Shown one piece after another: positions 1 to 61,509 of a DNA stretch of 61,509 nucleotides (positions are counted from its first letter, which is position 1; each line of letters starts with the position of its first letter). This DNA is from a virus. Taxonomy: Duplodnaviria > Caudoviricetes. The notes under the pieces are model-generated. The model ran no database searches and was not told where the DNA came from. It worked only from the letters and a program-made list of their open reading frames with translations. The translations under genes were made by a program, and so were the position numbers. The stretch is from IMG/VR virus record IMGVR_UViG_3300036766_001627, positions 1-61,509 of that record; one strand, 5' to 3'.

Positions 1-79
1 GAGGCCGGTTTGTAAGGCTTGTGAAAAGGAAAGGGATAAGAAAAGAAGAGCCAACGAATCCAGCGAGACTGCCAGTAAG
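1..79. repeat. Terminal overlap identical to 61431-61509 (circular contig)
   Basis: Bases 1-79 match the last 79 bases exactly; the overlap lies inside a 156-bp intragenic repeat. Confidence 0.95.
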
Positions 80-502
80 AGTAAGATTTGCAAGGACTGT
101 GGGATAGAGAAGGACGTGGAGGAATTTAATAAGAACCTCTCCTGCGTGGGCGGAAGGAAGCCGGTTTGTAGGGCTTGTGAAAAGGAAAAGAGAAAAACTC
201 CAAGATCACAAATATCGCGTCTTTTAAGTAAGTACAACTGTTCCAAAGAAGAAGCTGAGAATTTTCATTCCAAAACCCATTGTGCAATATGTGGGTGTTT
301 GTTCGGACGGAAGGACAGAGAAAAACATTTTGACCACGACCACATAACCCAAAAATATCGGGACGCGCTTTGTAAAGGGTGTAACCTGGCGTTAGGAAAT
401 ATTAGAGATTCTCCCGAGACCGCAGAAGCCGTGAAACAATACCTCCGCCGACACTCCCCCGCCCCGCTTGATATTTCCGGCTCCGCTGCCTATAATTGCT
501 GA
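1..502 (+). CDS. Endonuclease VII-like HNH nuclease, 3' part (gene starts at 61195 and spans the contig junction)
   Basis: CAICG...DHDH.T.KYRDALCKGCNLALG EndoVII motif; in frame with the CxxC repeats starting at ATG 61195. Confidence 0.8.
   Translation, partial: RPVCKACEKERDKKRRANESSETASKSKICKDCGIEKDVEEFNKNLSCVGGRKPVCRACEKEKRKTPRSQISRLLSKYNCSKEEAENFHSKTHCAICGCLFGRKDREKHFDHDHITQKYRDALCKGCNLALGNIRDSPETAEAVKQYLRRHSPAPLDISGSAAYNC
468..496 (+). promoter_or_regulatory. sigma70-like promoter upstream of portal
   Basis: TTGATA-17-TATAAT. Confidence 0.55.
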
Positions 503-517
503 GGAGAGCAATCCGTA

Positions 518-1981
518 ATGCCAGACATTGATCCCAACGATCCCAGCACTACCTCCAGCGCCTACGATCTCATGTCGCCACTCTGGGACAAGATAAATAC
601 CCTGCTTGGCGGCACGGAGGCCATGAGGGCCGCGGGAACAAAATTTACCAGCCAACACGATAAAGAAGGGGATGAAAGTTACAATGAGCGCCTCCACGCC
701 TCTGTTCTCCTGAACATGCTGGAGTTCACCCTAGACGGCTGGGTAAGCAAGCCCTTCGACCTACCTCTGCGGCTCGGCGACGATGTACCTGACGAGATCA
801 GGCAGCTCGCCGACGACATCGACCTCCAGGGCAACTCTCTGGATGTCTTCGCGCGAAACTGGTTCCGCGATGGGATGGCGAAGGGATTCAGCCACGTCCT
901 CGTGGAGTTCCCACGTCCCGATCCCCTACCTGACGGCCAGCCCCGCACTCTCGCCAACGACCGCGCTGACAACCTACGGCCCTACCTCGTCCACATCAAG
1001 CCGGAGAACCTGATCTTCGCCTACGCGGAGATAGTGAATGGTGTAGAACGTCTCACCCACGTCCGTATCCGCGAGGAGATAAAGCAGATGGTGGGCTTCG
1101 CGGAGCAGACGGTGTGTCGCATCAGAGTTATCGAGCCTGGCTTCGTGACGATCTACGAGGAGCAGGTAGACAAGCGGAACAACGATGCCCCGATCTGGGT
1201 GCCGGTGGATCAGTACGAATACAACCTGCCGTTCATCCCTCTCGTCACCTTCTACGCGAAGCGTGAGGGACTCATGCTGGGTAAGCCACCACTGGCCGAC
1301 CTCGCCGACCTTAATATCCGCCACTTCAACAGCACGGCGGACCAGATCAGTGTCCTCACGGTCGCTCGTTTCCCGATCATCTGCGCCAGCGGTGCGCAGC
1401 CCGAAGACACCAGCATGATTATTGGGCCAAAACGTTTCCTGCACAACCCCGATCCCAACGGCCACTTCTACTATCTCGAACACACGGGTGCTGCCATCGG
1501 CGCCGGCCGCCAGGAGCTTATAGACCTGGAGGAGACGATGGCGCAGTTCGGCGCCACGTTCCTCCGCCGCCGGGCCGGAGGAGCTTCGGCCACCGCGCGC
1601 GCCCTAGATAGCGCAGAGACCTCCAGCCCGCTTAGTGATATGGCGATCCGCTTCAGGGACGCACTGGAGCAGGCGATGTTTCTCTTCGCCCAGTGGCTGG
1701 GTCTCGACGACGGTGGCACATACACCATCACTACGGACTTTGGCCTCAGCGACGAGGGCGGCATAAGGCTACAGGCGATACTGGCAGCGAGGGCTGCCCG
1801 CGAGCTGAGTCACCAGTCTTACATCGCCGAGCTGCTCCGATACAACGTCCTGGGCGTAGAGTTTGATGTGGTTCAGAACGACGCGGAGATACAGGCGGAG
1901 CCGGCGCCTGTGGGTCCGCCAGCCCAGCCTCCGACGATCCGGCCTCAGAATCCGCAGGCTACAAGTGTACCTGCGATGTAG
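518..1981 (+). CDS. Portal protein (DUF4055-like)
   Basis: 487 aa; follows terminase (circularly) and precedes scaffold/capsid; contains IPLVTFY..KPPLADLADLNIRHF typical of DUF4055 portals. Confidence 0.85.
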   Translation: MPDIDPNDPSTTSSAYDLMSPLWDKINTLLGGTEAMRAAGTKFTSQHDKEGDESYNERLHASVLLNMLEFTLDGWVSKPFDLPLRLGDDVPDEIRQLADDIDLQGNSLDVFARNWFRDGMAKGFSHVLVEFPRPDPLPDGQPRTLANDRADNLRPYLVHIKPENLIFAYAEIVNGVERLTHVRIREEIKQMVGFAEQTVCRIRVIEPGFVTIYEEQVDKRNNDAPIWVPVDQYEYNLPFIPLVTFYAKREGLMLGKPPLADLADLNIRHFNSTADQISVLTVARFPIICASGAQPEDTSMIIGPKRFLHNPDPNGHFYYLEHTGAAIGAGRQELIDLEETMAQFGATFLRRRAGGASATARALDSAETSSPLSDMAIRFRDALEQAMFLFAQWLGLDDGGTYTITTDFGLSDEGGIRLQAILAARAARELSHQSYIAELLRYNVLGVEFDVVQNDAEIQAEPAPVGPPAQPPTIRPQNPQATSVPAM

Positions 1982-2014
1982 TCAAATTTTCTAGCACTTT
2001 TACTGGAGAGATTT

Positions 2015-2785
2015 ATGGAACTATACGACCCCACAGCGAACATAAAAGTCGCGGACATAAACACCGTGCCGGCGGACTTCCGCCCCATGTACAAGCAGGA
2101 AGCCGACGGCTTCGTCTTCGACGCGGAGAACCCCGTCGTGAAGTCGGCTATGTCTGTCATCGGGACGCTCAAGAAGACCAACGGAGTCATCCGCTCTGAG
2201 CGCGATGCGGCCACTAAGAACAAGATCGACTTCAGCCCGCTCGCCGACTATGGGCAGACGCCGACGGAGGTCGTGGCGGCCTTCCTAGCGCAGAAAGCGG
2301 AACTGGAGGCGCAGATCAAGAACGTCAACATCGACGACATCAAGAAGGGCGTGGGCAAGGAGTTTGAGAAGAAGCTGGTGCTGCGCGAGAAGCGAGAGGC
2401 GCAGCTCCAGAAACAGCTTCAGAAGACGCTCGTGAAGAACGGGTGCGCCGCGGCCCTCGCGGCCCAGAAGGGAAATATCAAGCTCCTCCTTCCCTACATG
2501 GAAGGCCAGGTGCAGCTTGTGGAGGAGAACGAGGAGTTCCACGCCCGTGTCGTCGATGATGCAGGCAAGGTCCGGTTCGGCGCCAACGGCCATATGACTC
2601 TTGACGAGCTTGCGGCCGAGTTCAAGGCCAACGCCGAGTTCGGTGCCTGCTTCGCGTCCGAGGCGCCCGCCGGCGGCGGCACGAAGCCAGGCACGACAAA
2701 CCAGGTGCCGGCGCCCCGTAACACTGCGGCTGCGACGATGACGGCAGAAGAAAAAATAAGAATGGGCCTGCTGAAAAAAGGCTGA
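2015..2785 (+). CDS. Capsid scaffolding protein
   Basis: Coiled-coil, charged; G-rich linker and C-terminal MTAEEKIRMGL helix; sits between portal and capsid. Confidence 0.7.
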   Translation: MELYDPTANIKVADINTVPADFRPMYKQEADGFVFDAENPVVKSAMSVIGTLKKTNGVIRSERDAATKNKIDFSPLADYGQTPTEVVAAFLAQKAELEAQIKNVNIDDIKKGVGKEFEKKLVLREKREAQLQKQLQKTLVKNGCAAALAAQKGNIKLLLPYMEGQVQLVEENEEFHARVVDDAGKVRFGANGHMTLDELAAEFKANAEFGACFASEAPAGGGTKPGTTNQVPAPRNTAAATMTAEEKIRMGLLKKG

Positions 2786-2867
2786 CGCCGAGTTGTTTTC
2801 ACCGGCCTAGTCAGTCCAGGCTGCGCAGATTGAACATCTGCGCAGCTTCTTTTTTCTGGAGCGAGCG

Positions 2868-3347
2868 ATGACGACGGAAGAAAAGAAGGAGAAACACAGA
2901 GAGTCCAGCAAGAGATGGAGAGAGCAAAACAGGGAAAGAATGAAAGAATGTCAAAGGCGGTGGAGAAAGAAAAACAAGAAAAGACTGAAAGAGGATAAAA
3001 AAACATGGTTGGAGAAGAACAGGGAAAGAGTAAAAAAGACAGACAGACTTTGTAAGATGAAACGAATCTATGGTTTGACTGAAGAAGGGTTCAACAGTTT
3101 GTTAGAAGTTCAACAAGGATGTTGTGCAATCTGTGGATGTGCGGAACCAAAAGGTAAAGGAAACTGGCATGTGGATCATAACCACGAGACAGGAGAAGTT
3201 CGTGGCCTGCTGTGTTCTCAGTGCAATCCCGGACTTGGAAAGTTCAAAGACAGTCCTTCCATTCTTCGGGCCGGCGCCGACTACATTGAAAACCCAACCA
3301 CAAAGAAGTTTCCTGGGATACTTGACATTATAGGACCTTCTGTCTAA
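2868..3347 (+). CDS. Endonuclease VII-like homing endonuclease
   Basis: K/R-rich N-terminus; CAICG, VDHNHETGEVRGLLCSQCNPGLG; AT-rich relative to its flanks. Confidence 0.9.
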   Translation: MTTEEKKEKHRESSKRWREQNRERMKECQRRWRKKNKKRLKEDKKTWLEKNRERVKKTDRLCKMKRIYGLTEEGFNSLLEVQQGCCAICGCAEPKGKGNWHVDHNHETGEVRGLLCSQCNPGLGKFKDSPSILRAGADYIENPTTKKFPGILDIIGPSV

Positions 3348-3350
3348 GAT
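3322..3350 (+). promoter_or_regulatory. sigma70-like promoter for the capsid operon
   Basis: TTGACA-17-TAAGAT; the spacer contains a minus-strand GGTCCTATAA motif. Confidence 0.65.
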
Positions 3351-3493
3351 GATTATGAAAGCCCGTTTTTTACGGGGTCTCCTGCTCTGCGAGGGAATCG
3401 TAGAACGAGAGATGTTGACCCGCCGAGGGATTCTGCGAGTTGCCGATGTGCTCCGCAAGGAGTGTGTTCCGGTACTCTTACAGGATTTCTCAG

Positions 3494-4414
3494 ATGGCTT
3501 CCATAACTTTGGCAAATGCTGACAAACTTTCTCTACCCATGTTAATTCAGGGGGTTATTGAAAGCATAATTACCGTAAACCAGATGTTTGCGGTCCTGCC
3601 CTTCGAGGGCGTCGATGGCACCGCAATCTCCTACAACCGCGAGAAGGTCCTCGGCGACGCCCAGGCACTCGAAGTTGGTGGCACGATCACTGCGAACGCT
3701 CCCGCCGAATACGATAACGTGGCGAACGGTCTCACAACCCTCATCGCCGATGCTGATGTGAACGGTCTAGTCGAAGCGACCCTGTCGGCTGAGAACGATC
3801 AGCGTTCCGCGGCTATCGCCAGCAAGGCGAAGACAATCGGCCGCCTCTACCAAGGTATGCTCATCAACGGCGACGGCACCGGCAACAGCTTCGCTGGTCT
3901 GACCGAGCTGTGTGCGGACTCGCAGAAGGTTGATACTACGGCGAACGGCGCAGCCCTGTCGTTCCCTATCCTCGACAGCCTGATCTCTCTGGTCGTGGAC
4001 AAGGATGGCGTCGTTGACTACTTCGCTATGAACACGCGGACTATCAACCAATATTTCTCTTTGCTCCGCGGCCTGAACGGTGCCTCGATCAATGAGACTG
4101 TCGAGCTGCCTGATGGCAAAACCCGCGTTCCTCACTACCGGAATGTGCCGATCCTTAGGAACGACTACATCTCGACGAACGTGACGAAAGGTACAAGCAC
4201 CCTGACCAGTTCGGTCTTCGCCGGCACGCTGTCCGACGGCACCCGCAAGACGGGTCTGTCGGGTCTGACGGCCCGCAAGGCCGCGGGTATCCAGGTCATT
4301 GACGTTGGTGAGAAAGAGACGACCGACGACCACCGCTGGCGCATCAAGTGGTACTGCGGCCTGGCGCTCTTCTCTGAGAAGGGTCTCTCACTCGCCGACG
4401 GCATCACTGCCTAA
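3494..4414 (+). CDS. Major capsid protein (HK97 fold)
   Basis: About 306 aa from ATG 3494; MFAVLPF..YNRE and C-terminal WRIKWYCGLAL; follows scaffold and is followed by a terminator. Confidence 0.88.
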   Translation: MASITLANADKLSLPMLIQGVIESIITVNQMFAVLPFEGVDGTAISYNREKVLGDAQALEVGGTITANAPAEYDNVANGLTTLIADADVNGLVEATLSAENDQRSAAIASKAKTIGRLYQGMLINGDGTGNSFAGLTELCADSQKVDTTANGAALSFPILDSLISLVVDKDGVVDYFAMNTRTINQYFSLLRGLNGASINETVELPDGKTRVPHYRNVPILRNDYISTNVTKGTSTLTSSVFAGTLSDGTRKTGLSGLTARKAAGIQVIDVGEKETTDDHRWRIKWYCGLALFSEKGLSLADGITA

Positions 4415-4437
4415 GAGGCTTTTGATCTTGTGAATCC

Positions 4438-4469
4438 GCGGGCGGTGGCTGTGCCGCCGCCCGCTCTTT
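4438..4469 (+). terminator. Intrinsic terminator after capsid gene
   Basis: GCGGGCGGTGGC/GCCGCCGCCCGC stem followed by a short T-rich run. Confidence 0.55.
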
Positions 4470-4498
4470 AGAATTTCTAGTGAAGTAAGGACATAAAC

Positions 4499-5077
4499 AT
4501 GGCCGCTACCCCCTATCTCGTGACTATCGACCGCAACAGTCAGTCCCCTCGTAAGAATGGAGTGGATGCGGCTGTTGTGGTCGCGGAAAACTCTACCGAG
4601 GCCAAGCAGATGGCAGCCTCTGTTCTGGACGGCGAAGGAAACGCACCCTGGACCGCCGCCACCGCGACGGCGCTCGCCGCGGCCGCCAACCTGGACGGCT
4701 TCGTGATGAATGTCCAAATCTTTCACCCCACAACTAATGCCCGCGTTGCTAACGCGAGCTTCACGGGTGTCAGCGGCGCCACCATCGACACCATCGGTAC
4801 CGGGATCGCCGCAGCGCTCAACGCTCTCAGTAACATAGCCGGCGCGGCCTACAACACTGGCACGAATGTTCTGACGGTGGCGGAGACTACCGATGCTCTG
4901 GGCGACCACACCTTCGTTATCTCCCTGCGGCCACCCACGGCGACGCACGCTGATCCGCAGAACCTGACGAGCTGGTTCACCAGCCACGTCGATGGCGGCG
5001 TCGGCTCGGCCGCCCTGGCTGTGACGCTGGCCGCCCTGTCCTTCCCGAAGGTCTTCGGGATGCTGAAGCAGGTTTAA
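4499..5077 (+). CDS. Virion structural/decoration protein (paralog 1)
   Basis: A/T/G-rich beta-type sequence after the capsid gene; shares NGV.A.VV.A and LTVA...DALGD with the next ORF. Confidence 0.6.
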   Translation: MAATPYLVTIDRNSQSPRKNGVDAAVVVAENSTEAKQMAASVLDGEGNAPWTAATATALAAAANLDGFVMNVQIFHPTTNARVANASFTGVSGATIDTIGTGIAAALNALSNIAGAAYNTGTNVLTVAETTDALGDHTFVISLRPPTATHADPQNLTSWFTSHVDGGVGSAALAVTLAALSFPKVFGMLKQV

Positions 5078-5122
5078 GCTGAGGTTTTGTCTTAGTTCTG
5101 AACGAAACAATCAAGGAGTAAT

Positions 5123-5692
5123 ATGAGTGTTGGAATTCACAGAGTTGCGGCCGATCCGAACAGCGCGGTCCCGTTCTTCAACGGAGTCAACGCGCAGGTG
5201 GTTCAGGCCAACTCTTCTGCTGAGGCCGTGGCTCTGGCGCAGGCATCCCAGGACGGCGACATCGACCCCGTGTGGGCCGCAGCCACCGTGGACAACCTTC
5301 CCGATGTTCCCGATCTGACCAACTGGGTTGTTCGGGTTCAGGTCAACACAAGCACTGCGACTGATGTGAGCGTGTCGGGTGTTGCCGGGGATTCGCTGAC
5401 TGATCTTCTGACGAATGTGGCCTCGGCCCTCGTGGCCGCGAACCACGGCACAGACCACGCGGCCTTTGCCACAGACACACTGACTGTCGCATCGGCTGGT
5501 GATGCACTGGGCGATAAGATCGTGACAATTACCGTGACGCCTCCGACCGGCCTATTTCTGACCTCATACACTTGGGTTCAGACAGATGTTGTCGGGACCA
5601 TCACGGACGGCGGCTCTAGCGGTTCTGCTCTTACGGTTGCGTTTGATATGACGTGGGTTTATCCCGCGCGTATTCTTGGATACAAGCAGTAA
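5123..5692 (+). CDS. Virion structural/decoration protein (paralog 2)
   Basis: AAGGAG RBS; clear paralog of 4499-5077. Confidence 0.6.
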   Translation: MSVGIHRVAADPNSAVPFFNGVNAQVVQANSSAEAVALAQASQDGDIDPVWAAATVDNLPDVPDLTNWVVRVQVNTSTATDVSVSGVAGDSLTDLLTNVASALVAANHGTDHAAFATDTLTVASAGDALGDKIVTITVTPPTGLFLTSYTWVQTDVVGTITDGGSSGSALTVAFDMTWVYPARILGYKQ

Positions 5693-5904
5693 TGGCATCC
5701 GTTCGGTTCAAGAGACTCAGCAGCAGCACGGACAACACCCGGTACAGTGCGGAGTTTCTGAGATCGAACAAGGGACTACCTGTCTTCGAGAAGCAGAGAA
5801 CTGCGCGTGAGATGACAACCCCTACCAAGGGCAGGCCGAACAACTATCCTCGCGGGACGGATCGACGGGGCGATGAGTCGGCGAACAATCAAGATAGAGG
5901 ATAA
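5692..5904 (+). CDS. Small basic hypothetical protein
   Basis: ATG overlaps the upstream stop; R/K-rich. Confidence 0.45.
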   Translation: MASVRFKRLSSSTDNTRYSAEFLRSNKGLPVFEKQRTAREMTTPTKGRPNNYPRGTDRRGDESANNQDRG

Positions 5905-5905
5905 C

Positions 5906-6121
5906 ATGGCACGAAAAGCAAAACTCGGATCAGGGAAACGCTTCGCGGCCGTCGAGGCCGCGGCTGCTCGCAGTGGTGCTAAAAATCCCGCCGCTGTCGC
6001 GGCGGCGGCCGGTCGTGCGAAGTTTGGAAACAAACGCTTCGCAGCTTTGTTTGCGATGGGCCGACACCGCGCCGCGTTGGCACGCCACCACGGCAATGCG
6101 GGCAACCCGCGGAGTTTCTGA
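5906..6121 (+). CDS. Small basic Ala/Lys/Arg-rich protein
   Basis: GAGG RBS; MARKAKLGSGKRFAAVEAAAARSGAKNPAAVAAAAGRAKFG. Confidence 0.6.
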   Translation: MARKAKLGSGKRFAAVEAAAARSGAKNPAAVAAAAGRAKFGNKRFAALFAMGRHRAALARHHGNAGNPRSF

Positions 6122-6249
6122 TGGGTGCGAAGATGAAGTCCAAGAAGCAGGTTGCATACCTGCTTAGTAGTGCCAGTCCCCTCACGGTCGTGCAGAAGAG
6201 CAAGCTCATCCACGAACTGCACAGGGGAAAAGTAAAGATCAAGAGGTAA
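6121..6249 (+). CDS. Small basic protein (42 aa; not in ORF track)
   Basis: MGAKMKSKKQVAYLLSSASPLTVVQKSKLIHELHRGKVKIKR; translationally coupled to the upstream gene. Confidence 0.45.
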   Translation: MGAKMKSKKQVAYLLSSASPLTVVQKSKLIHELHRGKVKIKR

Positions 6250-6253
6250 AGTC

Positions 6254-6880
6254 ATGGCCTTCATCGCAGAAGACGGATCGGGCCTGACGAACGCGAACAG
6301 CTATATCGACCTGGTCTTCGCCACCGCCTACCACACCGACCTGAACCATGTCTCGTGGAACAACCTGAGTTCCGCGGACCAGGAGTTCTCATGCACAGCG
6401 GCCTCCTTCTACATTGATAAGAGATTCGGGCGCCGATTCCGTGGGACCAGGGTGAGGAAGACCCAGGCTCTCCAGTGGCCTCGTATCTCCGCCTACGACA
6501 ACGACGGATTTGTGCTGAGTCAGATTCCTCTCGATCTACGGCGAGCAACTGCTGAATATGCTCTCAGGGTTGCCCTTTACAAAGAGCTGGCGCCGGACCC
6601 AGTGCTCTCAGTGCCCCAGCAGGACTTCTCTGGTTCTGATCTGCCAACCGTAGCAACGGAGCAATCCGAGGGTCTTATCTCCAGCAAGACAGATGTCGTG
6701 TTCGGCGCCGTGGAGGAGTCTGTCTCTTACCGTAGCCCCGGTAGTCAGTCGGGCCTCGACACGGGCAAGAACTCGCAGAGTTCACTCGTCACCACCAGCA
6801 ACATCCCCGAGTATCCCGCCGCGGACCTCTGGATCGAGAACCTGCTGCGTACTCGCAGCCACATCATCAATCGAGGATAG
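6254..6880 (+). CDS. Head-tail adaptor (DnaT-like family neck protein)
   Basis: AEDGSGLTNANSYI...QALQWPR...IPLDLRRATAEYAL motifs; neck position. Confidence 0.8.
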   Translation: MAFIAEDGSGLTNANSYIDLVFATAYHTDLNHVSWNNLSSADQEFSCTAASFYIDKRFGRRFRGTRVRKTQALQWPRISAYDNDGFVLSQIPLDLRRATAEYALRVALYKELAPDPVLSVPQQDFSGSDLPTVATEQSEGLISSKTDVVFGAVEESVSYRSPGSQSGLDTGKNSQSSLVTTSNIPEYPAADLWIENLLRTRSHIINRG

Positions 6881-6881
6881 A

Positions 6882-7781
6882 GTGCCCAACTATCCGAAAC
6901 TTGCAGAGGTGGCGAAGAAGCTCATAGAGAAGTCTGGACGTACAGTCACACTCCGTAGACTGTCGGAGACACCCGCTGATCCAACGAAGCCCTGGCGGAA
7001 TACGAACAGCACAGTCGTTGAGATGAGCATGATCGCAGTCATGTTGGATGGCCAGTATGTTGATGGCGCCGACGACCTTGTTCGTCGCGGGATGCGGGAG
7101 GCCGTGGTCGCGGCGAAGTCCGCCCGATCCGCCCGCAGCAAGCTACTCCATGCAGAAGTAGGTGTGGGGGGCGCCGGCTACAGTGTCGCGGACATCGTAA
7201 CACTTGCGGGCGGCACAAGTACCACTTCGGCCACGATCACTGTGCAGACAGTGGATGGGCTGGGCGCGGTCCTCACGTTCTCCGTGACTGATCCGGGTGT
7301 CTTCGTCACGTTGTCTTCCGCCTTGACTGCGGCTAGTGTTGCGCCGCCCGGAGGAACAGGCCTCGTGCTGAAGAACGCCGTCTTCGCCGCCACGGACCTG
7401 ACGCAGTTCGAGCTTCGTTCCCTCGTCCTCGACGCCGCCGGCGCCAGCTATAGCGTCGATGATATCATCACGCTCGCCGGAGGCGCTGCGATCACGCCCG
7501 CGACAGTGAAGGTACTCTCCGTGGGTGGAGGCGGCTCTATCGGAATATTCAGCATCCTCGATCCGGGCCTCTACCTGACGACGGCCCCCAATCTGACTCA
7601 GGCGGGTGTCGCACCACCCGGTGGAAGTGGGGCCACGTTCAAGTCCGCCACCTTCAGTGTGCTCGATCTGACGCAGTTCGACGAACTCGTGGATGGGACG
7701 GAGACATGGAAGATAGACCAGATCATCCGTGTGGCGCCCGGTTCTGAAGACTTGGTCTGGAGATTCAGGCTAAGGAAGTAA
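6882..7781 (+). CDS. Head-closure protein carrying two inserted ~80-aa G-rich domains
   Basis: GTG 6882 start; N-terminal LIEKSGRTVTLRR..DPTKPW and C-terminal WKI..VAPG...FRLRK flank two GYSV.DI.TLAGG repeats. Confidence 0.65.
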   Translation: MPNYPKLAEVAKKLIEKSGRTVTLRRLSETPADPTKPWRNTNSTVVEMSMIAVMLDGQYVDGADDLVRRGMREAVVAAKSARSARSKLLHAEVGVGGAGYSVADIVTLAGGTSTTSATITVQTVDGLGAVLTFSVTDPGVFVTLSSALTAASVAPPGGTGLVLKNAVFAATDLTQFELRSLVLDAAGASYSVDDIITLAGGAAITPATVKVLSVGGGGSIGIFSILDPGLYLTTAPNLTQAGVAPPGGSGATFKSATFSVLDLTQFDELVDGTETWKIDQIIRVAPGSEDLVWRFRLRK

Positions 7782-7782
7782 C

Positions 7783-8217
7783 ATGCCGCTTACGATAACC
7801 CAAGCCCGAGACGAAATCCTCGGTGTCCTCAAGTCCGCCATCGACGGGAGCAATTCGTACAAAAATACCCCCATCGTCTACGACGATGCCGAGGAGAGCA
7901 TCCCCACGGACGTGCGGACCTCCTGGATCAGAGCCACGATGAGGCACGCTACGGGCGTTCAGGCTACACTGGGAGCTGCTTCGGGCAAGGCCCGCTACAA
8001 CAGGACAGGCACACTGGCTGTCCAGGTATTTACGCCCCTGTCCGGTGGGAACGTGACTTCAGATGCTTTGGCCACTATAATCTTGCAGGCATACCAGAAC
8101 GCCCCTTCTGTGGGCGGTGCCTGGTACAGTCGGTTCGACTTCAAGGAGCTGGGACGAGATCGAGGATGGAATCTGACTCTCGTGCTGATTAGTTTCGACT
8201 ACGACGAGTTGGTTTGA
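7783..8217 (+). CDS. Tail terminator-like protein
   Basis: 144 aa immediately before tail tube; WIR...RYNRTG.L.VQVFTP..G motif. Confidence 0.7.
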   Translation: MPLTITQARDEILGVLKSAIDGSNSYKNTPIVYDDAEESIPTDVRTSWIRATMRHATGVQATLGAASGKARYNRTGTLAVQVFTPLSGGNVTSDALATIILQAYQNAPSVGGAWYSRFDFKELGRDRGWNLTLVLISFDYDELV

Positions 8218-8230
8218 CGAGGACACGAAG

Positions 8231-10084
8231 ATGGCTAAGCTGGTAAAGATCGACAGTAATACTTCAGGCCTCAGATATGCGAAGAACACCTCCATTGGTG
8301 TTCTGCCTACGGCGGCTCTGCAGATTTGGAAGCCCCTCGAACCCAATACATATAGTTCCTTCGGCGGCCAGCTTACTACGGTTGCGCGCCGGCCGATCAA
8401 CCCCTCTCGCCAGCAGAAGAAGGGCGTCGTTACCGACGTGAGTGCCGATTTGGGTTTCTCGACCGATCTTACTCAGACGAACATGCAAGAGCTTCTGGAG
8501 GGATACTTCTACGCTCAGTTCCGTCGGAAGGATGAGCTTGTCGCCAACGGCATCAGCATCGCTTCCGTCACGTCCAGCGGCGACGACTGGCTCATCAATA
8601 ACGCCGAGCTGGACACCCTTGCGCTGAACGCGGCTGGAACCGGCTACAGCGTCAACGACATCATCACCCTCGCCGGCGGAACCTTCAAGACGGCCGCGAC
8701 CATCAGAGTTCTCACCGTCAGCGTAGGCGCCATAGTCACCTTCGCTATCGAGACCCGCGGCGCCTACAGCGTTGCCACAACCTCCTTCACGCAGGGAGCA
8801 GTATCCCCCGCGGGTGGTAGTGGAGCCACCTTCAATACAGGCGTGTTCCGAAAGATATTTAACTTCGATCAGCTCCTCACAGGCGCCCTCGTCTTCGTAA
8901 CTGGTCTCACCGACCCGGCCAACAACGGCATCCATGTTCTCAACGCGGACCTTGCGACACTCACCACGGTCTCCACGAGCGACTCGCTCGTAGACGACAC
9001 GCTGAACGGTAATGCGGCCGCCGACATGGTCGTGGTTGGTTTCGAGTTCACGGCCGGCGACGCCGAGATTGATGCCTCTGGAACACTTCCTTTCTTGAAG
9101 ACAACCACGAAGGACCTACGTGATCTCGGTCTCGTCGAGGGTGAGTGGATATTCATCGGCGGCGATGCCACATTGGAAGCATTCACGACGACCACGAACA
9201 ACGGATTTGCCCGTATCATCAGCATCGCTCAGAATGCCCTTACGTTCGACAAGACCTCCGCCGACATGGTTACAGACAGCGGGGGCAGCCAGACGATCCG
9301 TATCTTCTTCGGGCGTCATCTGCGAAATGAGCAGGGTACAAGCATCGTCCGCAGCACATTCGACTTCGAGCGCAACCTCGGCGCCAACGATGATAGCGAT
9401 CTCACTAAGCAGCAGGCCGAGTACGTCGTCGGTGGCGTGCCGAACGAGTTCGTCTTAAATGTGGCCTCGGTAAGTAAGATCACGGCGGACCTCACCTTCG
9501 CGGGCCTCCACACCGACCATATCGACGAGAACGTGAGTGGCGCTAACACACTTCTCTCGCACGCCGCCGTGACCGCGGGCAGCGCGTTGAACGCCCCGGC
9601 TGTCGTAGAGGCTGATGCTTTCAATACCAGCACGAATATCCCGCGTATCAAGCTGAGTGTCATCACTGCCGGCGTCGAGAATCCGACACCGCTGTTCGCT
9701 TTCGTGACCGACCTGAAGTTCACGATCAAGAACAACCTGGACCCGAACAAGGCGGTCGGGGTCCTCGGCTCCTTCGAGGTGACGGCCGGCCTGTTCGAGG
9801 TTGGTGGATCGCTCACGGCCTACTTCAGCGACGTGGCCGCGGTCCAGGCGGCCCAGGATAACGCCGATGTGACTATCGACTGCCACATTGTTAAGGCGAA
9901 CGCCGGCATCACCCTGGATATCCCGCTGATGAGCCTGGGTAACGCGAAGCCGACAGTTGATATAGATAAGCCGATCACGCTGCCTATCGACATCATCGCG
10001 GCCAGCGGTGCCAAGGTGGATGCGAAACTAGATTATACGGCGAGCTTGACATTTTATGATTATTTGCCAGTCCTTGCTGAGTGA
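8231..10084 (+). CDS. Major tail tube protein with inserted accessory domains
   Basis: LEPNTYSSFGGQLTTVARRPINPSRQ.KKG N-terminus and FEVGGSLTAYF C-terminus; precedes chaperones and tape measure. Confidence 0.8.
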   Translation: MAKLVKIDSNTSGLRYAKNTSIGVLPTAALQIWKPLEPNTYSSFGGQLTTVARRPINPSRQQKKGVVTDVSADLGFSTDLTQTNMQELLEGYFYAQFRRKDELVANGISIASVTSSGDDWLINNAELDTLALNAAGTGYSVNDIITLAGGTFKTAATIRVLTVSVGAIVTFAIETRGAYSVATTSFTQGAVSPAGGSGATFNTGVFRKIFNFDQLLTGALVFVTGLTDPANNGIHVLNADLATLTTVSTSDSLVDDTLNGNAAADMVVVGFEFTAGDAEIDASGTLPFLKTTTKDLRDLGLVEGEWIFIGGDATLEAFTTTTNNGFARIISIAQNALTFDKTSADMVTDSGGSQTIRIFFGRHLRNEQGTSIVRSTFDFERNLGANDDSDLTKQQAEYVVGGVPNEFVLNVASVSKITADLTFAGLHTDHIDENVSGANTLLSHAAVTAGSALNAPAVVEADAFNTSTNIPRIKLSVITAGVENPTPLFAFVTDLKFTIKNNLDPNKAVGVLGSFEVTAGLFEVGGSLTAYFSDVAAVQAAQDNADVTIDCHIVKANAGITLDIPLMSLGNAKPTVDIDKPITLPIDIIAASGAKVDAKLDYTASLTFYDYLPVLAE

Positions 10085-10135
10085 TCTGGCACAGTTGAAA
10101 GAAGAATTACGTAGTATTTATTACGGAGAGAGCAT

Positions 10136-10540
10136 ATGGGTACATATCGGAACTTCAGGACGGATGCAACTATCGAACGCGAGGGTCTTATCTTGGACCT
10201 GGGTGACTCGGGCAAGTTCAAGATCGCCAGAGCCGGCGGCGCCAACGACAAGTACCAGCAGAAGCTGTTCCAGCTCCTTCGGCCACACCGCCGCGCTATG
10301 CAGCTCGGAACTCTCGATCCGAAGGTGGATCGGGCTATCGCCGTTGAGGCCTTCGTGGACGCAATCCTGCTCGGCTGGGAAGGCGTCACGGACGAGAACG
10401 GCGAGGCGCTCGCTTACAGCAGGGCTGCGGCGATGAAGTTGTTCACCGATCTGCCCGATCTCCTCAGTCAGCTTCAGCAGAGCGCCGGTGATGCCTCGCT
10501 GTTCCGTGAAGAGTACACGGAGTCCGACGCAAAAAACTGA
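10136..10540 (+). CDS. Tail assembly chaperone (gpG analogue)
   Basis: KIARAGGAN..Y, LLGWEGV, LFTDLPDL; ends at the slippery A AAA AAC TGA. Confidence 0.85.
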   Translation: MGTYRNFRTDATIEREGLILDLGDSGKFKIARAGGANDKYQQKLFQLLRPHRRAMQLGTLDPKVDRAIAVEAFVDAILLGWEGVTDENGEALAYSRAAAMKLFTDLPDLLSQLQQSAGDASLFREEYTESDAKN

Positions 10541-10875
10541 TCGAGGTCCTGCTGTTCGAGCTACAACACGGGACCCTGGAGAGAACACTTCTCGCTCAGA
10601 CAGGCCGTCAGAAGCAGCGGCTGCCTAAAGTCCTGGAGAACCCCCCGGAGTTGCAGATGGGCCTGGAGTTCGTCTATCGGGCATTTTGGGACCTATCCTC
10701 CAGCCGAGCAACAGGTATGTCTATGGGCGCCATCCCCTGGGCGGTCGTGGACGCCTACGCTGATGCCCACAACCTGAATGAAGATGACAGTCAGGACCTT
10801 CTTTCTCTAATTCGTCGCATGGATAGTGCCTTCCTTGGGCACTATAATGATGAGTCGAAGAAGGGAAAGAAGTAG
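10531..10875 (+). CDS. Tail assembly chaperone extension (gpGT analogue) via programmed -1 frameshift
   Basis: A-AAA-AAC at 10531-10537; the -1 frame is open from 10537 through the 10651-10875 ORF (AFWDLSSSR...GAIPW). Confidence 0.75.
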   Translation, partial: KKLIEVLLFELQHGTLERTLLAQTGRQKQRLPKVLENPPELQMGLEFVYRAFWDLSSSRATGMSMGAIPWAVVDAYADAHNLNEDDSQDLLSLIRRMDSAFLGHYNDESKKGKK

Positions 10876-11343
10876 GTGGCGAACCAGACTATAAATCTCG
10901 GCGAGGCGAAGTCCGCATTTGATGTGATAGCGGCGGCGATTCCGAAGGCGATTGGGCTTCTGACCAAAGATGTGGCCACCACTGCTCTCAAGACTGTCAT
11001 TTCTGGAACTCCCGTGGATACGGGCCTGGCCAGATCAAACTGGCACGTCTCGCTGAATAATCCATCCATTGATGTGCTTGATGCCTGGAGTCCGTATCCG
11101 AAATACAGCGGCCCCAAGCTGTCAGAGACGGCCAATGAGACCGCGGCGGTGGATGCTGGTCTTTTGGTGCTCTCCAGCTTCAAGGATGGCGATGTGGTCT
11201 TCATCCAGAACAACATACCGTACATCGGCAGCCTGAACGACGGTACATCCAAGCAGGCAAATAGGGGATTTGTAGAAGACGCTGTGAAGGCATCTTCTGT
11301 GGTTGCGGCCCTTAAGTTTGCGAGGTATCTGGCAAGTGTCTGA
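10876..11343 (+). CDS. Tail completion protein (HK97 gp10-like)
   Basis: TPVDTGLARSNW and NNIPYIGSLNDGTSKQA motifs. Confidence 0.8.
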   Translation: MANQTINLGEAKSAFDVIAAAIPKAIGLLTKDVATTALKTVISGTPVDTGLARSNWHVSLNNPSIDVLDAWSPYPKYSGPKLSETANETAAVDAGLLVLSSFKDGDVVFIQNNIPYIGSLNDGTSKQANRGFVEDAVKASSVVAALKFARYLASV

Positions 11344-13750
11344 TACAACGATCAGGATCATCATCGTCACGCAGGGAGCAAAGGCAGGGGCTGATGCTTT
11401 CAAGAATATCGGTACATCTGCCGCTAGTGCATCGGCCAGTATCAATTCCTTTAATGTTGGTCAGGGGGCCGCTTTCGGAAGCGCAGCAGCGGCGGCTATA
11501 AAAAGAGTTGCTTCCATCATCCTTGAAGTCGCTGACGACTATATCCTTTTCTCCAACCGGATTCGTCTGGCAACAGAAAACCAGGGTCAAGCAAATTATG
11601 TGATGCAAAAACTCTTCGAGATAGGAAATCAGACAAGAACTTCTTTCGAGTCCCTTGGTGAGACCTATGACAAGTTGGCGCAAAGTTCAACAGAGCTGGG
11701 CCTAACCACATCCGATCTACTTGATCTTACGTTGACGCTGTCTGAGGCGTTTACGGCTGAAGGAGCTAGTTCTAGCGCAATAGCTGCAACGATCAATCAG
11801 ATTAGTGTTGCGTTTGCCCAGGGAAGTCTCACAGGGCGCCAGTTCAGGACCATTATTGGAAACCAACCGTTTCTTGTGGACCAACTCAGCAAGGCCTTGG
11901 GAGTTTCCACGGAGAAATTACGACAACTTGGGGCACAAGGGAAACTGTCTTCGGAACAGTTGATTGCAGGGTTTACAATTGCAGCTCCAGAGATTGAGAA
12001 ACAATTTCAAATCATACAAGCAACCCTGTCAGGACGGTTGACTGTTCTTAAAAACCAGGTTGTTGAGGGAGGCGCAAAAATAGTGAATTCTTCCGTAGTT
12101 TCTGGTTTCTTGGCCTCTGCTGTGGGGGTTGTAACTGCCAGAATTGACGATGTGGCTGAGTTAGTGGCTGTTTTTACAGACAAGGGACGTGCTACTGACG
12201 AACTTCTGGAGCAGACTAGACAGGAAGCGATTCGAGCCACCAAGGCAAAAGCAGAACTTGCCAAATATATAAGAGAAACCAGTATTCCTTCAAGAGCAAC
12301 AGCCACCCAGAGCGAGTTTCAGGAAAATCAGTCTTATACTTTGAAGAAGTCTCTTGATCTGCAGGTACTTCTAAATAAGGAGGGTTCAGTTGCGGCGTCG
12401 GTTCAGATTTCTGTAAATGAGAGAATGGCCAAGGGACTTATAACCGAATCGGAACAGAACCGGCTTCTTAAGGAAAAAAGAAACCTAACTGATATCTACA
12501 ACGAGGCCCTAAGTAAGGGATTAGTTACTCAGGCGGAACAAAATGATCTGGCTAGTGGAAAGTTGACAATAGATGAACTTTCAAAAACCGTGCTTGAGAG
12601 ACAGGGCTTTTCTGAAGAGGCCATAAACAAGTTGTTGAAAGAACGAGTAACTTTTTTGGATTTGAACAACAGGGGATATACGAAGATTTCAGACAGCAAG
12701 GCCTCAGAATTAAGTTCAGCGGCTAGAAGTCTAGCCCTGGAGAAGGTAAAAAGTTCAATTATAGCAGAGACGGGAGGAAACCAGGAAGATTTTAACACCA
12801 AACTTCGTGTAGCAGAGGGCCTTCTGGGGGAAGCCAATAAGGGCACAGAAGGGTGGAAAGATAAAGTGGGTGTATTGATCGAGTATATCGAAAAGTTGAA
12901 AGTTAAAAATGCTGATCTGTTTCCAGATGCGGCCCATGCTCTTATCAGTGGTCAAGAGCAAGTAAAATCCCTTACTAAAGATAATCGAGGCATCGCTGCT
13001 GCTTATGTAAATGCCTGGAAGGAAGCCAACGGTCCCGCTAAAGCATATCAGGAAACAGTTCTTGGTATAACGGCTGCTCTTAAGGATAACCAGATAAACC
13101 AGGAACAGGCGAACCGGCAGCTCCTGGAGGCGCGTGTCAACTTTCTCGAAACCCAGACGACGCTGGAAGCGGGATTCGAGCGGGGTTTCGACAAGATCAC
13201 TTTGGAGGTTACGAACTTCAGCACCCTCGCCGAGCAGTCCGTGACGGATGCCTTTCATGGGATGGAGGACGCGCTTGTCAACTTCGTGAAGACCGGCAAG
13301 CTGGACTTCAGCAGCCTCGTCGATTCCATCCTCACGGACATGATAAAGATTCTGCTGAGGGCGACGATAGAGGCCCCGATCCTGGCGGTCCTGAATGCTC
13401 TCACAGGCGGGCTTCTAGGAGGGGCCGCGGGTGCCGGTACGGGCGGATATGCGGCGTTCCTAGGCGGCAGTGCTTCCATCGGCGCCATCACGCCGGCGAG
13501 GGCTGCGGGCGGGCCTGTCAGTGGCGGAAGTCCCTACATGGTTGGCGAGCGTGGTCCCGAGCTGTTTGTCCCCGGAAATTCTGGGCATATTATCCCCAAT
13601 GGTGGTTCATCTGGAACAACAATAAACGTCCATAATATTGTTGATCGGGATTCGATAATCGGAGTGTTGAATGATCCAAAAGCCCACGATACTATCGTGA
13701 ATGTGATAGCAGTAAATCGTAAAAGCATAAAGTCTATTCTTGCTTCTTAG
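11336..13750 (+). CDS. Tape measure protein
   Basis: GTG 11336; tape-measure domain (LFEIGNQTRTSF...GKLSSEQL); C-terminal FVKTGKLDFSSL and AAGGPV..YMVGERGPELFVP. Confidence 0.9.
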   Translation: MSDTTIRIIIVTQGAKAGADAFKNIGTSAASASASINSFNVGQGAAFGSAAAAAIKRVASIILEVADDYILFSNRIRLATENQGQANYVMQKLFEIGNQTRTSFESLGETYDKLAQSSTELGLTTSDLLDLTLTLSEAFTAEGASSSAIAATINQISVAFAQGSLTGRQFRTIIGNQPFLVDQLSKALGVSTEKLRQLGAQGKLSSEQLIAGFTIAAPEIEKQFQIIQATLSGRLTVLKNQVVEGGAKIVNSSVVSGFLASAVGVVTARIDDVAELVAVFTDKGRATDELLEQTRQEAIRATKAKAELAKYIRETSIPSRATATQSEFQENQSYTLKKSLDLQVLLNKEGSVAASVQISVNERMAKGLITESEQNRLLKEKRNLTDIYNEALSKGLVTQAEQNDLASGKLTIDELSKTVLERQGFSEEAINKLLKERVTFLDLNNRGYTKISDSKASELSSAARSLALEKVKSSIIAETGGNQEDFNTKLRVAEGLLGEANKGTEGWKDKVGVLIEYIEKLKVKNADLFPDAAHALISGQEQVKSLTKDNRGIAAAYVNAWKEANGPAKAYQETVLGITAALKDNQINQEQANRQLLEARVNFLETQTTLEAGFERGFDKITLEVTNFSTLAEQSVTDAFHGMEDALVNFVKTGKLDFSSLVDSILTDMIKILLRATIEAPILAVLNALTGGLLGGAAGAGTGGYAAFLGGSASIGAITPARAAGGPVSGGSPYMVGERGPELFVPGNSGHIIPNGGSSGTTINVHNIVDRDSIIGVLNDPKAHDTIVNVIAVNRKSIKSILAS

Positions 13751-13756
13751 GTTTAT

Positions 13757-13888
13757 ATGTTTGATGTAAAAAGTTACAGAAAACAGTGGTATGAAGCAAA
13801 CAAAGAAAAGGTTGCTTTGCAGCAACGTGAGTATTATTTGGCCCACAAAAAGGAGGCGGCTGCATACCTGAAGAGGAGCCAGCAATGA
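13757..13888 (+). pseudogene. Probable remnant of an HNH homing endonuclease N-terminus (43 aa)
   Basis: MFDVKSYRKQWYEANKEKVALQQREYYLAHKKE resembles the helical N-terminus of phage HNH genes; AT-rich; no nuclease domain. Confidence 0.4.
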
Positions 13889-15090
13889 GTCTCTTCCCTT
13901 TCCAACCCGAAACCCCCCTCTCTGAGACCCTGAGGTTCCTCACGGACATCATCGACCACATTGATGCGAGTGAGCAGCGCATAAATCTCCGCCTGGCTCC
14001 TCGCCAGGAGTTCAACCTGCAGTTCAGTGTGGAAGACACGGATCGTCAGCGTATCGAGAATCTCTTGTTCGGGTCCGCGGCCGCGAACTTCGATCTTCCT
14101 CTCTGGCACCAGCCGCTGATCCTCACAGCGGATGCGGCCGCGACAGACGTTTCCGTTACTGTCTACGATCCGGCCAACCTTCCGGCTGATCTCGGCTACA
14201 CGACCGCCTACAACGACTTCCGCAGCGGCGGCAAGGCGATGGTATGGGAAGATGAGACGAACTACGAACTGGTGGATACCCTAGACCTCTCGACGCCCGG
14301 CACCATCGCCTTCTCCGCGGGCTTGACGAACAGCTATCCTTCCGGCTCCAAGATATACCCGGTTCTTCCCTCGGTGATTTTGGGCCAGCCCAGAGTCGTG
14401 CGTCATGCGATCCACCTGACCGAATACACGATCAACTTCGCCATCACGGACCAGAACGTGTCCTTCGCCGACGACAGCGCATTCAGCTCCCTGAGCGGTC
14501 TTCCGCTGCTCGACGACCCCAACGTCATCAGCGGGACGATGAACGAGACCTGGGATACCCGCATCACCATCCTCGACGGCCGCACGGGTGTCTTCAGTAC
14601 GGCGACGCGGCAGGACCGCGCCAGGCGGGGTACAGCGAAGTCCTGGGTAAGCCACACCCGCCAGCGCATCTGGGAGATTCGGCAGATGCTGCACTTCCTG
14701 CGTGGTCGGCAGAAACCATTCTACCTGCCCACGTTCGCACAAGACCTGACGGCGTCCCAGAATCTCGGCTCTGGCTCGACGCATCTGGTGGTTGTGAATA
14801 CGGCCTATACGGCGCAGACGGTGTCGAGGAACCCAAGAAATCTGATAAGGGTTGGACTTGTGGACGGAACGATTTTTTATCGCACTATCGTCTCCAGCAG
14901 CGTGCTGTCGGCGACAGAGGAGCAGCTCGTGCTCGATACGACCTGGCCCTCCCTCATCCTTCTGGAGGATGTCGAGCGCATAGACTTCCTGGAGAAGGTT
15001 CGCATAGACAGCGACGATATCACGCTCAGGCACAACGACGCTATCGGGTATTCGGAGGTTGGTTTTGCGGTAAGGACGGTGATCGAGTGA
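13885..15090 (+). CDS. Distal tail / minor tail protein
   Basis: Follows tape measure; EQRINLRLAPRQ and LRGRQKPFYLPTF motifs. Confidence 0.7.
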   Translation: MSLFPFQPETPLSETLRFLTDIIDHIDASEQRINLRLAPRQEFNLQFSVEDTDRQRIENLLFGSAAANFDLPLWHQPLILTADAAATDVSVTVYDPANLPADLGYTTAYNDFRSGGKAMVWEDETNYELVDTLDLSTPGTIAFSAGLTNSYPSGSKIYPVLPSVILGQPRVVRHAIHLTEYTINFAITDQNVSFADDSAFSSLSGLPLLDDPNVISGTMNETWDTRITILDGRTGVFSTATRQDRARRGTAKSWVSHTRQRIWEIRQMLHFLRGRQKPFYLPTFAQDLTASQNLGSGSTHLVVVNTAYTAQTVSRNPRNLIRVGLVDGTIFYRTIVSSSVLSATEEQLVLDTTWPSLILLEDVERIDFLEKVRIDSDDITLRHNDAIGYSEVGFAVRTVIE

Positions 15091-15935
15091 GCTACTCAGC
15101 GCAGGAGATATCCAGGGCTTCCGGCAGTCCCGTCGAACTCTACAACATCACGATGGGCGTGGATGCGTGGTACTTCACGACCGCGGACGAGCCTATTTCA
15201 GACAGTGGCCACGACTACGTTCCGTTTCCGCTCAGCAGAGACGCGATCCCCATATCCAAAGAGGACCGCACAACGCAGGCACAGGTCCTGCTGCCTGCGT
15301 CGCACGAGTTCCCGCAGCGGTACATCAACCTAACCCCCACAGATAGGGCCTTCGTGACTATCCGCCGCTACCACAGATATGACAGTGGTCCCGAAGTCGT
15401 CAGTCTCTTCCGTGGTGTTGTCTCCTCTGTGAAGTTCTCGGAGAATGGACTTCTGGCGACAGTGGGTGTAGCACCCTTCACAGACAACCTGGGTCTCATC
15501 GTTCCTCGGTTCATCTATAGCAGTCTCTGCAACCACGTACTCGGCGACCGAACTTGCCGCGTCGATCTGGCGAACGGCGTGGACGCGACAACGGCGAAGC
15601 CGTTCACATTCGTCGGCAATGTGTCTGCTGTAAGCGGGTTGACCCTAACGGTTGATGGGATCGCGGCGGCCGGCTACCCCGACCACTTCTTCGACAGCGG
15701 TATGGTCACGACGGCGGCCGGAGACAAGCGGTGCATCAAGCGGCAGCTCGGTGACGCAGTGAAGGTACTTGTGCCCCTGTTCGTAGGTGCAGCGATCATC
15801 GGGCAGAACGTCACATTGACGGCGGGATGTGACCACAAGATCGCAACATGTCAGGCTAAGTTCGCCGCGGTGAAGAACTTCGGCGGCTTTGCCACGGTAC
15901 CGGCCAAGAATCCCTTCACACAAAACATATTCTAG
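15087..15935 (+). CDS. Tail hub protein (BR0599/DUF2163-like)
   Basis: PVELY start; CNH.LGD..C and GCDH...TC.AKF....NFGGF..VP.KNPF motifs. Confidence 0.85.
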   Translation: MSYSAQEISRASGSPVELYNITMGVDAWYFTTADEPISDSGHDYVPFPLSRDAIPISKEDRTTQAQVLLPASHEFPQRYINLTPTDRAFVTIRRYHRYDSGPEVVSLFRGVVSSVKFSENGLLATVGVAPFTDNLGLIVPRFIYSSLCNHVLGDRTCRVDLANGVDATTAKPFTFVGNVSAVSGLTLTVDGIAAAGYPDHFFDSGMVTTAAGDKRCIKRQLGDAVKVLVPLFVGAAIIGQNVTLTAGCDHKIATCQAKFAAVKNFGGFATVPAKNPFTQNIF

Positions 15936-15953
15936 GCTACAGAAAGAACCATA

Positions 15954-18900
15954 ATGGACCCGATCACGTTCCTCATTGAAATAGCCATCATCGTCGTGCT
16001 GACCGTGGCACTGGCCATGCTCGCGCCTAAGCCGAAGATCACGGACCAACGCCCAGCATCTCTGGGCGAGTTTCAGTTTCCCACGGCGACAGAGGGTCGG
16101 AGTCTCCCGCTGGTGTGGGGGACGGTGAAAGTTCCAGGAAGTAATGTATGCTGGTATGGAGACCTGAAAGCCGTCCCCATAACGAAGAAGATCAAGACAG
16201 GCCTGTTCTCCAGTAAGGAGCAGGTGCTCGGCTACGAATACTTCCTCGGCATCCAGTTCGCAATCTGCCGCGGGACTGTTGATCTTCTCACGAAGGTCTG
16301 GGTAGACGACAAGCTCGTCTTCAGCGGCAGTGTCGCACACCGGGACTTCGCCCTCATAAACAAGCCATTCCTCTACGGCGGCCCGGATCAGCAGGGTGGT
16401 GTCAAGGGACACCTGAGACTTCTCGCCGGCGACCGGAACCAGGGCATCGACGGATATCTCGACAGTGCCCTCGACCACAGCACCATCCTCACAACGCCCG
16501 CGTACAGGGGCACCTCCTACATCATGTGGTCTAACAACGTATCTAGCGGCACGGGGCATGAGCTGAAGACCGTCACGCTGAACGCGGCAGGGTCCGGCTA
16601 CAGCCCCGGCGACGTTGTCACGCTCGCCGGCGGAACCTCCTCGCCGGCGCCGAAGGTGACGGTACTTACGGTGGGCGCGGGAGGTAGTGTTCTGACGGTC
16701 CTCCTTGGCCCCAACGGACAGGGGATATTTTCCTCCATCACTGGCGCATCAAACCTGACCCAGGCCTCTGTGTCGCCGGCCGGCGGCACCGGCGTCACGT
16801 TCCAGAACTGTACCTACGAAATCCTCGACACCACGGCCAACCGCGGACCCGGCTACCTCGGAAACTCCACGCAGATCAAGGCATTCGCGTTCGAGGTCGT
16901 CCGCATCCCCAACGGTCTCGCCTTGGGTAGTGGCCACGAGACGATCCAGTCGGCTGATGCGAATCCGATGAATGTTATCTACGAGATTCTCACAGACCCC
17001 GACTGGGGCCTGGGCTTCGCCGCCGCCGACATAGATACAACCGTCTTCAGTGCCGCTGCGGACGTGCTGTTCACAGAGGACAACGGGTTCTCGATGATCC
17101 TGGATAGCCCCAGCACGGCCGGCGACCTCATCAAGGAGATCGAGCGTCAGATCGAGGGGATTGTCTTCGTTGACCGCACATCCGGCAAGTGGACGATCAA
17201 GCTAGTCCGGGCTGATTACACGCTCGGTTCCATGCCGGCGATAGATGAGACGAACATCAAGGAGGTGAGGGACTTCGCCCGCTCCTCCTGGCAGAACACC
17301 AAGAACAACATCCAGATTCCCTTCGTGGACCGCGCCAAGAGCTACAAGCAGACCTACGCCATAGCGCAGGATGTGGCAAACATGTCGCTGCAGGGCGGCC
17401 TCATAGCCACCGTCTCCGAGAAGTATCCGGGCGTCATGTCACGCACCAACGCGACCCGTCTTGCCTGGCGTGGCCTTAAGAACTCCGCATACCCATTGGC
17501 AAAAGCCACGTTTGTCCTCGACCGAACCCTCCATTTCCTCAACCCCGGCGACGTGGTTCGGTGGTCAGACACGGCCCTATCCATCACAGATATGGCCATG
17601 CGGATCACCCGCGTCGATCTGGGCCGGCTGGATGACGGCGTCATCACAGTTGATGCGATCCAGGACGTGTTCGCCTTCGAGGAAGCGAGCATGGGAGAGC
17701 CGACAGACACTACCTGGGTCGATCCAGCAACGCAAGTCCCCGTTGATATACCCAGCAACAACCGGGCGATCTTCGAGGCTCCGAAGGCATTCGTAGACCG
17801 TGCCGGAGGCCTGCCTGACCGCATATGGGCAGGCGCCCGCAACCAGGGTGATGGAACGACGGCTTTCGACATCTGGATGAACCCCAACACAACCGCCTAC
17901 AGCCAGGACAGCGAGGTCCAGACTTTCTTCCTCATCGGGAAGCTGACCTCGGCGATCACGCCCGATAACACGCCTGGTGTCTCCGATGTCACAGTCACAC
18001 CTGATCCAGATGTGGAAGGGGATATCCTCGATCAGATCATCTCGCGGACAACCACGGAGATCGGCGTCGGTCTCCTGAACCTCTGCCTTGTGGACAACGA
18101 GTTCATCGGCTTCACGACAGCGGTTGATAGTGGTGGAAACATCGTGCTGACGGACTGCTATCGCGGGCTGATGGACACAGTACCTGCGTCCCACGCGATC
18201 AACGCGAAAGTCTACTTCATCAGCATGGGGGGCAACATCTCCGCCGGCAATTTCGTGTCTGGCGACTCGGTGGACGTGAAGCTCTTGACGCGAGGCCCCT
18301 ACGGGACGCTCGATATAGGTGATGCTACGGCCACGACTATCGTTATGGCTGATAGGTATCGGAAGCCATATCCCCCGAACACCATCTACGACAGCAACTT
18401 CGATCCTGAAGCCACACCCACGGCGAACTGGGAGAGTCCGTGGCCGGTGGATGTGAACTTCGTGTTTGGATCAACCACGCACAAAGGAATCGCTGTTGGA
18501 GTCATCACAAAGTTTTTTGGAACAACAAACGAGGTGAACTCGTCTCTTCGTTCTTTCAACTTTGTTCCCGTCATGTTAATATCAGATGATGAGATCAGCT
18601 ACGGCACACAGGAGCAGCTATACCAGCTCTATGACACAACCGGAACAGCATTCCTAATAAATTTCAACTTCAGCAATAGCTGGACCAGCGGCCAGGTCCT
18701 TAACATAGAGAGAACGAGGATTCTGAGAAATGTTCTCGGCACCGACGCCGGTGAGGAGGGTAGCGCAGCCCTCCCTACCAGTATGAGGATGTTGGTCTCA
18801 ACTCGTCATACTCGCACCCAGGATGGGGCTTCATATCAGGCAGATCAGGACATCCAGTGGGACTTCCCGGTCACATTCACAGAGCTGTCGGGGCTGTTCA

Positions 18901-19187
18901 TCTTCCTAGTGACGGCCATCAATGTGATCTCCGCGACCTACACGGCAACAAATACGGGAACCCACACTGTAACCCGGAGCTGGGATTCTCTGTCGGGCAC
19001 AAACACGCTCCAGGTGAGCGTCAATGGGGCTGCTTTCGCCACCGTTATCACCGGCACGGCAACCAGTGGTACCTTCTCGGCGACATCGGGCCAGACGATC
19101 CGCTTCAAGTCCACGGCTGGAACCAGCATCTACCTCTACAAGCTCAGCTTCAGCGGAACAGACCTGGCCTTCGGAATTATAGACTAA
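15954..19187 (+). CDS. Tail tip / central fibre (host-specificity J-like) protein
   Basis: FQFPTATEGRSLPLVWGT, PAYRG, DANPMNVIYEILTD..WGLG, LNPGDVV, YRGLMDT.PASH motifs; 1077 aa. Confidence 0.85.
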   Translation: MDPITFLIEIAIIVVLTVALAMLAPKPKITDQRPASLGEFQFPTATEGRSLPLVWGTVKVPGSNVCWYGDLKAVPITKKIKTGLFSSKEQVLGYEYFLGIQFAICRGTVDLLTKVWVDDKLVFSGSVAHRDFALINKPFLYGGPDQQGGVKGHLRLLAGDRNQGIDGYLDSALDHSTILTTPAYRGTSYIMWSNNVSSGTGHELKTVTLNAAGSGYSPGDVVTLAGGTSSPAPKVTVLTVGAGGSVLTVLLGPNGQGIFSSITGASNLTQASVSPAGGTGVTFQNCTYEILDTTANRGPGYLGNSTQIKAFAFEVVRIPNGLALGSGHETIQSADANPMNVIYEILTDPDWGLGFAAADIDTTVFSAAADVLFTEDNGFSMILDSPSTAGDLIKEIERQIEGIVFVDRTSGKWTIKLVRADYTLGSMPAIDETNIKEVRDFARSSWQNTKNNIQIPFVDRAKSYKQTYAIAQDVANMSLQGGLIATVSEKYPGVMSRTNATRLAWRGLKNSAYPLAKATFVLDRTLHFLNPGDVVRWSDTALSITDMAMRITRVDLGRLDDGVITVDAIQDVFAFEEASMGEPTDTTWVDPATQVPVDIPSNNRAIFEAPKAFVDRAGGLPDRIWAGARNQGDGTTAFDIWMNPNTTAYSQDSEVQTFFLIGKLTSAITPDNTPGVSDVTVTPDPDVEGDILDQIISRTTTEIGVGLLNLCLVDNEFIGFTTAVDSGGNIVLTDCYRGLMDTVPASHAINAKVYFISMGGNISAGNFVSGDSVDVKLLTRGPYGTLDIGDATATTIVMADRYRKPYPPNTIYDSNFDPEATPTANWESPWPVDVNFVFGSTTHKGIAVGVITKFFGTTNEVNSSLRSFNFVPVMLISDDEISYGTQEQLYQLYDTTGTAFLINFNFSNSWTSGQVLNIERTRILRNVLGTDAGEEGSAALPTSMRMLVSTRHTRTQDGASYQADQDIQWDFPVTFTELSGLFIFLVTAINVISATYTATNTGTHTVTRSWDSLSGTNTLQVSVNGAAFATVITGTATSGTFSATSGQTIRFKSTAGTSIYLYKLSFSGTDLAFGIID

Positions 19188-19217
19188 AATTTGCAAAGAT
19201 GCCTATAATGGTGTATC

Positions 19218-19493
19218 ATGGAAAAGTCTGAGGAAAAACCGGAGCGTCTGAGTCACGACGACATCGAAGAGATCGCCACCAGGGTCGTTCGGCGGGTGTT
19301 TCTGGAAATGGGCATCGACGCGAGCACGCCGCTGGCAGCTCAGCAGGACTTCGCCTTCATGCGGAATCTAAGACGTGGTTTCGAGAGCACGAAGCGAACA
19401 GCCCGGACCACGGCTGTGGGAATCTTCGTTACGACGATCCTGACGTTGCTTCTATGGGCGATAAAACAGGCCATCAAGGGAGAGATGAAGTGA
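19218..19493 (+). CDS. Small membrane protein (holin/hemolysin-like candidate)
   Basis: Single C-terminal transmembrane segment; located after the tail genes. Confidence 0.5.
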   Translation: MEKSEEKPERLSHDDIEEIATRVVRRVFLEMGIDASTPLAAQQDFAFMRNLRRGFESTKRTARTTAVGIFVTTILTLLLWAIKQAIKGEMK

Positions 19494-21097
19494 AGACATC
19501 AGAGAAATTCGCCACGGATGCTGTTGATGTACAGATCATGGAAGCCATAGATGTAGTCGGCACGGGACTCACTGACCTGTCCAGAGAGACAGGACTGAGT
19601 CGTTCTACGATCTACTACCGCCTCAAGAAGATGGGCGCCGATAAGCCGATCAGCGCAGGCTCTATCCGCGGCACGGCGGAGAAGTCCGCAGAGCTACCGA
19701 AGCCAGGCAGAATCAAGCGGTACATCCTCACCTCCGCCCAGAACAACACGAAGATACACGAGGCGGTCTGGGAGAGCCTCCTCACGCTGGCGAAATACTA
19801 CGACGCCGCGATCCTGATCGGCACCTTCAGCTACAACCAGAACGCCTTCGGGTCTATGGCTACGAAGCGGGGCACGGAGAAGCACGATAAAGACCTGTGG
19901 TACGACGAGCGGCTCAAACCGTACTTCGCGGATGAGCGGATAAGGCTAGCCGAGGGCCTCGTATGGTGTGGCGAGATGAATATCATGCCCACGGCCGAGA
20001 ACCCGCTGAGTGGTCTGGAAACCTACAGCGGCCGTAAGAGTGCCATCGTGCCGCACGCGAAGATCGCCATGCAGTCCGTCGCCGCCATGAAGGGCGAGGG
20101 AGTGAAGTTCAACTACACGACAGGCACTGTCACGCAGATGAACTACATCCAGAAGAAGGCCGGTCAGAAGGGCGAGCACCACCACACTTACGGTGGACTG
20201 CTTGTCGAGGTGAATGCGGACGGAGCCTGGTTCGTGCGGCAGATCGAGGCGACGAAGGAGGGGGTTATATGCGACTTGGACATCCGCGTCGAGGGCACCA
20301 AGCTCACACGGAAGAACAGGGTTGAAGCGATAACCTGGGGTGACATCCACGCAGCCTGCGTGGATGAGAACGTCACGACCTCGGCTCTCGGAGCCGATGG
20401 CATGATGGACACTCTCAAACCTCGCTACTCGTTCATCCACGATATCTTCGAGGGTGTGTCTTTCAGCCACCACACGGCTGACAACTGCCACGCGAAATTC
20501 TCAGCTCACCTGCGTGGTTACGACTCGGTACAGTGTGAAGTTAATACGACCGCTCATGTTCTCAGTTCTTATCTACGGAAGCTCACTCAAACTGTAGTCG
20601 TAGACAGCAACCACGACAGCGCCTGGCTTGCTCGCTGGTTGCGTGAGCACGACTACCGACGTGATCCGGTGAATGCGGTGTTCTTCCTGCAGATGCAACT
20701 CGCCTTCTACGAAGCGATGGAGAGGAAAGAGAAGCTGAACCTGACGAGGTGGGCACTCCAGATTTTTCCTCGACAGCTCGGAGAGGTGAAGTTCCTCGGG
20801 CCAGACGAGTCCTTCCGCACCTGTGGCGGCCTTATCGAGAACGGACAACACGGGCACCTCGGGCCGAACGGCGCCCGCGGTACGGCCCAGAACCTCAACA
20901 GGGTTGGCCGCAGGGCGAATACGGCCCACAGTCACAGCGCGGCCATCGTGAACGGCCTATATGTCGCCGGCACGAGCAGCGATCTGGATATGGGCTACAA
21001 TGTCGGCCCCTCGTCTTGGTCCCACAGCCACATCATCACATACCCTACTGGCAAGAGAACCATCATTACTGTCTGGGATGGGCGGTGGAGAGCATGA
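19490..21097 (+). CDS. HTH-fused metallophosphoesterase-like protein
   Basis: N-terminal HTH (LSRETGLSRSTIYYRL); GDIH, HD, SNHD, HGH and HSH calcineurin-like motifs. Confidence 0.7.
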   Translation: MKTSEKFATDAVDVQIMEAIDVVGTGLTDLSRETGLSRSTIYYRLKKMGADKPISAGSIRGTAEKSAELPKPGRIKRYILTSAQNNTKIHEAVWESLLTLAKYYDAAILIGTFSYNQNAFGSMATKRGTEKHDKDLWYDERLKPYFADERIRLAEGLVWCGEMNIMPTAENPLSGLETYSGRKSAIVPHAKIAMQSVAAMKGEGVKFNYTTGTVTQMNYIQKKAGQKGEHHHTYGGLLVEVNADGAWFVRQIEATKEGVICDLDIRVEGTKLTRKNRVEAITWGDIHAACVDENVTTSALGADGMMDTLKPRYSFIHDIFEGVSFSHHTADNCHAKFSAHLRGYDSVQCEVNTTAHVLSSYLRKLTQTVVVDSNHDSAWLARWLREHDYRRDPVNAVFFLQMQLAFYEAMERKEKLNLTRWALQIFPRQLGEVKFLGPDESFRTCGGLIENGQHGHLGPNGARGTAQNLNRVGRRANTAHSHSAAIVNGLYVAGTSSDLDMGYNVGPSSWSHSHIITYPTGKRTIITVWDGRWRA

Positions 21098-21341
21098 AGA
21101 TAGAGAAGCCACAGAACCCAGATAGAGAAGCGGGGATCATCTCCCTTCTGACGGCACGAGAGCAAAAACCGGCTGATCCCAGTTGGAACAGTTGGGTTGA
21201 AGCCTGGACGAAGTGTGTTTTTGAAAATCATCGAAAGATGAGAATTTTAACTCCAGATGGTTGCCCAGAACCAGTTTATGGGTTATAATGTAATATGAGC
21301 TTCAGTGAAGTGGTCTTTTTATCTTCCATGAAAGGAAATCT

Positions 21342-21917
21342 ATGTTCTGGATCATCGTTCTAGTCGCGGTCGTGTTTGTCGTCGGAGTTCTGTTCGCCCG
21401 CAAGAACAAGGCATTCGCGTTCGAGGTCGTCCGCATCCCCAACGGTCTCGCCTTGGGTAGTGGCCACGAGACGATCCAGTCGGCTGATGCGAATCCGATG
21501 AATGTCCTCTACGAGATTCTCACAGACCCCGACAGGGGACTCGGTTTCGCCGCCGCTGATATCGACACGACCGCCTTCGCGGCCGCTGCGGATGTGCTCT
21601 GGTCGGAAGACAACGGGTTCTCGATGATCCTGGATAGCCACAGCACGGCCGGCGACCTCATCAAAGAGATCGAGCGCCAGATCGAGGGAATTGTCTTCGT
21701 TGACCGCACAACTGGCAAGTGGACGATCAAGCTAGTCCGGGCGGATTATACACTCGGTTCCATGCCGGCGATAGATGAGACGAACATCAAGGAGGTGAGG
21801 GACTTCGCCCGCAAGAACAAGGCGAAGGCCAACGCTATCGCCGGCGCCGCCGATTCTGCGAAGGCCGCGGTGTCGAATGAGTACAATAAGTTGACAACGA
21901 AGCCCCCGGTCAAGTAA
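21342..21917 (+). CDS. Small membrane protein with in-frame insertion of a tail-tip gene segment
   Basis: N-terminal TM; 21407-21812 is about 92% identical to 16877-17282. Confidence 0.7.
   Translation: MFWIIVLVAVVFVVGVLFARKNKAFAFEVVRIPNGLALGSGHETIQSADANPMNVLYEILTDPDRGLGFAAADIDTTAFAAAADVLWSEDNGFSMILDSHSTAGDLIKEIERQIEGIVFVDRTTGKWTIKLVRADYTLGSMPAIDETNIKEVRDFARKNKAKANAIAGAADSAKAAVSNEYNKLTTKPPVK
21393..21823 (+). repeat. Duplicated tail-tip segment flanked by a 20-bp direct repeat TTCGCCCGCAAGAACAAGGC
   Basis: Repeat copies at 21393-21412 and 21804-21823; about 31 substitutions versus the tail gene (manual count). Confidence 0.9.
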
Positions 21918-21948
21918 ACTGGCTCATGCTCCTAGAAAGGAGGACACA

Positions 21949-22047
21949 GTGGCAAGCAAGAAACAACTGGCCGCCCGCGCAAAGTTCATTGCGATGGTCA
22001 AGGCCAAGAACCACGGCAAGAGTGGTAAGATGAAGAAGGGCAAGTAG
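21949..22047 (+). CDS. Very small Lys-rich protein (32 aa; not in ORF track)
   Basis: AAAGGAGG RBS, GTG start, MASKKQLAARAKFIAMVKAKNHGKSGKMKKGK, followed by a terminator. Confidence 0.65.
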   Translation: MASKKQLAARAKFIAMVKAKNHGKSGKMKKGK

Positions 22048-22090
22048 GTGGGGTCTTTGTTCGATCTAGGGAACAGGCCCCACTTTTTCT
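22048..22090 (+). terminator. Intrinsic terminator
   Basis: GTGGGGTCT..TGTTC/GAACAGGCCCCAC stem followed by TTTTT. Confidence 0.7.
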
Positions 22091-22102
22091 TGGAGAGAGC
22101 TT

Positions 22103-22762
22103 GTGGTCTATAAATGCGCTGATAGTGTAGAGGCTGCACGTCCCCCTATCCAGGTGGAAGGAGAAGGTTCGATCCCTATCTCAGCGCTTGATCTTAGGTT
22201 TGTAGAGATCAACATGCGAGAAGCAAAGGTTCTGAACGAGACCTGGCACAGCATGTTGCCGAGAACCGATCTTGGTAATCTTCTCTGTGGGAGCATCTCT
22301 GTCGCATACGCTGCGGAGTACGGGGGCAAATTTCTTGGTGTCGCCATCTTTAGTCAGCCCATCGTCAGGAGCTTATGTGATGGGCGAACAATTGAGTTGA
22401 GAAGACTGGCTTTGGGGCCGGATGCCCCCAAAAATTCTGCCTCCAGGATGATGGCAGTTACGGCCAGACTTGTGAAGCGGAAGTATAGGTGGATCAACAA
22501 GATCGTCAGCTACCAAGCCGTAGACGTTCATGCGGGAACCATCTACAGAGCGGCGGGATGGACTCCCGTGGGAAAAGTTGTTCCTGCTCGTCCCCAGAGG
22601 ATGAAAGGCAGCAAGCAGAGAGCCACAGGACCTCTCCAGACACACAGCCGAAAACTACGGTGGGAGAAGATCATAGGAACGGATGCCTATGTTCCTGAAG
22701 AGGGAGAGACAACAGAGAGAATCAGAAATCTTCTTCTGACTTCAAACGGAAAGAACGCATGA
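22103..22762 (+). CDS. Mom-like (GNAT fold) DNA adenine hypermodification enzyme
   Basis: ELRRLAL..APKNSASR, VSY..DVHAGTIYRAAGW motifs of the Mom/XF1762-like family. Confidence 0.75.
   Translation: MVYKCADSVEAARPPIQVEGEGSIPISALDLRFVEINMREAKVLNETWHSMLPRTDLGNLLCGSISVAYAAEYGGKFLGVAIFSQPIVRSLCDGRTIELRRLALGPDAPKNSASRMMAVTARLVKRKYRWINKIVSYQAVDVHAGTIYRAAGWTPVGKVVPARPQRMKGSKQRATGPLQTHSRKLRWEKIIGTDAYVPEEGETTERIRNLLLTSNGKNA
22116..22188 (+). ncRNA. tRNA-Gly-like cloverleaf within the 5' end of the Mom-like gene
   Basis: Acceptor GCGCTGA/TCAGCGC; D stem GTGT/GCAC; 8-nt anticodon loop CTATCCAG; TTCGATC T-loop; U discriminator; no encoded CCA. Confidence 0.65.
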
Positions 22763-22947
22763 AGAAGCTGAACACAAACCTCGTCTTCCACGGCCTCCCT
22801 GTCTTCCTGGAGGTGCCGGACGACTTCGTCTCAGAGCAGGCGATCCTCCGTGCTTTCCACGCGCACCTCGACCGGGTAGAGAATGTATTTCTGAAGAAAG
22901 AGATTGTGTCTGGTACTTTCCCTCGCCTGGCCGAGGACAGTAGATGA
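22759..22947 (+). CDS. Hypothetical protein
   Basis: Fills the gap between neighbours with ATGA overlaps on both sides. Confidence 0.5.
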   Translation: MKKLNTNLVFHGLPVFLEVPDDFVSEQAILRAFHAHLDRVENVFLKKEIVSGTFPRLAEDSR

Positions 22948-24413
22948 GCATCACATTCAAGACGAAGCCTTTTCCACACCAACTCGCCGAGTTCGAGCTG
23001 AGCCGAAACCTGCCTGCTCGTGCCCTCTTCTTCGAGATGGGTCTCGGGAAATCATTCTGCGCAATTGTAAACGCCGCACACCTCTACGCGGAGGGTAAGA
23101 TCACAGGGATGCTCGTCGTCGCACCCAGCGGTGTCCACCGGAACTGGGTAGACGCGGAGATACCGGCGCACATGCCCGATGATACGATGGCAGATACCAT
23201 CGCTCTCGCCTACAATACGAACAAGGCGGATACGCGGGCACATCAGGCGGCTGTCCACAACCTGACCACGAGAGCGGGTTTCTCTGTCCTCTCCATGAGC
23301 TACGACGGCCTCCTCACCGCCCGCGGCAAGCAGACAGTCTGGGACTTCCTCCGGCGCCGGCCCTCCATGTACGTTGTCGATGAGGGCCGGCGGATCAAGA
23401 ACCCGAAGGCGAAACGGACGAAAGCCGTCATCGGGTCAGGCAAATTTGCCCCATACCGGCGGCTTCTTAATGGGACCCCGATCAGCAACGGGCCTTTTGA
23501 TCTCTACAGCCAGATGCTGTTCCTGGATGCCGATTTCTGGAAACCCCTAGGCGTCAGCAGCGAGTGGGGATTCCGCAACTACTTCGGTTCTTTCAAGACG
23601 AGCTATGTCAGGGTGGCTGGAGGCGCCATGAGGGAGTTCAAGGAACTCATAGAGTACCGGAACCTCGATATCCTCAAGACGTATCTAGACAAGGCGGGGA
23701 AGCGGCTGACGAAGGAGGAGGTACTTGATCTCCCGCCCAAGTTGTACTCAACAATCAAGTTCACCCTCGCGCCGGCGCAGCAGGCAGCATACGATCAGAT
23801 GGTAGAAGAATACAGAACGGTCCTCGCCTCCGGCGAGGAGGTTGATGCCGAACTGGCCATCGTGCGGATGCTACGTCTGCAACAGATCACGTCCGGCTAC
23901 CTGCCCACGCCGGACGGCCGGGAACCCTACGAGGACATCGGTGCCACAAACCCCCGCATCACAACCATACTCGACCTGTGCGAAGATGTCCCGCACAGCG
24001 CGATCATCTGGTGCCGGTTTAGACGGACGATAGATAAGCTGTGCGCAGCCCTCGGCACAGATGCTGTGCGGTACGACGGGCTTATCACTGACGAAGATGA
24101 GGCGGCGGAGGCTGTGCGGGCCTTCCAGGCAGGCGAGAAGAAGTTCTTCGTATCAAATCCGGCCAAAGGAGGCGAAGGACTCACGCTCCACCGGGCGAGA
24201 ACAGTGATCCGGGCCGAGAACAGCTACAACCTGGCCGAACGCCTCCAATCCGATGACCGGGCGCACCGGATCGGGCAGAAGTTCAGCGTCCAGTACATAG
24301 ATGTGTGCGGTGCCGACACAGTCGATGAGCGGGTTGCCGAGTGTCTCCGTAAGAAGCAGGATGTGGCCAACATCATCACGGGAGACCGGAAGTTGACAAG
24401 CTGGCTTCTGTGA
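22944..24413 (+). CDS. SNF2-family helicase
   Basis: EMGLGKS, VVDEG, LNGTP, GEGLTL, QSDDRAHRIGQ motifs. Confidence 0.92.
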   Translation: MSITFKTKPFPHQLAEFELSRNLPARALFFEMGLGKSFCAIVNAAHLYAEGKITGMLVVAPSGVHRNWVDAEIPAHMPDDTMADTIALAYNTNKADTRAHQAAVHNLTTRAGFSVLSMSYDGLLTARGKQTVWDFLRRRPSMYVVDEGRRIKNPKAKRTKAVIGSGKFAPYRRLLNGTPISNGPFDLYSQMLFLDADFWKPLGVSSEWGFRNYFGSFKTSYVRVAGGAMREFKELIEYRNLDILKTYLDKAGKRLTKEEVLDLPPKLYSTIKFTLAPAQQAAYDQMVEEYRTVLASGEEVDAELAIVRMLRLQQITSGYLPTPDGREPYEDIGATNPRITTILDLCEDVPHSAIIWCRFRRTIDKLCAALGTDAVRYDGLITDEDEAAEAVRAFQAGEKKFFVSNPAKGGEGLTLHRARTVIRAENSYNLAERLQSDDRAHRIGQKFSVQYIDVCGADTVDERVAECLRKKQDVANIITGDRKLTSWLL

Positions 24414-24427
24414 GGTAGGATTCATCA

Positions 24428-25024
24428 ATGGCTAAGCCACACACAGAGGACAACCAGGAACCAAACCCAGCCTTCAAGGTCCTCACCGATCTCGTCGAGC
24501 GGGCGAAGAACCACTCCGAGAACGTCGAGCGTCTGGAGGAGGAGCTGAGGCTGGAGGAGCAGCGGCTTCTCCTCATCGTCGGCGGATTCAACGAGGTGGG
24601 CGCGCTGCCCGCGAAGATGCGGGAGCTTGGCCTGTCCTCCTTCACGACGAAAGACGGTCTCTGTATCGAGCTGGAGCGGAAGCTGAAGGCGAGTATCAGC
24701 GAAGCGAGGAAGCCCGAAGCCTTCGCCTGGCTGGAGGAGAACGGACACGCAGCCCTAATAAAGCGCGAGGTAAGTGTCTCGTTCAACCGGGAGCAGGCAG
24801 AGGAGGCCGTGCTGCTCCTGGATCAACTCCGCGGCAAGTTCCCCGGCGTCAACATGAAACAATCCGTCCATGCGAGTACCCTGGAAGCGTGGGTCCGTCA
24901 GATGCGGAAGGACGGAGAAGACATACCTTGCGAAACCTTCGGCATCAGGGAGTTCGAGGTCGCCAAGAGCGACGGGATAGGAAGGAAGAGATCGAAGAAG
25001 AATTTGACAGAACACCCGTTCTGA
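24428..25024 (+). CDS. Conserved phage replication-module protein
   Basis: AFAWLEENGHAALIK...VHASTLEAWVR motif common in PolA phage modules; leaderless promoter upstream. Confidence 0.6.
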   Translation: MAKPHTEDNQEPNPAFKVLTDLVERAKNHSENVERLEEELRLEEQRLLLIVGGFNEVGALPAKMRELGLSSFTTKDGLCIELERKLKASISEARKPEAFAWLEENGHAALIKREVSVSFNREQAEEAVLLLDQLRGKFPGVNMKQSVHASTLEAWVRQMRKDGEDIPCETFGIREFEVAKSDGIGRKRSKKNLTEHPF

Positions 25025-25041
25025 TGTATACTAGGAAAACC

Positions 25042-25114
25042 TGCGGGGTAGATCAGTTGGTAGATCGCAAGGCTCATAACCTTGAAGTCGCTGGTTCGAG
25101 TCCAGCCCCCGCAT
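25042..25114 (+). tRNA. tRNA-Met(CAT), initiator-like
   Basis: Cloverleaf TGCGGGG/CCCCGCA, CTCATAA anticodon loop, GGTTCGAGTCC; preceded by TTGACA-17-TATACT. Confidence 0.9.
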
Positions 25115-25277
25115 CTAGGCCGGTAGCCTCATGCGAAGAGGCACTATCCCGCTTCAAAAAAGAAGCGTGTTAGTTAAGAAGGACTCGCAACCTCCCGGTC
25201 TTCTTATGCCCCACCGACATTCTCGGTGGCATCCGGGCACACCGGCGGATGTAAATGGTCCGGCACAAGGAATACTT

Positions 25278-26165
25278 ATGAGTGACAACAAGTCTCAGAT
25301 CGTCAAGGCGTCCGACTACGGCAGCTTCTCCGGCGTAGGCCTGGAGAACTTCACGGCATCTGATGTGACGACCCCGTTCCTCTACCTGCTCGGCGCCAAG
25401 AGTCCGCAGTGTGAGGTGGGCAACCCGAAGTACGTAGAGGGTGCTACGGCGGGAATGCTAATGAACGGCGCGAGCCAGGAACTCTATCCCGCCTTCGTCC
25501 GCGCCGGAGCACCGCTTCCGCAGGGCCTAATCTTCCAGCCCGTGGTGATGAAACACGAGTACGAGGAGAGGACTCCCAAGATCGGCGACCAACAAGGAAA
25601 CCACCTTGGTAATCACGACGCGGCCGACGCCCTCGTACTCGACGCCATCGCCGACTTCCGGCAGCGAACAGGCAAGAAGTTCAGCCCGCGGTACCCCCTC
25701 GGCAACGGAAACGAGATCAACGAGACCTACCTTCTTATCGGCTTCATCCACAGCACCGAGGATATCGCGGCCCAGACAGCATTGGGTGTCGGCACGCCCA
25801 TCGCTATCACATTCTCCAGCACCCGGATCAAGCCGCTGAAGGACTACATATACCAGGTCTTCAGCATCGGCACCGACCCGACGAAGGCACCACCGCTATT
25901 CGCCCACCGGCTCCGGCTCCGCACGGTCCTTGAATCCAGGACTTTGAACGGCAAACCGATAACGAGCCACAACTACGTTATCAAGCCGCTCATCGAAGGC
26001 AATGTGCTGAAGAGCCTCATCCCGCTGAACGACGAATCTGGCAACACGCACCCGCTCATCGCGGCCGGCCGGGACTTGAACGCGGCCTTCTCCGCGGGTT
26101 CTGTGAAGGTGGGTGTCGCGGACACCAAGCACGACGACGAAGTCAGTACGAAACCTCCGTTCTAG
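25278..26165 (+). CDS. Putative ssDNA-binding/annealing protein
   Basis: AAGGA RBS at ATG 25278; GLENFT..D...PFL.LL...SPQ motif; acidic C-terminus ending PF; followed by a terminator. Confidence 0.55.
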   Translation: MSDNKSQIVKASDYGSFSGVGLENFTASDVTTPFLYLLGAKSPQCEVGNPKYVEGATAGMLMNGASQELYPAFVRAGAPLPQGLIFQPVVMKHEYEERTPKIGDQQGNHLGNHDAADALVLDAIADFRQRTGKKFSPRYPLGNGNEINETYLLIGFIHSTEDIAAQTALGVGTPIAITFSSTRIKPLKDYIYQVFSIGTDPTKAPPLFAHRLRLRTVLESRTLNGKPITSHNYVIKPLIEGNVLKSLIPLNDESGNTHPLIAAGRDLNAAFSAGSVKVGVADTKHDDEVSTKPPF

Positions 26166-26176
26166 GTCCTAGCCGA

Positions 26177-26218
26177 GGCGGCCGGGTTTTGACAGACTTG
26201 AGACCTGGCCGCTTTTTA
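26177..26218 (+). terminator. Intrinsic terminator
   Basis: GCGGCCGGGT/ACCTGGCCGC stem followed by a T-run. Confidence 0.7.
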
Positions 26219-26249
26219 TTTTGTTGGGCTTTTTTTCTTAGGGATACTT

Positions 26250-26546
26250 ATGATTTTGATTATTTTGATTCTTTTGGTTCTTGTCCTTGTTACTGTTCTG
26301 TGGAACTTGCGGACATCTGTGGCGCTGAAGAGGTCCGTGGAGGCCCTGGCGGAGAAGTTCACATCTCTGGATGACACCATCAACAGGATAAAACCAGGAC
26401 CGAAAGTTGAGAAACTTTCCACGATACAGAAGATAACAGAAGGTATGAGCAACCTCAAACAACCTCCCTCCAATGGTCATGTTGGTTGTGTTATTGAGGA
26501 AATTTCCGGCAAGATAGTTGATCTAAACGGCGCCTACACTAGCTGA
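26250..26546 (+). CDS. Membrane-anchored hypothetical protein
   Basis: Hydrophobic N-terminus. Confidence 0.5.
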   Translation: MILIILILLVLVLVTVLWNLRTSVALKRSVEALAEKFTSLDDTINRIKPGPKVEKLSTIQKITEGMSNLKQPPSNGHVGCVIEEISGKIVDLNGAYTS

Positions 26547-26624
26547 TCTTGCAGCCTTCGGAGGCCTAACACCAACGACCAGGATAACCTGAGCGCAGGC
26601 CCCTTGTCGGTCCTTTATGCCCAG

Positions 26625-27155
26625 ATGAACCGAAAACAGCGATCTGTAACCCGATACGGCATCACAACGCCGGCCTCTTGTCCGCAGCCCGCGGGTCTAG
26701 GCCCGAACGGCCGCCGGTTCTGCCGCTGGTGCCACGGAGAACTTGAGAAGGGTCGGCGGACCCAGCACGCGGCCTGCCACCACGACCTATGGATGGTTCT
26801 GAGTGGTACCTATCTGAAGCACTGTGTCTGGAAGCGTGACAAAGGTGTGTGCGCGGGCTGCGGTGTGGACTGCGACCGCATAAAGCGAGCCATACACTAC
26901 GCCAACTATAGGTGGCAGGAGAAGCATGATATACTCAAACAGCTCGGTTTCACAGGATGGTCGCTTCACCTCTGGGAGGCCCACCACATTGTTCCCGTCA
27001 TCAGAGGTGGCGCCGACCACCTAGACAACCTTCTTACCCTCTGCGTAAACTGCCACAAGATAGAGACCGCGAAGCTGGCCGCGGAGCGAGCACTTGAAAG
27101 GAAGCAGTGCAGGAAGTTGACTAAACCAAAGCAGCAAGGTATAGTTGAACCATGA
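26625..27155 (+). CDS. HNH endonuclease
   Basis: RDKGVCAGCG...EAHHIVPVIRGGADHLDNLLTLCVNCH. Confidence 0.88.
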   Translation: MNRKQRSVTRYGITTPASCPQPAGLGPNGRRFCRWCHGELEKGRRTQHAACHHDLWMVLSGTYLKHCVWKRDKGVCAGCGVDCDRIKRAIHYANYRWQEKHDILKQLGFTGWSLHLWEAHHIVPVIRGGADHLDNLLTLCVNCHKIETAKLAAERALERKQCRKLTKPKQQGIVEP

Positions 27156-28390
27156 ACTGGTCTGCCCAACAAGAGAAGGCCCTCACGGATGTATCTGCCT
27201 GGCTCGCGCGAGGCCGGCAGTCCTTCTTCAGACTCTTCGGGTATGCCGGCTCGGGGAAGACCTCTTTAGCCAAATATTTCGCCGAAGGCGCAAGCCAGGT
27301 ACTGTATGCTGCCTACACAGGTAAGGCGGCCAGTGTAATGCGATCTAAGGGTTGTACGGGGGCAACAACGCTCCACAAGCTGTTGTATAGGCCGAACCCG
27401 AAGAGTAAGAAGGTCGTTGAGGAACTCATCGCCGCCCGAAGAAAAATGCTGGATGATCTCACAACGACTGAAGACGGGCGGCAGAAGCTGACGCTGGAGG
27501 CCGCTGTCCTGCTGCCTCAGATCAGGAAACTAGATGAGGCCATCCGCATCGAGACGGACGGCCACCGTAGGCCTTCGTGGGTTCTCAACGAGGAGAGTGC
27601 GGTCAAAGGCGCCGACCTCATCATCGTAGACGAGGTGAGTATGGTAGACCGGAAGATAGGCGAGGACCTACTCTCGTTCGGGACACCGATCCTCGTGCTC
27701 GGCGATCCGGCACAGTTGCCCCCGGTGATGGGCACTGGCTTCTTCATGGCCGGCACTCCCGACACACTGCTCACTGAGATACACCGTCAGGACGCCGATA
27801 ACCCCATCCTACACCTCGCCCACACTGTCCGCTCTGGTGGTACACTGAAAGTGGGGAAGTACGGACGAAGTGAGGTAATAAGCAAGTCCGATCTCAAGCA
27901 TCGACGTGAAGATATCATGGGCGCCGACCAGGCGCTCTGCGGCCGGAATGTTACCCGGCACTCGTACAACGCCCGAATGCGGGAGCTTCGCGGATACGCA
28001 GCAGCCCTGCCAGTTGTCGGTGACAAACTCGTATGTACCCGCAACGACCACGAGCGGGGCATCCTGAACGGCGAGATATGGGTGGTCAAAGATTGTGCCG
28101 ATGTAGACGAGGAGACAATCGAGTTACAGCTCGCCTCGGAGGACGGGGACCGTGGTGTTGATACAATCGCGCACAAGAACCTTCTTCTGAACAGACAAGT
28201 GAGTCCCTGGCTCATGCGAGAGAAGGCCTGCTTCGAGTACGGTCAGACCCTCACTGTGCATAAGAGTCAAGGTTCACAGTGGGACAAAGTCTTCATCGTC
28301 GATGAGAGTGCCTGCTTCCGGCAAGACAGATCGCGGCACCTCTATACCGCTATAACCAGGGCCGCAAGACAAGTGGTTGTTGCAATTTGA
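27152..28390 (+). CDS. RecD/Dda-like SF1 helicase
   Basis: GYAGSGKT, IVDEVSMV, GDPAQLPPV, TVHKSQGSQW, LYTAITRA. Confidence 0.92.
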   Translation: MNWSAQQEKALTDVSAWLARGRQSFFRLFGYAGSGKTSLAKYFAEGASQVLYAAYTGKAASVMRSKGCTGATTLHKLLYRPNPKSKKVVEELIAARRKMLDDLTTTEDGRQKLTLEAAVLLPQIRKLDEAIRIETDGHRRPSWVLNEESAVKGADLIIVDEVSMVDRKIGEDLLSFGTPILVLGDPAQLPPVMGTGFFMAGTPDTLLTEIHRQDADNPILHLAHTVRSGGTLKVGKYGRSEVISKSDLKHRREDIMGADQALCGRNVTRHSYNARMRELRGYAAALPVVGDKLVCTRNDHERGILNGEIWVVKDCADVDEETIELQLASEDGDRGVDTIAHKNLLLNRQVSPWLMREKACFEYGQTLTVHKSQGSQWDKVFIVDESACFRQDRSRHLYTAITRAARQVVVAI

Positions 28391-28421
28391 CAAAAACCTC
28401 AGAATAGGGTATGATCGCTGT

Positions 28422-28979
28422 ATGAACAAACCCACCATCAACCCGATGACTGTCCTACGACAAGCTGTGTCGCAGATTGACGCGATGCGACGCAGGGCTG
28501 AAAATTTTCCTGTTTTTCCTGACAGAGCCAGACTTTATTGGTCTGATAAATCACAGGAAGAGCTGGATTTTTGCGGCCGTCTTCTCTGCTTCGATCTGAA
28601 CATCTCCAGGGTAGAATATTTCAAGATCGACTCCTTCGAGGAATGGGCTAACGATGCGCCGATGTTCCTATCGGCGCAGACCAGGATGAGCATGGGCTAC
28701 AAAGGTGCCTTCTTCCGCCGCATCGCCCTGCCCGCTTATGCTGCGATGGACTACCTGGAGGCAAAACAGTACACGGCTGCTGCGAAGACCGCCTCTGTTA
28801 TCACGCCAAGTTTCTGGCGTGAAGCCTTCGTGGCCTGGGTCGCGGCGAGCACTCCGAAACTATCTGAGACGACGGAGCAACCGAGCGAAGAGACCTACTA
28901 TCCTTCTGCCACAGCCATCGACAGCATAGGTGGCTTCGGAGGCAACATCACCATCGTCAACCCAAAGGAAATATTATGA
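28422..28979 (+). CDS. Hypothetical protein
   Basis: ATG 6 nt after TTGACA-17-TATGAT. Confidence 0.55.
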   Translation: MNKPTINPMTVLRQAVSQIDAMRRRAENFPVFPDRARLYWSDKSQEELDFCGRLLCFDLNISRVEYFKIDSFEEWANDAPMFLSAQTRMSMGYKGAFFRRIALPAYAAMDYLEAKQYTAAAKTASVITPSFWREAFVAWVAASTPKLSETTEQPSEETYYPSATAIDSIGGFGGNITIVNPKEIL

Positions 28980-29308
28980 GTACAGGATCGTTTGAGGCAA
29001 CAGAACCATACCTGGATGCAAACAATGTGGTCCATGATATGCGCGTTGGTCCCTGCTCGTGTGGGGCCTGGCATAGTCCCAAGATGATCCCCGCGGACCT
29101 GGATGCCAATGTCGCCGCGGTCGTGGATCAGCTCATCACTCGCGCCGAGCACGGGAAGCGCAAGTACGGCGTGACGACAGAGCGGCGGGATATTGATCTT
29201 CTAGGATGGCTCCAGCATCTCCAGGAGGAACTTTTCGACGCGGCCATCTATATCGAGCGCCTGAAAAGTGAACTCCGATACGACGCAGACCAAAATGGCA
29301 AAGCCTAA
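28976..29308 (+). CDS. Small phage protein (possible MazG-like helical fold)
   Basis: RAEHGKRKYG...WLQHLQEELFDAAIY motif. Confidence 0.5.
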   Translation: MSTGSFEATEPYLDANNVVHDMRVGPCSCGAWHSPKMIPADLDANVAAVVDQLITRAEHGKRKYGVTTERRDIDLLGWLQHLQEELFDAAIYIERLKSELRYDADQNGKA

Positions 29309-31406
29309 GAAGCGAACATATCCGCGGGGACGGAAGATCGCCGACTGCCCCGGCCAGACGAGCATCAGCCTCGTCGATACAGCGTCGCACCCTAGTCTCC
29401 TCGTTAGGCAGACACCCTTGTACGCGTTAGAGTCCAACTGGCTCCCGACGCCGGTAGCTTCCCTGCCTTCCTGGGCCGGAGCCAAACGGATCGCCATTGA
29501 TATCGAGACCGATGATCCCGAGCTGAAGACGCTGGGCATTGGGGTCCGCAGAACTGGCCGCATCATCGGCATCTCCTTCGCTATCGAGGACGGGCCTTCC
29601 CACTACATGCCCTTCTGGCACGTCGCCGACAACCTCGATCCACACCATGTTCTCGACTACCTACGTCTGCAGAGCGAAACTTTCACCGGCGATCTCGTTG
29701 GTGCCAACCTCAGCTATGACCTCGACTACCTATGGGAGCAGAAGATCATGTTCCCAAGGGTCCGCCGACATCTGGATGTGCAGGTCGCTGAGCCGCTCAT
29801 AGACGACCTGCAGGATTCCTACTCTCTTGACAACATCGCCCGCCGGCACGGGATTCCGGGCAAAGATGAGCACCTGCTGCGGTCTGCGGCAGCGTCCTAC
29901 CATGTCGATGCGAAATCTGAGATGAAGATGATACCCGCCCGGTTCGTAGGCGTCTACGCGGAGCAGGATGTCAGACTCCCCCTGATCCTAATGCGGCGCC
30001 AGGAGCGGATGATCGAGGAGCAGGAAGTAGGAAAGGTATTTGATCTTGAGACTCGGCTGCTGCCGGCGCTCCTTCGTATGCGTCGCAGAGGTGTCCGGGT
30101 GGATGAACGACGGCTGGAGGAGGTCAGTGAATGGGCGCAGAAGAACCGCCGAGAGGCAGTCGCCGCGGTCAACAGCCAGAGCAAGGTGAAGCTCGCAGTG
30201 ACAGACATGTCCAAGAGTGCCGCACTCGCCGAAATCCTCGCCGATGTGGGGATCAAGACACCGCTGACAGACGCCGGAAATCCCAGTGTCGATGCTGAGT
30301 TTCTCGCATCACTAGATCATCCCCTCGGCAGGATGCTCACCGTGGCCAAGCGATACCACAAACTCCTGGACTTCGTGGGAACTGTCCGCAAGCACCTCGT
30401 CCGCGGTCGTATCCACGCCACATTCAACCAGCTCCGCCGCAGCGTGGACGGCGACACGGGCGAAGACGACCAGGGAGCAAGGTACGGCCGCATCAGTTGT
30501 ACCGATCCCAACCTCCAGAACCAGCCGAGTAGGGATTCGGCTTATGAGAAGAAGGAGGAGGCCGGAACCCTCCTACCAGACGACAAGCACCTCGGCTACT
30601 ACTGGCGGTCCATCTACATCCCGGAAGACGGGGAGTTGTGGGCGTCGTGTGACTACTCTAGCCAGGAACCCCGGTTAGCGGCCCACTTCGCCGAGTCGGC
30701 CGGATGCGCCGGAGGCGCCGAGATCGCTCAGGCATACCGTGATGATCCTGATCTGGACCTTCATGCCAAGACCGCGGAACTCGCCGGCATCCCCCGCAAG
30801 AAAGCCAAGATACTGTTCCTGGCAAAACTATACAGCATGGGGGATGTGAAGACCGCGAACGATCTGAAGCTGCCCACGATCTGGGTAGGACCGGACGACT
30901 ACCTTGAGAACCAGACCGACCTCCTCCGGTGGAAACGCAAGCTCGCGGCGAGGCAGGGCTGCAAGCAGGAGTGCGCGGGCGAGGCAGCCCAGGAAACCAT
31001 TAACAAATTCAATGAACTTGTTCCATTCGCCCGAGAACTGGCCAAGCTCTGCTCGACGTGGGCGGAGCGGCGGGGATGGGTAAGTACGATCCTGGGACGA
31101 AAGTGTAGGTTCCCACGGTACGAAGGTGGCCAGGGACAGTTTCCAAGGAAGTTCGATAACATCCGAAAGGCACTAAACCGTGTCATCCAGGGAAGTGCGG
31201 GCGACCAGACCAAGATGAGTTTGGTTCTAGCGGATGAGGCTGGTATCCCGCTGCTTCTGCAGGTCCATGACGAGCTGGACCTGAGTATTCCTAACAAGCA
31301 TGGCGCCGATGGTCTCGCGGAGATCATGCGGAACGCCGTAAAACTTAATGTTCCCACAAAGGTCGATGTCGAGATAGGCGCGTCATGGGGAGAAAGTATG
31401 AAGTAG
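29295..31406 (+). CDS. polA: DNA polymerase family A with 3'-5' exonuclease
   Basis: DIET exo motif; CDYSSQEPR (motif A), RKKAKILFLAKLYSMG (B), QVHDEL (C). Confidence 0.95.
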   Translation: MAKPKKRTYPRGRKIADCPGQTSISLVDTASHPSLLVRQTPLYALESNWLPTPVASLPSWAGAKRIAIDIETDDPELKTLGIGVRRTGRIIGISFAIEDGPSHYMPFWHVADNLDPHHVLDYLRLQSETFTGDLVGANLSYDLDYLWEQKIMFPRVRRHLDVQVAEPLIDDLQDSYSLDNIARRHGIPGKDEHLLRSAAASYHVDAKSEMKMIPARFVGVYAEQDVRLPLILMRRQERMIEEQEVGKVFDLETRLLPALLRMRRRGVRVDERRLEEVSEWAQKNRREAVAAVNSQSKVKLAVTDMSKSAALAEILADVGIKTPLTDAGNPSVDAEFLASLDHPLGRMLTVAKRYHKLLDFVGTVRKHLVRGRIHATFNQLRRSVDGDTGEDDQGARYGRISCTDPNLQNQPSRDSAYEKKEEAGTLLPDDKHLGYYWRSIYIPEDGELWASCDYSSQEPRLAAHFAESAGCAGGAEIAQAYRDDPDLDLHAKTAELAGIPRKKAKILFLAKLYSMGDVKTANDLKLPTIWVGPDDYLENQTDLLRWKRKLAARQGCKQECAGEAAQETINKFNELVPFARELAKLCSTWAERRGWVSTILGRKCRFPRYEGGQGQFPRKFDNIRKALNRVIQGSAGDQTKMSLVLADEAGIPLLLQVHDELDLSIPNKHGADGLAEIMRNAVKLNVPTKVDVEIGASWGESMK

Positions 31407-31409
31407 TTT

Positions 31410-31438
31410 TTGACAGGAACGGTTTTGTGAGGTAGTGT
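31410..31438 (+). promoter_or_regulatory. sigma70-like promoter of the HNH-RAMP-array module
   Basis: TTGACA-17-TAGTGT immediately after the polA stop. Confidence 0.65.
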
Positions 31439-31479
31439 ATTCTCAGACGAGCACTGATGGAACAATAGTGAAGGAAAAG

Positions 31480-31836
31480 ATGTTTGACGAATTTGAGAAG
31501 TTAAACAGTTCTGTCATGGCATATGAAGATGCCCGTGCGGTTGCACTACGTCGAGATTTTTACCGATGTTGTGCGTGTTTCAGCAACGGCTCTGATTTTC
31601 GTCTGGAAACGCACCACCGTAATAAAGAGGCCTACGGACCCTTATGGTCACAAAAATACAACCCTTGTCGTCCTCTTGATTTAGCAACATTTTGCGAACG
31701 CTGCCACGATACTTGGACTGATAGGGACCGAAAAATGCGGTTTAGCTTACGTGATTATTCCAGTGTTGGAAAAGAAATCTACGAGATGCCAAAACCGCAA
31801 AAACAGCAAAATCGAAAGGCGAGCGATCTGCTGTAA
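31480..31836 (+). CDS. HNH nuclease associated with the RAMP-like gene
   Basis: AAGGA RBS before ATG 31480; RRDFYRCCAC...LETHH...LATFCERCH. Confidence 0.75.
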   Translation: MFDEFEKLNSSVMAYEDARAVALRRDFYRCCACFSNGSDFRLETHHRNKEAYGPLWSQKYNPCRPLDLATFCERCHDTWTDRDRKMRFSLRDYSSVGKEIYEMPKPQKQQNRKASDLL

Positions 31837-31859
31837 AAATTTCGCCAAAAGAGGTTTTT

Positions 31860-32429
31860 ATGAAAGTTCGTTTAGACAGTATTGCACCGTTGATTCTCCA
31901 CAATGGAGACCTGGCCGATCCACAGTATCCCTTCTCTATTGCGAAGAAGAAGCTGACATCCAGCCGAAAGAAGACAGATTCCGACGTTGAAGAGATTTCA
32001 AAGCTGGAGTTTCTTGGCTCCTTCTACGGTCCTGCTCCTAGGACAGATGTTCTCATTCCCGCAAACATGTTGTTAGGAATGATTATCAAGGGAGCAAAGC
32101 AACTGAAGATGGGTAACGAAGCAAAGGCAGGCATATTCATCAACAAGAGCTTTGTCCCCCTTGAATACAAGGGACCTCGAACACCACAGGAACTTTATGA
32201 AGACAAGAAGTTTGTGCTGCGGAAAGTGATAAAGCAGGGCACTTCTTCAATTGTTCGAGTACGCCCTATCTTCGATAAATGGGCAATCGAATTTGAGGTA
32301 TCTTTCATCGAAGAGGTCATCTCAGAGAAAAGCATCAAACTACTGCTTGAAAAAGCTGGTTTGGTGTGTGGACTTGGAGACTGGAGACCCCAACACGGAA
32401 GATTTGTTGTATCACGTTTTGAAGTTTAG
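31860..32429 (+). CDS. RAMP/Cas7-like RNA-binding protein (stand-alone)
   Basis: N-terminal strand plus APLILHNG; IPANMLLGMIIKGA helix (cf. RAMP IPGSSxKG); C-terminal G-rich loop GLVCGLGDWRPQHGRFVV; directly abuts the repeat array. Confidence 0.65.
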   Translation: MKVRLDSIAPLILHNGDLADPQYPFSIAKKKLTSSRKKTDSDVEEISKLEFLGSFYGPAPRTDVLIPANMLLGMIIKGAKQLKMGNEAKAGIFINKSFVPLEYKGPRTPQELYEDKKFVLRKVIKQGTSSIVRVRPIFDKWAIEFEVSFIEEVISEKSIKLLLEKAGLVCGLGDWRPQHGRFVVSRFEV

Positions 32430-32813
32430 GGTTTGGTTCGGTTCGGTATGGTAGGGCCGGTTCGGGTGTGATAAGGTGGGGTTAGTCTTTTTTTATACAT
32501 CTCTCTGCAATCGAAAGGTTGCAGAGAGGTTTTCAGTCTATGGTGTGGTTCGGTGAGGTGTGGTGAGGTGCGGTGCGGTTTGGTGAGGTGTGGTTATCCA
32601 TCTCTCTGCAATCGAAAGGTTGCAGAGAGGTTTTCAGTCTATGGTGTGGTTCGGTGAGGTGCGGTGCGGTTCGGTTTGGTCTGGTTATTCATCTCTCTGC
32701 AATCGAAAGGTTGCAGAGAGGTTTTCAGTCTATGGTGTGGTTCGGTGTGGTTTGGTGTGGTTCGGTGTGGTTATTCATCTCTCTGCAATCGAAAGGTTGC
32801 AGAGAGATTTTCA
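32430..32813 (+). repeat. Non-coding array: four GGT-NN pentamer tracts, each followed by a conserved GAAA-tetraloop hairpin repeat (candidate guide RNAs)
   Basis: Tracts at 32430-32484, 32542-32596, 32643-32687, 32734-32773; repeat CATCTCTCTGCAATCGAAAGGTTGCAGAGAGGTTTTCAGTCTAT at 32498, 32599, 32690 and truncated at 32776. Confidence 0.9.
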
Positions 32814-33072
32814 AACAAAAGAAGAAAACATAAATTACCACTCTTCGCAACTTGTCACGATGATCGTCGCTATGCTGTTCATGTGGCGCATCAACTTGAA
32901 GAGCGAGACAGCGGCCTTCCTGGCCGTCTGCCTGCTCTGGGCATCGGCGGCCTACAATCTGATCCAGGACTTCAGGGGCAAACCAAGAAGCAGGGGCCGG
33001 ACGATCATCGACCAGAATATCGCAGTCTTTGACTAAGACGGCTTTGTGGGTTAGAATGAAACCGGAGCAGAC

Positions 33073-33477
33073 ATGGGCAGAGAGACGAACCTCAACAACC
33101 TCATAATGAAGGCCCTGCGGTCGCTGGACCCGCACCGCGTCGAGAACGTCATCTCATCCGGCACGCCAGATATCGAGTTCATAGGCGGCTGGATCGAGTG
33201 CAAGGTTCTGCCGGCGTGGCCAAGGCTGCCCCACACACCAGTCCGGGTGCCCCTCTTCACGCCGCAGCAGCGCCTCTGGCTCCGCCGACGCCGGAACGCC
33301 GGCGGCAGGGCCTGGGTGGTGCTGCAGGTAGGCCGCGACTACCTGCTCATAGATGGCCGGCTGGCCGCTGATAATCTTGGGAAATTTTACCGCAAGACAC
33401 TAATCCTCATGGCCAAGGCCATGTGGACAGGTTCGATCAACGGGGCCGAACTTCTCTCCATCGTCCGACAAAAGTAG
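33073..33477 (+). CDS. PD-(D/E)XK nuclease (VRR-NUC/Holliday junction resolvase-like)
   Basis: RVEN..SGTPD...WIECK...QRLWL...GGRAWV. Confidence 0.8.
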   Translation: MGRETNLNNLIMKALRSLDPHRVENVISSGTPDIEFIGGWIECKVLPAWPRLPHTPVRVPLFTPQQRLWLRRRRNAGGRAWVVLQVGRDYLLIDGRLAADNLGKFYRKTLILMAKAMWTGSINGAELLSIVRQK

Positions 33478-33484
33478 GAGTATC

Positions 33485-33892
33485 ATGCGCGAGACCCGCT
33501 CTACAGAACGCCTCATCGGCACCTATGTCCTCGGCACTAGAACTGTCCGGCTCCTCTACGATCCAGGCCTGATCGGCGCCACGTTCGAGCCGGTGCCTGA
33601 CACGAACGGAATCCCGGAGCTGGTTGTGGGCTTCCAGACCGAGGACTGGGATGAGGTGATCGACAACCTGCTACACGAGGCCTTTGAGTTCTCGATGATG
33701 GACCTGTGCTGCACAAGCATACCTCATCCCCAGGCGAGCATGGACAGCGGCAGCTACATATTCCACATGAACCATTCGCAGTTCGCCGAGGTCACTGCCA
33801 GGGTAAGTAAGTTCCTGGCGAAGACATTACCGGACCTGAAGATGACATTTCGGAAACACTTGGTCATCAATAGGAAAATGAAGTCCCGATGA
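33485..33892 (+). CDS. Hypothetical protein (LLHE motif)
   Basis: AGGAG RBS; overlaps the primase start. Confidence 0.55.
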   Translation: MRETRSTERLIGTYVLGTRTVRLLYDPGLIGATFEPVPDTNGIPELVVGFQTEDWDEVIDNLLHEAFEFSMMDLCCTSIPHPQASMDSGSYIFHMNHSQFAEVTARVSKFLAKTLPDLKMTFRKHLVINRKMKSR

Positions 33893-36279
33893 GTCCTAAG
33901 TATAAAGACACCATCGAGTTCCTCATCCGCGTCCACCACGACCGCCGCTGGGTTCTGACCGCACTTCATCCCGATAACCCAAAGTCCGTCCACAGCGCCA
34001 CATTCAGCAGAGAGGGTGCTGTTCCCTGCACTCCCTGGCTTGAGAAGTGGGGCAAAGACCACAACCTCTACTACGGACTTGGCGAGGTGCTTTCTGACCT
34101 CACAAGTAAGGCGAAACGTCAAGATATCCACGCCGTCCACTACCTGCACGCAGATTTGGACCCGCGGGTCGGGGAAGAGTTACTCGCAGAGCAGGAGCGA
34201 ATAAAGAAACTCCTAACCGGCGAGGGTCGGCCCGATGTGCTACCCTCCGTGATTCCAATGCCTACCGCGATCATATGCAGCGGCAGCGGCTTCCAAGCCC
34301 TGTGGTTGCTGGACAAGCCCTTAGAAGTTGTCGGCTCAAGCGACGCGGAGCGGATCGCCAGTGCCGACGATATCGGCGGCTACAACCGGACACTGGAGCT
34401 TGCACTCGGTGGAGACCACTGCTTCGATGTTAGCCGCATCCTGAGACTCCCCGGCACCATAAACTACCCTTCTGCGAAGAAGAAGGAGCGTGGCCGCGTC
34501 GAAGCGCTTGCGGAACTTATCGAGTTCGACCCAAGCCGCGTCTACAAGATCGAGCAGTTCACGAAGACAGACGTAGAGAAGAAGAAACCCACCGATACAT
34601 CTGTTGTGATAGATGCGCGAAGAGTAGCGGACCTCGACACACTCGGTCCCAAACTGTCGGTCTCGACCAAGTGTATCATCGTGAACGGCTACGATGTCAT
34701 GGACAAGGAACTACACGGCTGGCCGCCGGATCGGTCTAAGTGGCTGTTTCGGGCCGTGTGCCAACTCCTGAGGGCAGGCGTAGAGGAGGCCGTCATCCTA
34801 GGCATCATCACCGATCCCGCCTACAAGATCAGCCAGTCCATCCTTGAGCTGCGATCCGCGGGAGCCATCCAACGGTATGCTCAGAGGCAGATAGAGCGGG
34901 CAGCGGCTGTGATGGCCGATCCGAAGTTGGACGACCTGAACAACCGATTCGCAGTCGTGGAGAGCGTGAACGGCAAGTGCAGGATCATAGAGGAGCAGTG
35001 GGACGAGTCGCTGAATCGAAGCCGCCTCGTTATGCAGACATTCGAGGACTTCCGAAATAGGTACTGCAACATCAAGATAGGTGCTGGCACCAACAGCCGG
35101 GGAGAAGAGGTTGAGATACCGATAGGACACTGGTGGTGCAGTCATCCGCAGCGTCGTCAGTACGACCGGATCATATTCTTGCCTGGTTCCCAGACGGAGA
35201 AGAGCTACAACATGTGGCGTGGCTTCGGATGCGAACCCGCGGCGGGCAACTGTGATCTCTTCCTCAGCCATATCCGTGAGAACATCTGCTGCGGCGAAGA
35301 CGCGAAATACAACTACCTCATTAGCTGGATGGCCAACGCGGTACAGAATCCCGCCAGTCCCGGCCAGGTGGCTGTCTGTATGAAGGGCGACCAGGGGACG
35401 GGCAAGGGCTTCTTCGCCCAGACGTTCGGCGGACTCTTCGGCCGTCACTTTCTGCAGGTCGTCAACGCGAAGCACCTCACCGGCAACTTCAACTCCCACC
35501 TCCGCGATGTCTGCGTCCTGTTCGCAGACGAGGCGGTCTTTGCGCCCGACCGTAGCCATGCGAGCGTGCTGAAGACACTCGTGACCGAGGAGCGGATCGT
35601 TATCGAACTGAAGGGCATCGACGCCGAGTCCTTCCCCAACTACATCCACCTCATCATGGCCAGCAACGACCACTTCGTAGTGCCCGCGGGTATAGGCGAG
35701 CGCCGATTCTTCGTCGTCGAGGTATCGAACGCCCACAAGGATGACCACACATACTTCGAGGCGATCTCTGCCCAGCTCGACAGTGGGGGCCGTGAGGCAC
35801 TTCTCCACATGCTTCAAAACATGAACCTAGAGGAATTTAACGTCCGCGACTTCCCGAAGACAAAGGAGCTACAGGGTCAGAAGAACTTCGGGATGGGCAC
35901 GGAAGATAGCTGGTTCAGTGAGAAGCTGAGAGATGGGCGACTACTTCCTGAGCACGACGAGTGGCGGACGGAGATCACGGAGGCTGAGTTCTACCACGAC
36001 TACATCCTGTTCTGCCAGTCAAGTAGTTCGTTCCGCAAGATGACGCGAGAGAATCTCCTCAATATCCTACGCAAGTACATAAGTATCGACGTATTCCGTA
36101 CCCACATGAGCATAGAGATACCTATGGCCAATGGTGAGCTGAAGATGGTACCGAGGCCTAGGATGCTACGCTTGCCCCCGCTCGCCGAGTGCAGGCGTCT
36201 CTGGACTACACGGTTCGGAGGAACCGTGGAGTGGGAACTAAGTGACAACGAGACTCTATTCGGAGAAACGCATGTCTAA
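33889..36279 (+). CDS. Primase-helicase (RepB-like primase + SF3/DUF5906-type NTPase)
   Basis: SGSGFQALW, DVSRILRLPGTIN; GDQGTGKG, FADEA, MASN, ERRFFV. Confidence 0.88.
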   Translation: MSPKYKDTIEFLIRVHHDRRWVLTALHPDNPKSVHSATFSREGAVPCTPWLEKWGKDHNLYYGLGEVLSDLTSKAKRQDIHAVHYLHADLDPRVGEELLAEQERIKKLLTGEGRPDVLPSVIPMPTAIICSGSGFQALWLLDKPLEVVGSSDAERIASADDIGGYNRTLELALGGDHCFDVSRILRLPGTINYPSAKKKERGRVEALAELIEFDPSRVYKIEQFTKTDVEKKKPTDTSVVIDARRVADLDTLGPKLSVSTKCIIVNGYDVMDKELHGWPPDRSKWLFRAVCQLLRAGVEEAVILGIITDPAYKISQSILELRSAGAIQRYAQRQIERAAAVMADPKLDDLNNRFAVVESVNGKCRIIEEQWDESLNRSRLVMQTFEDFRNRYCNIKIGAGTNSRGEEVEIPIGHWWCSHPQRRQYDRIIFLPGSQTEKSYNMWRGFGCEPAAGNCDLFLSHIRENICCGEDAKYNYLISWMANAVQNPASPGQVAVCMKGDQGTGKGFFAQTFGGLFGRHFLQVVNAKHLTGNFNSHLRDVCVLFADEAVFAPDRSHASVLKTLVTEERIVIELKGIDAESFPNYIHLIMASNDHFVVPAGIGERRFFVVEVSNAHKDDHTYFEAISAQLDSGGREALLHMLQNMNLEEFNVRDFPKTKELQGQKNFGMGTEDSWFSEKLRDGRLLPEHDEWRTEITEAEFYHDYILFCQSSSSFRKMTRENLLNILRKYISIDVFRTHMSIEIPMANGELKMVPRPRMLRLPPLAECRRLWTTRFGGTVEWELSDNETLFGETHV

Positions 36280-38014
36280 GAAGTGGAAAATTCAGCCCCG
36301 CACGGAAACCGATCTGCTCAACCAGCTCCTGGTTAATCGGAGCATATCGTCAGAAGCAGCAGAGGGATTCCTCAGACCCATGTTGGCCAATCTCCTGCAT
36401 CCGCACGGCATCAGCAACATGGCCAAGGCCGCCAATCGCATCTACGCCTCTGTGAGAGCAGGCCAGAAGATCGTCCTGTACGGCGACTACGACGTGGATG
36501 GGATCACCGGCACAGCCACGCTCCTCCGCGTGATCCGGTATCTGGGCGGCAACGTAGATTTCTACATCCCAAACCGGGTAGATGAGGGCTACGGCCTCCA
36601 CGATGAATCCATCAACGCGATCATCGACGCCGGAGCCTGGCTGATCGTGAGCATAGACTGCGGCATCACAGCCGTCAGTCCCGCGATGATCGCCGCGGCC
36701 CGTGGCATCGACCTCATCATCACCGACCACCACCAGTGGAAGGACGAGCTTCCAGAGTGCTTCTGCATCGTCCACCCAAGTCTGTGCGAAGGAACATCGC
36801 GGTATGAGAATCCACATCTCTGCGGCGCGGGGGTCGCGTTTAAGCTCGCGTGGGCTTTGGGTCTCGCGGCGAGCAAAGGACCTCTCGTAAGTCACGGCTA
36901 CTCTAAACTTCTCCGCGACCTTCTGGCCCTCACTGCCCTCGGCACGATTGCTGATGTTGTTCCGCTCATCGGCGAGAACAGAGTGATTGTCAAGCACGGG
37001 CTGCATATGCTGCCGAGCACGCCCATCAGGGGCCTCAGCGCCCTTATGGAATCCGCGAAGCTCGATCCGCAGAAGGTGGATAGCGGCAACGTCGGCTTCC
37101 AACTATCACCACGATTAAATGCCGCGGGCCGCTTAGGTCACGCCGGCCTCGCTGTGAACCTCTTCATGGAAACAGAGCCGGCGAAGGCCCTCGTCTTGGC
37201 CCAGACCCTAACGGAGATGAACGAACGGAGGAAGGTGGAGGAGAAGCGGGTTGTGGGTGAGGCGGAGGAGATCGTCCTGACTTTAGGAGGAGCAGAGAAC
37301 CCAACAGATATCCTCGTCGTCGTCGGACCAAAAACTTGGCATCCCGGCGTGGTTGGTATCGTGGCCGCACGGCTGGCCGAGACGCACGAGCGGCCGGCCA
37401 TCGTGCTCGTCGAGGGCACTGAGTCCGCCGGCGGCTCCGGCCGGACCTTCGGTGGCTTCGATCTCACCGCGGCCATCGGAACATGCGCCGAACTCGTCAC
37501 CAGCTATGGCGGTCACGCAGCAGCCTGCGGCCTGAAGCTGCCCGTGGACAATGTGGGCGCGTTCCGACGTGCGATGTGTGGAGAATATCAGCGCCACCTG
37601 AAAACCTCAGTAGGGATTGCCGCGGAACTCGTCATAGATGCCGAACTGGTGCCGGACGATCTGACCGTCTCCACTGTCCTAGACCTGGAAGCTCTTGGTC
37701 CCCACGGCGCCGGCAACGCCCGGCCACTGTTCTGCCTCCGCGGCATCACCGTTGATGGTAAGAGGTCCATCGGGAAGAAAGGTGAGTACATCGTCTTCAA
37801 CGGCATCGCGGGCACGAAGACAGAACGGATCATCAAGTGCCTGTGCTTCAGGAGCGCCTGCCAGATGGCCTCGATCCCCGACGGGACTGTCATTGACGCC
37901 GTCGGCGAGTTGTCTCTGGACAAGTACGGCGGCAGCGAGAGCGTGTCGTTCTTCGTGAGGGAAGTGAGGGTCCGAGAACAAGATTCTATGTTCCAAAATC
38001 CAAAGATTTCTTGA
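36272..38014 (+). CDS. recJ: Single-stranded-DNA exonuclease RecJ
   Basis: YGDYDVDG, PNRVDEGYGL, DCG, TDHH, GTIADVVPL.GENR, PRLNAAGR, GGHAAACG. Confidence 0.95.
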   Translation: MSKKWKIQPRTETDLLNQLLVNRSISSEAAEGFLRPMLANLLHPHGISNMAKAANRIYASVRAGQKIVLYGDYDVDGITGTATLLRVIRYLGGNVDFYIPNRVDEGYGLHDESINAIIDAGAWLIVSIDCGITAVSPAMIAAARGIDLIITDHHQWKDELPECFCIVHPSLCEGTSRYENPHLCGAGVAFKLAWALGLAASKGPLVSHGYSKLLRDLLALTALGTIADVVPLIGENRVIVKHGLHMLPSTPIRGLSALMESAKLDPQKVDSGNVGFQLSPRLNAAGRLGHAGLAVNLFMETEPAKALVLAQTLTEMNERRKVEEKRVVGEAEEIVLTLGGAENPTDILVVVGPKTWHPGVVGIVAARLAETHERPAIVLVEGTESAGGSGRTFGGFDLTAAIGTCAELVTSYGGHAAACGLKLPVDNVGAFRRAMCGEYQRHLKTSVGIAAELVIDAELVPDDLTVSTVLDLEALGPHGAGNARPLFCLRGITVDGKRSIGKKGEYIVFNGIAGTKTERIIKCLCFRSACQMASIPDGTVIDAVGELSLDKYGGSESVSFFVREVRVREQDSMFQNPKIS

Positions 38015-38045
38015 CAAGTCAAAGGAAGTGTGTTATATTTTCTCC

Positions 38046-38579
38046 ATGAACCAAAACAAACTTTTCCCTGGAAGACCCAACTACACAGGACCAACAAGCG
38101 GGTGGTTTGGTCTTCTTCATCACGACCTTCTGTATGAAGAATCTCACGATGTGCATGAGCGTGTAGAGTACGTGAAGAAGAACAAACCAGAGCAAGAAGT
38201 TGAGACCAGACTTCACAACATGATCTTCATTGATCCTGTTCTGTGTCCTTCTGTATTGACTAACAAGGCCAAACGTGAACCGCTGTACGCCGACTACGAG
38301 GCAAAACGTAAACCGCTGTACGCCGACTACAAGGCAAAATGTGCCCTGCTGTATGCCGACTACGAGGCAAAACGTAAACCGCTGTATGCCGACTACGAGG
38401 CAAAACGTAAACCGCTAGAGGCCGACTACAAGGCAAAACGTAAACCGCTAGAGGCCGACTACAAGGCAAAATGTGCCCCGCTTGATGTCAAGATCGAACA
38501 GTATATAAGAAGTCAGATACCGGATTGTGCCTGGAACGGGACAAATTTGGTATTTGACAAACCCTTAGAAGTAAGGTAG
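38046..38579 (+). CDS. Protein with 11-aa tandem repeats (KRKPLYADYEA)
   Basis: About six 33-bp tandem repeats at ~38265-38480; own leaderless promoter. Confidence 0.7.
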   Translation: MNQNKLFPGRPNYTGPTSGWFGLLHHDLLYEESHDVHERVEYVKKNKPEQEVETRLHNMIFIDPVLCPSVLTNKAKREPLYADYEAKRKPLYADYKAKCALLYADYEAKRKPLYADYEAKRKPLEADYKAKRKPLEADYKAKCAPLDVKIEQYIRSQIPDCAWNGTNLVFDKPLEVR

Positions 38580-38587
38580 AGTACAAC

Positions 38588-38848
38588 ATGGCACTACAGA
38601 TTGCTCCCAGAAACAAGATAGGTGTAGAGAAGCGAGGGGAGAGTGCATACTGGCCCGTCTATCGTACTGCATCTACCTCCTTCCAGAAAGGCGCTGAGAG
38701 GCCACTGGAGATCAAGCTCCTCCCCAAGCATATCGAGATCAGGGTCGTGGGCTTGAAAGAGCAAGCATATACGATGCCCTATGAAGCGATCTTGAACCAG
38801 GCAGTGGAGGCGGAAGTAAAGCACCGCATCCGAAGGAGTTCACTATGA
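38588..38848 (+). CDS. Hypothetical protein
   Basis: ATG 5 nt after TTGACA-17-TAGAGT. Confidence 0.55.
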   Translation: MALQIAPRNKIGVEKRGESAYWPVYRTASTSFQKGAERPLEIKLLPKHIEIRVVGLKEQAYTMPYEAILNQAVEAEVKHRIRRSSL

Positions 38849-39090
38849 ACAGTTGCCGGAATGCCTTCAATCACTACGCTTTCCAGGAAGATATGTCGTC
38901 CCTGAGAGCGGGAGATGTTGTTATCTTCAACGGAGAGTTCTTCATCCGACTGAACACGGTGGACTTCCATGACCCAGTGTTTGTCCACGTCCGTACAGGA
39001 GACCTGTGCGGGGTTAATCGTGTCAGGGATGAACAGAACAACAGGTGGTTCGCTCGGGCGTGGGGAGAACTCAGCTTTAAATTCACATGA
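38845..39090 (+). CDS. Hypothetical protein
   Basis: Coupled ATGA overlaps with neighbours. Confidence 0.5.
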   Translation: MNSCRNAFNHYAFQEDMSSLRAGDVVIFNGEFFIRLNTVDFHDPVFVHVRTGDLCGVNRVRDEQNNRWFARAWGELSFKFT

Positions 39091-39374
39091 TAGGTTTTAA
39101 CATGGACACCCTATATGCCCGCCTCAGCGATGCCCGTATCTTCACCTGCACATCAGGCTGCTACTTCGTCGGCGCCTTCCTGCTGGAAGAAGATGTCTAC
39201 GTGGTCTACAGAGGAACAAACAGAGTGGATTGCCTGACGACAATCCTCAGTTTCGTCGGAACACCGGCGCCGCGAGAGCTGCGTAGAGACATGATGGCCG
39301 GCAGCTACGACCCCAAACCCGAAGACTGGGAATCCGAGCACCTGCTCGGGTCTCCGAAGAAAGAGAAGATATGA
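39087..39374 (+). CDS. Hypothetical protein
   Basis: Coupled ATGA overlaps with neighbours. Confidence 0.5.
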   Translation: MIGFNMDTLYARLSDARIFTCTSGCYFVGAFLLEEDVYVVYRGTNRVDCLTTILSFVGTPAPRELRRDMMAGSYDPKPEDWESEHLLGSPKKEKI

Positions 39375-39970
39375 AATTGGAGAAGATCATCGCTACGATC
39401 TGGATCACCGCGACTATCTTGGCAATTCTGCTAGCCACTGTCGTCTTGGGTGGATGCGCCGCCGGCCCCGGTACGGGTGTACCGGACAGCATCCCGCTCA
39501 TCGGCGGGACCGTCTATAAGGCGCAAGCCCATGTCGATAGCGCGGAACGGCTCGTGAAGGCGGCTGAGCCGGAGAGCAATATTACTGGAAAGAAACTTCT
39601 GGAAGCGGCCTCTGCCGAGCACGGGGCCGCGGGGGTCGAGCTGAAGATCGCGGAGACGCAGCTTGCGACCGCGGAGGCCGAGAGAACCAGAGTTGAGAAG
39701 AAGTACGGGATCGTAGCGGATGAGTTGACAAAGGTTAAGGCTGGCTGGGGGTACAGGCTGCAGGTCCTCGTCGCCCGCCTGTTCTGGATCATCGTGATCC
39801 TCGTCGGCCTCCACTACATAGGCGGCGCGGCGGCCCTGTTCATCCCAGGACCCTTCGGTGCCGGCCTCTCAGTCATCTCCCGCCTCGTGAATCCTGGGGC
39901 CTGGGCCTCAACTATCTTCGACAACTTGCACTTCCGCGGCAAGACACCTAGTGCGACGCCTATACAATGA
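39371..39970 (+). CDS. Lipoprotein with coiled coil and C-terminal TM (spanin-like candidate)
   Basis: Signal peptide plus lipobox VLGG-C; hydrophobic LFWIIVILVGL segment. Confidence 0.55.
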   Translation: MKLEKIIATIWITATILAILLATVVLGGCAAGPGTGVPDSIPLIGGTVYKAQAHVDSAERLVKAAEPESNITGKKLLEAASAEHGAAGVELKIAETQLATAEAERTRVEKKYGIVADELTKVKAGWGYRLQVLVARLFWIIVILVGLHYIGGAAALFIPGPFGAGLSVISRLVNPGAWASTIFDNLHFRGKTPSATPIQ

Positions 39971-40226
39971 GCTGGATCGGATCAAAACTTCACTGGTTCG
40001 CCGGATGCCGTTTCGACTATCGTCGCATCCCGCCCAATCCCGCGTCCGGCCGGATCGGCGACTGCATCCGCCGATGCCGAATCTGTGGAAGAACCCAGAT
40101 CGGCTTCAGATCGCACAACACGCCGGCCTCTCAAGGCCAGACATTCTGGCCCCGTATCACCCTGCACGGTGACATATCGGCTGATATCTGGGCCGAGTTG
40201 ACTCAGCCGCAAGCCGGACCTAAGAT

Positions 40227-40514
40227 ATGAATGTGGACGAAAACTTTTTTCTCTTAGGCCTAACCATAGGAGCACTCATCATGGGACTCGGACTCACGCC
40301 ACTTGTTACCAGGTTCCGAAACATCGTCGTCGGCTTCCAGAACACGATCTCCACGCAGGCAATGGAAGTTCAGACCTTGAATACCAAAGTCGATGACCTC
40401 ACAGCACAGCTCGCGGCCGCAGTGGCTGCTGCCGCGGACCCGGCCGATGTCCAGGCCGCCGCGGACCTTACGGCCTTAGCCGATGCGGTCGAGACCGGAA
40501 ATCCTATACCGTAA
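40227..40514 (+). CDS. Small TM/coiled-coil protein (paralog 1)
   Basis: LGLTIGALIMGLGLTPLV motif shared with the next ORF. Confidence 0.55.
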   Translation: MNVDENFFLLGLTIGALIMGLGLTPLVTRFRNIVVGFQNTISTQAMEVQTLNTKVDDLTAQLAAAVAAAADPADVQAAADLTALADAVETGNPIP

Positions 40515-40523
40515 GGAGGCAAA

Positions 40524-40820
40524 TTGCCACTCGGCGACACGATCTTCGACAATGTTATCTCGTTCCTGGATGATCCGAGTGCCGACAAGGACTCGTTCAT
40601 CCGCGGTTTCATACTAGGAGGCGCTGTTATGGCCCTTGGACTCAAACCAGTAGTGGATCAGGTGAAAACGATATTCGCTAACAAGGACGCGACGATCCAG
40701 CAGCTCAGCGACCGTCTGGCGACAGCCAACGCGAACGCGATCCTGCCCGTGGATCAAGCAGCGTTTGACGAACTCGTCACGGCGGTTGCTGTCGAGAACG
40801 CCCTGCCGCCGGTACCATGA
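40524..40820 (+). CDS. Small TM/coiled-coil protein (paralog 2)
   Basis: AAGGAGG RBS with TTG start; GFILGGAVMALGLKPVV. Confidence 0.55.
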   Translation: MPLGDTIFDNVISFLDDPSADKDSFIRGFILGGAVMALGLKPVVDQVKTIFANKDATIQQLSDRLATANANAILPVDQAAFDELVTAVAVENALPPVP

Positions 40821-41096
40821 ACGGCAAAGGATCATCCCGGCGCCCGATGCAGATCAGCCGAGAGGAGTTCGACCGGCGTTGGTCGAAGATTTTTCTGACA
40901 ACGCAGAAAAGCATAGAACGGAAGCACCGGACCTCATCTTCTGCATCACGGCCGCGATCATCGTAGCGGCCATGATCCTGCTCGTTCTGTCTACGGGTTG
41001 ATTGGAGAGCAATCCTGCTCTATAATGAGCACGTAACGGTGCTCTCTCCCCGGCCGGCCCGCAGCATTCTGCGCGGGCCGGTTCTATAGGTGCTAT

Positions 41097-43166
41097 ATGG
41101 CCATACCTTCAGTCTCTCTCCTGCCCAGAACCATCACCGGACCTCCAGGGCTTCCCGGCCGGCCCGGTAGAGATGGAGCAGCCGGAGAACCCGGCACGGC
41201 TGGAGCACCGGGTCTCAACGGTTTGCCCGGCGCCAAGGGGGAATCGGGTGCCGACGGCCTCACATGGCGCGGCGAATACAGCGGTCGAGTTCCCTACACC
41301 CCCGGCGATGTCGTGTTCTTCCACGGATCGAGTTTCGTCTGCACGCATGACGTATTGGGCGCAATTCCCACGACGGCGAACTACTGGCAGGTGCTCGCCC
41401 GCGAGGGCGCTGCCGGAGCTGCCGGAGCTGCCGGAGCTGCCGGAGCTGCCGGAGCTGCCGGAGCTGCCGGAGCTGCCGGAGCTGCCGGAGCTGCCGGAGC
41501 TGCCGGAGCTGCCGGAGCTGCCGGAGCTGCCGGAGCTGCCGGTTTTGAGTTCATCTACAGCAACGATATCACGGGTGCCGATCCTGGCAGCGGCAAGCTC
41601 GCCTTCGACAGCCTGACACCCGCGGCGATCACGTTCTCAAGCATCTCAGGAACCGACAACCTCGCGCAGGTCATCTACAGTGAACTCATCACCTGGGACG
41701 ATTCTACCTCTTCGATAAAGGGAACGCTCATCATCTCTGCGAAGAGCGATCCCACGAAGTTCCTGATCTTCCAGGTTATTGGGCTGGTCGAGAACACAAC
41801 ATATGCACAGATTTACTTCAGCCTGCTCGCCGCATCTGGCACAATGTTCGTCGATGGAGATGAGGTGTTCGCACAGTTTGCGCGAGCCGGCGATGCCGGT
41901 ATCGGATTCCGTGAGTTGCTAAACTGGGATGCAGGCAGTAACTTTCTAATCAACGACGTTGTGAGCTATCTCGGAAGTAGCTGGGTGGCCATCGCGGACA
42001 ACCTGAATGCGATTCCCGATCAAGACCCCCTGTCTTGGCAGCCTTTTGCTTTGGGAAATGGTCCGGGATTCCCGTTCTTCTCCACCTTTTCAAACACCTC
42101 CGCCACCGATCCTGGCTCTGGTTTCTACAAGTTCAACAGTAATACGGCAAACACAGCGGTCACGAAGCTCTTCATCTCGAAGACTGCTGCCAACACCCAG
42201 TCAATCGGCACGCAGATTCTCACATGGGACGACTCGACAAGCACAGTCCGCGGATACCTGAAGTTTGAGATGATTGGAACGCAAAACATCTGGGCCATCT
42301 ATAGCGTCTCAGGTGCATCCACGGACCACGGAACATGGGTAGAAATCCCGCTCACCTATATTACGAGTTTTATCGGCAGCGGGATGATTACAGGAGATGG
42401 AGCATCCTTCGACATCAACTTCAGCCGAACGGGAGATAAAGGAACAACGGGCGCAACGGGTGCAACGGGCACGAATGGCACGAATGGCACGAATGGGACC
42501 AACGGAACCGATGGCACTAGCTTCGTCTGGAGAGGCCTCTACAGTGCCGGAACCACATATGCTGTTGATGATGTTGTTGAGTTCAGCGGTTCGAGTTTTA
42601 TAAGTTTGCAGGCAGCAAACATAGGCAACCAACCAGATATATCCCCGACTTTCTGGGACCTTCTGGCTCAGAAGGGCACGAATGGCACGAATGGCACGAA
42701 TGGCACGAATGGCACGAATGGCACGAATGGCACGAATGGCATCAGCGCCGGTCTCACTTATACCTACAGCACAACCACCACGGCCAGTGACCCCGGAAGT
42801 GGTGTCTTCCGCTTCGACTCCGCGACCCTCGCGTCAGTTACGAAGCTCTACATCTCAGAGACAGACGGGGACACGAACGCCGTCGCGGCCGTGCTCGCAA
42901 CCTTCGACGACGGCACCAGCACTATCCGCGGCCGCATCCGGGTGGTGAAGAAGAGCGATCCCACGAAGTTCTTCATCGCGGACATCACCGGCACTCTCAC
43001 GGACAACGGCACTTGGGACACATTCGATCTCACGTTCGTCGGCGCGAGCACGCTGGCCGACACGGATATCGTGACCATGATCTTCATCCCAAAGGGTGAT
43101 AGCGGTGACGCGAGCACACAATTGACCCATCCGCAGGTGATGAGCAGGATCAGTATAGGAATTTAA
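41097..43166 (+). CDS. Collagen-like fibre protein with repeated beta domains
   Basis: Gly-X-Y runs; three W.G.Y/W...DVV...GSS modules; three DPGSG...TWDDSTS.I/V.G domains. Confidence 0.8.
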   Translation: MAIPSVSLLPRTITGPPGLPGRPGRDGAAGEPGTAGAPGLNGLPGAKGESGADGLTWRGEYSGRVPYTPGDVVFFHGSSFVCTHDVLGAIPTTANYWQVLAREGAAGAAGAAGAAGAAGAAGAAGAAGAAGAAGAAGAAGAAGAAGAAGFEFIYSNDITGADPGSGKLAFDSLTPAAITFSSISGTDNLAQVIYSELITWDDSTSSIKGTLIISAKSDPTKFLIFQVIGLVENTTYAQIYFSLLAASGTMFVDGDEVFAQFARAGDAGIGFRELLNWDAGSNFLINDVVSYLGSSWVAIADNLNAIPDQDPLSWQPFALGNGPGFPFFSTFSNTSATDPGSGFYKFNSNTANTAVTKLFISKTAANTQSIGTQILTWDDSTSTVRGYLKFEMIGTQNIWAIYSVSGASTDHGTWVEIPLTYITSFIGSGMITGDGASFDINFSRTGDKGTTGATGATGTNGTNGTNGTNGTDGTSFVWRGLYSAGTTYAVDDVVEFSGSSFISLQAANIGNQPDISPTFWDLLAQKGTNGTNGTNGTNGTNGTNGTNGISAGLTYTYSTTTTASDPGSGVFRFDSATLASVTKLYISETDGDTNAVAAVLATFDDGTSTIRGRIRVVKKSDPTKFFIADITGTLTDNGTWDTFDLTFVGASTLADTDIVTMIFIPKGDSGDASTQLTHPQVMSRISIGI
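41409..41543 (+). repeat. 9-bp tandem repeat (GCTGCCGGA)x15
   Basis: Direct reading (last copy ends GGT); encodes (AAG)15. Confidence 0.95.
42675..42737 (+). repeat. 9-bp tandem repeat (GGCACGAAT)x7
   Basis: Direct reading; encodes (GTN)7. Confidence 0.95.
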
Positions 43167-43525
43167 TGCTCACGCTCGATACCATCACCCGCAGCCTGAT
43201 GGTGAGCCTGAAAGTGGCAGTCACTACCAACCAGCTCCACGTAACTGTCTCATACGCTGACCACACGAACACTACTTTTGTGCCCAAAACTACACTAATT
43301 CTGACCAACAACACTGCCGACGTTGTCGTCATGCCCGCTCCGCCGGCTAGTACGCAGCGTCAGATGAAGTACATCAGTGTCTTCAACGCGGACACGAAAT
43401 CCGCCACTGTGACGATCAAGATCGACGACAGTGGTGTCAAGAAGACGCAGGTTATTGCTACTCTTGCCGTTGGCCATTCTCTGGTGTATAATGACCATGT
43501 GGGGTGGACCGTGCTGGCACTATGA
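43166..43525 (+). CDS. Fibre-associated protein, stand-alone adaptor domain (paralog 1 of 4)
   Basis: MxxLDTxxRSL...QL.V...YAD.T...QR..KY..VFNADT domain. Confidence 0.7.
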   Translation: MLTLDTITRSLMVSLKVAVTTNQLHVTVSYADHTNTTFVPKTTLILTNNTADVVVMPAPPASTQRQMKYISVFNADTKSATVTIKIDDSGVKKTQVIATLAVGHSLVYNDHVGWTVLAL

Positions 43526-44424
43526 TTATACTCGATACCGCTACTCGATCCCTGGAGATACTGCTCGCCGCGGTGCCGACGACGCAGTTGCCCGTCGTTG
43601 CCTGCTATGCGGACAACACGAGTACCGCGTTCACGCCAGCCACAACCACCGCCACTACGAACAGCTCGACGGCTGTAACGATTGTAGGATCGCCGTCAGG
43701 CAGCCCTCTGCCGCAGCGGGTGGTGAAGTTCATCAACGTATTTAACGCCGACACCGCCGCGGCCACCATCACAATCCAGTACAACGACAACGGAACTCTT
43801 CAGAAGCTCGTCGTCTTCACCCTGGCCGCCGGCGAGAGCCTGGAGTATTCTGAGAAGGGCGACTGGTATGTCGTCGGCACCTGCGGGCAGACCCGGACGA
43901 TGAACATCGCGGAGTCCAACGAATCCTTCTTCCCCTATCTATCAACACCCATTGCACCGGGAGCGGGAGGTCTTGCCCTGACTTCGGCAACAAGTTATGC
44001 TACTTATCTTGCCACCGCCGAGAGAGCTTATGCTAATGCCTCCGTGAATGTGAAGGTGACGCAGAGTCCAAGCGGTTCTGTTGTCTCGGAGATCGCAATC
44101 CTCAAAGGCAGTGTTGTTGTCGCGGGAAATCCCTCACTTACGCTTGTGAACTATCTGGATGTCTCCAGCATCATCATAAGCAATGCGATGCAGACCCTCT
44201 CCATCTCGCTGAGCGGGATCGTTGCGGGGGATCAACTCTGGGTGTGTATCTACGCAAGCTGGGTCTCGCTTGCGTTGGGAATGATGAACCTAAACTATAC
44301 GGGCGATGTTGTGACGGGATTCTTCGCTAGTGCCGCGAGCACTCGGCCTTCCACGATGGCAGCACCTACTACTTTCACGGCGATCAATACCTGTCCAATC
44401 TGGGCGGCGGTGAAATTTCAATGA
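43522..44424 (+). CDS. Adaptor domain + variable C-terminal beta domain (paralog 2)
   Basis: Same N-terminal ~115 aa domain; C-terminal LSGIVAGDQLW. Confidence 0.7.
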   Translation: MIILDTATRSLEILLAAVPTTQLPVVACYADNTSTAFTPATTTATTNSSTAVTIVGSPSGSPLPQRVVKFINVFNADTAAATITIQYNDNGTLQKLVVFTLAAGESLEYSEKGDWYVVGTCGQTRTMNIAESNESFFPYLSTPIAPGAGGLALTSATSYATYLATAERAYANASVNVKVTQSPSGSVVSEIAILKGSVVVAGNPSLTLVNYLDVSSIIISNAMQTLSISLSGIVAGDQLWVCIYASWVSLALGMMNLNYTGDVVTGFFASAASTRPSTMAAPTTFTAINTCPIWAAVKFQ

Positions 44425-45317
44425 TCCTAGACACAGCAAATCGCTCCCTGATGGTGACTCTGCTAGCTAACGTCATTACGACGCAGCTACCTGTTGTTGT
44501 CGCATATGCTGACCACACCACAACCACCCTCACGCCGGGCGCGAACCAGACGAACACCAACAACACAACAGACACAGAGATTCTCGCGGCGCCTGCCGGC
44601 TCAACACAGCGTCAGCTCAAGTACCTCAATGTCTTCAACGTGGACACGGCCGCGGCCACCGTCACTATCAAGTACAACGACAACACCACGAAACGCATTC
44701 TGCTGAAGGTGACACTGGCCGTCGGCGAGAGCCTAGTCTTCAGCGACGAGGACGGATGGTCTATCAGCGGCACATCTGGTCAGACGAAGACCGTGTTCTT
44801 CGCTGCGCCCGGATCACTCGATGCAAAGTGGCTACTGTTTCCGTCTCCGCCCAACGCCGGGACACTCACGCTCATCGACCAGACCATATATGCGCACTAC
44901 ATCGCCACGGCTCGGAAGCCCTGGACGAGCTGCGTCCTCATGTTCCGCCCCACAACGGCGGCCACGAGTATAACATGGGCAGAAGCGGCTGTGCTGAAGG
45001 GAACTCCGACGCTGAATGGAAATCCTTCGTTGACATCCGTAGGCACGGCCGACATAAGTGCCGTCATAAACGGCACGGGCATCAAGTCAGTAACTATCAC
45101 GCTCAGCGGCATCGCGGTCGGAGACAACCTATGGCTCGCCATCGCCAGCAACAGCACCGGCACTGATGCCGTCCTGAGAACTTTGAACTACACGGGCGAC
45201 GTAGCGAGCGGGCTGTGGGTGACTAAAACGAGCAGCCGGCCCAGCACCCTCGCGGCCGGCACGACGTTCACTGCCCAGAGCACAGTACCACTATGGATGG
45301 CGGCGATCTTCAGCTAG
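44421..45317 (+). CDS. Adaptor domain + variable C-terminal beta domain (paralog 3)
   Basis: Same N-terminal domain; LSGIAVGDNLW. Confidence 0.7.
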   Translation: MILDTANRSLMVTLLANVITTQLPVVVAYADHTTTTLTPGANQTNTNNTTDTEILAAPAGSTQRQLKYLNVFNVDTAAATVTIKYNDNTTKRILLKVTLAVGESLVFSDEDGWSISGTSGQTKTVFFAAPGSLDAKWLLFPSPPNAGTLTLIDQTIYAHYIATARKPWTSCVLMFRPTTAATSITWAEAAVLKGTPTLNGNPSLTSVGTADISAVINGTGIKSVTITLSGIAVGDNLWLAIASNSTGTDAVLRTLNYTGDVASGLWVTKTSSRPSTLAAGTTFTAQSTVPLWMAAIFS

Positions 45318-45323
45318 GAGAAT

Positions 45324-46262
45324 ATGCTCTTCCTCGACAACGTAAATAGAAGTTTGGAGATCAGCCTGGGCATGGCGGCCGTAACGACGGAGCTACCTTG
45401 GGTGGCCTGCTACGCCGACAACACAAGCACAACCTTCACACCCATATCCACAAACGGGGTGACGACCGGCGCAAGCATAGTTACGGTCGTCGCGGCACCC
45501 GCGGCCTCGACGCATAGGCAACTCCGATACTTCTCCATCTACAACGCCGACACAGAACCGGCCATCGTCCTCGTGCGCCTCAACGACAACGGGACGCGGT
45601 ATACGCTGGTCCAGGTAAGTCTGCTGCCCGCGGAGACCCTGTGCTTCTCCAAGAAGATCGGCTGGCACACCCTCACAACCATCGGGGAGCGGAAGCTCCG
45701 GTCGTACCAGCCACACGGCATGAACGATGTGTGTATCCCAGAGCAATCTAATCCAAGTACAGCGGCCACTTACGCTCACTCCAGCAACAATTCCTCTCTT
45801 ATAACCCTGTATCTGGGCGTCGCGGCGAGAGAATACCGAAGCTGTGTTGTCGCATTCAGAACTACTGTAGCGGCCGTCACAGTCTCTTACGCCGAGATGG
45901 GGATAGTACGCGGTGAGCCGCCTGTGCCTCTTGCTACGAACAGCGGTATGGTAATGACTCCACAACTCCTGGGATTCGCCGATGTAACTACTCCTATCAC
46001 GGCCGTTGCGGGCATCCAAACTGCGGCCATAAATCTATCAGGTGTGAAGGTGGGCGACCACCTGTGGATTGGATGGATCGTCAAGGCATCTACGGGTCCG
46101 ACGTTCCGCGCGATGCTCAACACAACCCAGACCTTTAGCCCATTCACCGGAGCCTCTTTACAACCGACAGGGGGCCAGACATTCCGTCTAAGTCTCATGC
46201 CGAGTGGGCTGATTGTTGGTGCCGGCGCTACACTGCCCTGGTTTGTTGCGCAGTTCACATAA
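45324..46262 (+). CDS. Adaptor domain + variable C-terminal beta domain (paralog 4)
   Basis: Same N-terminal domain; LSGVKVGDHLW. Confidence 0.7.
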   Translation: MLFLDNVNRSLEISLGMAAVTTELPWVACYADNTSTTFTPISTNGVTTGASIVTVVAAPAASTHRQLRYFSIYNADTEPAIVLVRLNDNGTRYTLVQVSLLPAETLCFSKKIGWHTLTTIGERKLRSYQPHGMNDVCIPEQSNPSTAATYAHSSNNSSLITLYLGVAAREYRSCVVAFRTTVAAVTVSYAEMGIVRGEPPVPLATNSGMVMTPQLLGFADVTTPITAVAGIQTAAINLSGVKVGDHLWIGWIVKASTGPTFRAMLNTTQTFSPFTGASLQPTGGQTFRLSLMPSGLIVGAGATLPWFVAQFT

Positions 46263-46338
46263 AAATGCAGGAAAGCGGATGTCGCGTAGACCCCATTCCT
46301 GGAACCACGTAGTTACGTCCGCCCTCCTGCAAGCCGGT
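46261..46338 (-). ncRNA. Candidate small structured RNA
   Basis: Minus-strand TTGACA-16-TATAAT (46371-46344), ~16-bp stem with G-U pairs, then a T5 run. Confidence 0.45.
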
Positions 46339-46571
46339 ACTTCATTATAGGACCACGGTCTTCTCTGTCAAGTTTGACAAGAAGCACTCTGTGGGTGATA
46401 CTAGAGAATGACTATCTGCCGACTAATACTCCGTCTCATAGGACTAGGAAGCAGTCCTGCGCCGATGTCTCTACGTCCGCGCACGTACCTGCCCAGAGGG
46501 CCGCAGCCCTGGATCAGGACCCACTGCCAAGGGTAGTTGACAAGGCTCTTGTTTTATTGTATACTCCACCT

Positions 46572-47381
46572 ATGAGCATCAACCCCTTTATCAGCTACCT
46601 CCGCTGCGAGCGAGGATTCAGCGAGAACACCATCAGCGCCTACTCTGCGGATGTTGAGTCCTTTCTTGGTTTCGCCGGAGGTCATTTGACCAATGATCTG
46701 GTCCGATCTCATGTACAGCAGCAGAGCCGTCGGGGCATGGACTCCTCTACTATAAAACGCCGGCTGGCCAGCCTGAAGACCTACCTGCGGTGGACCGGAA
46801 CGGAAGACAACATACGTCTCGCCAACTGCATCGAGGCACCCCGCTTACGGCGAACTCTACCGCGGGATATCTCTCAGGTGAAGATGGAAAGGCTTCTCTG
46901 TCAAGACCTGTGTATCCGCGACAGGGCCATGCTCGAACTCATGTACGCCACCGGCGCGAGGGTTAGCGAGGTCGTCGGCATCCGGCTCAGTGATCTGAAT
47001 CTTGAAGACGAACATGTTATCCTCCACGGCAAGGGTGGCAAGGATCGTATTGTTCCCATCCATACCAGGGCCGTCAACTGCCTCCGCCGATACCTCGCCG
47101 GTCGGGCCGCTGGGGGATTCCTGTTTCCCTCCGCGGCGGGAACCCCTCTCAGCCGCGTCCGCATCTTCCAGATAGTGCAGGCCGCGGGCACCAGCGTCGG
47201 CCTGGATATAAGCCCGCACACGCTGCGTCACTCCTTCGCCACCCATATGCTGGGTGGCGGGGCTGATCTCCGAGTGCTCCAGGAGCTTATGGGACACGCC
47301 GATGTCTGTACGACCCAGCGGTACCTGGGCGCCGATGTTGCCCGGTTGAAACGGGTTGCGGCGTTGCATCCGCGGGCTTGA
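46572..47381 (+). CDS. XerC/XerD-like tyrosine recombinase
   Basis: RDRAMLELMYATGARVSE, GKGGKDRIVP, SPHTLRHSFATH..GGADLRVLQELMGHA...TTQRY; ATG 6 nt after TTGACA-17-TATACT. Confidence 0.92.
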   Translation: MSINPFISYLRCERGFSENTISAYSADVESFLGFAGGHLTNDLVRSHVQQQSRRGMDSSTIKRRLASLKTYLRWTGTEDNIRLANCIEAPRLRRTLPRDISQVKMERLLCQDLCIRDRAMLELMYATGARVSEVVGIRLSDLNLEDEHVILHGKGGKDRIVPIHTRAVNCLRRYLAGRAAGGFLFPSAAGTPLSRVRIFQIVQAAGTSVGLDISPHTLRHSFATHMLGGGADLRVLQELMGHADVCTTQRYLGADVARLKRVAALHPRA

Positions 47382-47625
47382 CTTCCACAAACGATGAGGT
47401 AAACTGCTTCTATGAGTCAGCAGAACAAACACGCATCAAAGGCCTACCGTCGCAGCACCCGCACAGCCCAGAAAGCGCGGGCACGGGCCATCCCGTTCTC
47501 TGGTGTACAGATAGGTGCCAACGTCGTGCGGCAGCACCAGTACAGAGCCGTCCGTGGACTTCCGCACTCCCCCACCACCGCGGTAAAGATTCAGCGCCCG
47601 GCCCCACGGCCCCTATAATGGACAT

Positions 47626-47931
47626 ATGAACCTCTCCAGCACCATCTTCTCATCCGGCGAGACACCCTTGACCGTAAGCAGCATCGGCGCTGACTGGCGT
47701 AACATCCTGGAGGTGCCGGGCACAGCGCTTGTGAACAGCATCACCATCGTCAACGAAGGCGATGCGGCGGGCTTCTGGCGCCTGTGGTCGAGTGATGCAG
47801 ATGTTTCCCCCTCTATCCGCCTACCCGCCCATTCCTCCACAACAGTCCCTGCGCCCGGCTTCTCCGGGGCTGTGCAGGTGAAGGCCGAGGCCCGCCTGCT
47901 CACTGGTCTGTTCGCTTTCGGTATCGCGTAG
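47626..47931 (+). CDS. Hypothetical beta-rich protein
   Basis: ATG 6 nt after TATAAT. Confidence 0.5.
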   Translation: MNLSSTIFSSGETPLTVSSIGADWRNILEVPGTALVNSITIVNEGDAAGFWRLWSSDADVSPSIRLPAHSSTTVPAPGFSGAVQVKAEARLLTGLFAFGIA

Positions 47932-47990
47932 GTTCGCTTTCTCGATCACGTAGGTTGATCTCCTTCAAGGACCCCCCCTATAATGTAGGC

Positions 47991-48572
47991 ATGAAGCGCA
48001 CAATCTCCCGCATATCTCTCGTTCTTATCATCCTCTGTAGTCTCACGGGGATCGCGGGCCTCACAACCATCCTATATCCTGAGACTAGCCCCTCCACCCG
48101 CGTGCAGCCGCCCGTGATCGTCGAGTGCCTTGACCGCTCTATCGAACCATACGCCGAGATGTGGCGGGTTGAGACGGCACGCCGCTTCGACAACGCCGTC
48201 GTTATTATTTGTCACGGCGGAGACTTCGAGGCAGGGCGATTTATCGTCGGCGCCGGGCTACAGCCTTGGAAACACGTAAGCACGGCCGCCGAGGTCGTCC
48301 GACACTTCCAAACCCTCTACCCGACCCGAACTCTGGTTCTCGTGGCCTGCAACCCAGGCCACTTGAAGCTGAGAATCCCCGGCGTATACTATGCACTCAA
48401 CAACGTGTGGGTCTACCCGGATAGAGACATACAGAGGGCCGAGGCGGCGGGAGAAGTATTAGCTACATGGACGAGTGACTGGAAGCATCTCCTGGAAGGT
48501 GACTCCACCCGATCCAGATCGGAAGTTTCGCCGGACTTCGTCGGCTCAATTTTTGAGTTCGTAAAGGAATAA
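47991..48572 (+). CDS. Membrane-anchored hypothetical protein (CHG / ACNP motifs)
   Basis: N-terminal TM; ATG 6 nt after TATAAT. Confidence 0.55.
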   Translation: MKRTISRISLVLIILCSLTGIAGLTTILYPETSPSTRVQPPVIVECLDRSIEPYAEMWRVETARRFDNAVVIICHGGDFEAGRFIVGAGLQPWKHVSTAAEVVRHFQTLYPTRTLVLVACNPGHLKLRIPGVYYALNNVWVYPDRDIQRAEAAGEVLATWTSDWKHLLEGDSTRSRSEVSPDFVGSIFEFVKE

Positions 48573-49051
48573 TGACACTTATCTTAGGCATCATCATCGG
48601 CCTCGTCGTCGGCGTCGCCTCGACTCTCGCGTACTTCGTCTGGGCGTTCAGGGAGTAGAGAGCTTCTTGAAGATAACGAGCTTACCACCAACCCGGCAGG
48701 TGTGCTCGATATACAGCTCTACCACCGCGGGGCTGCCATCGGGGAACAAGTCTCTCCGCCAACTATTTGTCCTGCCCTGAAGCATCTCCTCGGGACTTCG
48801 ATGGTAGATCGCCCAACTATTGGTTGGATGCCACACCTCCACAGTGTGGGCGTGGAGCACTACGTTGTTGGTTGCGGGTTCTTCTTCGTTCTGTCCCCGC
48901 GGGGCATAAACGTAGCAGGGAGAGTGGATATAGCACACATCCTGCGGCTAGCGGCTGCATAGACTGCCCATGTAGTGGCGCACCTGCGCCCACCAGCCCG
49001 GAAGTAGATCGGCCAGAAGATAGTCGTCCTCGAAGATAAAGAGCTGGGTTC

Positions 49052-49771
49052 TCATATGTGCTCCACGACGAGTGTTGTTTGGCCATCTCCACTCAGTACA
49101 GCACTCGCTAGAGGAATCAGCCACCACAGATTCGGGAGACAACCCTCTGAGGACCAGTTGTGCATCGTGTAGTTGTAGGGCACGGCAACTACCTGCTCCG
49201 CCGTGAGGCTGAAGGCATCCCTGTGGTCCAGTCGTGCGGCGAAGACAAGCACCTCCGCGGCCGCCACGCGGAACGTGGCGACGAACCGCCAGTCGTCGTT
49301 GGAGGTCTGTATGCCGCACTCCTCGCGGAACTCCCGAGTCATCGCCGAGAGAGGAGACTCGCCGGCCTCGACCTTGCCGCCGATACCGTTGAGGAAGCCA
49401 GCCTGCCAGTCCGGCTTCAGCTTGCGGATTAGGAGGACATCGTTGAGCTTATCGAACGCGAAGCCTAAACAATATTGTTGATTCATATGTTCCCCTGTTG
49501 ATCGCGGGTTCTTCTTCGTTTCCGCCTCTCTATTGTAAGTTCTCAACCAGGCGGTGATCTCCCAGCCCAGGAAATAATCGGTAGGTCCCATGGTGAGGTA
49601 GATGATGCGGGGGTCTGTTTCCTCAGATGTCACAGCCAGATCAGATACGAAGTACCCATTCACCCACCAGCCAATCGCCGACTCGTCCCGCTTCAGAATA
49701 AACCAACCAAATCTCTCCCGGAACAGCGACTCGTCAACACAGAAGTTCTCGCCGCGGCACTTGATCTTCAC
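49052..49771 (-). CDS. NUDIX hydrolase (possible internal start at 49486)
   Basis: GGKVEAGESPLSAMTREFREECG Nudix box. Confidence 0.85.
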   Translation of the reverse strand: MKIKCRGENFCVDESLFRERFGWFILKRDESAIGWWVNGYFVSDLAVTSEETDPRIIYLTMGPTDYFLGWEITAWLRTYNREAETKKNPRSTGEHMNQQYCLGFAFDKLNDVLLIRKLKPDWQAGFLNGIGGKVEAGESPLSAMTREFREECGIQTSNDDWRFVATFRVAAAEVLVFAARLDHRDAFSLTAEQVVAVPYNYTMHNWSSEGCLPNLWWLIPLASAVLSGDGQTTLVVEHI

Positions 49772-50481
49772 AGGTTCTCCTTCGAGACTGCTCTCATCTT
49801 AGCGAGTGCCTTCTCTTGTATCTGGCGGATACGCTCTTTACTGACACCCTGTAAGATGCCCACAACTTCCAGAGTTAGCGGCGATCCCGCGTGCTCTCCC
49901 TGTTCGCCAACGCCGAACCGCAGGCAGATCACCCGTCTCTCTACCGGAGAGAGAGAGGCTGTGGCCATTAGTCTAGTGGTGGCCGCGGCGGCACTCTCAT
50001 CCGGCAGACTATCTGCGACCGCCTCGGCAATGGCACATCGCTGAGCCTCGTGGCTATCTCTAGTTCTGGAACGTCGCAGCGTGATAACGACTGCCCGCTG
50101 GATCACAGGGAAGGCGTAGGTACTAAGGCGACAACCCTTCCTGAGCTTAAACTTATCCACCGCCCGCAGAAGTGCCTCGGTGGCCGCGCTCTGCAGATCG
50201 TGCTCTGCGCGGCCACCGCGATCCTGATTGGCGAAACCCGCCGCGATCTTGCCCGCGAGTGCCATATTGGCCTCACAGAGAAAAGCACGGCAGACATCTC
50301 GCCTCGCTGCCCAGAGGGGCACGGCGGCGTTCCAGGCCTCCGCTCCACGGGATCGCGGCCGGCGCGGAGCCGACCTACGCCGGGCATACGAGAGACGGCG
50401 GAGCCAGAGACGTTCCTCGACGGCCGAGAGACCAGTGCTGGTAGGCGGATGGAGGGGAAGGAGATTGGGGAAGAGGGTCAT
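49768..50481 (-). CDS. Sigma-70 family RNA polymerase sigma factor
   Basis: ANMAL, ALLRAVDKF...G.RLSTYA (region 2); LTLEVVG...GVSKERIRQIQEKAL (region 4). Confidence 0.88.
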   Translation of the reverse strand: MTLFPNLLPLHPPTSTGLSAVEERLWLRRLSYARRRSAPRRPRSRGAEAWNAAVPLWAARRDVCRAFLCEANMALAGKIAAGFANQDRGGRAEHDLQSAATEALLRAVDKFKLRKGCRLSTYAFPVIQRAVVITLRRSRTRDSHEAQRCAIAEAVADSLPDESAAAATTRLMATASLSPVERRVICLRFGVGEQGEHAGSPLTLEVVGILQGVSKERIRQIQEKALAKMRAVSKENL

Positions 50482-50488
50482 AGGCCGA

Positions 50489-51196
50489 TTATACACCCTC
50501 AACAGGGGGTTGTCCAGAAGAATCCAGCCCTGGACGGCCCGAGGGCCATGTGAGACCTCTCACGGCAAAATACTCGCGGGCCATCTCTACGATCTTCTCT
50601 TTTGTCGCGGACTGCCGATGGTGCTCTATCCCGAAGTCGGACTGGGACGTTGCCCAGTAGGTTGCGGTGATCTCGGCGTCTTCCGCGAGCGTCGGCTCGA
50701 CCAAGTCCAGTTTCTTCTTCCATGCGGCCTCATCCGTGAGGGCGGGGATATCCGCTATGCTCCCCCCGAGCACAGTGAAGGCGTCCTGGAGAATGCGGAA
50801 CTTCACAAGATTTGTCTTGTTTCGGTTGAATAGGTACGAGTCCTTCAGCCGGGACGCTGCCAGCTCCTTCAGTGCCACATGGACCTCTTCCCGCACCCCC
50901 TCGTCGGTCTCCGAGCGGAAGTCGTACTTCCGCAGGAGGCGGCCACGCAGAGCGAGTCTTCTGGAGCGATCTGCCCACGCGGCGTGTCCATCGGTCTGCA
51001 CGATAAGTTCACGGCGGTCTGCCCAGAGAGCGAGATGGGTGGCCTGTAGAGCCGCTATCTCAGACCGTTGCATCTGGCGCAGGGCACGAGTTTCTGCAGA
51101 ATAACGGACTCGCAGTTCATCAGACTCTGCCTTTTGCTTATTCCGCATCTCAGCAAAGTCAGCGGAAATTTTGAGGTTGATCTCTATGTTGGTCAT
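50489..51196 (-). CDS. Hypothetical coiled-coil protein
   Basis: ATG 6 nt after minus-strand TTGACA-17-TAAGAT. Confidence 0.6.
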   Translation of the reverse strand: MTNIEINLKISADFAEMRNKQKAESDELRVRYSAETRALRQMQRSEIAALQATHLALWADRRELIVQTDGHAAWADRSRRLALRGRLLRKYDFRSETDEGVREEVHVALKELAASRLKDSYLFNRNKTNLVKFRILQDAFTVLGGSIADIPALTDEAAWKKKLDLVEPTLAEDAEITATYWATSQSDFGIEHHRQSATKEKIVEMAREYFAVRGLTWPSGRPGLDSSGQPPVEGV

Positions 51197-51409
51197 ACCC
51201 CTATCTTAACCCAAGGCCGAGGGGTTGTCAACGGGACTTGGAGAAAATATAGTGCTGGTACCCGTACTGGCCCAAGGGGGGTAGGGGTACTAGCACTATA
51301 GTTGTTTCAAATCCTGTTGACTTATATACTTTTCTTTACAATAACAACAAAAATTATGTAAGTCTTTTATAATACCAAGGTTGTAGTTTTTCAAATTCTG
51401 GCAAATCCT

Positions 51410-51982
51410 GGACTCAAACTTCTGTTAGGGTCCGAGTTCTTGTTTTTTGGACTAAAAATGAGGAAGTTACGTCCAAAACCTTGTACACATTGGTCTACAG
51501 CCATTGGACTCAAACTTCTGTTAGGGTCTGAGTCTTATTTTTTGTGCTAAAAATGAGGAAGTTATGAACAAACCTTGTACACATTAGTCTACAGCCACAG
51601 GACTCAAACGTATGTTAGGTCTGTGTAAGGTGGGTTTATTATGACAAAGGGGGTTCATTAAGTTTTAGGGAGCAAGAACTGAGAGTTTGGAGTGGAGAAC
51701 CAAGAAGAGAAAGTTTAGATTTGGCGTTTCTCAAAAGTATGAAAAGACCGGGGTTATTTTCACCTAAGGCCATATAATCCCTATAATCCCTATAATCCAA
51801 CTTTTGCCATAATAAACCCAACCAACACTGGACTCAAACTTCCGTTAGGGTCCAGAAATCCTGGACTCAAACAAAACCCTAACAGGCCTGCTAAGCGTCC
51901 CGGCTTTTTCTGGTACCCCGGCTAACCGTCCTGGCTTTTTCGGGCAGGCCGGCTAACCATCCTGGCTTTTTCGGGCAGGCCG
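51410..51982. repeat. Iteron-like repeat region (candidate replication origin)
   Basis: GGACTCAAAC at 51410, 51506, 51600, 51830, 51863; ~95-bp tandem unit; (ATAATCCCT)x3; ~31-bp repeats near 51900-51982; AT-rich, lying between divergent genes. Confidence 0.7.
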
Positions 51983-52254
51983 GGACGATCAGCGTCCTAT
52001 AACCTCGCCGACCTATTATCGGACCCTCAGCCCGCAACCCGTCCGATAACTCGGAGGAGTCCTATAAGAGAAGGCCATTCCTGCCGACTCTCATATGGTC
52101 CTATAACCTGTCACCTCGATCAGAGCCTGCACCCATGACCGGATCAACTATACTTCAAAAATTCTGGAAAGCAAAAAAAATTCCGAGAAATAAATTTGCC
52201 TTGTGAGGGTTCGTATTGTACAGTTGAGTAGGTTTATTGTTAAGGAGAAGAATC

Positions 52255-52458
52255 ATGCAAACAGTGAAACGATTTGACGAAGTGGGCTTCATTATGGCGT
52301 TTGAAGGCGGGGAGCTAGATACAGAAGCAATCATAGAGGGCTTTCAGGCCCTTGTTGATTCGGGAATAGTTTGGCAACTACAAGGTTGTTATGGGCGGGC
52401 AGCGGCGGCGTTGATTCGGTCGGGCGAGGTTTTGGATACACTCGGAGTATTAGCATGA
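52255..52458 (+). CDS. Small phage early protein
   Basis: AAGGAG RBS; IMAFEGGEL...FQALVDSGIVWQLQG.YGR.A motif. Confidence 0.7.
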   Translation: MQTVKRFDEVGFIMAFEGGELDTEAIIEGFQALVDSGIVWQLQGCYGRAAAALIRSGEVLDTLGVLA

Positions 52459-52967
52459 GAATCAAACACAACGGAACAAAGACAACAAAAGCAACAAAGT
52501 ATATGCTTTGGTTATCGGCGGCAGACGTACGTAGATGGGTATTCAAGAAATACAATCGCCGGCCATGTAGTACACTTGCAGGCCATAGAGTGCAAATTGA
52601 GGTTGATGAGGACGGCCTGTTGGATTTTTGGCTAGACGGCGGGGGCGCCGGGCGGGAAAAGGATAAAATAGACGTAAATGAGGTTGAAGCGATTGTCATC
52701 GACTATCTTCATCCTGCTCTACGGCACTTGTGGCCAGTTTGGCCAAACCACACACAGAGCGGATACACACGGAGTATTAGCATGAGAACCAAACATTACT
52801 TTGTAAGCGAGCACGATGACACCAAGGCCGTTGTCATTCGTGACAACGAGGGCAAGATTGTGATCTCGTTCGGTGATCCAGCAAGTGGCGAGTTCGGGGA
52901 CTACAACACTAACCTCAAACTGGCGGTGCGTATTGTAGACTTTTTGAAAGAGGAGGGCAAACGATGA
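52455..52967 (+). CDS. Fusion of a paralog of 52964-53287 to a second small gene (internal start 52782)
   Basis: 35-bp RBS/start repeat at 52434-52468 and 52761-52795, in frame. Confidence 0.6.
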   Translation: MRIKHNGTKTTKATKYMLWLSAADVRRWVFKKYNRRPCSTLAGHRVQIEVDEDGLLDFWLDGGGAGREKDKIDVNEVEAIVIDYLHPALRHLWPVWPNHTQSGYTRSISMRTKHYFVSEHDDTKAVVIRDNEGKIVISFGDPASGEFGDYNTNLKLAVRIVDFLKEEGKR

Positions 52968-53287
52968 GAATCAAACACAACGGTTCACGGACGAATAAGG
53001 CGACAGAATACACAATGTGGCTGTCGGTGTCAGATGTTGAACAGTGGGTTTTTAATAAACAGGGTTGCTGGCCATGTAGTACGCTTGCAGGCCATAAGGT
53101 GCGGATTGATGTTGATGCAAACGGCCTATTGGATATCTTGCTGGACGGCAAAGGCGGAAAATGGCAAGACATAGATGAGGGAAATGGGCCGATAATTGAT
53201 GGTAACGAGGTAGAGGCGATCATTACCGACCACCTACTCCCCGCTCTGCGGCATCTATGGCCAGTCTGGGGGTGTCGGCCAAGGTAA
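52964..53287 (+). CDS. Hypothetical protein (paralog of the 52455 N-terminal part)
   Basis: MRIKHNG...WLS..DV..W...PCSTLAGH...LRHLWPVW is shared. Confidence 0.65.
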   Translation: MRIKHNGSRTNKATEYTMWLSVSDVEQWVFNKQGCWPCSTLAGHKVRIDVDANGLLDILLDGKGGKWQDIDEGNGPIIDGNEVEAIITDHLLPALRHLWPVWGCRPR

Positions 53288-53531
53288 GAGCGTTGCGTGG
53301 TAGGTGGCCTGCTTTCAAATCGCAAGTGGTAGCCGAAGTGTACGCCACCTCTTCTGGCAATGTGCCGGATCATCTGGACGCCTTTGAGTGTACTGAATGT
53401 GGTCAAGTGTATTATGGCAGAGACAGGGCGGAACGATGTTGTTCGGAGGACTAATAGGTTAGTTGCCAGAAAACGGGGAGCGGAGCGTTGCTTATACTTT
53501 ATGTCCCTACACCTACTTTGGAGGTTCTGTA

Positions 53532-53741
53532 ATGATAACGCAAAAAAATCATCAAAAGATTGCTATTGTGATTCGTGAGGAAGAATGGTATGGCCTGCAA
53601 CAATTGAATCCTGGCAACGGCCACTATGCCGCAGGCTACCAACGGGCTTGCCGTAACATGGCGGAAGCCCTAGCGAAGTATTTTGCTGCGGATAGTCCGG
53701 CCTTTAAGAGGGAGGACTTTCTCGCGGCGAGTGTTCCGTGA
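53532..53741 (+). CDS. Small phage protein
   Basis: GGAGG RBS; FAADSPAFKREDFLAA motif. Confidence 0.6.
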   Translation: MITQKNHQKIAIVIREEEWYGLQQLNPGNGHYAAGYQRACRNMAEALAKYFAADSPAFKREDFLAASVP

Positions 53742-53795
53742 TGTGGGGCAGGCGGAAGAAGCGTGCGAAGAGGTGCTTTAATATTAGGAGAGACA

Positions 53796-54029
53796 ATGCA
53801 GATAAAGGTAAAAACAGATAACGGCGGATCGGTCCTTTTTAACGAAGAGCATCATGTGTGGGCGTCATTCGGCGTCATGCCCTCTTGTGAACTGCTTTAC
53901 GCTTCGGCGACTTTGGACGATGGACGGCAAGTGGCGTTCTGTCTTAACCGAAAGACGGGACTGATCGAAGTCGATGTCATGGACGCCTATGGCGAGGGGG
54001 AAAAAGAGATTCTGCGGTGTACCGCGTAA
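53796..54029 (+). CDS. Hypothetical protein
   Basis: AGGAG RBS. Confidence 0.55.
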   Translation: MQIKVKTDNGGSVLFNEEHHVWASFGVMPSCELLYASATLDDGRQVAFCLNRKTGLIEVDVMDAYGEGEKEILRCTA

Positions 54030-54104
54030 GATTGAAGAGGACTTGACTGCATGGATTTTGTGTGGTATGATAGTCTTGGTTTAGATGGTATTTTCCCATG
54101 ACCG

Positions 54105-54141
54105 GCCCGCGAAGATAACCATTATCTTCGCGGGCTTTTTT
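54105..54141 (+). terminator. Intrinsic terminator
   Basis: 14-bp perfect stem GCCCGCGAAGATAA/TTATCTTCGCGGGC followed by T6. Confidence 0.85.
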
Positions 54142-54269
54142 GCGGCCCCGACTCCCCGACTCCCCGGCGCCCCGGCCCCACGGCGCCCCGGCCCCACGGC
54201 GCCCCGGCCCCACGGCCTAGCCTAACCATCCCAGCCTAACCATCCCAGCCTAACCATCCCAGCTTTTTT

Positions 54270-54331
54270 GGTCCAATAAGAAGGTCCGATAAGAAGGTCC
54301 GATAAGAAGGTCCGATAAGAAGGTCCGATAA
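54270..54331 (+). repeat. 13-bp tandem repeat GGTCCGATAAGAA x5
   Basis: Direct reading (first copy GGTCCAATAA); the core resembles a XerC-type dif arm. Confidence 0.9.
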
Positions 54332-54455
54332 TGTTTGGTCCTTTTGGTGTTGATCCTTAAGTGATGAGTTATCAGCATACCCTTGAATTACAAAAAAAGC
54401 AAATTTGTTAGACACAACGTAAGGCGTATTGTAGAGTGTAGTAATAGGAGAAATC

Positions 54456-54794
54456 ATGGCAACACGTTATCAAATTATCGCGGGCATCGGGTATGATCGG
54501 GAAGGTAGACAACTTGCAAACCCTGCGGCTCTAGTTCGGTCGCTGGCGGATGTTGCTACCAAAACATTTGGCGGGGTTACAATACTGTCGGGACAGGGAC
54601 ACTGGCTGGACAAAGGGAAGGTTGTTAGCGAAGACAGTATCATTTTTCAAATAGATGTTGTTACTGGAGAGTGCTTGGATGATGATGTTATGATTCCGGC
54701 CTTTGCAAAAACAGTACGTAACGTACTTAGTCAATCATCGGTGATGATTGTGCGGCAGACGTTGGACGAATTGGTTTTCGTGAGCGCGGACTAA
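54456..54794 (+). CDS. Small protein (DUF3574/PII-like fold candidate)
   Basis: FGGVTILSGQGHW...VVSE...LSQSSVM motif; AGGAG RBS. Confidence 0.55.
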   Translation: MATRYQIIAGIGYDREGRQLANPAALVRSLADVATKTFGGVTILSGQGHWLDKGKVVSEDSIIFQIDVVTGECLDDDVMIPAFAKTVRNVLSQSSVMIVRQTLDELVFVSAD

Positions 54795-54805
54795 GGGAGA
54801 ACAAA

Positions 54806-55030
54806 ATGGACACATTCTTCGCACGCGGTGGAGCGCCTAATGATTTCGTGAAAGGTTGGCGTGTTCTAGTTATAGGACGTAAGACATACACAGGCACATA
54901 TGTCGGTGTTGTGTCTAGTCTAGTTGACTGTTGTATAGTCCAATTGGATGATGACGTAGTAAGTAATGCCGTGAATTGTTTCTCGGCAAGAATGGTAGTA
55001 GTACATTTTGACAATCTTGAACGATTGTAG
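54806..55030 (+). CDS. Hypothetical protein
   Basis: GGAG RBS. Confidence 0.5.
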   Translation: MDTFFARGGAPNDFVKGWRVLVIGRKTYTGTYVGVVSSLVDCCIVQLDDDVVSNAVNCFSARMVVVHFDNLERL

Positions 55031-55041
55031 AAGAGGATACA

Positions 55042-55239
55042 ATGAACGGATACTGTGCTAATCGTGTACTGGAGTTGTTACATGCCGAGAACCAACGGCT
55101 TTGGAAAGAGCAAAAGGAAGCCGCTGAACGTGGTGCGGCGGAGATACCAGAATTGACAGCCGAACAGGCGGCCCTTATCAATCCCGATGGTTCGTTTAGA
55201 GGTGGTCCGATTACCGATAATGTGGGATCGGCAAGCTAA
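55042..55239 (+). CDS. Hypothetical protein
   Basis: GAGG RBS. Confidence 0.5.
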   Translation: MNGYCANRVLELLHAENQRLWKEQKEAAERGAAEIPELTAEQAALINPDGSFRGGPITDNVGSAS

Positions 55240-55428
55240 AAGGATTTTTCCTTGACACCGGGTAAAGGATATCCGATATCAGTTATGGTCACAAACAACA
55301 GGAGAATGGTATGAGAAACACACTGATACTTGCGGTTTTTGCGGTTGGGGCGTTTTCGGCTTTCCTGATTTCGTTAGGTTGGTACATCGTGGCGTCTGGT
55401 TTCTAAACGGCCTTTTCTCCACCCCCCT

Positions 55429-55470
55429 ACGCAACGCACGGCCAATTGTTGGCCGTGCGTTGTCGTTTTT
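55429..55470 (+). terminator. Intrinsic terminator
   Basis: CAACGCACGGCCA/TGGCCGTGCGTTG stem followed by a T-run. Confidence 0.8.
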
Positions 55471-55479
55471 ATTTCGCTG

Positions 55480-55583
55480 CCCCGACTCCCCGACTCCCCG
55501 ACTCCCCGACTCCCCGACTCCCCGACTCCCCGACTCCCCGACTCCCCGACGCCCCGGCGCCCCGGCGCCCCGACGCCCCGACG
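55480..55583. repeat. Octamer tandem repeat (CCCCGACT)x8 plus 5 variants
   Basis: Direct reading; related units at ~54146-54215. Confidence 0.92.
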
Positions 55584-55748
55584 TTATACCACTAATGGTA
55601 TAGATTCCCCTTAAAAAATACTAACCGCCTCTATTTTATTAGAATGCGGGTACGTGTGAGAAACCTGCCATTTTGGCAGAATGAGACAGAATGACACGCC
55701 ATAATGGCAGGTTTTTAGTTATCAGACGTAACACCTAGTCCAGAAGTA

Positions 55749-55776
55749 TGGTCCTATAATAAGAGTTATGTTAAGG
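55749..55776 (+). other. dif-like Xer recombination site (candidate attP or resolution site)
   Basis: TGGTCCTATAA-TAAGAG-TTATGTTAAGG: 11-6-11 layout; right arm 9/11 identical to the E. coli XerD arm TTATGTTAAAT. Confidence 0.65.
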
Positions 55777-56029
55777 TCTTATAATATAAGGGTTTGTATT
55801 CTGATTCTCGCCAACGTGTGGTCCGATAAAAAGTGAGTTTTGACTCAAATATAGGGGGTAGGGGTCTATCGCGTGTATCTAGTACGTCCTCGCCCGGCCG
55901 GCCAGAAAAAAAAAAAGAAAACATTAATGTACGGCGAGCTTTGAAAGGAAACGTCCAAAAATATAAAAGCCTCGCGTGGGGATACGACCAGTCCTTGACG
56001 ATAACGTCTAACGTTATTATAATGGGTTG

Positions 56030-56938
56030 ATGGCTGAAGAAGTGGTGCCCATTCCCGTCAATGACCGTAAAGCGGGGTTGGGCCATTACTTGCCTCTCCA
56101 AGAGGTTGTGGCCATTGAGAACTCTCCTACGGCTACCTCAGCCGTCAATCAGCACAAGCGAACCACCAGACCTGGAGCCATCCAGCGAAGATGCGTCGCT
56201 CGGTTCCCCATGAACGAGGATCGAAAGAACAGGTACATCGAGGGATTGCGTCTCACGGGCAGCCATAAAGCGGCTGCCCTGTACGCGACACCTATCGACC
56301 CCAACTTTCCCGCCAGTGATAAGATGATTCAGCAGGGCCACGGCTACAGCACTTTTCTCCAGCTCAGGCAGCGTGACCCCGAATTCGCGGCGAAGTGCCA
56401 GGATGCGTTAGATAACGCAATCGCCAGGCTTGAGAAAATCGCCTATCGGCGGGCCTTCGTACCCGACACGCGACCTGTGTGTGACAAGGATGGGAATGTG
56501 GTCGCCGTGGCGAAGGCATGGGGAGAGGCGAACAAGCAGATGCGGTATCTGCTCGCTCGCCACGATCCCGAGTGGATTGAGAAGCGGGGCGTCACAGTCT
56601 CGGGCACTATAAACCACGACCATGTCTCTGTTCCGGGCACGATGGGCGTGACTACGGCTGATCTTCGGCTCCTACCTCGGGATCGTCAGGAGTTGTTCTT
56701 CAAGCTGATGGACGAGATCGAGGAGGCGCGCGAGAATCGGGAGATGAACCTCTTGGAAGGAGACACCATTGAAGGCGAAGTTATCTCTGACGGAGGCGAT
56801 CAAGAAGGTATACGACAGGATGCAACGGCTCTTCCAGGGCCTAGCGTTATCGGAACTGCGGGAGAAGTCCTCGCAGAATCCGCCGGTGCAACCTCCGCCA
56901 CGGAAGATTCCTTGACAACACCAAATCCTGTGGTATAG
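56030..56938 (+). CDS. Terminase small subunit (probable)
   Basis: RDPEFAAKC.DA...LEKIAYRRA...YLLAR..PE motif typical of TerS; upstream of TerL. Confidence 0.65.
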   Translation: MAEEVVPIPVNDRKAGLGHYLPLQEVVAIENSPTATSAVNQHKRTTRPGAIQRRCVARFPMNEDRKNRYIEGLRLTGSHKAAALYATPIDPNFPASDKMIQQGHGYSTFLQLRQRDPEFAAKCQDALDNAIARLEKIAYRRAFVPDTRPVCDKDGNVVAVAKAWGEANKQMRYLLARHDPEWIEKRGVTVSGTINHDHVSVPGTMGVTTADLRLLPRDRQELFFKLMDEIEEARENREMNLLEGDTIEGEVISDGGDQEGIRQDATALPGPSVIGTAGEVLAESAGATSATEDSLTTPNPVV

Positions 56939-56945
56939 TTGTGGC

Positions 56946-57224
56946 ATGAGTAGCCGTGCCATCGTCAACTACCTGCTTATCTCGTTGGCCCTGAGTATCG
57001 CTTCAGCGTTTTTGCAGGTCAGGACTGATCCGAGTCTGAGTAATTTTGTATACGGGGTTGTAGGCGGCCTGTTTTTTTTCATCGTAGGGATTCCGTTCCT
57101 GCTCTGCATGTTGTTTGGTTACTTCCTGCGGCCCAGGACTGTCTTCAGGGTAGGCACCTATAGTCGGAACGGCCGACCGCCGGTAACTTACGTCGGTCAC
57201 AGCATCTATTTTGGTCCCCGTTAG
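56946..57224 (+). CDS. Small two-TM membrane protein
   Basis: Two hydrophobic segments; own leaderless promoter. Confidence 0.55.
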   Translation: MSSRAIVNYLLISLALSIASAFLQVRTDPSLSNFVYGVVGGLFFFIVGIPFLLCMLFGYFLRPRTVFRVGTYSRNGRPPVTYVGHSIYFGPR

Positions 57225-57233
57225 GAGAACACC

Positions 57234-57803
57234 ATGTTTGTACTTTCAGAAGATCGTCTCAGTCGCCTCTTGGTATTAAGGACTAAGTCGTATTCCCAGG
57301 AGGAGTTCGTGGCAGATGCTGATGCTCTGTTCGCGGAGCAGCGGGCGGCCGATGAGGCAGAGCGGCCACCAGCCCGCTACTCGAAACCCCTGGGAGAGGG
57401 TGTAGACCAGTGGGAACAGGTTGAGGGAACCAGCATCCGCACGAGAGACGGGAAATTTGTAGACCATGATGGTGCTCCATGCGCTGATCCGTCTGGTCCT
57501 TACGCTGGTGCGTCTGTATGGACTGGCTTCGCTGCCCAGATCGTGGCGACGATGGCGGAACGGGGTTCAAACTACGACAGTCCGCGGAACAACTTCTCGA
57601 ATATAGCCTCACTCTGGTCCAACTGGTTGAGCAAGCGGCTCGGGCAGAGCGTTGTCTTCAGCGCCGAGGATGTGGCTATTTTCAACATCCTCCAGAAGCT
57701 CAGCAGATTGACCTACAAGACGCACAACGATAGCCTGCTCGATATCGCAGGCTATGTCGAGACTATCGCCACGCTTCCGGCGTCTATGCGGAACACGAAG
57801 TAA
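57234..57803 (+). CDS. DUF6378-like domain protein
   Basis: ERGSNYDSPRNNFSNIASLW...DVA...KLSR...HNDSLLDIAGY. Confidence 0.75.
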   Translation: MFVLSEDRLSRLLVLRTKSYSQEEFVADADALFAEQRAADEAERPPARYSKPLGEGVDQWEQVEGTSIRTRDGKFVDHDGAPCADPSGPYAGASVWTGFAAQIVATMAERGSNYDSPRNNFSNIASLWSNWLSKRLGQSVVFSAEDVAIFNILQKLSRLTYKTHNDSLLDIAGYVETIATLPASMRNTK

Positions 57804-57843
57804 CGAAGCAACGAACAGAATATTTTTTTTCCAAGGAGAGACA

Positions 57844-58161
57844 ATGAGCGAGATCAAAGACACAGACCTCAAGATTCAATCGACCGTCGTGGAGTCTTCA
57901 AAAGTCAGCCGGGTGAAGAAGCCTTGCCTGTTCGTGATCCAGGTCCGCTGCGGGGACGCCTGGTACGACTGTGTTGTAGAGGAGGTCCTCGACAGTACGG
58001 CCGCGGCGCTCGCGTATCTGCGTGGTGGTAAGAAGATCACCTATCCTGTTTTAGTGAAACCGAGTGGCATTAGTAAACTTAGCTACCGCATCGTCGCCGT
58101 GAAGGGCACTGTCGAGGTGGAGACGACGAGCGTTGTGCAGCGGAAGCTGAGTGTCGTCTGA
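57844..58161 (+). CDS. Hypothetical protein
   Basis: AAGGAG RBS. Confidence 0.55.
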   Translation: MSEIKDTDLKIQSTVVESSKVSRVKKPCLFVIQVRCGDAWYDCVVEEVLDSTAAALAYLRGGKKITYPVLVKPSGISKLSYRIVAVKGTVEVETTSVVQRKLSVV

Positions 58162-58194
58162 TTGGGTTGGGCAGAAGATTCTTTGGGAGTCATC

Positions 58195-58599
58195 GTGAGC
58201 AAACCATTCATCTACATCGCCTCTCCCTACACGCGAGGTGACGCGGCGCTGAACACTCGATACCAGATGGAGCTGTGGGACCAGCTTGTGACAGACGGGA
58301 TCGTGCTTCCCTATGTCCCTCTCCTCACACACTTCCAGCACATCTTCTTCCCCCGACCATACAAGGACTGGATCGACTACGATCTGGAGCTGATCCGCCG
58401 CGGTACCTTCGACGCCTGCCTCCGCATGGATGCCGTGTACGAGGACAGGGGTGTCTCTTATAGGGAGAAATTTAGCAAGGGCGCCGATGGCGAGGTGGCT
58501 CTGTTCATGTCTCTGGACCTTCCTGTGTTTGTCAACGACCTGAAGACCATGTACGAGTGGGCGAAGCTGCCAGAAGGGCCGGTGCGACGATGTTCGTAG
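58195..58599 (+). CDS. DUF1937/DUF4406-like (nucleoside deoxyribosyltransferase-fold) protein
   Basis: IYIASPY, PLLTHF, SKGADGE motifs. Confidence 0.7.
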   Translation: MSKPFIYIASPYTRGDAALNTRYQMELWDQLVTDGIVLPYVPLLTHFQHIFFPRPYKDWIDYDLELIRRGTFDACLRMDAVYEDRGVSYREKFSKGADGEVALFMSLDLPVFVNDLKTMYEWAKLPEGPVRRCS

Positions 58600-58756
58600 C
58601 TGAGTTACCGCTGGAGAGTGTCGAGGTGGCCAGATACATGGGCTGGACATGTAAATATATGGGCAGCGGGACCTGGCTCATCTACGTTCTTGATTATTCT
58701 GCTAGAAAGGCTGTAGAGCGTACTTTGGGATTCGAGCTGTCTTGGGTGGAGCAAAG

Positions 58757-59047
58757 ATGAACGAGGCACGGGTGAAATTGGAGCTTCTGCAGGACGACCA
58801 GACCTTCGTTGTCTCGCTGAAGCTGTCGGTCAGAAGTACCACGGCGGTCCCACCCATCTGGGTAGACATCACGCTGAACCCCGATAGCACCTCGCTGCGG
58901 GAAGATGTGAAGGCCGCGGCGGAGGCACTCGCCAGACACCTCGGTCTTTATCATATGCAGAACATTGATCCCGCTGATACGGCGCGGGCAGCGTTGGACG
59001 CGCTTGAGGAGGTCTTCGCACGAGCCGCGGAAGCCAGGAGAACTTGA
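58757..59047 (+). CDS. Hypothetical protein
   Basis: GGAG RBS; operon context. Confidence 0.5.
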   Translation: MNEARVKLELLQDDQTFVVSLKLSVRSTTAVPPIWVDITLNPDSTSLREDVKAAAEALARHLGLYHMQNIDPADTARAALDALEEVFARAAEARRT

Positions 59048-59049
59048 TT

Positions 59050-59511
59050 ATGGAAGACACAGAGCCTACGCCCGAGGAGCCTACACCCGAGGAGCAGGCA
59101 GAAAAACACACTTCTTTCTACAATTCCGTTATCTCCGCCGCTATCTGCAAAGGAGTAGCCACAGTGGAGGCATGGAAGTGTCCCTCCTGCGGTCTCATCC
59201 AGTACGTTCTGCACGACGGCGCTGAGGTGTTGCCCTGTCAGAAACCAGGTTGCTCTTACAGGTATCCATCCCGCGCTCCGCGGCGGCCGCAGCGAGGTGA
59301 GAAGACACTCGGCCATGTCGAGTTCGCCCTGGATATGATCGCGGAGACAAACGCGGAGGCCGCTGCGTCCCTGCCGCCTATCGCCGCGGGTGAGATGGCT
59401 GGTTACTCGGCCGATCTGCGTCTCCTCCTCGCCCGACATACGGCGCAGGTCACATTGGGAACGATCAAGCATGTCCGCCTGCTCGCCGAGGCGGCGGCGG
59501 GGGTTCTGTGA
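59050..59511 (+). CDS. Hypothetical Zn-ribbon protein
   Basis: CPSCG...CQKPGC. Confidence 0.5.
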   Translation: MEDTEPTPEEPTPEEQAEKHTSFYNSVISAAICKGVATVEAWKCPSCGLIQYVLHDGAEVLPCQKPGCSYRYPSRAPRRPQRGEKTLGHVEFALDMIAETNAEAAASLPPIAAGEMAGYSADLRLLLARHTAQVTLGTIKHVRLLAEAAAGVL

Positions 59512-61193
59512 TGTCGTCGCTCCAGAGTCTAAACGCTCGCAGCGACAGGCTTCGCGCCAAGATCGAACTGGGTCTGGCCACCTCTGCGGACCAACATCTT
59601 TATAGACGTAGTGGCCGTCTCATCGGCACAGATTCGGAACATGCGATGTATGTACCGAATCCCCCAACGCTGGAGGAGTGGCTGCGGCAGCCGGCTGATG
59701 CTCTGAGCCAGCAGGACGTGCAGTGGCGCGAGGAGGGGGGAAACTGGCTGGCCTTCTACGGGACTAGCAGGCTCGTGAGGTGTCCGCAGGAGGGGAGCCA
59801 GAAGAAGTTTGTCACGTCGCCGATCTTCGAGACGCTCGCGGCCGGGAACAGAGGAGGCGGCAAGAGTGACGCCGCCATCATGCGGTACATACAGCACGTA
59901 GACAGGGGCTTCGGGGCCGACTGGGTTGGTCTGATTATCCGTAATACAAGTCCCGAACTGAAGGACATCATAAAGAAGTCAGAGGAGATAATCCCGGCGA
60001 TCTGGCCCGCGGCCGCCTACAACATGAACGAGAAGATGTGGACCTTTCCAGGCGGGGAGAAGCTATACTTCCGCCACCTGGACAGAGAAGAGCAGTTTCA
60101 GTCCTACAAGGGCTGGGAAGCCCCGTTCGTCCACTTCGAGGAACTCTCACACTGGCTCGACGACCGCTGCTACCGCAAGGCCATCTCTATCTGCCGCTGC
60201 AAGAATCCCGCAGCTCCGCTCATGTTCAGCGCGACTACGAATCCTGGAGGACCCGGCCACAACTGGATCAAGCGCAGATTCCGTCTTCCTCTTTCTCCAG
60301 GCACTATCGTGGGACCTGTGATCCAGGAGACAGACGAGGAGGGCAGAAATCTGAAGGCGAGAGTAGCCATATCTTGCAGCTTCGCCGATAACCAGGTTCT
60401 GGCCCGCGCCAATCCCGACTACCTGCAGGGGTTGAAGAGCGCCGCCACCTCGGAGCACGAGAAACAGGCATGGGTATTCGGCTCCTGGAACATCATCAGC
60501 GGCGGCATGTTCGACGACCTGTGGGACGCGAAGATTCACGTCCTACCCGACCTAGACCCAAGAAAGTTACCGGGGGGCTGGCGCATCCACCGGGCCTACG
60601 ACCACGGGCAGAGCAAGCCGTTCAGCGTCGGCTGGTGGGCGACTAGCAACGGCGAGGCCATAAAGATCGACGGCAGAACAATCGGGTCCGTGCCGGGCGA
60701 CGTTATCAGGGTTTTCGAGTGGTACGGCTGTGGCAAAAACGAGAACGAGGGCCTTCGTATGAATGCGGGAGACATCGCCCTTGGTATTATCGAGCGGGAG
60801 ATCGAGCGGGGCATCCGCGGCCGGGTCCGGCGTGGAGTGGCGGACACGAACATCTTCGACGACTACCAGCCGGGCAGAAGCGTCGCCGGCGATATGGCCC
60901 GCGCCGGCGTGTCGTGGTACCCTGCTGATAAGGGTCCGGGTTCGAGGGTGCAGGGCTGGCAGCAGATGCGGACATTCCTCACCGGCGCCTTCCCCGTCGT
61001 CGGCGGGACACGGGAGCAGCCTGGACTGTTCGTGTGCGAGCGGTGTGTGGACTTCATCAGGACAGTACCTTCGCTGCCGCGGGACAAGAACAAGGTAGAC
61101 GACGTACAAACGGATGCGGAAGACCATGTTGGGGATGAGACGCGCTACTTTTTGAGAATGAAACATATGCAGATTACGCAGAGGGAGTTCTAG
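59508..61193 (+). CDS. terL: Terminase large subunit
   Basis: GNRGGGKS Walker A, FEEL Walker B, TTNPGG motif III, RAYDHG and EDHVGDETRY nuclease motifs. Confidence 0.93.
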   Translation: MMSSLQSLNARSDRLRAKIELGLATSADQHLYRRSGRLIGTDSEHAMYVPNPPTLEEWLRQPADALSQQDVQWREEGGNWLAFYGTSRLVRCPQEGSQKKFVTSPIFETLAAGNRGGGKSDAAIMRYIQHVDRGFGADWVGLIIRNTSPELKDIIKKSEEIIPAIWPAAAYNMNEKMWTFPGGEKLYFRHLDREEQFQSYKGWEAPFVHFEELSHWLDDRCYRKAISICRCKNPAAPLMFSATTNPGGPGHNWIKRRFRLPLSPGTIVGPVIQETDEEGRNLKARVAISCSFADNQVLARANPDYLQGLKSAATSEHEKQAWVFGSWNIISGGMFDDLWDAKIHVLPDLDPRKLPGGWRIHRAYDHGQSKPFSVGWWATSNGEAIKIDGRTIGSVPGDVIRVFEWYGCGKNENEGLRMNAGDIALGIIEREIERGIRGRVRRGVADTNIFDDYQPGRSVAGDMARAGVSWYPADKGPGSRVQGWQQMRTFLTGAFPVVGGTREQPGLFVCERCVDFIRTVPSLPRDKNKVDDVQTDAEDHVGDETRYFLRMKHMQITQREF

Positions 61194-61194
61194 T

Positions 61195-61509
61195 ATGAGT
61201 AAGATTTGCAAGGACTGTGGGATAGAGAAGGACGTGGAGGAATTTAATAAGGACCTCTCCTGCGTGGGCGGAAGGAGGCCGGTTTGTAGGGCTTGTGAAA
61301 CGGAAAGGAAAAAGAAAAGAAGAGCCAACGAATCCAGCGATACTGCCAGTAAGAGTAAGATTTGCAAGGACTGTGGGATAGAGAAGGACGTGGAGGAATT
61401 TAATAAGGACCTCTCCTGCGTGGGCGGAAGGAGGCCGGTTTGTAAGGCTTGTGAAAAGGAAAGGGATAAGAAAAGAAGAGCCAACGAATCCAGCGAGACT
61501 GCCAGTAAG
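61195..61509 (+). CDS. EndoVII-like nuclease, 5' part with 52-aa CxxC...CxxC repeats (continues at position 80)
   Basis: 156-bp repeat units start at 61198, 61354 and, after the junction, 80. Confidence 0.75.
   Translation, partial: MSKICKDCGIEKDVEEFNKDLSCVGGRRPVCRACETERKKKRRANESSDTASKSKICKDCGIEKDVEEFNKDLSCVGGRRPVCKACEKERDKKRRANESSETASK

What the first reader, a model, noticed from the sequence alone, without database searches (positions are those of the whole stretch)
22116..22188. tRNA-Gly mimic encoded inside the 5' end of a Mom-like DNA-modification gene
Seen: a full cloverleaf read in frame as ADSVEAARPPIQVEGEGSIPISA. It has a 7-bp acceptor beginning G1-C72/C2-G71/G3-C70, a U73 discriminator, TCC in an expanded 8-nt anticodon loop, and a bulged T stem. 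Established: those acceptor pairs, U73 and anticodon CC are bacterial tRNA-Gly identity elements, and Mom makes N6-carbamoylmethyl-adenine, a glycinamide-like adduct. I recall, unverified, that Mom uses Gly-tRNA(Gly) as donor. Inference: a dual-coding element that either supplies a dedicated non-ribosomal glycyl carrier or acts as an mRNA decoy for autoregulating the enzyme.
Basis: partly seen in the sequence, partly recalled or inferred. Interest (0 to 1): 0.78.

Follow-up and report, generated by a model that had tools for sequence, protein, structure and literature searches.

The report
Private glycine tRNA inside Mom gene
The first 25 codons of this phage's Mom-type DNA-modification gene also fold into a glycine-tRNA look-alike that is conserved across more than a hundred related phage genes, and Mom enzymes are known to take their glycine from charged glycine tRNA, so the gene probably carries its own donor RNA.

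Summary
Window 22116-22188 (+) is a 73-nt cloverleaf in frame inside ORF 22103-22762. That ORF is a Mom-family GNAT by Pfam, and its best fold match is the Mu Mom crystal structure. The window copy alone is marginal: ARAGORN misses it and Rfam tRNA gives 20.6 bits against a cut-off of 29. Comparison settles it. In 43 homologous loci all four stems covary (97.5% of cells paired, 12 of 21 pairs with two-sided changes, 0 of 500 shuffles as good). Some compensatory changes alter amino acids. Two tertiary tRNA pairs (18/55 and 8/14) covary. Third codon positions vary about half as much as elsewhere in the gene. G1-C72, C2-G71, G3-C70, U73 and C35-C36, the bacterial tRNA-Gly identity set, are kept. 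An RNA-only pattern search found 80 more phage loci; 64 of the 65 distinct in-frame ORFs that follow are Mom-family at about 28% identity. A 3' CCA is encoded in 51 of those 66 distinct elements. The element also occurs free-standing, behind an inserted gene, or after mom. Silva et al. 2026 showed that Mu Mom uses Gly-tRNA-Gly. Best reading (about 0.55): a processed, glycylated tRNA that is kept out of translation and serves Mom. I found no description in print.

The parts
22046..22089 (+). Strong hairpin followed by UUUUU, terminator-like, just upstream of the mom-like start. It ends a short upstream unit.
   Evidence: MFE -25.6 kcal/mol, z -2.82, 2 of 200 shuffles fold as well. Sequence. The simple terminator scan did not list it.
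22092..22095 (+). Shine-Dalgarno-like GGAG, 7 nt before the GTG start.
   Evidence: Read directly.
22103..22762 (+). Mom-family GNAT gene of 219 codons with a GTG start. The tRNA-like element lies in codons 5-29.
   Evidence: ORF. Pfam Mom 48.3 bits; phrog_1384. Top fold hit is Mu Mom 8bv8. GTG 22103 is the only in-frame ATG/GTG/TTG between the upstream stop and the element. In the AF2 model strand beta-1 is residues 32-36, upstream of Met38, so Met38 cannot be the start.
22116..22188 (+). tRNA-Gly-like cloverleaf, 73 nt, G1 to U73.
22116..22122 (+). Acceptor stem, 5' strand (G1 C2 G3 C4 U5 G6 A7). It pairs with 22181-22187.
   Evidence: helix 1: 99.7% of cells paired. Pairs 4-69 and 5-68 covary. 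G1-C72 is invariant (42 of 42); C2-G71 is kept in 40 of 42 and G3-C70 in 41 of 42.
22125..22139 (+). D arm: stem GUGU/GCAC and loop AGAGGCU containing G18 G19.
   Evidence: helix 2: 95.2% paired, 2 of 4 pairs with two-sided changes. All 4 pairs covary in the second set. Positions 18 and 55 covary.
22141..22158 (+). Anticodon arm: stem UCCCC/GUGGA with one C.U mismatch, and loop CUAUCCAG. UCC is at 22149-22151.
   Evidence: helix 3: 4 of 5 pairs covary. C35, C36 and A37 are invariant. The ends of the loop covary as a pair.
22163..22180 (+). T arm: stem GAAGG/CCU(A)UC with a bulged A at 22178, and loop UUCGAUC.
   Evidence: helix 4: 100% paired, 3 of 5 pairs covary. The bulged A is invariant in 42 of 42 rows. 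It is also kept in the three copies relocated upstream, L046, L052 and L053.
22181..22188 (+). Acceptor stem, 3' strand, plus discriminator U73. The next bases are UGA, so no CCA is encoded in this copy.

Best explanation
The 5' end of this Mom-family gene is a dual-coding module. The same 73 nt encode a mostly disordered N-terminal tail of the enzyme and a specialised tRNA-Gly-like RNA.

Proposed mechanism; the steps below are inferred unless marked as shown.
1. Some transcripts fold into the cloverleaf. They are cut at G1 by RNase P and trimmed at the 3' end. The CCA end is either already encoded or is added by the host.
2. Host GlyRS charges the product with glycine through the identity set G1-C72, C2-G71, G3-C70, U73, C35 and C36.
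3. The bulged T stem and the off-size anticodon loop keep the charged RNA away from EF-Tu and the ribosome. Its glycine is therefore reserved for Mom.
4. Mom transfers the glycine to N6 of adenine in phage DNA. This chemistry is shown for Mu Mom, not for this protein.
5. The start codon lies 7-19 nt 5' of G1, or inside the D loop in some families. Folding or cleavage of the element and translation of Mom are therefore mutually exclusive on any one transcript. That would also limit production of the enzyme.

Shown here: the RNA fold is under selection, the region is translated, and the element travels with Mom genes.
Inferred: processing, charging, evasion of EF-Tu, and use by Mom.
For: RNA fold under selection.
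- Set 1: 43 loci, 42 distinct, MAFFT alignment. 97.5% of 882 cells are paired; 12 of 21 pairs have two-sided changes, in 78 cells; 0 of 500 shuffles reach any of the five measures; slid controls pair at 41-49%.
- Some compensation changes amino acids. Residues 6 and 28 are Ala/Ala in 23 rows, Gly/Pro in 4, Val/Thr in 2 and Glu/Ser in 1. These give C-G, G-C, U-A and A-U at pair 4-69. With one Ala/Val row (C-G), 31 of the 34 rows that have both residues are compatible with pairing.
- Tertiary pairs covary. Positions 18/55 are G/U in 31 rows and A/G in 6, plus one A/G that I read by eye as shifted by one column; none is mixed. Positions 8/14 are U/A in 36 rows and A/U in 3.
- Third-codon-position entropy is 0.84 bits in the element against 1.57 in the Mom domain. 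For codons with a conserved amino acid it is 0.77 against 1.53.

Glycine identity.
- G1-C72 is kept in 42 of 42 rows, C2-G71 in 40 of 42, G3-C70 in 41 of 42. U73, C35 and C36 are invariant. These are the bacterial glycine determinants listed in PMC9976931 (passages read).
- Among 49 reference tRNAs, GCG...CGC plus U73 occurs only in tRNA-Gly; I read this from the listed sequences.
- ARAGORN calls the element at its exact coordinates in 23 of 43 loci. It names tRNA-Gly(tcc) in the two with a 7-nt loop.

Link to Mom.
- A 26-nt RNA pattern matched 89 IMG/VR stretches, of which 80 loci were returned. All 80 contain the full element at 46-95 bits.
- 64 of the 65 distinct in-frame ORFs of at least 140 aa that follow are Pfam Mom, with a mean column identity of 28%.

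The RNA function can be separated from the 5' coding sequence.
- The embedded fold has decayed in at least four lineages (FastTree, no support values shown). In the three with enough upstream sequence a copy sits elsewhere. L046 and L053 have a free-standing copy before an inserted ORF. L052 has a second copy upstream that is read in another frame.
- L152 has a free-standing copy before a separate Mom ORF. In L170 the element lies at the 3' end of a Mom ORF.
- L099 has its own TTGACA-17-TATAAT promoter and a terminator.
- The cultured Psychrobacter phage vB_PmaS_Y8A has two unannotated copies without a D arm, each ending in CCA, just after its Mom-like gene.

Selected CCA.
- CCA follows U73 in 51 of 66 distinct set-2 elements.
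- The Leu codon that supplies C74 is CTC in 45 of 56 ORFs, against 7.6% CTC among 785 other Leu codons of the same ORFs. Binomial p is 3.5e-40, not corrected for shared ancestry.

Donor chemistry and rationale.
- Mu Mom needs Gly-tRNA-Gly with a terminal riboadenosine and rejects Gly-tRNA-Ala (PMC13219725, sections 9 and 10).
- In S. aureus, EF-Tu sequesters ordinary Gly-tRNA. Non-proteogenic tRNA-Gly with weak T stems and a UGC T loop feed the Fem transferases (PMC7826273, passages).
- 7 of the 42 elements here carry the same UGC T loop.
Against: - There are no expression data. No RNA run was listed for this sequence, so processing, CCA addition and charging have not been observed.
- The window copy has UGA after U73, and only 4 of 42 set-1 elements encode CCA.
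- The anticodon loop is not 7 nt and the T stem is bulged. Either feature could impair RNase P, GlyRS or the CCA-adding enzyme as easily as EF-Tu.
- Mu Mom works with all three host tRNA-Gly isoacceptors, and Mu has no such element. A distant Mom clade, L011-L016, also lacks it. A private tRNA is therefore not required for the chemistry.
- The tight placement of the start codon next to G1 in most loci would equally suit a purely cis translational control.
- Overall sequence similarity to reference tRNAs did not single out glycine: the top hit was Gly for 13 of 43 elements.
- One free-standing copy, L099, lies on an 83%-complete contig with no Pfam Mom match.
Confidence: 0.55

Rival explanations
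1. A tRNA mimic that acts in cis. The cloverleaf stays part of the mom mRNA. It controls translation or stability by hiding the start region, or by binding Mom, GlyRS or another tRNA-binding protein as a decoy or autoregulator, in the manner of the thrS operator. It is never charged.
For: The start codon is 4-22 nt upstream of G1 in 42 of 43 set-1 loci. It is 4-19 nt upstream in 59 of the 61 complete set-2 cases. In some families the only in-frame ATG is in the D loop, and a GGAG lies in the 5' strand of the acceptor stem. A folded element must therefore block initiation. Mu mom is also under tight control: the record annotates Com as a translational regulator of Mom, and that mom expression is toxic is my recall.
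Against: The element is kept when it is no longer at mom's start: before an inserted ORF (L046, L053), after mom (L170, Psychrobacter phage Y8A), or as its own promoter-terminator unit (L099). A 3' CCA is selected at a synonymous site. Tertiary L-shape pairs and the full GlyRS identity set are conserved. That is more than a protein-binding hairpin would need.
Confidence: 0.2
2. A processing signal only, like the 't-elements' of plant mitochondria. RNase P or RNase Z cuts at the tRNA-like fold to define or destroy mom mRNA ends and so time or limit expression. The excised RNA has no further role.
For: A tRNA-shaped fold with a conserved acceptor/T-arm stack is what RNase P recognises (my own knowledge). 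Cleavage at G1 would remove the SD and start codon (geometry). tRNA-like t-elements that shape mRNA ends exist; for PMC1920247 I saw only the search listing.
Against: A bare processing signal does not explain the invariant C35-C36-A37, U73 or G1-C72 to G3-C70. It does not explain the selected CCA. It does not explain the exclusive association with an enzyme that consumes Gly-tRNA: 64 of 65 following ORFs are Mom.
Confidence: 0.1
3. A working decoder or an anti-defence tRNA. It could be a phage tRNA-Gly used in translation, possibly a +1 frameshift suppressor because of its 8-nt loop. It could instead be a decoy or replacement against host toxins that target tRNA-Gly. In either case it only happens to overlap mom.
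For: Phages commonly carry tRNAs; this window has a tRNA-Met at 25042-25115. Classical +1 suppressors are tRNA-Gly with 8-nt anticodon loops (my recall). GNAT toxins such as TacT target Gly-tRNA-Gly through U73 and G71 (PMC9976931, passage).
Against: The bulged T stem is invariant even in the copies that are not embedded at mom's start. It sits at the pairs that set EF-Tu affinity (PMC7826273). Several copies lack a D arm. The element accompanies Mom genes in nearly every locus that holds enough sequence. A general decoder would not do so.
Confidence: 0.05
4. Not an RNA feature at all: a conserved N-terminal peptide whose codons happen to resemble a tRNA, or a gene-caller overrun through an ordinary upstream tRNA gene.
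For: The window copy alone is sub-threshold. The gene caller behind the protein database started the protein at Met38 (P0001, 182 aa). A 'PLF...P.S' peptide remnant persists in relatives that have lost the fold.
Against: Peptide-only reading: refuted by compensatory changes that alter amino acids, tertiary covariation and suppressed synonymous variation.
Overrun reading: refuted by four results.
- The frame is open through the element in 43 of 43 set-1 loci.
- Element lengths among the 61 complete in-frame cases are only 70, 73 or 76 nt.
- L029 and L057 gain 1 nt in the D loop and lose 1 nt in the anticodon loop, which keeps the frame.
- Several loci have a non-start codon at position 38, for example L007 GCC and L009 GTC, and strand beta-1 lies upstream of Met38.
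Confidence: 0.02

Closest known systems
Non-proteogenic tRNA-Gly of Staphylococcus aureus and S. epidermidis (NP1-3), donors for the Fem transferases FmhB, FemA and FemB
   Same: Both are extra tRNA-Gly species with the UCC anticodon sequence. The staphylococcal ones are still charged by GlyRS. They have altered T stems and a UGC instead of UUC T loop, and they bind EF-Tu and the ribosome poorly. They are reserved for a GNAT-fold enzyme that takes glycine from Gly-tRNA (PMC7826273, passages). Here 7 of 42 elements carry the UGC T loop and all have a disturbed T stem.
   Different: The staphylococcal tRNAs are ordinary stand-alone chromosomal genes with regular stems. This one is phage-borne, overlaps the coding sequence of its presumed client enzyme in frame, has a bulged T stem and an off-size anticodon loop, and would serve DNA modification rather than cell-wall synthesis. 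Charging and use by Mom are not shown here.
Mu Mom with host tRNA-Gly (Silva et al. 2026, PMC13219725)
   Same: The enzyme family is the same: Pfam Mom, fold match to 8bv8, and R111 and S124 equivalents conserved. Mu Mom requires Gly-tRNA-Gly-CCA and probably recognises the acceptor end.
   Different: Mu uses host tRNAs and has no tRNA-like element in or near mom. Its translation is controlled by Com. The main text of the paper has no occurrence of 'tRNA-like' or 'mimic'. I could not see its supplements.
tRNA-like structures within mRNAs or viral RNAs: the thrS operator, plant-virus 3' TLS, mitochondrial t-elements
   Same: A tRNA-shaped fold sits inside a longer transcript and is recognised by tRNA-handling proteins.
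   Different: The known ones lie in untranslated regions or at RNA ends and are not read as protein. This one is translated, lies at the 5' end of the coding sequence, and matches the co-substrate of the protein it encodes. This comparison rests on my own knowledge and on search listings.
+1 frameshift-suppressor tRNA-Gly with an 8-nt anticodon loop (sufD type)
   Same: A tRNA-Gly-like body with one extra base in the anticodon loop.
   Different: Those are mutant decoders with normal T arms. Here the loop ends pair, the T stem is bulged, and some copies lack the D arm. The sufD comparison is from recall.

Membership tests
Canonical tRNA gene (Rfam RF00005 / ARAGORN) | Four-arm cloverleaf with a 7-bp acceptor stem and a discriminator base | tested here: met
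   all four helices are present and are supported by covariation.
Canonical tRNA gene (Rfam RF00005 / ARAGORN) | Score at or above the Rfam gathering threshold, or a call by a tRNA finder | tested here: not met
   Window copy: 20.6 bits against 29, and ARAGORN finds nothing. ARAGORN calls the element at its coordinates in 23 of 43 set-1 loci, mostly as tRNA-???. The relocated copy in L053 reaches 31.8 bits.
Canonical tRNA gene (Rfam RF00005 / ARAGORN) | 7-nt anticodon loop and a regular 5-bp T stem | tested here: not met
   The loop is 8 nt in the window and in 54 of 66 distinct set-2 elements. A bulged A in the T stem is invariant.
Canonical tRNA gene (Rfam RF00005 / ARAGORN) | Tertiary elbow and core contacts (G18-U55, G19-C56, U8-A14) | tested here: met
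   positions 18/55 covary (G/U 31, A/G 6). Positions 19/56 are G/C in 40 of 42 rows. Positions 8/14 are U/A in 36 and A/U in 3. The contacts are inferred from covariation, not from a structure.
Bacterial tRNA-Gly (GlyRS identity set) | G1-C72, C2-G71, (G3-C70), U73, C35, C36 | tested here: met
   Present in the window. In set 1: 42 of 42, 40 of 42 and 41 of 42 for the three pairs, with U73, C35 and C36 invariant. The determinant list comes from PMC9976931.
Bacterial tRNA-Gly (GlyRS identity set) | Aminoacylation with glycine by GlyRS | not testable with these tools
   Needs an in vitro charging assay or an acid-urea Northern blot.
Mom family (Pfam PF25680), Gly-tRNA-dependent DNA adenine modification | Profile match above the curated cut-off | tested here: met
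   48.3 bits against 27.1; phrog_1384 at E 3.1e-20.
Mom family (Pfam PF25680), Gly-tRNA-dependent DNA adenine modification | GNAT fold closest to Mu Mom, with catalytic R111 and S124 equivalents | tested here: met
   Foldseek top hit is 8bv8_B, E 3e-7, TM 0.59/0.64. R101 and S114 align with R111 and S124 and are invariant in A1.
Mom family (Pfam PF25680), Gly-tRNA-dependent DNA adenine modification | Forms N6-carbamoylmethyl-adenine in DNA | not testable with these tools
   Needs LC-MS of DNA from cells expressing the gene.
Non-proteogenic tRNA-Gly (staphylococcal type) | T-stem pairs 49-65, 50-64 and 51-63 weakened so that EF-Tu binds poorly | tested here: inconclusive
   A conserved bulge lies between positions 63 and 64. 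Its effect on EF-Tu is inferred from PMC7826273, not measured.
Non-proteogenic tRNA-Gly (staphylococcal type) | Stand-alone tRNA gene | tested here: not met
   The window copy and most homologues are embedded in frame in the coding sequence. Free-standing copies exist in a minority.
Cis-acting mRNA tRNA mimic (thrS-operator type) | Function depends on position at the ribosome-binding region of the regulated gene | tested here: not met
   The element is also found after mom, before an intervening ORF, and as its own transcription unit. In the window it does abut the start codon.

The most novel reading that the evidence does not exclude
One transcript has two mutually exclusive fates. It is either translated into Mom, or cut at G1 into a private glycyl-tRNA that evades EF-Tu and only Mom uses. 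Maturation of the tRNA would then double as the off-switch for a potentially toxic enzyme and would fix the ratio of enzyme to donor. The 'enzyme plus its own co-substrate RNA in the same codons' unit moves between phages as a self-sufficient DNA-hypermodification cassette. This would be a same-strand, in-frame gene shared by a tRNA and a protein, conserved across Mom subfamilies that share only about 20-28% protein identity.
Probability: 0.35. Interest if true: 0.95.

Novelty: new variant of a known kind. Interest (0 to 1): 0.9.

Why it matters
In 2026 Mom was shown to be the first enzyme that uses a charged tRNA to modify DNA. This finding says that a large, diverse set of Mom genes in uncultured phages, and at least one cultured phage, carries a dedicated tRNA-Gly-like RNA, most often written into the enzyme's own first codons.

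If that RNA is the donor, several things follow.
- It would be only the second known case of a tRNA reserved for a non-ribosomal aminoacyl transfer, after the staphylococcal cell-wall tRNAs.
- It would be the first such case in a virus.
- It would be a rare example of long, conserved, same-strand dual coding of an RNA gene and a protein.

It also bears on open questions and practice.
- The natural covariation shows which parts are kept: the acceptor end with U73, the T arm, and the UUCCA loop. The D arm is dispensable. This gives a testable handle on how Mom recognises its tRNA.
- It explains a conserved but disordered N-terminal tail of these proteins.
- It warns annotators that tRNA finders and gene callers both mis-handle these loci.

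Tried and rejected
- A single-protein scan of IMG/VR found no relatives. The alignment-based scan then worked.
- A sequence search of the PDB found nothing at E 0.01 or below. The fold search later found Mu Mom.
- Sequencing runs: no RNA holder was listed. I did not use read laying, because contigs from DNA runs cannot show RNA ends.
- Typing the element by global similarity to 49 reference tRNAs from two MAGs was inconclusive. The top hits were Val 11, Lys 10, Gly 13 in all, Thr 6, Arg 2 and Glu 1. I relied on identity positions instead.
- blastn of a 76-nt element against cultured phages gave no match at E 0.001 or below. A protein search followed by the covariance model found the Psychrobacter phage copies.

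Ideas considered and dropped.
- Met38 as the true or post-processing start. Strand beta-1 lies upstream of it, several loci have a non-start codon there, and other Mom subfamilies have no conserved Met after the element.
- A phage attachment-site remnant of a host tRNA. The whole tRNA is present, stems covary, and the window is a complete virus record with terminal repeats.
- The 226-232-aa ORF inserted in L046 and L053 as a tRNA-handling partner. It has no Pfam match and sits on either side of mom in other loci.

Rows dropped before counts.
- Set 1 started from 65 fetched loci plus the window. L037 and L060 had too little upstream sequence and one locus lacked the anchor motif. That left 63 sources and 53 distinct 5' regions.
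- Ten of these were left out of alignment A2 because I saw no cloverleaf in their N-terminal coding region: L011-L015, L046, L052, L053, L056 and L059. The model search later agreed.
- Alignment A3 is fitted to the model, and its T arm and 3' acceptor strand were fixed by the search pattern. Only its D and anticodon stems and the 5' acceptor strand add independent evidence.
- Five distinct elements are shared between the two sets.
- The tree shows no support values, so I use it only as a rough guide.

Literature.
- The statement that no description is in print rests on searches and on term look-ups in PMC13219725 and its preprint.
- Supplements were closed. The supplementary alignments and the sequence-similarity network of Silva et al. 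could show the N-terminal extension without my knowing.

Full report
WHAT IS THERE.
The window is a complete 61,509-bp virus record with direct terminal repeats.
- Acceptor stem: 7 perfect pairs, starting G1-C72, C2-G71, G3-C70.
- Discriminator: U73.
- D arm: 4 pairs with a GG-containing loop.
- Anticodon arm: loop CUAUCCAG.
- T arm: canonical loop UUCGAUC on a stem with one bulged A.
It lies in frame in ORF 22103-22762. GTG 22103 is the only in-frame ATG, GTG or TTG between the upstream stop and the element. A GGAG lies 7 nt before it.

The protein is Mom-family.
- Pfam PF25680 scores 48.3 bits against a cut-off of 27.1, and it matches phrog_1384.
- The best PDB fold match of the AlphaFold model is the crystal structure of Mu Mom S124A, 8bv8.
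- The essential Mu residues R111 and S124 align with R101 and S114. Both are invariant among 35 homologues.

IS IT MORE THAN CHANCE?
The window copy alone is marginal.
- ARAGORN finds only a tRNA-Met at 25042-25115.
- Rfam tRNA gives 20.6 bits, below the gathering score of 29.
- The folding energy is not unusual: z is -1.53.
The answer comes from relatives. I collected DNA for Mom homologues from IMG/VR, genome contigs and metagenome contigs. This gave 53 distinct 5' regions, and 43 of them show the cloverleaf at the same place.

On a plain MAFFT alignment of those 43 (42 distinct rows), the cloverleaf drawn from the window performs as follows.
- 97.5% of 882 cells are paired.
- 12 of 21 pairs have changes on both sides, in 78 cells.
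- 0 of 500 shuffles reach any of the five measures.
- Partners slid by 1-3 columns pair in only 41-49% of cells.

Some compensation changes the protein. Pair 4-69 is made by the second base of codon 6 and the first base of codon 28. The residue pairs are Ala/Ala (23 rows), Gly/Pro (4), Val/Thr (2) and Glu/Ser (1). These give C-G, G-C, U-A and A-U. The residue before Ala6 is Arg, Ser, Cys or Gly in 31 of 34 rows. In the DNA loci its codon is NGC in 42 of 43. That keeps G1 and C2.

Two tertiary tRNA contacts also covary.
- Positions 18/55 are G/U in 31 rows and A/G in 6, plus one A/G that I read by eye as shifted by a column. None is mixed.
- Positions 8/14 are U/A in 36 rows and A/U in 3.

Third-codon-position entropy is 0.84 bits in the element against 1.57 in the Mom domain. 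For codons whose amino acid is conserved it is 0.77 against 1.53. The RNA fold, including its L-shape contacts, is therefore under selection.

IS IT REALLY TRANSLATED?
Yes, as far as sequence can show.
- The frame is open through the element in 43 of 43 set-1 loci. An in-frame start lies 4-22 nt upstream of G1 in 42 of them, most often an ATG at 10 or 13 nt.
- Length changes keep the frame. Three nucleotides are added to the anticodon loop in L002, L004 and L062, and three to the D loop in L041. In L029 and L057 one nucleotide is gained in the D loop and one lost from the anticodon loop. That gives these two a 7-nt loop, and ARAGORN then calls them tRNA-Gly(tcc).
- The eight codons after the element vary mainly at third positions. 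In the AlphaFold model they form strand beta-1, residues 32-36.
- The Met38 start chosen by the database's gene caller (P0001) would delete that strand. Some relatives have GCC or GTC at that codon.
- Residues 1-21 are predicted to be disordered.

A SECOND SET FOUND BY RNA ALONE.
A 26-nt degenerate pattern covering the T arm and the 3' acceptor strand matched 89 stretches in IMG/VR, of which 80 loci were returned. A covariance model built from set 1 finds a full-length element in all 80, at 46-95 bits. Its one further hit, an ordinary tRNA with a CAU anticodon in L163, scores 38 bits.

In this set the parts not fixed by the pattern covary heavily. All 9 D-stem and anticodon-stem pairs have two-sided changes, and 98.5% of cells are paired. 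That alignment is fitted to the model, and 5 distinct elements are shared with set 1.
- 70 of the 80 loci have an in-frame ORF of at least 140 aa after the element.
- 64 of the 65 distinct ORFs are Pfam Mom, with the profile starting 2-3 residues after the element.
- Mean column identity among these proteins is only 28%. The RNA is much better conserved than the enzymes it precedes.
- Among the 61 hits that have an open frame, an upstream start and at least 140 codons downstream, element lengths are 73 (52), 70 (5) or 76 nt (4).
- In some subfamilies a stop lies just before G1 and the only in-frame ATG is in the D loop.
- The anticodon loop is 8 nt in 54 of 66 distinct elements, with consensus Y-N-U-U-C-C-A-R. 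Its first and last bases covary as U-A or C-G.

WHICH FEATURES POINT TO GLYCINE AND TO A FREE 3' END?
- G1-C72 (42 of 42), C2-G71 (40 of 42), G3-C70 (41 of 42), U73, C35 and C36 (all invariant) are kept, while pairs 4-69 and 5-68 change freely. These are the bacterial tRNA-Gly determinants. U73 also protects Gly-tRNA-Gly from the deacylase DTD, and U73 with G71 is what the GNAT toxin TacT reads (PMC9976931, passages).
- CCA follows U73 in 51 of 66 set-2 elements but in only 4 of 42 set-1 elements. The window has UGA.
- C74 is the third base of a Leu codon. That codon is CTC in 45 of 56 ORFs, against 7.6% CTC among the other 785 Leu codons of the same ORFs. The binomial p is 3.5e-40, not corrected for shared ancestry. 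The next residue is Gln or His, which supplies the CA, in 51 of 56.
- The difference between the two sets might reflect whether host tRNA genes encode CCA. The reference tRNA genes from the two MAGs that carry set-1 relatives mostly lack it, as I read the sequences printed. This is a guess.

POSITIONAL FREEDOM.
On a rough tree of the Mom domain, the embedded fold has decayed in at least four lineages nested among fold-bearing ones. The three with enough upstream sequence keep a copy elsewhere.
- L046 (82 bits) and L053 (57.5 bits; Rfam tRNA 31.8 bits; ARAGORN tRNA-Gly(ccc)) have a free-standing copy. An unrelated ORF of 226-232 aa follows it, and then mom.
- L052 has a second copy (59.8 bits) just upstream, whose 3' half is read in a different frame.
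 All three keep U73, the CC of the anticodon and the bulged A.

Elsewhere:
- L152 has a free-standing copy 20 nt before a separate Mom ORF.
- In L170 the element forms the 3' end of a Mom ORF.
- L099 has a TTGACA-17-TATAAT promoter, the element with CCA, and a hairpin followed by a run of U. Its 83%-complete contig shows no Mom gene, which is an exception to the link.
- The cultured Psychrobacter phage vB_PmaS_Y8A has two tandem, unannotated copies without a D arm, directly after its Mom-like gene. Each has a GCG...CGC acceptor stem, U73, CCA, a bulged T stem and a UUCC loop. They score 31.7 and 27.4 bits with my model. ARAGORN and Rfam find nothing there.
- Phage Mu, Corynebacterium phage Darwin and the distant clade L011-L016 have no such element.

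HOW IT MOST LIKELY WORKS.
Silva et al. 2026 (PMC13219725) reported the following (I read the abstract and sections 9, 10, 13 and 14).
- Mu Mom transfers glycine from Gly-tRNA-Gly to N6 of adenine in dsDNA.
- It needs the terminal riboadenosine.
- It accepts all three E. coli isoacceptors but not Gly-tRNA-Ala.
- It probably reads the acceptor end.
In S. aureus, EF-Tu sequesters ordinary Gly-tRNA. Special tRNA-Gly with weak T stems and UGC T loops feed the Fem transferases (PMC7826273, passages).

The element has the same logic: an intact glycine identity set, a disturbed T stem at the EF-Tu-sensing pairs, a non-decoding anticodon loop and, in 7 of 42 rows, the UGC T loop. I therefore propose, at about 0.55, that it is excised, given or left with CCA, glycylated, and used by Mom as a private donor. 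Because the start codon abuts G1, folding or cleavage and translation exclude each other on one transcript.

Rival readings, with my odds:
- A purely cis regulatory mimic, 0.2.
- A bare processing signal, 0.1.
- A decoder or anti-defence tRNA, 0.05.
- No RNA feature at all, 0.02.
None of the proposed biochemical steps has been observed.

NOVELTY.
I found no mention of this element.
- Full-text searches returned nothing relevant.
- The Mom paper and its preprint contain no 'tRNA-like', 'mimic' or 'cloverleaf'.
[quoted passage not shown] The in-frame overlap with the client enzyme's gene, conserved across very divergent Mom subfamilies, has no precedent that I know of.

Noticed in passing
L187 2156-2220 and 2228-2293 (OQ059336.1, about 7786-7850 and 7858-7923): Cultured Psychrobacter phage vB_PmaS_Y8A has two tandem, unannotated tRNA-Gly-like elements without a D arm, each ending in CCA. 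They lie between its Mom-like gene, annotated 'hypothetical protein', and the terminase small subunit. This is a ready experimental system.
   Followed up: partly
window 25042-25115: An ordinary tRNA-Met (CAT) about 2.9 kb downstream. It scores only 19 bits with the element model, so it is a different kind of tRNA.
   Followed up: partly
window 21891-22089: A promoter-like site (TTGACA-18-TAAACT, 10 of 12) is followed by a very basic short ORF (about 21950-22049) and a strong terminator-like hairpin. The hairpin ends 13 nt before the mom start. Mom expression may therefore depend on read-through of the hairpin.
   Followed up: partly
window 21342-21917: A 191-aa ORF matches only an internal part (positions 194-335 of 1405) of a tail-protein PHROG. 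It may be a fragment or a small domain protein.
   Followed up: no
L046 352-1029, L053 82-777, and 10 further loci: An ORF family of 226-232 aa has no Pfam match. It lies next to Mom-like genes on either side, and in two lineages it sits between the free-standing element and mom. It behaves like a mobile insertion.
   Followed up: partly
L052 54-1409: The family-A DNA polymerase gene upstream of the mom-like gene carries an intein with a LAGLIDADG domain.
   Followed up: no
L099 (oriented 774-844; locus 561-631, minus strand): A free-standing element with a shortened anticodon arm has a consensus sigma-70 promoter and an intrinsic terminator. Its 28,972-bp contig is 83% complete and has no Pfam Mom match.
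   Followed up: partly
L029 339-411 and L057 762-834: Two embedded elements regain a canonical 7-nt anticodon loop by moving one nucleotide into the D loop. This keeps the reading frame, and ARAGORN types them as tRNA-Gly(tcc).
   Followed up: yes
window 19454-21097 and 22944-24413: The neighbouring genes are a DNA-transfer-protein homologue (phrog_1745) and an SNF2-type helicase. The helicase DNA resembles that of Pseudomonas and Bordetella siphoviruses of about 60 kb at 64-70% identity.
   Followed up: no
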